Shown: positions 1-13,248, counted from the stretch's first letter. The stretch: 13,248 nt of DNA from Anaeromyxobacteraceae bacterium (GCA_041500205.1 JBGQLS010000143.1:1-13248), one strand, 5' to 3'. Notes: generated by a model not told the origin, from the letters alone. Numbers and translations: made by a program.

Positions 1-851
1 CCGACCGCGAAGGCGACGGCGCCCACGCGCGACGCCACCCCGGCGTGGACGTTCCCCACGTAGCCGAAGTTGCGCCGGAAGACCCAGTCGACGAGCTCGG
101 GCAGGTGGCCCAGCGCCGCATAGAGCCCGAGGGTCGTGGCCCAGGGCACGGCGAAGCCGGCGCCGAGCAGCGCGAGCCTGGTGAGGGCGCGCGCGTCTCG
201 ACGGCTGAAGCCGGTCCATGCCACCGCGGCCCCGAGCGCCGGCAGGAGGACGGCGGCCTGGTGCTTGAACAGCGTCGCGCCGCCGATGGCGAGCCCCGCG
301 GCGAGGTCCCACCCTGTCGCGCGCGACCGATGGGCGCGAGCGAAGGCGTAGAGCGCCGCCGCGACCGGCAGGTTCATGAACGTCTCGCTGCTCGCCCAGG
401 GCAGCTCGCACAGCGACGCGATGAGAGTGACCCAGGCCGCGGCCACACCGACGCGGTCGTCGTCCGTCCACAGCCGCGCCGCGGCCCGCACCAGGAAGAC
501 GGTCCCGAGCAGGAACGAGGCGGCGAGGACGCGGGCGGGGAGGACGGAGCTCCCGAAGAAGCTCGCGGCCCAGAACACGACGTACGTGAGCGGCGGCTTG
601 ATGTCGACCGCTCCGACGTAGGGCAGCGCGCCCGTTCGCATCATCCGCGCGATGAGGACGAAGTCGCACTCGTCGATGTTGATGATGGCGCCGTGAAAGC
701 TCGGGAGCCGCGTCAGGAGCACCCCCGCGGCGAGCCACAGTCCGGCGCGAGGTCCGAGCAGCGCGGCCGCGAAGGGAGCGGGCCTGGGCGCCCCCTCCCG
801 CTCACGGTTAGTGACGGCGACGGCCCCACGAGGTGGCGACGTGACGGGCAT
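1..851 (-). CDS. GT-C family (GT39/GT83, ArnT/PMT-like) membrane glycosyltransferase. The N-terminal part is in the window and the 3' end lies beyond the window start, which is why it is absent from the ORF track.
   Basis: Manual reverse-complement translation from ATG (complement of 849-851) gives MPVTSPPRGAVAVTNREREGAPRPAPFAAALLGPRAGLWLAAGVLLTRLPSFHGAIINIDECDFVLIARMMRTGALPYVGAVDIKPPLTYVVFWAASFFG... This is a polytopic membrane protein with the conserved DE motif in the first periplasmic loop, typical of ArnT/PMT_2 glycosyltransferases. It has no stop codon before position 1. It is divergently paired with an ArnC-like GT2 gene, which is the classic arrangement. No obvious SD sequence upstream, so the start is uncertain. 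Confidence 0.65.
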   Translation of the reverse strand, partial: MPVTSPPRGAVAVTNREREGAPRPAPFAAALLGPRAGLWLAAGVLLTRLPSFHGAIINIDECDFVLIARMMRTGALPYVGAVDIKPPLTYVVFWAASFFGSSVLPARVLAASFLLGTVFLVRAAARLWTDDDRVGVAAAWVTLIASLCELPWASSETFMNLPVAAALYAFARAHRSRATGWDLAAGLAIGGATLFKHQAAVLLPALGAAVAWTGFSRRDARALTRLALLGAGFAVPWATTLGLYAALGHLPELVDWVFRRNFGYVGNVHAGVASRVGAVAFAV

Positions 852-1129
852 CGGGCGCGTATGGAAGCACAAGGCTAGGCGCCGTGCCAGGTCGGCCCCC
901 CTCGTTCGGGCACGGCCCGCGCCGGAAAGGTCGTCGCCGCGCGATCGGGACGACGCGCCCGTGCACCCGGTCCTGCGGAGGTGGCGCGAAAGGGCCGTGC
1001 TATAAGCCCGCCGATGCGGCCGCGCCCTCCCTCGCCCGGCATTTCCACACCGTCGATCCCGTTCGCTTCCTTGCCCACGTCGCCACCAGCCAGTCACGCT
1101 GGTGGCCATCCCTGACCGGCTACGACGAC

Positions 1130-2095
1130 ATGCTCATCGCCCGTGACCGCCCCAAGCTCCTGTCGATCGTCATCCCCATGTACAACGAGGAGGAGGTCTT
1201 CCCGCTCCTCAAGAGGGAGCTGATCGCGCGCGAAGCGCTCTTCGGCTGCCCGGTGGAGATCATCCTCGTCGACGACGGCAGCACGGACGCCACGTACCGG
1301 CTCGTGTACCAGTGGGCGCTCGAGGACTCCTCGGTGAAGACGATCGCGCTCTCGCGCAACTTCGGCCACCAGACCGCCATCAGCGCGGGCATGGACGCCT
1401 CGAGCGGCGATGCGGTGGTGATCATGGACGCCGACCTGCAGGACCCTCCGTCGCAGATACCCGACATGATCGCTGGCTACTGCGAAGGCTACGACGTGGT
1501 GTACGGGCAGCGTGCCGAGCGGGAGGGCGAGACCTGGTTCAAGCGCGCCAGCGCGAGCCTCTTCTACAAGCTGATGCGCCGCTTCGTGGACGAGAGGTTG
1601 CCCGCCAACACCGGAGACTTCCGGCTGGTCAGCCGCCGGGTGATCGAAGACCTGCGCCGGATCCGAGAGCACGACCGCTTCGTTCGCGGACTGGTGGCGT
1701 GGGTCGGCTACCCGCAGAAGGCGTTGCCGTACGTGCGCCCGGCCCGTGCCGCCGGCAAGACGAAGTACCCGCTGGTGAAGATGCTGCGGTTCGCCATGCA
1801 TGCGATCCTGTCGTTCTCCGCGCTGCCGCTCAGGCTCATCGCCTATGCCGGTTTCCTCAGTGTCCTCCTGAGCTTCGTCTACCTCTTGCGCACGCTCTAC
1901 CAGTACTTCTTTCACAACGAGGTGCTGGTGGTGGGGTGGGCGTCCCTGTCGGTGTTGGTCACCTTCTTCTCGGGCGTGATCCTCATGTCGCTCGGGTTGC
2001 TGGGCCTCTACGTGGCGAAGATCCACGTCGAGGTGCTGGGCCGGCCGATCTACCTCGTCAGGCACTCGACCAATTTCGAGAAGGAGCCGCGCTGA
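1130..2095 (+). CDS. GT2 polyprenyl-phosphate glycosyltransferase (ArnC / GtrB / dolichol-phosphate-mannose-synthase-like)
   Basis: The long ORF 884-2095 is trimmed to the ATG at 1130 (MLIARDRPKLLSIVIPMYNEE...). The region upstream of that ATG is R/P/G-rich junk. Motifs: SIVIPMYNEE, ILVDDGSTD, IMDADLQDPP, and a DxD-type GT-A fold. Two C-terminal TM helices are followed by KIHVEVLGRPIY, which is diagnostic of ArnC/GtrB/DPM1-type enzymes. TGA stop at 2093-2095. Confidence 0.85.
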   Translation: MLIARDRPKLLSIVIPMYNEEEVFPLLKRELIAREALFGCPVEIILVDDGSTDATYRLVYQWALEDSSVKTIALSRNFGHQTAISAGMDASSGDAVVIMDADLQDPPSQIPDMIAGYCEGYDVVYGQRAEREGETWFKRASASLFYKLMRRFVDERLPANTGDFRLVSRRVIEDLRRIREHDRFVRGLVAWVGYPQKALPYVRPARAAGKTKYPLVKMLRFAMHAILSFSALPLRLIAYAGFLSVLLSFVYLLRTLYQYFFHNEVLVVGWASLSVLVTFFSGVILMSLGLLGLYVAKIHVEVLGRPIYLVRHSTNFEKEPR

Positions 2096-2259
2096 CCGCG
2101 CGCGCGGTCGCAGGAGCCTACGCGGCCGCGGAGACCGCGCCTGTGCCTTGCGAGGATGACGATCGGTCCGGCGCACCCGCTCGGGCCAGCTTGATGACGC
2201 GCCGACAGCCGGCGACAGCCGCCAGCGCTCCGAAGACAGCATACGGAGAACTCCAGGCT

Positions 2260-2300
2260 CCCGGCAGAGTTCCGAACCCGGAGTGGGGCGCCGGCAGAGT
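2260..2300. promoter_or_regulatory. Direct repeat CCGGCAGAGTT x2 (2260-2270 and 2290-2300, period 30 bp) 55-95 bp upstream of the TolC-like start. Candidate regulator binding site.
   Basis: Exact 11-bp direct repeat read in the sequence, lying in a 260-bp intergenic region. A function is inferred only from its position. Confidence 0.2.
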
Positions 2301-2355
2301 TGTTGAGCGACCGTCGGCGCTGGACTAGGTTGTCCACTCGCTCGATGGAGCCACC

Positions 2356-3747
2356 TTGCCAGCCGCTCTCGCCCTCCTCTCCCTCGCCCTGGCCGCGCCC
2401 GTCTGCGGGCCGCTCGACGCCGACGCCGCGCTCGCGGTCGCGGCCGGCAACGCGGACGAGATCGCCATCAAGCGGGCGGAGCTCGCTGCCGCCGAGGCTG
2501 ACCTGACCATCGCGCGCGCGGCGCGCTTCTTCCCCGTGGCGACCGCCACGGTGCTGGGCGGACTCGTTCCGGGGGCGCACACGCGCGGCCCGCTGCCGGG
2601 CATTCCCGGCACGGAAATCCTGAACCCCGACACGACGAACCGCAGCTTGAGCGACCTCGGCCCGTTCGTCCGGGTCGACGTCGACGTCGCGCAGCCGATC
2701 TTCACGTGGGGCCGCCTCGACGCCGCGCGCGACGCCGCCACCGCGGGCGTGAAGGCGCGTCAGAGTCTCGTCGCCGACAAGCTGTCGGAGCTGCGCGTGC
2801 GCATCACCCAGCTCTTCTGGGGCGAGACGCTGGCGCGCCGGCTGCTCGCCATCGCCAGCGACGTCGAGAAGAACCTGGCGCAGGTGAATGACAAGCTCGA
2901 CGAGCTCCTCAAGAGCGGCGACGACTCGGTGAAGCAGGCCGATCGCTATCGCTTGGAGGTGTACAAGGGGACGCTCCGCAAGCGGAAGGCGGAGGCGCAG
3001 AAGGGTGTGGATCTCGCCCACGGCGGGCTGGCGGCGACGCTCGGGCTCGCGCCCGCGGCCCTGACGCTGCGCGAGGGGAGCCTCCCCCTCGATCCGGGCG
3101 ACGCCCCGGATGCCGAGCGCGCCCGGGCCGAGGCCGAGCGGCAGCGCCCCGACGTCTCCGCGCTCGACCTCGCCATCGCGGCGCGTGGCGCCGAGGTGCG
3201 CGCCGCCCAGGCGGCCATGAAGCCCCAGTTCTTCCTGGGCGGCACCTTCAGCTACGCGTACGCGCCGAACCGCGACACCCAGCTCAATCCGTGGATTCAC
3301 GACGACTTCAACCACCTCGGGGTCGGCCTCGCGCTCGGCTTCCGGCAGGACCTCGCGTTTCCCCTGCTCGCGGCGCAAGCCAGCAAGGCGAGCGCCGAGG
3401 GCGAGACGCTTCTGCGGCAGCGGGAAGGGCTCGTGCGGCTCGTGGCGCAGCAGGTCGACGCGGCGCTATCGGAGGTCCAGTCGGCGCGCGAGCGCCTCGC
3501 TGCCGCGACGAGCGCGTTCGGGTCGGGCAAGGCGTGGTTCCGCTCCGCCGGGCTCGACTTCGAGGCGGGCGTCGGCGAGCCGAAGGACGTCATCGAGGCC
3601 TATGCTGCGTTCATCGAGCTCCAGGTGGACCAGCAGCAGGCGGCGTACGACCTCCTCGTGGCGCGCGCGAAGCTCGACCAAGCCTCCGGCGTGGTGCCGC
3701 GCGTGGGCTCCGATCCCTGCGCCGCGGCCGCCGCCGGCTTGCACTAG
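2356..3747 (+). CDS. TolC-like outer membrane efflux protein (OEP family outer membrane factor)
   Basis: 463-aa ORF. The mature N-terminus LDADAALAVAAGNADEIAIKRAEL... matches the OEP repeat start (L..Al..AL..NP.L). The protein is alpha-helical and coiled-coil rich with Q/A/L heptads, and the C-terminal repeat ...EVQSARERLAAATSAFGSGKAWFRSAGLDFEAGVGEPKDVIEAYAAFIELQVDQQQAAYDLLVARAKL matches the second TolC repeat. The start is TTG at 2356. It is the only start codon after the in-frame TAG at 2326-2328, and it gives an uncharged signal-like N-terminus, so the start is uncertain. Confidence 0.7.
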   Translation: MPAALALLSLALAAPVCGPLDADAALAVAAGNADEIAIKRAELAAAEADLTIARAARFFPVATATVLGGLVPGAHTRGPLPGIPGTEILNPDTTNRSLSDLGPFVRVDVDVAQPIFTWGRLDAARDAATAGVKARQSLVADKLSELRVRITQLFWGETLARRLLAIASDVEKNLAQVNDKLDELLKSGDDSVKQADRYRLEVYKGTLRKRKAEAQKGVDLAHGGLAATLGLAPAALTLREGSLPLDPGDAPDAERARAEAERQRPDVSALDLAIAARGAEVRAAQAAMKPQFFLGGTFSYAYAPNRDTQLNPWIHDDFNHLGVGLALGFRQDLAFPLLAAQASKASAEGETLLRQREGLVRLVAQQVDAALSEVQSARERLAAATSAFGSGKAWFRSAGLDFEAGVGEPKDVIEAYAAFIELQVDQQQAAYDLLVARAKLDQASGVVPRVGSDPCAAAAAGLH

Positions 3748-3888
3748 TGGTGCGCGCCGAAAGTCTCGAGCCGGTGGCCGCGCCGCGCGCTTGACCGCGC
3801 CCATGCGCCTTGAGAGGGTTGCCCAGAACACCGGTCCCGTCGCCGCGGTGAACGATCCGCGTCGCATCCCTTCGTTGCTCCTCCCTCA

Positions 3889-3905
3889 CATAGCCTGTGG
3901 CTATG
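3889..3905. promoter_or_regulatory. Perfect 7-bp inverted repeat CATAGCC-TGT-GGCTATG in the 433-bp TolC-RND intergenic region
   Basis: Read directly from the sequence. It may be an operator or a small RNA hairpin, but there is no further support. Confidence 0.2.
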
Positions 3906-4180
3906 CTCGGCCGTCGCCGGCCTGCTTGCGTCTCGCTCGCCTGGCTCGGTCCCCGGTATTCTGAACAACCCTGTGAGCTGTCCAGCGAGGTCTTCGATCC
4001 GGAGCACCTGGCTCGAGGGTGAGCCGGATCTGTCGATCGCGACGCCGATCGCGACCTTCCGGGAAGGGCCTGACGCCGTGGAGATCTCCGACGTGGCCGG
4101 CGCCGCGCAGCCTGGGAGCGGGTAGGCGCGGCGCGACGAGCGGCCCACCCCCGTCGCGTGGTATCAAGCGTCCGGCTCTC

Positions 4181-6769
4181 ATGGACGACTTCACGCGCAC
4201 GTCCCTCCAGCGCTTGACGGCCGCGTCGTTGCGCCACCCCTGGCGCTTCCTCGCCGGCGCTGTCGCGATGGCCCTCGCCGCCGGATACCTCGCCTCGCAG
4301 CTCGAGATCCGCTCGAGCTTCGAGGAGCTGTTGCCGACCGACGTCCCGAGCGTGCGGGAGATCAAGACGCTCATCCAGCGCGTGGGCGGCGATGGCACGG
4401 TGTACGTCGTCGTGCAGGCGCTCGAGGGCGGAGGCGGGCTCCCCGCGGCGGAGGCGCTCGCGCGCGAGCTGGCGGACGACTACCGCGCCATGGGCCCCAA
4501 GGTCATCCGGTCCGTCGAGGCGACCGTGACGCCCGTCGAGCGATGGTACGCGGATCACTGGCCGCTCTTCGTCGACCTCGACGACCTGCGCAAGGCGCGC
4601 GACGAGCTCGGCCGAGCCATCGGACAGGCGAAGTCGAGCGCGCTCTTCGACTTGGGGCTCGACGAGGACGAGGGCGAGGGGAAAAAGGCGCTCTCCGAGG
4701 AGGAGCTGCGCAAGATCCCCCTCCTCGACCCCTCCCAACCCTTGCCGCGCGAGCAGGTCGCAAAGAGGTTTGCCCGCTACAAGGACGGCTTCATGGTGGC
4801 CGACGACGGCCGCTCGGTGCTGGTCATCACCCGGCCGGCGGGGACGAGCCTCGCCGTCTCGCAGGCGCGGGCGCTCATCGACGACATGCGCAGGGTGGCG
4901 GACCGCCGCGCGCCCGAGATGCAGGCAAAGCGGCTGCGCGTGGGCTTCGCCGGGAGCTTCCCCGTCTTCGTGGCCGAGTACGAGGCCATCATCAACGACG
5001 TCTTCTCGACCTTCGCGCTGTGCGTCTCGATCATCCTCGCCTCGCTCGTGCTCTTCTACCGGGACGTGCGCTCGACGGCGGCGCTGGGCGCCTCGGTCCT
5101 GACCGCCGTCGCGGTCACCTTCGGGCTCACGCGCCTCGTCATCGGCTACCTCAACACGCAGACGGCGTTCCTCGGCGCGATCGTCATGGGGAACGGCATC
5201 AACTACGGGGTCATCTACCTGGCGCGCGTCGCGCAGCTGCGCCGGCAGGGGACGCCGCTCGAGGCCGCGGTGCAGGAGGGGGCCGCGGTCGCCTGGCGCG
5301 CGACCTTGCTCGCCTCCGTGGCGACCAGCGTCTCCTTCGGCACCCTCATCGTGGCAGCCAACCGCGGCTTCCGCCACTTCGGCTTCATCGGCGGGATCGG
5401 CATGGTGCTGTGCTGGGCCTTCACCTTCGCGCTCGTCCCGGCGCTGCTCGCCGCGATGGAGCGGGTGCGCCCGTACCGCCCGCGCGTCTCGGCGGGCCCG
5501 CCCGGCTGGAACGTCGCCTGGCTCGCGCGCCTGCTGGCGCGGCCGCGGCCCGTGGTCGGGATCTTCGCCGTCCTGACGGTCGTCGCGCTGGCGCTCTTCG
5601 TCCGCTACCTGCCGCGCGCGATGGAGCTCAACCTCGACAACCTCACCAACGACATCAAGGGCAACGACGTCCTGAAGCGCGACCAGACGCTCGCGAACAA
5701 CGCTCTGGGCAAGTCGTCGTCGTCGGTCCTGGCGCTCCTCCCCTCGCGGGACGTCGCCGATCGCTACTGCGACGTCATCCGCCAGCGCCAGAAGGACCCG
5801 CGCTGGAAGGAGCTCATCGACGGCTGCGAGACGGTCTCGAGCGTGTTGCCGCGCTACCAGGAGGAGAAGCTCCAGGTCATCCGCGACATCGCCGGCCGCC
5901 TCTCGCCTGCGGTCCTCTCGCGGCTCCCCGGCGAGCTGGCGCGCCGGGCGAGCGCGATCCGCGCCGACCTCGTCGCGCAGAGCCCCGTCTCGGCCCGCGA
6001 TGCGCCGCCGTCGCTCCTCGACGCCTTCCGCGAGCGCGACGGCACGGTGGGCCGCATCGCCGTGGTGACGGCCAAGTCGTACGCGCACATCGAGCTCGCG
6101 CCCAACCTGCGCGCGTTCGCGGCCGGCGTGCGCGGGATCGAGATCGACGGCGCGATCTACGACGCGACCGGCGAGACGGTGGTCTTCGCCGACCTCCTCT
6201 CCAACATCGAGCGCGAGGGGCCGCTCACCACGGCGCTGTCGTTCCTGTGCGTGTGCCTGCTGGTCCTGATCTCCGTGCGCAACGTCCGCGGCACCGTGCT
6301 CGTGAACGGCACGCTGGCCATGGGCGTCATGCTGATGGCCGGGGTGGCCGCGGTGCTCGACGTGAAGATCAACTTCTTCAACTTCATCGTCTACCCCATC
6401 ACCTTCGGTGTCGCCGTCGACTACGGCGCGAACGTGCTCGCGCGCGTGCGCGCCCGCGGCGCCGTCCTGCCGGCCCTGGCCGAGGTCGGGCCCGCCGTGG
6501 CGCTCTGCTCCTGGACGTCCATCGTGGGGTACGGCTCGTTGCTCTTCTCGCTCAACCGCGCGCTGCGCTCGTTCGGCTGGTACGCCATGGCGGGCGAGGT
6601 CACCACGGTCCTGACGGCGCTCGTGCTCCTGCCGGCCACCATGCTGGCGTTCCCTGGCGCGAGGGGCGGCGCGTCCGCCCTCCCCGTCTCCGGAGAGCCC
6701 CCGGCGCGAGGCGCGCCGCTCCAGCGCGCGGCGGGGAGCGGCAGCCGCGAGGAGGCGCGCCCGCGCTGA
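4181..6769 (+). CDS. RND-superfamily exporter of the MMPL / HpnN-like family (862 aa, two transmembrane bundles)
   Basis: The ORF 4019-6769 is trimmed to the ATG at 4181 (MDDFTRTSLQRLTAASLRHPWRFLAGAVAMALAAGYLASQLEIRSSFEELLP...), which is the canonical MMPL N-terminus. Two 6-TM blocks (about aa 330-470 and 700-860) are separated by large soluble domains, and the sterol-sensing-like segment GAIVMGNGINYGVIYLARV is present. The 825-aa minus-strand ORF 3611-6088 that overlaps it is a low-complexity antisense artefact. Confidence 0.85.
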   Translation: MDDFTRTSLQRLTAASLRHPWRFLAGAVAMALAAGYLASQLEIRSSFEELLPTDVPSVREIKTLIQRVGGDGTVYVVVQALEGGGGLPAAEALARELADDYRAMGPKVIRSVEATVTPVERWYADHWPLFVDLDDLRKARDELGRAIGQAKSSALFDLGLDEDEGEGKKALSEEELRKIPLLDPSQPLPREQVAKRFARYKDGFMVADDGRSVLVITRPAGTSLAVSQARALIDDMRRVADRRAPEMQAKRLRVGFAGSFPVFVAEYEAIINDVFSTFALCVSIILASLVLFYRDVRSTAALGASVLTAVAVTFGLTRLVIGYLNTQTAFLGAIVMGNGINYGVIYLARVAQLRRQGTPLEAAVQEGAAVAWRATLLASVATSVSFGTLIVAANRGFRHFGFIGGIGMVLCWAFTFALVPALLAAMERVRPYRPRVSAGPPGWNVAWLARLLARPRPVVGIFAVLTVVALALFVRYLPRAMELNLDNLTNDIKGNDVLKRDQTLANNALGKSSSSVLALLPSRDVADRYCDVIRQRQKDPRWKELIDGCETVSSVLPRYQEEKLQVIRDIAGRLSPAVLSRLPGELARRASAIRADLVAQSPVSARDAPPSLLDAFRERDGTVGRIAVVTAKSYAHIELAPNLRAFAAGVRGIEIDGAIYDATGETVVFADLLSNIEREGPLTTALSFLCVCLLVLISVRNVRGTVLVNGTLAMGVMLMAGVAAVLDVKINFFNFIVYPITFGVAVDYGANVLARVRARGAVLPALAEVGPAVALCSWTSIVGYGSLLFSLNRALRSFGWYAMAGEVTTVLTALVLLPATMLAFPGARGGASALPVSGEPPARGAPLQRAAGSGSREEARPR

Positions 6770-6801
6770 GCGAAGCGGGCCGCGATCTCGGGGCCCCGTC
6801 T

Positions 6802-6826
6802 CCCTCTCCCTCCGCGAGGGAGAGGG
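6802..6826 (+). terminator. Perfect 11-bp GC-rich hairpin CCCTCTCCCTC-CGC-GAGGGAGAGGG followed by TT, 33 nt after the RND stop and between convergent genes
   Basis: The arms are exact reverse complements (read directly). Only TT follows, which is a weak U-tract as is common in high-GC genomes. A second GC-rich stem, GGGCGGG-N13-CCCGCCC, lies at about 6868-6894. Confidence 0.45.
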
Positions 6827-6922
6827 TTCGGGGTGAGGGAGGCTCGGGGACGGCCGCGCTGGGAGGGCGGGTCGCGCTGCGGGCCCCGCCCCCCCCCTCG
6901 CGATCTCCTCTCGAGCAGCGGA

Positions 6923-8317
6923 TCAGAGCGAGCGCAGGAAGTTCAGCAGGTCCTGCTTCTCACCATTGGCGAGTCGACCGTAGCGAGCGATGACGCCGTT
7001 GGCCTCGCTGCCCTGGCTCGCATGAGCCTGGATGGCCTCCACCAGATTGCTCGTCCGGCCGTCATGGTGGAAGAAGAGCCGCTGCCCGAGGCCCCATAGC
7101 GGCGCGGTGCGGAACTCCCGGGGACCTGCGGCGCCCTGCAGGATGTCGTCCGCGAGCCCCGCCCCCATGTCGTGCAGCAGCAGGTCGGAGTAGAGCTGCG
7201 CCTTCTTGCCGCTGAGGGCTTCGCTCGTCATCTTGCCCGTGGTGAGCGAGGGTGTGTGGCACAAGGCGCAGCCGATCCGCTCGAACTGCGTGCGCCCCTG
7301 GGCGATGGAGCGGGTGTCCGGAGCTGGCGTGGGCGGCGCCAGGAAGCGCATGAAGGCGGCGAACTTGACGATGTCGGGGTGCGTCGCCTGCGTGTCGTTG
7401 GTGAAGGTGCTGCCGTCGTCCTCGATGAGCGGGTTGAACTGGCAGGCTGGGTCTTCCTCGCGCTCCTGGCGGAAGATCTCGTTCGTCACGCCCGTCTCGA
7501 CGTTGTAGGCCTCCCCGGCGAAGAGGAGCAGCGACTTGTTCTGGGCCTTCCAGCCGAAGCGGGTGATGGTCCCGTCGTTGCCGTTGCGGTTCTCGCGACC
7601 GGAGATGCCCAGCTCCGCCTTGGCGGAGCGGTTGGCCGTCTTGTTGGCGAGGATCGCCTGGTCCGGGATGGACTCGATGAGCCCGGTACCGAAGACGGGG
7701 GTGGGGGTCCGGAAGATGAGGTTGCTGTTGCCTCCCTGCCCGGTGAGGGGATCGCCGGCGGGCAGGAAGCTGGGCTGGGCGATGTTGCAGCCGGGGGCGT
7801 CCTTGCGTCCTGTGATGACGAACAGGTTGGTGACGCCGCCGTCGCGCGTCCCGTCGGGCTTGAGCTTGAACCGCGCTTCCCGGATCGGCCCGTTGGCCAC
7901 CACGAACCAGGGGACCTGGTTCTGGGCGCCGTTGAGGCTGGCCACCGCGACCTCCGGGTTCAGCGCGGGGCTCGTCCCGCCGGCAGCAGGCTGGGCGTGG
8001 CAGCCGACGCAGCTGTCCAGGTTGAAGCGAGGGCCGAGCCCCTCGGCCACGCCGTCCGTCTCGTGGAAGGCGCCCATGCCCGTGTCGAAGAAGGCCTGCT
8101 CCTGTGCAGTCAGGCCGGGCAAGGCGCTCCCCGCGCCGGCGGGCCCGCCCCGGACCCCCGGGTCAACAGCGCCGGCGGGGGGGCGGCTTCGCCCGCTCGA
8201 GACGTCCGCTGCCGACGCGGACCCGAGGGGCAAGAGCAGGAGTGACGCGACGAGTGCCCGGGCCGAGAAGCGGGGAGATTGAGGCTGACGCGGCCGACAG
8301 TTACGATGAGTTAACAT
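6923..8317 (-). CDS. Di-heme c-type cytochrome, DUF1111-like (putative thiol oxidoreductase / peroxidase family), secreted
   Basis: Two CxxCH heme motifs (CVGCH and CALCH) lie about 290 aa apart, which fits DUF1111 rather than a classical CcpA/MauG spacing. The signal peptide RFSARALVASLLLLPLGSASA^AD has an AxA cleavage site. The start was chosen at the ATG at 8317 (MLTHRN...) because a strong SD (AGGAG) sits 5 nt upstream. The track ORF extends to 8455 but that N-terminal extension looks non-coding. Stop is TGA (complement of 6923-6925). Confidence 0.7.
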   Translation of the reverse strand: MLTHRNCRPRQPQSPRFSARALVASLLLLPLGSASAADVSSGRSRPPAGAVDPGVRGGPAGAGSALPGLTAQEQAFFDTGMGAFHETDGVAEGLGPRFNLDSCVGCHAQPAAGGTSPALNPEVAVASLNGAQNQVPWFVVANGPIREARFKLKPDGTRDGGVTNLFVITGRKDAPGCNIAQPSFLPAGDPLTGQGGNSNLIFRTPTPVFGTGLIESIPDQAILANKTANRSAKAELGISGRENRNGNDGTITRFGWKAQNKSLLLFAGEAYNVETGVTNEIFRQEREEDPACQFNPLIEDDGSTFTNDTQATHPDIVKFAAFMRFLAPPTPAPDTRSIAQGRTQFERIGCALCHTPSLTTGKMTSEALSGKKAQLYSDLLLHDMGAGLADDILQGAAGPREFRTAPLWGLGQRLFFHHDGRTSNLVEAIQAHASQGSEANGVIARYGRLANGEKQDLLNFLRSL

Positions 8318-8454
8318 GGCTACTCCTGACATGCCTCGGCGCCCGGCGCAGAGGCGACGATAGTTGAGGTGCGAAGTACCGGGCTCGCGGGACAGTGGTG
8401 CAGCACCCCTCCGCGTGACGACTCCCCGTGTGAGGTGCCACCAACAGGCATTCA

Positions 8455-8471
8455 TGGAACGGAGCGTTCCA
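8455..8471. promoter_or_regulatory. Perfect palindrome TGGAACG-GAG-CGTTCCA about 140 bp upstream of the di-heme cytochrome gene. Candidate operator.
   Basis: Exact 7-bp inverted arms read in the sequence. It sits within a 445-bp lower-GC non-coding region (8318-8763). Confidence 0.25.
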
Positions 8472-8763
8472 CTCCTGACGGCGCGATTTCACGTACAGGA
8501 AATAGAGCGCCGGCCCCGTCGACCGTTTCGTCCGCTATCCCTTGATCTTGGGGCATCCGCGAGAGCGACCAATTGCTCACGCACGTGCACGCCACGGCTC
8601 GGGAGGCCGCCTGATCGGAGGCCGGGAGCTACCCACCAGGGCCAGCACGGTTAGTAGAAACAGCGTGCGACCGCGCAATGTGGACCAATTCGCGATTAGG
8701 TGCGCACTGGTAACACATTGGACTCACTTCACGCACATGAGCTGACATGGAGAGCCGTGGCGC

Positions 8764-9645
8764 TCACCGCCGACGAAGCGTGAGGGCGATGCCCGTCAGG
8801 ATCGCGGCACCCGACAGCGCGATGCGCAGCGTGAGGCGCTCGCCCAGCAGCACCGTCGCCCCGACGCCTGCGAGCAGGGGCACCGCGAGCTGCACGGTGG
8901 CGGCGCGCGTCGCGCCGAGTGCAGGGACCACCTCGTACCAGAGGCTGTATCCTCCTCCCGACGCGAGCGCGCCCGACGCGACCGCGAGCAGGACGCCCGG
9001 TCCGGTCGGGGCGAAGTCCCGCAGGAACGCGGCGCTCAACGCGATGGCGAACGGGACGGCCAGCAGGAAGTTGTCAGCGTTCGTCGCCAGCGGATCGGGA
9101 GCGGAGCGACCGCGGAGCGAGTAGGAACCCCAGGCCGCGCCGGCGGCGATCATGAGGACGGCGCCGGCCGGATCGGGCGCGGTGGCGCCGGGGAGCGCCA
9201 GGCAGGCGAGGCCGGCGAGCGCCACGGCGATCCCGAGCCACTGGGCGGCGCCCGGGCGCGCACCGCGTGCCGCGCTCCAGCCGAGCATCGTCACCTGGAC
9301 CGTGCCGAAGAGCAGCAGCGCGCCCACCCCGGCCCCGATGCGCACGTAGGCAAGCGAGAACGCGGCCGCGTAGACGAAGAGAGCGAGGCCGGAACCGATG
9401 CTCCCGGTGCGACGGAGAGCGCGCCGCCTGAACGCGACGACGAGCGCGAGCGCGGCTGCGCCGGAGACGAGCCGGACCGACGTGAACGTGGCCGCGTCGA
9501 TCCGCCGATCCCGCAGCGCCGCCCGGCAGAGGAGCGAGTTCGCGGCGAAGCAGAGGAGGGTCGCCGCGGTGAGCGCAGCCGTGCGCGCGCGCGAAGGCGG
9601 GCGTGCCGCGCGGGTGCCCGTCGTCGCTCCGGCTGGCGCGGTCAA
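8764..9645 (-). CDS. EamA/DMT-superfamily (drug/metabolite) transporter, 10 TM
   Basis: 293-aa Ala/Leu/Gly-rich polytopic membrane protein with two EamA-like halves (LLCFAANSLLCRAAL...IDAATFTSVRLVSGAAALALV, and ...FLLAVPFAIALSAAFL...). The only possible start is TTG at 9645, with no in-frame ATG or GTG before aa ~100. No SD was seen upstream. Confidence 0.75.
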   Translation of the reverse strand: MTAPAGATTGTRAARPPSRARTAALTAATLLCFAANSLLCRAALRDRRIDAATFTSVRLVSGAAALALVVAFRRRALRRTGSIGSGLALFVYAAAFSLAYVRIGAGVGALLLFGTVQVTMLGWSAARGARPGAAQWLGIAVALAGLACLALPGATAPDPAGAVLMIAAGAAWGSYSLRGRSAPDPLATNADNFLLAVPFAIALSAAFLRDFAPTGPGVLLAVASGALASGGGYSLWYEVVPALGATRAATVQLAVPLLAGVGATVLLGERLTLRIALSGAAILTGIALTLRRR

Positions 9646-9676
9646 GGGGTGGCTCGGCTCGGTCGCGCGGAGTTGC

Positions 9677-9747
9677 GGGGAGAGAGGGGCTGGCGCCCGA
9701 GGATCGGCCCCCTCACCCTAACCCTCTCTCCCGGTGGGGGAGAGGGG
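9677..9747. repeat. Three copies of a GGGAGAG(AG)GGG / CCCTCTCTCCC motif: GGGGAGAGAGGGG at 9677-9689, CCCTCTCTCCC at 9722-9732 and GGGGGAGAGGGG at 9736-9747. They form alternative hairpins in the SPFH-EamA intergenic region.
   Basis: The middle copy is the exact reverse complement of the first (11/11) and pairs imperfectly (about 10 bp with one bulge) with the third. The same motif family forms the hairpin at 6802-6826. Confidence 0.4.
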
Positions 9748-9787
9748 ATTGGTATGGAATCAAAGGTATTTCTTACTGATTGCTGCT

Positions 9788-10888
9788 CTAGGGCACCTTG
9801 GTGCCGCATTCCGGGCAGAACTTGGCGCCTGGAGCGAGCTCCTTCTTGCAATTGGCGCAGGTGAGCGCCTGAGGCGCACCGCACTCCGCGCAGAACCTGG
9901 CACCCGCGGCGACGGGCTTGTGGCAGGCGCGGCAGGCCACCGTGGCCGGGGCTGCGGCGGGCGCCGCACCTGCCGCGGCTGCGCCGGCGCCGAAGGCGCC
10001 CACCATCGACTGGCCCAGCCCTAGCCCGGCCCCCACGCCCACGCCGAGACCGGCCACGCCCCCCTCGTTCTTGGCCGCGTCGCGCAGCGCGCCCAGCTGC
10101 TCCACGGAGGCGTAGTTGCGCAAGGCGCCGGACTCGACGCCGGAGAGGGCGTTGATGGCCTGGGCCTCGGCCAGCTTGTCGGCGATCTTGCCGATGCGGG
10201 CCCGGGTCTCCTCGTCGAAGTCGGTGTTCTCGATCCGGAAGTCGGTTAGCTCGAAGCCGAGCTTGGCGAGCACCGGGGCGAGCCCGCCCTTCAGCGCGTC
10301 GGAGAGCTCCACCCGGTTCTTGTCGACCTCGGCGTAGCTGAAGCCCGACTCGGCGAGGAGGTCGGTGAGCGGCGTGAGGATCCGGTCGACGAGCGCCGTG
10401 CGCGCCTCGTCGATGGTGTAGGCGTGGCGGACGCTGGTGACGCCGGCGAAGAACCTCTCCGGCTCGGCCAGCCGGAAGGAGAAGTTGCCGAAGGCGCGCA
10501 GGCCGACCGGGAACTTGTACTTGGGGTCGTCGTACTTGATGGGCCCCTTGGACCCCCACTTCTGGTCCAGGAACTCGGTGGTGCGCACGAAGTAGACGTT
10601 GGCCTTGTGCTCCGACTCGAAGGCCTGGAGGATCTTCGTGAGCGTGGTCCAGAACGGGACGTTGGCCGTGGCGAGCTCGGTGAGACCCGGCTCGCGCTGC
10701 ACGGCGCGCACCTTGCCTTCGTAGACGAAGATGGCGGCCTGGCCCGGGTTGACGAGCAGCTTGGAGGCGTTCTTGAGCTCGTCGCCGCTCCCGTCCCACC
10801 GCCAGATCAGCAGGTCCGGCGCCGGATCCGCCCACTCGATGACCGACCGGAGCTGTCGCTTCACTCCACCACCGTCGAAGAGACCCAT
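9788..10888 (-). CDS. SPFH-domain protein of the Band_7_1 / YdjI-like family with a C-terminal double zinc ribbon
   Basis: The N-terminus MGLFDGGGVKRQLRSVIEWADPAPDLLIWRWDGSGDELKNASKLLVNPGQAAIFVYEGKV matches the YdjI-like SPFH start (..viEW.d...l.w.......i..gs.l.V.pgQ.A.fv..G). There is a G/A-rich linker, then two ribbons: CRAC-x10-CAEC and CANC-x10-CPEC. AGGAGG lies 7 nt upstream of the ATG at 10888. Stop is TAG (complement of 9788-9790). Confidence 0.85.
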   Translation of the reverse strand: MGLFDGGGVKRQLRSVIEWADPAPDLLIWRWDGSGDELKNASKLLVNPGQAAIFVYEGKVRAVQREPGLTELATANVPFWTTLTKILQAFESEHKANVYFVRTTEFLDQKWGSKGPIKYDDPKYKFPVGLRAFGNFSFRLAEPERFFAGVTSVRHAYTIDEARTALVDRILTPLTDLLAESGFSYAEVDKNRVELSDALKGGLAPVLAKLGFELTDFRIENTDFDEETRARIGKIADKLAEAQAINALSGVESGALRNYASVEQLGALRDAAKNEGGVAGLGVGVGAGLGLGQSMVGAFGAGAAAAGAAPAAAPATVACRACHKPVAAGARFCAECGAPQALTCANCKKELAPGAKFCPECGTKVP

Positions 10889-10903
10889 GGTCCGTCCTCC
10901 TGG

Positions 10904-12394
10904 TTATGTGTGCGTGTAGTCCTCGTCCTGATCGATCCGCGACAGGAGCCAGTCGAAGGCCGGGGCGCCCACCAGTGCGCCACAGTATCGGCACTGTCCA
11001 GTCTGGCCCGCCGGGAGGCTCGCGCCGCACCCCGAGCAGGTGACGCCGTCGGTCCTCGCGGCCGCGAGCGTCCGCACGAAGGTCCAGTACTCGGTGAAGA
11101 CCCGCGGCGCTTCCCGACCGTCCACCACCCGGCCGCCGTCGTCCACCGACTGGTCCACCATGGAGGCGAAGATCCGGACGGTGATCGCGGCGTAGTACTT
11201 GTCGAGCGAGACCCGCGCGGCGTCGATGCGCGCCACCTGGATCTGGTCGAGCCGGTTGCGCAGACCAGCAGCTTGGTAGGCCTCGATCCAGTAGCGCCAG
11301 GTGGAGAAGACCGCGTCGGTGGCGAGTGGCCGGATGCCGGCGACGTCGCGGTCGCTCCAGGCCCGCTGCAGGCCGAGGAAGACCCGGCCGAAGCGATCGC
11401 GCGCCTTGGCCCAGTCGAAGTCGGGGAGACGCAGCGTCAGCGCCGCGAGATCCGCCGCCAGCGTGGGCGACTGGACGGTGGGCAGCTCGGTGCCGCGCTC
11501 CTCGGCGTAGCCGCCGAGGGCGATGGGGGGCCGGGCCTCCGCCCTGGTGACGAGGACCGTGAGCGCCGCCCAGGCCGCCTCGCCAGGCGCCGGCTTCTGG
11601 CCGCAGTACTGACAGGCGCCGTCCTCGCGCCGCTCGCTGCCGGCGCCGCAGGCCGGGCAGGCCAGCTTCGTGATCTCGCCCGGCCCTTTGGAGCGAACGC
11701 CGGCCTTGCGGATGAAGGTCCAGGTGGTTTGCCACCAGCGCCCACCCGTGGCGCCCGTGGCGGCCAGCGCGACGTCCACGGCGATCCGGGTGGCATCGAT
11801 GCCCGGCGCGATCGAGCGGACGCGTGTGCTCCCCACCACCACGTTCTGCCAGACGCCCGCGCCGAAGGGGAGGAGGACGCGGGAGTCCGCCAGGTACCGC
11901 TCCACCAAGGCCAACCGCGGCGTTCCGGCCGCCGCCACGGCGCGCGCCGCCAGCGCCGCCACGAAGTCGAGGAAGAGCGGCTCGGAGTAGTCGGGATCGG
12001 CCTTGCGGAGCGCCTCGAACTGGAGCTGGCCGCCGCCACCGGAGGCCGCGCGCGAAGAGGCCGTCCGCTCGAGCGTGCCTGCGTCCCCGGTGGTGAAGCC
12101 GCCGCTCACGGCGGTGGAGCGCTTCACCTTCACGAAGAGAACGACGGCCACGACGAGTAGCGGGACGCCGATTGTCGGGTAGCGAAAGAGGATCTCGAGG
12201 AGGAGCAGGATGAACCCGCTGTCATCGCCGCCGCCGCCGCCGTTGGAGAAGCCGCTGCTGCTATCGTGGCTGCCGCCGGAGTAGGACTGGCCGCCGCCGC
12301 CGCGCGCGAGAGCGGCGGTCGCCGTGAGGAACAACGGCGACATGAGCAGGAGGCGCGTCGCGAGCCGGCGCGCGCGCGAACCAGGGCGGCTCAT
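10904..12394 (-). CDS. Secreted or membrane protein with two tandem [Tim44-like (NTF2-fold) domain + CxxC-x11-CxxC zinc ribbon] modules
   Basis: The ORF 10904-13201 is trimmed to the ATG at 12394, because the upstream 269 aa are R/P/G-rich off-frame junk that overlaps the next gene. From 12394 the protein has: a signal peptide MSRPGSRARRLATRLLLMSPLFLTATAALA; a Gly/Ser-rich low-complexity linker; a TM helix ILLLLEILFRYPTIGVPLLVVAVVLF; a Tim44-like domain 1 (...WQTTWTFIRKAG) followed by CPAC-x11-CQYC; and a Tim44-like domain 2 (DFDWAKARDRFGRVFLGLQ...EYWTFVRTL) followed by CSGC-x11-CRYC. The start overlaps the upstream gene's stop (ATGA). TAA stop at 10904-10906. Confidence 0.75.
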   Translation of the reverse strand: MSRPGSRARRLATRLLLMSPLFLTATAALARGGGGQSYSGGSHDSSSGFSNGGGGGDDSGFILLLLEILFRYPTIGVPLLVVAVVLFVKVKRSTAVSGGFTTGDAGTLERTASSRAASGGGGQLQFEALRKADPDYSEPLFLDFVAALAARAVAAAGTPRLALVERYLADSRVLLPFGAGVWQNVVVGSTRVRSIAPGIDATRIAVDVALAATGATGGRWWQTTWTFIRKAGVRSKGPGEITKLACPACGAGSERREDGACQYCGQKPAPGEAAWAALTVLVTRAEARPPIALGGYAEERGTELPTVQSPTLAADLAALTLRLPDFDWAKARDRFGRVFLGLQRAWSDRDVAGIRPLATDAVFSTWRYWIEAYQAAGLRNRLDQIQVARIDAARVSLDKYYAAITVRIFASMVDQSVDDGGRVVDGREAPRVFTEYWTFVRTLAAARTDGVTCSGCGASLPAGQTGQCRYCGALVGAPAFDWLLSRIDQDEDYTHT

Positions 12395-13008
12395 CCTGTC
12401 ACCGGGGCGTCGGGTAGCTCGTTCACGTCGTCGGGGCTGGCGGGCAGATGCCGGGTCGCGACGCGGCGGAGGTGATCGAGGAACGCGAGGAGGGCCTTGG
12501 CCGCGTCGGGTGCGTCGAAGAGGCGCGCCGTCTCGGCGCGGAGGGCGGCGAGCGACGCGGAGGGGAGGGCGCGGGCGAGCCCGTCGTCGGGCAGGAACAC
12601 CGCCCGCCGCTCGAGGAGGGAGAGGTAGACGAGCATGCCGGTGTGGGCGTGGGTCCGGAAGATCGCTTGACGGCAGAAGGCGCTTTCGGCCCCCACCTCC
12701 ACGCGGCGCTCCTTCACCCGGCCCGGCAGGAGGAGCCGCTCGAGCGGAGCCAGCGCGCGGCCGAGCAAGCCCACGAGGAGCGCCAGCCCGGTCGAGTCGA
12801 TGGCCACGTGGAGGGCGCTCACGTCCGGGAAGAAGGCCGCGGCCGCCGCCTGGAAGAGCAGGACCGCGACCAGCGACGCCGTCAGGGTGACGTCCCAGTG
12901 GGCGGCCGAGCGCGGGACGATGGTGACCACCACCTCGGCGGCCGACGACTGCTCGATCCTCTGGACCGCAGCCACGATCTCGCGGCGCAGCGCTTCGTCG
13001 ACACGCAA
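12391..13008 (-). CDS. Divergent TPM (UPF0603/TLP18.3-like) domain protein. Start ambiguous: TTG at 13008 preceded by a perfect AGGAGG (6-nt spacer), or GTG at 13104.
   Basis: EIVAAVQRIEQSSAAEVVVTIVPRS ... HTGMLVYLSLLERRAVFLPDDGLARAL resembles the TPM core (..qvvVvtvps... dnGvLllva..dR.vrievGyGl) with an Ala-rich insertion of about 70 aa. There is no signal peptide or clear TM helix. The TGA stop overlaps the ATG of the downstream gene. Confidence 0.45.
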   Translation of the reverse strand: MRVDEALRREIVAAVQRIEQSSAAEVVVTIVPRSAAHWDVTLTASLVAVLLFQAAAAAFFPDVSALHVAIDSTGLALLVGLLGRALAPLERLLLPGRVKERRVEVGAESAFCRQAIFRTHAHTGMLVYLSLLERRAVFLPDDGLARALPSASLAALRAETARLFDAPDAAKALLAFLDHLRRVATRHLPASPDDVNELPDAPVTG

Positions 13009-13194
13009 CGGGGACCTCCTCCGAACCAGCGAAGGCGACGTTACCCCAACGCCGGTTGTCCGATCTAGACGATTGGTAGAAGGCTCCGCGCCTGGAGCAG
13101 GCACTCAAGTACGCATATATGCCTCGCGGGCTCGTCCTTCGTCCGTCCGTGCTGCGACACCGAAGCTGACGCCTGAAGGCGAGCGGGGCGAGAA

Positions 13195-13209
13195 CTGGCA
13201 CGCTGCCAG
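13195..13209. promoter_or_regulatory. Palindrome CTGGCA-CGC-TGCCAG 20 bp upstream of a plus-strand ATG. It lies in the divergent promoter region, which also contains the AT-rich palindrome GCATATATGC (13113-13122).
   Basis: Exact inverted repeats read in the sequence. The region 13040-13140 is conspicuously lower in GC than its surroundings. Confidence 0.2.
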
Positions 13210-13228
13210 AATGCGCGGGAGGTCTGTC

Positions 13229-13248
13229 ATGGCGACCTCGGCATCTTC
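13229..13248 (+). CDS. Possible 5' end of a plus-strand gene (MATSAS...) that runs off the window
   Basis: ATG at 13229 preceded by GGGAGG with a 6-nt spacer. Only 6 codons are visible. Confidence 0.2.

Follow-up and report, generated by a model that had tools for sequence, protein, structure and literature searches.

Among described systems, the one that comes closest to the locus analysed here is the sigma-W envelope stress operon PspA-YdjGHI (renamed SamGHI) of Bacillus subtilis. At the B. subtilis locus, pspA, ydjG, ydjH and ydjI can be identified by Pfam, with pspA lying immediately upstream of ydjG. YdjG and YdjH are required for the membrane localisation of YdjI (PMC8581546), and YdjI bridges PspA to YdjG and YdjH (PMC8581546, PMC9239133), while SamI restrains SamGH, PspA being dispensable for that phenotype (bioRxiv 10.64898/2026.02.06.704340). 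The zinc ribbons of YdjG accompany an NTF2-like domain, and an assembly or chaperone-like role as membrane partners has been proposed for TPM and Band-7 proteins (PMC11237479). An SPFH scaffold encoded beside the membrane protein(s) that it organises is also found in the HflK/C-FtsH, stomatin/QmcA-NfeD and FloT-NfeD2 operons.

Here we describe a locus in the genome of an Anaeromyxobacteraceae bacterium (the window, i.e. the whole stretch of DNA that was analysed, is 13,248 nt long), in which three genes, A, B and C, show a similar combination. As in PspA-YdjGHI, an SPFH protein (C) is paired with a TPM-domain membrane protein (A) and with a membrane protein that has two zinc ribbons (B, as YdjG has in Bacillus). 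The ribbons of B accompany an NTF2-type Tim44 fold, those of YdjG an NTF2-like domain (PMC11237479), and in both systems the membrane genes overlap as expected of translationally coupled genes (by 1 nt for ydjG/ydjH, by 4 nt for A/B). However, pspA is part of the B. subtilis operon and is missing from the A-B-C operon, and the gene order is swapped, with the TPM gene before the ribbon gene here and ydjG before ydjH in Bacillus. The HflK/C-FtsH, QmcA-NfeD and FloT-NfeD2 operons differ further, as C belongs to the soluble Band_7_1 subfamily, its partners are TPM and Tim44-like proteins, and the operon has neither an NfeD nor a protease gene. A first-pass annotation of the sequence had called the locus YdjGHI-like, a description that fits C, a homologue of YdjI, but not A and B, for which no sequence homology to YdjH and YdjG was detected except in a single ribbon. 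The locus resembles the Bacillus system without being a copy of it, because A and B form a widespread pair which C appears to have joined later. Neither the pair nor the triad was found described in the searchable literature, in agreement with the earlier impression that the combination was new.

Layout of the operon

The three minus-strand genes lie where the first-pass annotation had placed them (Table 1), except at the 5′ end of gene A, where the earlier annotation went up to 13104, the position of the first GTG in the longest open reading frame; we put the start at 13008. The TTG at this position is most likely the true start, because (i) GGAGGAGG lies upstream of it, (ii) the gene callers of two independent assemblies give a product of 205 aa, and (iii) the homologues of A are 203-220 aa long (mostly 205-210), their alignment beginning at the residue encoded by this TTG.

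Table 1. Features of the A-B-C operon, with positions counted from the first letter of the window.
Feature	Position	Strand	Description	Basis
GGAGGAGG Shine-Dalgarno	13015..13022	-	6 nt 5′ of the TTG of gene A	read from sequence
Gene A	12391..13008	-	205 aa; TPM fold with inserted hydrophobic helical hairpin	
ATGA overlap	12391..12394	-	stop of A and start of B	seen in sequence
Gene B	10904..12394	-	496 aa; N-terminal helix, RxGGG and G/S-rich segment, TM helix, two repeats	
N-terminal hydrophobic helix of B	12308..12364	-	aa 11-29	hydropathy, alignment, AF2 (helix 4-27)
RxGGGxSYSGG motif and Gly/Ser-rich disordered segment of B	12221..12307	-	aa 30-58	alignment, AF2
TM helix of B	12104..12220	-	aa 59-97	Kyte-Doolittle mean 2.13; AF2 helices 59-71 and 73-97
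Repeat 1 of B	11531..12031	-	aa 122-288; Tim44-like NTF2-type domain and zinc ribbon 1	hhalign, AF2
Repeat 2 of B	10916..11482	-	aa 305-493; Tim44 domain and zinc ribbon 2	Pfam, alignment, hhalign, AF2, Foldseek
B-C spacer ccAGGAGGacggacc	10889..10903	-	15 nt; Shine-Dalgarno for C	seen in sequence
Gene C	9788..10888	-	366 aa; SPFH Band_7_1, Gly/Ala-rich linker, C-terminal double zinc ribbon	
GC-rich hairpin CCCTCTCTCCC / GGGGGAGAGGG	9720..9750	-	38-68 nt past the stop of C	inverted-repeat search

Direct reading of the sequence bears out both junctions that had been reported, the 4-nt ATGA overlap and the 15-nt spacer with its AGGAGG. Specifically, the TGA stop of A (12393-12391) runs into the ATG of B (12394-12392), an arrangement consistent with translational coupling of A and B, and the TAA stop of B (10906-10904) is followed by the AGGAGG (10901-10896), 7 nt before the ATG of C. 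The operon products may be envisaged in fixed stoichiometry, and may handle lipids, as the same annotation had suggested. Past the stop of C, the GC-rich hairpin, which is without a U-tract and has the EamA gene beyond it, may tentatively be taken as the end of the operon; its folding energy is not better than that of shuffled controls (z = -1.04), and a terminator scan found no terminator. A search for a stress-type promoter or a conserved upstream element found neither.

The three gene products

The assignment of A to the TPM-domain proteins is upheld by Pfam matches across its family, by the AF2 model and by Foldseek. Taken alone, the 205-aa sequence is a borderline match to TPM_phosphatase (PF04536; 22.2 bits for a cutoff of 22.1), and the profile is matched by 36 of the 42 family members, with a best E of 5.5e-13. 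The top 15 PDB matches of the AF2 model (pLDDT 92.5) are all TPM structures, BA42 (2lt2) being found at E 7e-7 with a TMt of 0.84, and Psb32, TLP18.3 and a III2-IV2 supercomplex subunit from mycobacteria are among the PDB matches. Fold and core motifs are common to A and the known TPM proteins (PF04536: AtTLP18.3/Psb32, BA42/BA41, E. coli YgcG and B. subtilis YdjH). In the canonical members, however, a signal peptide is combined with an extracytoplasmic TPM domain, a TM helix at the C-terminus and a Gly-rich tail, whereas A lacks the signal peptide, carries a two-helix insertion in the fold and has, at its C-terminus, an NELPD motif that is invariant in the family alignment. The insertion contradicts the earlier annotation, in which the TPM protein had no membrane anchor: at aa 38-94, two hydrophobic helices (19-residue Kyte-Doolittle means of 2.08 and 1.67) form a hairpin after the first strand of the TPM fold, with basic residues flanking its C-terminal side. 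Since there is no signal peptide and the hairpin sits inside the fold, the TPM domain of A is predicted to be on the cytoplasmic side, the topology of both A and B being derived from hydropathy and charge rules only.

In YdjH, by contrast, the TPM domain stands between a signal peptide and a TM helix with a tail, and is predicted to be extracytoplasmic because the signal peptide precedes it. No sequence similarity was detected between A and YdjH, in a weak comparison with a single sequence on the YdjH side, although both have the TPM fold. With the TPM domain predicted outside in YdjH and inside in A, the mechanism known from B. subtilis may therefore not transfer.

Pfam, hhalign, AF2, Foldseek and hydropathy agree with the earlier view of B as a tandem Tim44-like/zinc-ribbon protein in which a G/S-rich segment separates a signal-like helix from a TM helix. 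The N-terminal hydrophobic helix is preceded by a positively charged N-terminus and ends in A-L-A ahead of the invariant R31, and is therefore a predicted signal peptide or signal anchor. The segment behind it, in which R31, G33, G34 and G35 are invariant in the family alignment and the AF2 pLDDT is below 50, is predicted from the positive-inside rule to be periplasmic, and the TM helix has an invariant Pro73 and is followed by a basic KVKRS flank. Bacterial Tim44-like proteins typically begin in this manner, with a Gly-rich 'RxGGG' stretch between a signal-like helix and a TM helix.

The two repeats in the remainder of B are a true tandem duplication, aa 118-280 and aa 296-496 aligning with each other in hhalign at a probability of 99.65% (E 4.8e-25). 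Zinc ribbon 1 (C246, C249, C261, C264) is inserted before the last strand of repeat 1, zinc ribbon 2 (C453, C456, C468, C471) is followed by a conserved tail, FDWxLSRIDQDEDY, and all eight cysteines are invariant or near-invariant in the family alignment. The Pfam Tim44 profile (PF04280) matches aa 316-445 with E 6.4e-20 (72.2 bits for a gathering score of 29.6); in Foldseek, the AF2 model (pLDDT 73.9) finds mL45 and the Tim44 C-domain at E about 1e-6, the E values for mL45, 2cw9 and 3qk9 ranging from 1e-6 to 1e-4, and mL45 is also reached by the family profile in the PDB (E 2.4e-7). The nearest known proteins are Tim44, mL45 and bacterial TimA (PF04280; COG4395, 'Tim44-family lipid-binding protein'), and B has its fold in common with mL45 and Tim44. 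Unlike in these proteins, the domain is duplicated, with a Cys4 zinc ribbon before the last strand of each copy, and a TPM-hairpin gene is the regular partner of the gene; against the TimA equivalog (NCBIfam NF033778), B scores 44.4 bits, far under the cutoff of 200.

Between B and YdjG, no homology was detected outside one zinc ribbon, over which the two families (alignments A1 and A3, respectively) align in hhalign (probability 82%, 43 columns). Their architectures are permuted: YdjG begins with two TFIIB-type ribbons and has its TM helix at the C-terminus, behind a middle domain, whereas B has N-terminal TM segments and two Tim44 repeats. The middle domain of YdjG gave no alignment with the repeats of B (probability below 1%).

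For C, the first-pass reading as an SPFH (Band_7_1) and zinc-ribbon protein is confirmed both by Pfam and by homology over the full length. Band_7_1 (PF13421) covers aa 28-234 at E 1.7e-41 (142.7 bits for a cutoff of 24), DZR is matched at E 1.3e-9, with the double zinc ribbon at aa 319-365, and no hydrophobic or TM segment was found in C (hydropathy maximum 1.4). BLASTP aligns C with B. subtilis YdjI (locus L094) end to end, at 23% identity and E 1e-30. C is a full-length homologue of YdjI/SamI and alike in architecture: in both proteins a low-complexity linker joins Band_7_1 to a zinc ribbon at the C-terminus, and neither has a TM segment.

Conservation of the A-B pair and its SPFH neighbour

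The three genes are also neighbours in related genomes (L007, L008, L014 and L016), as the idea of a common operon had led one to expect. The A-B-C order with the 4-nt overlap and the 15-nt B-C spacer recurs in L007, whose B protein is 67% identical to B, and in L014; the spacer is 42 nt in L008, and C also adjoins in L016. Beyond these relatives, the NTGA overlap, in which the stop of A is combined with a start codon in the B frame, is seen in 61 of the 75 loci of a non-redundant set drawn from many phyla. Since order and spacing recur and the overlap is kept across phyla, the arrangement is not due to chance.

The triad as such, however, is not the conserved unit it had been taken for: the A-B pair spans phyla, whereas only a few lineages have the SPFH gene added to it. 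Relatives of B occur in at least 565 species genomes from many phyla (1,497 clusters at 50% identity, for E <= 1e-30), and an A homologue is directly upstream of B in 78 of the 92 B-carrying loci. The cultured myxobacterium Melittangium boletus carries the pair, and Corallococcus has homologues of A. Adjacency to Band_7_1 is limited to the subclade of the window and two or three lineages besides. In the 0.50 Mb searched within 3.5 kb of the pair, 8 loci have Band_7_1 genes, whereas 0.66 Mb of farther flanks yielded none. These pair-adjacent genes belong to at least three lineages and differ in their tails (zinc ribbons, SHOCT, GYF-like). No SPFH gene adjoins the pair in about 79 of 87 pair loci, and the core function of A-B therefore needs no C in cis. 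A-B is an old, widely distributed two-gene module, and its association with SPFH proteins is sporadic.

Proposed function and its alternatives

The reading that we prefer, and hold to be probable by a modest degree, is a complex of three parts at the inner membrane, on its cytoplasmic side, with A and B as putative receptor or sensor and C as their recruited partner, which would serve envelope homeostasis without an operon-encoded PspA. More specifically, the inserted hydrophobic hairpin would anchor the TPM-fold protein A in the membrane, and B would have a short Gly/Ser-rich outer segment and, in the cytoplasm, two Tim44-like domains, each with a Cys4 zinc ribbon, of the fold by which Tim44 and mL45 attach to membranes. 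The two proteins would be produced together through translational coupling and, by analogy with YdjG/YdjH, could act as a membrane receptor or sensor. C, a soluble SPFH protein that would have joined the operon in the lineage of the window, may be an oligomeric SPFH scaffold or regulator recruited by A/B, by analogy with YdjI, which has no anchor of its own, is recruited by YdjG and YdjH and restrains the signalling of these two. The role suggested for the whole is membrane or envelope homeostasis, with no PspA encoded in the operon.

A and B could also be self-contained, having a job unrelated to SPFH proteins (e.g. tethering or assembling another membrane complex), with C merely a co-transcribed neighbour in this clade. 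The pair occurs without SPFH in most loci and phyla, A matches Psb32, TLP18.3 and the mycobacterial III2-IV2 subunit, TPM proteins take part in the repair of photosystem II and in the respiratory supercomplex of mycobacteria, and B matches mL45 and Tim44, which dock machines to the membrane. This is nevertheless rather unlikely in our estimation, as clustering of Band_7_1 genes by the pair is seen in at least three separate lineages whose tail domains differ, B and C are still only 15 nt apart, with an RBS for C in between, at 67% protein identity, and the B. subtilis precedent unites all three domain types (PMC8581546). We give a still smaller chance to an ordinary Psp-type envelope stress system, in which PspA or LiaH would be encoded elsewhere in the genome and A, B and C would only recruit PspA to the membrane, as YdjGHI do. 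The absence of pspA, already remarked on in the first-pass annotation, extends from the window to 10 kb around the genes in related contigs, with PspA_IM30 (PF04012) not found in nine related contexts that have Pfam tables, nor in the 93 loci screened by jackhmmer, and the developmental phenotype of SamGHI is independent of PspA (bioRxiv 10.64898/2026.02.06.704340); what speaks for such a system is that C is a YdjI homologue, that YdjI bridges PspA to YdjG/YdjH in B. subtilis (PMC8581546, PMC9239133), and that one pair (L009) adjoins a spermine-synthase/DUF4178/amine-oxidase operon, of a type reported to be PSP-associated (PMC11237479).

An anti-phage role of the abortive-infection type, which had been left in play earlier, or another conflict system acting on the membrane, appears very improbable. 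SPFH proteins and zinc ribbons are known in some conflict systems, the distribution across phyla is patchy, and the Melittangium pair is 3.5 kb from a CRISPR-Cas (dev) cluster, but PADLOC-DB 2.0 gave no hits for A and C and only ZorF at E 0.058 for B, and no relatives were found in the viral contigs searched. The neighbours are varied housekeeping and transport genes without a defence-island signature, and A, B and C carry no recognisable effector domain (nuclease, pore-former or NADase). On the preferred reading, a membrane complex of A and B that recruits C, the locus would represent the theme of an SPFH protein plus a membrane receptor, set here on an undescribed and widespread two-gene module whose function we infer.

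Gene layout and flanking sequence

Genes A (encoding a TPM protein), B (a Tim44-like/zinc-ribbon protein) and C (an SPFH protein of the Band_7_1 family) lie in a window of about 71% G+C, and their arrangement is collected in the table. The three minus-strand open reading frames (9788-13104) of the first-pass annotation, together with the ATGA overlap and the 15-nt spacer, all match the sequence, but its upper limit is the first GTG of the longest reading frame and not a likely start of A. The GTG at 13104 was dropped for the TTG at 13008, which is almost certainly the real start, since GGAGGAGG, located 6 nt upstream of the TTG, is an RBS, gene prediction on each of two independent assemblies yields a product of 205 aa, and homologues of A are 203-220 aa long (mostly 205-210), with an alignment that begins at the residue encoded by this codon.

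Layout of the three genes under study and their junctions (window positions, forward strand)
Feature	Position	Strand	Details
Gene A	stop end at 12391, TTG start at 13008	minus	205 aa
A/B junction	12394-12391	minus	ATGA common to the TGA of A and the ATG of B
Gene B	10904-12394	minus	496 aa, ATG start
B/C spacer		minus	15 nt, ccAGGAGGacggacc, between the TAA of B and the ATG of C
Gene C	9788-10888	minus	366 aa, ATG start

Downstream of C, 142 nt carrying a GC-rich hairpin, whose stability is not above that of shuffled sequence, lead to an EamA transporter gene, which is left out of the unit because it is not conserved beside the genes in two related loci (L007 and L008). Within this intergenic region (9678-9750) there are nested GC-rich inverted repeats (GGGAGAGAGGG / CCCTCTCTCCC / GGGGGAGAGGG, then TTAGGGTGAGGGG), which resemble a palindrome of the repeat-element type and occur once in the window. 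Upstream of A, an alignment of the 5′ regions of four close relatives contains no conserved block, and sigma-70 and terminator scans gave no matches. A perfect palindrome in this region (CTGGCAgcgTGCCAG, 13180-13205) is a putative regulator binding site and is not conserved in the upstream regions of three homologous loci (L007, L014 and L015). Further away, positions 884-8455 code for a family-2 glycosyltransferase, a TolC-like outer-membrane efflux protein, an MMPL/RND-type transporter and a di-haem oxidoreductase (DHOR), none of which is conserved beside A-B-C in other genomes.

Domains and predicted topology of the proteins

Protein A lies at the Pfam TPM threshold (22.2 vs 22.1 bits), and a Pfam TPM match is found in 36 of the 42 members of its family (best E 5.5e-13). 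Its structure model has a pLDDT of 92.5, and in a Foldseek search of the PDB the 15 top ranks are all taken by TPM-domain structures, among them BA42, TLP18.3, Psb32, PG_0361, cg2496, BA41, Rhom172_1776 and a mycobacterial supercomplex subunit. The earlier description of a TPM protein without a membrane anchor has to be abandoned, as a hydrophobic hairpin (aa 38-94) makes A a membrane protein; its two helices, with Kyte-Doolittle means of 2.08 and 1.67, are inserted behind the first strand of the fold. A has no signal peptide, and a strongly basic segment adjoins the hairpin on its C-terminal side, which predicts a cytoplasmic location for the two halves of the TPM domain. The alignment also has an invariant NELPD motif at the C-terminus of A.

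In B, the sole Pfam Tim44 match covers aa 316-445 (6.4e-20), with weak ribbon matches at 245-267 and 447-475. Two Tim44-like domains had been proposed from the sequence, and this was right even though Pfam detects one: in a profile-profile comparison, aa 118-280 and aa 296-496 align over 154 columns with a probability of 99.65% and E 4.8e-25, which indicates that a Tim44-like domain, together with a zinc ribbon, was truly duplicated in tandem in B. The eight cysteines conserved in an alignment of 26 family members form two CxxC...CxxC sets, and in the AlphaFold2 model (pLDDT 73.9, both repeats mostly above 80) each ribbon sits between the penultimate and last strands of its domain. The best PDB fold matches of this model are mitoribosomal mL45 and the C-terminal domain of Tim44, and the family profile also retrieves mL45 by sequence (E 2.4e-7, PDB); a single-sequence PDB search with B gave no matches, only the profile and fold searches being successful.

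According to hydropathy, B has a signal-like helix (aa 11-29) with a basic N-terminus before it and A-L-A at its end, and a TM helix (aa 59-97) with KVKRS behind it. In the 26-member alignment, an R-x-GGG motif right behind the first of these helices and a proline within the second are invariant. The predicted topology places a short Gly/Ser-rich segment outside and the Tim44/ribbon domains in the cytoplasm. The NELPD motif of A (residues 196-200, window 12391-12420) and the GT(E/D)LPT of the conserved inter-repeat linker of B (residues ~299-309, window 11468-11500) are both short motifs of an 'ELP' type and, as pure speculation, candidate docking strands. Long relatives of B such as P0346 and P0362 (~800 aa) have ~300 extra N-terminal residues with further Tim44-like 'DPxFS' repeat starts and no zinc ribbon; these proteins were rejected as A-B fusions ('Rosetta stone'), the extension being Tim44-like sequence with no A domain.

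Protein C has a Pfam Band_7_1 domain at aa 28-234 (1.7e-41) and a Pfam double zinc ribbon at aa 319-365. Hydropathy reveals no hydrophobic segment in it, and a single-sequence PDB search gave no matches.

The A-B pair across bacteria and its SPFH neighbours

The conserved unit is the A-B pair, not the A-B-C triad. Of the 92 loci that contain B, 78 have a homologue of A as its immediate upstream neighbour on the same strand, the others being mostly contig ends or paralogues, and the stop codon of A overlaps a start codon in the frame of B by 4 nt in most non-redundant loci (61/75). Relatives of B are found in at least 565 species genomes (pattern scan, one genome per species) and make up 1,497 clusters at 50% identity (HMM search of 1.84 billion representatives, E <= 1e-30), and the 80 loci that were retrieved belong to Myxococcota, Acidobacteriota, Vulcanimicrobiota, Planctomycetota, Bacteroidota, Bdellovibrionota, several proteobacterial classes and others. 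Homologues are recorded from Polyangia bacterium and Anaeromyxobacter sp., A homologues are present in Corallococcus, and the pair is found in cultured Melittangium boletus (CP185340.1) as well as on a Myxococcota chromosome (OZ245034.1). A-B is a large, uncharacterised and translationally coupled family of TPM-hairpin/double-Tim44-ribbon pairs spanning many phyla. ORF clustering within 6 kb of B, in which the large clusters are mostly antisense shadow ORFs, gave no broadly conserved neighbours other than A, the Band_7_1 gene and a Ser/Thr-kinase of one subclade. A rhomboid gene divergent from A in L007 was rejected as a partner, not being conserved in any other locus.

Two tandem B-family genes with no A upstream occur in one locus (L045:1120-4358), and several genomes, among them Tb.RUG.239 and CTOTU7676, contain B in two or three paralogous copies, not all of which are accompanied by A. 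One paralogue without A is preceded by the gene of a VWA-domain protein that also has a double zinc ribbon and a TM helix (L023:2970-4154), and this protein may be an alternative partner. Where the pair occurs without Band_7_1 in L009 (12034-17564; also in L010), downstream genes on the opposite strand encode an amine oxidase, a spermine synthase and a DUF4178 protein, and polyamine operons of this kind are described as PSP-associated (PMC11237479); B in L009 is followed by a secreted-looking 172-aa protein with no Pfam match. In M. boletus, ~3.5 kb separate the pair and a CRISPR-Cas 'dev' cluster (Cas6, Cas3, DevT and DevR; L095:1036-6440), a proximity that is probably coincidental in view of the unrelated genes in between.

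Soluble Band_7_1 SPFH proteins are common among bacteria, and to our knowledge B. subtilis YdjI/SamI is the only one that has been studied. A Band_7_1 gene stands behind B in some lineages only: it does so in the closest relatives of the window (L007 and L014, B identity 67-68%) and in the next clade out (L008 and L016, 44-45%), but the pair is alone, with no Band_7_1, in the more distant L009-L013 and in M. boletus. A Band_7_1 gene is also found behind B in one Thermoanaerobaculia MAG (L076), and upstream on the opposite strand in two Bdellovibrionota MAGs (L035 and L061). The fetched DNA contains eight Band_7_1 genes, all in the 0.50 Mb that is no more than 3.5 kb away from a pair and none in the 0.66 Mb beyond, so that a chance link between the pair and SPFH proteins is unlikely. 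The C-terminal modules of these pair-linked proteins vary (two or three zinc ribbons, SHOCT, a GYF-like domain), which points to at least three independent associations.

Comparison with B. subtilis YdjGHI and possible roles

The B. subtilis locus (L094) reads pspA (PF04012), ydjG (TFIIB ribbons), ydjH (TPM, 1.1e-21) and ydjI (Band_7_1 and ribbon). The likeness to YdjGHI (renamed SamGHI) stands as homology for the SPFH protein, C and YdjI aligning end to end (23% identity, E 1e-30), but for the membrane partners it appears to be domain-level parallelism, as one ribbon alone aligns between the B and YdjG families (probability 82%, 43 columns), the middle domain of YdjG aligns with neither B repeat, and a comparison of A with the single YdjH sequence gave no alignment. 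Both sets of partners combine a TPM domain, two zinc ribbons, an NTF2-type domain (that of YdjG is described as NTF2-like, PMC11237479) and a TM helix. In YdjG, however, the ribbons are N-terminal and the TM helix C-terminal, whereas hydropathy puts the TM helix of B at the N-terminus; likewise, YdjH has a signal peptide and hence a TPM domain predicted to be outside, then a TM helix and tail, whereas A has no signal peptide and a TPM domain predicted to be cytoplasmic. The invariant 'GGGxSYSGG' of B (aa 30-58, window 12221-12307) resembles the 'GGTSYSGSRGSF' C-terminal tail of YdjH (L094:6026-6790); both are of low complexity and predicted on opposite sides of the membrane.

The anchor-less YdjI requires YdjG and YdjH for its arrival at the membrane (PMC8581546), and SamI is reported to restrain a SamG-SamH sensor complex, PspA being dispensable for the phenotype (2026 preprint, 10.64898/2026.02.06.704340). 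By analogy, A and B may associate in the membrane as a complex whose subunits are produced in a fixed ratio, with the Tim44-like and TPM domains on its cytoplasmic face. In the lineage of the window, the soluble protein C would be drawn to this complex and act there as a scaffold or regulator, the role of the whole being membrane or envelope homeostasis. We consider this model moderately probable. The main alternative is that the pair does a job independent of SPFH proteins, for example tethering or assembling another membrane complex, with C incidental; this seems to us rather doubtful.

Less likely than either is a Psp system with PspA encoded elsewhere, which we regard as improbable. No pspA is present in the window or nine related contexts (precomputed Pfam tables), jackhmmer screening of 93 loci, with PspA of B. 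subtilis and of E. coli as queries, finds none, and a pspA just beyond the window, which the first-pass annotation named as a refuting case, is not seen in L007 (1.7 Mb), the most closely related of the long contigs. An anti-phage role, also less likely than recruitment of C or an SPFH-independent pair, is very improbable: a PADLOC run on the proteins gave no hits, a search of viral contigs turned up no relatives, and both an effector domain in the proteins and a defence-island context are absent.

The literature searched for the domain combination gives no description of pair or triad, in agreement with the earlier supposition that the combination is undescribed, and what comes nearest to it in print is a paragraph on YdjGHI in PMC11237479. 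The general arrangement, in which an SPFH protein has membrane partners of its own, is known; new is the different partner pair, the same SPFH protein as YdjI/SamI being joined here to other partners of like domains (TPM, zinc ribbon, NTF2-type fold, TM helix). Current thinking would not be overturned by this finding; of greater interest is a by-product of the analysis, the gene pair itself, a large and uncharacterised family that joins a TPM-hairpin protein to a double-Tim44-ribbon one. Very tentatively, the pair could be an unrecognised, phylum-spanning membrane platform, a dedicated receptor for soluble Band_7_1 proteins encoded in cis or elsewhere, in which case the YdjG/YdjH of Firmicutes would be either an analogue or a very remote relative of it; if true, this would mean a general 'SPFH receptor' principle and a bacterial Tim44 fold that tethers scaffolds to the inner membrane. 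The pair family offers a tractable handle on the roles of bacterial Tim44-like and cytoplasmic TPM proteins, and on the membrane targeting of SPFH scaffolds without PspA.
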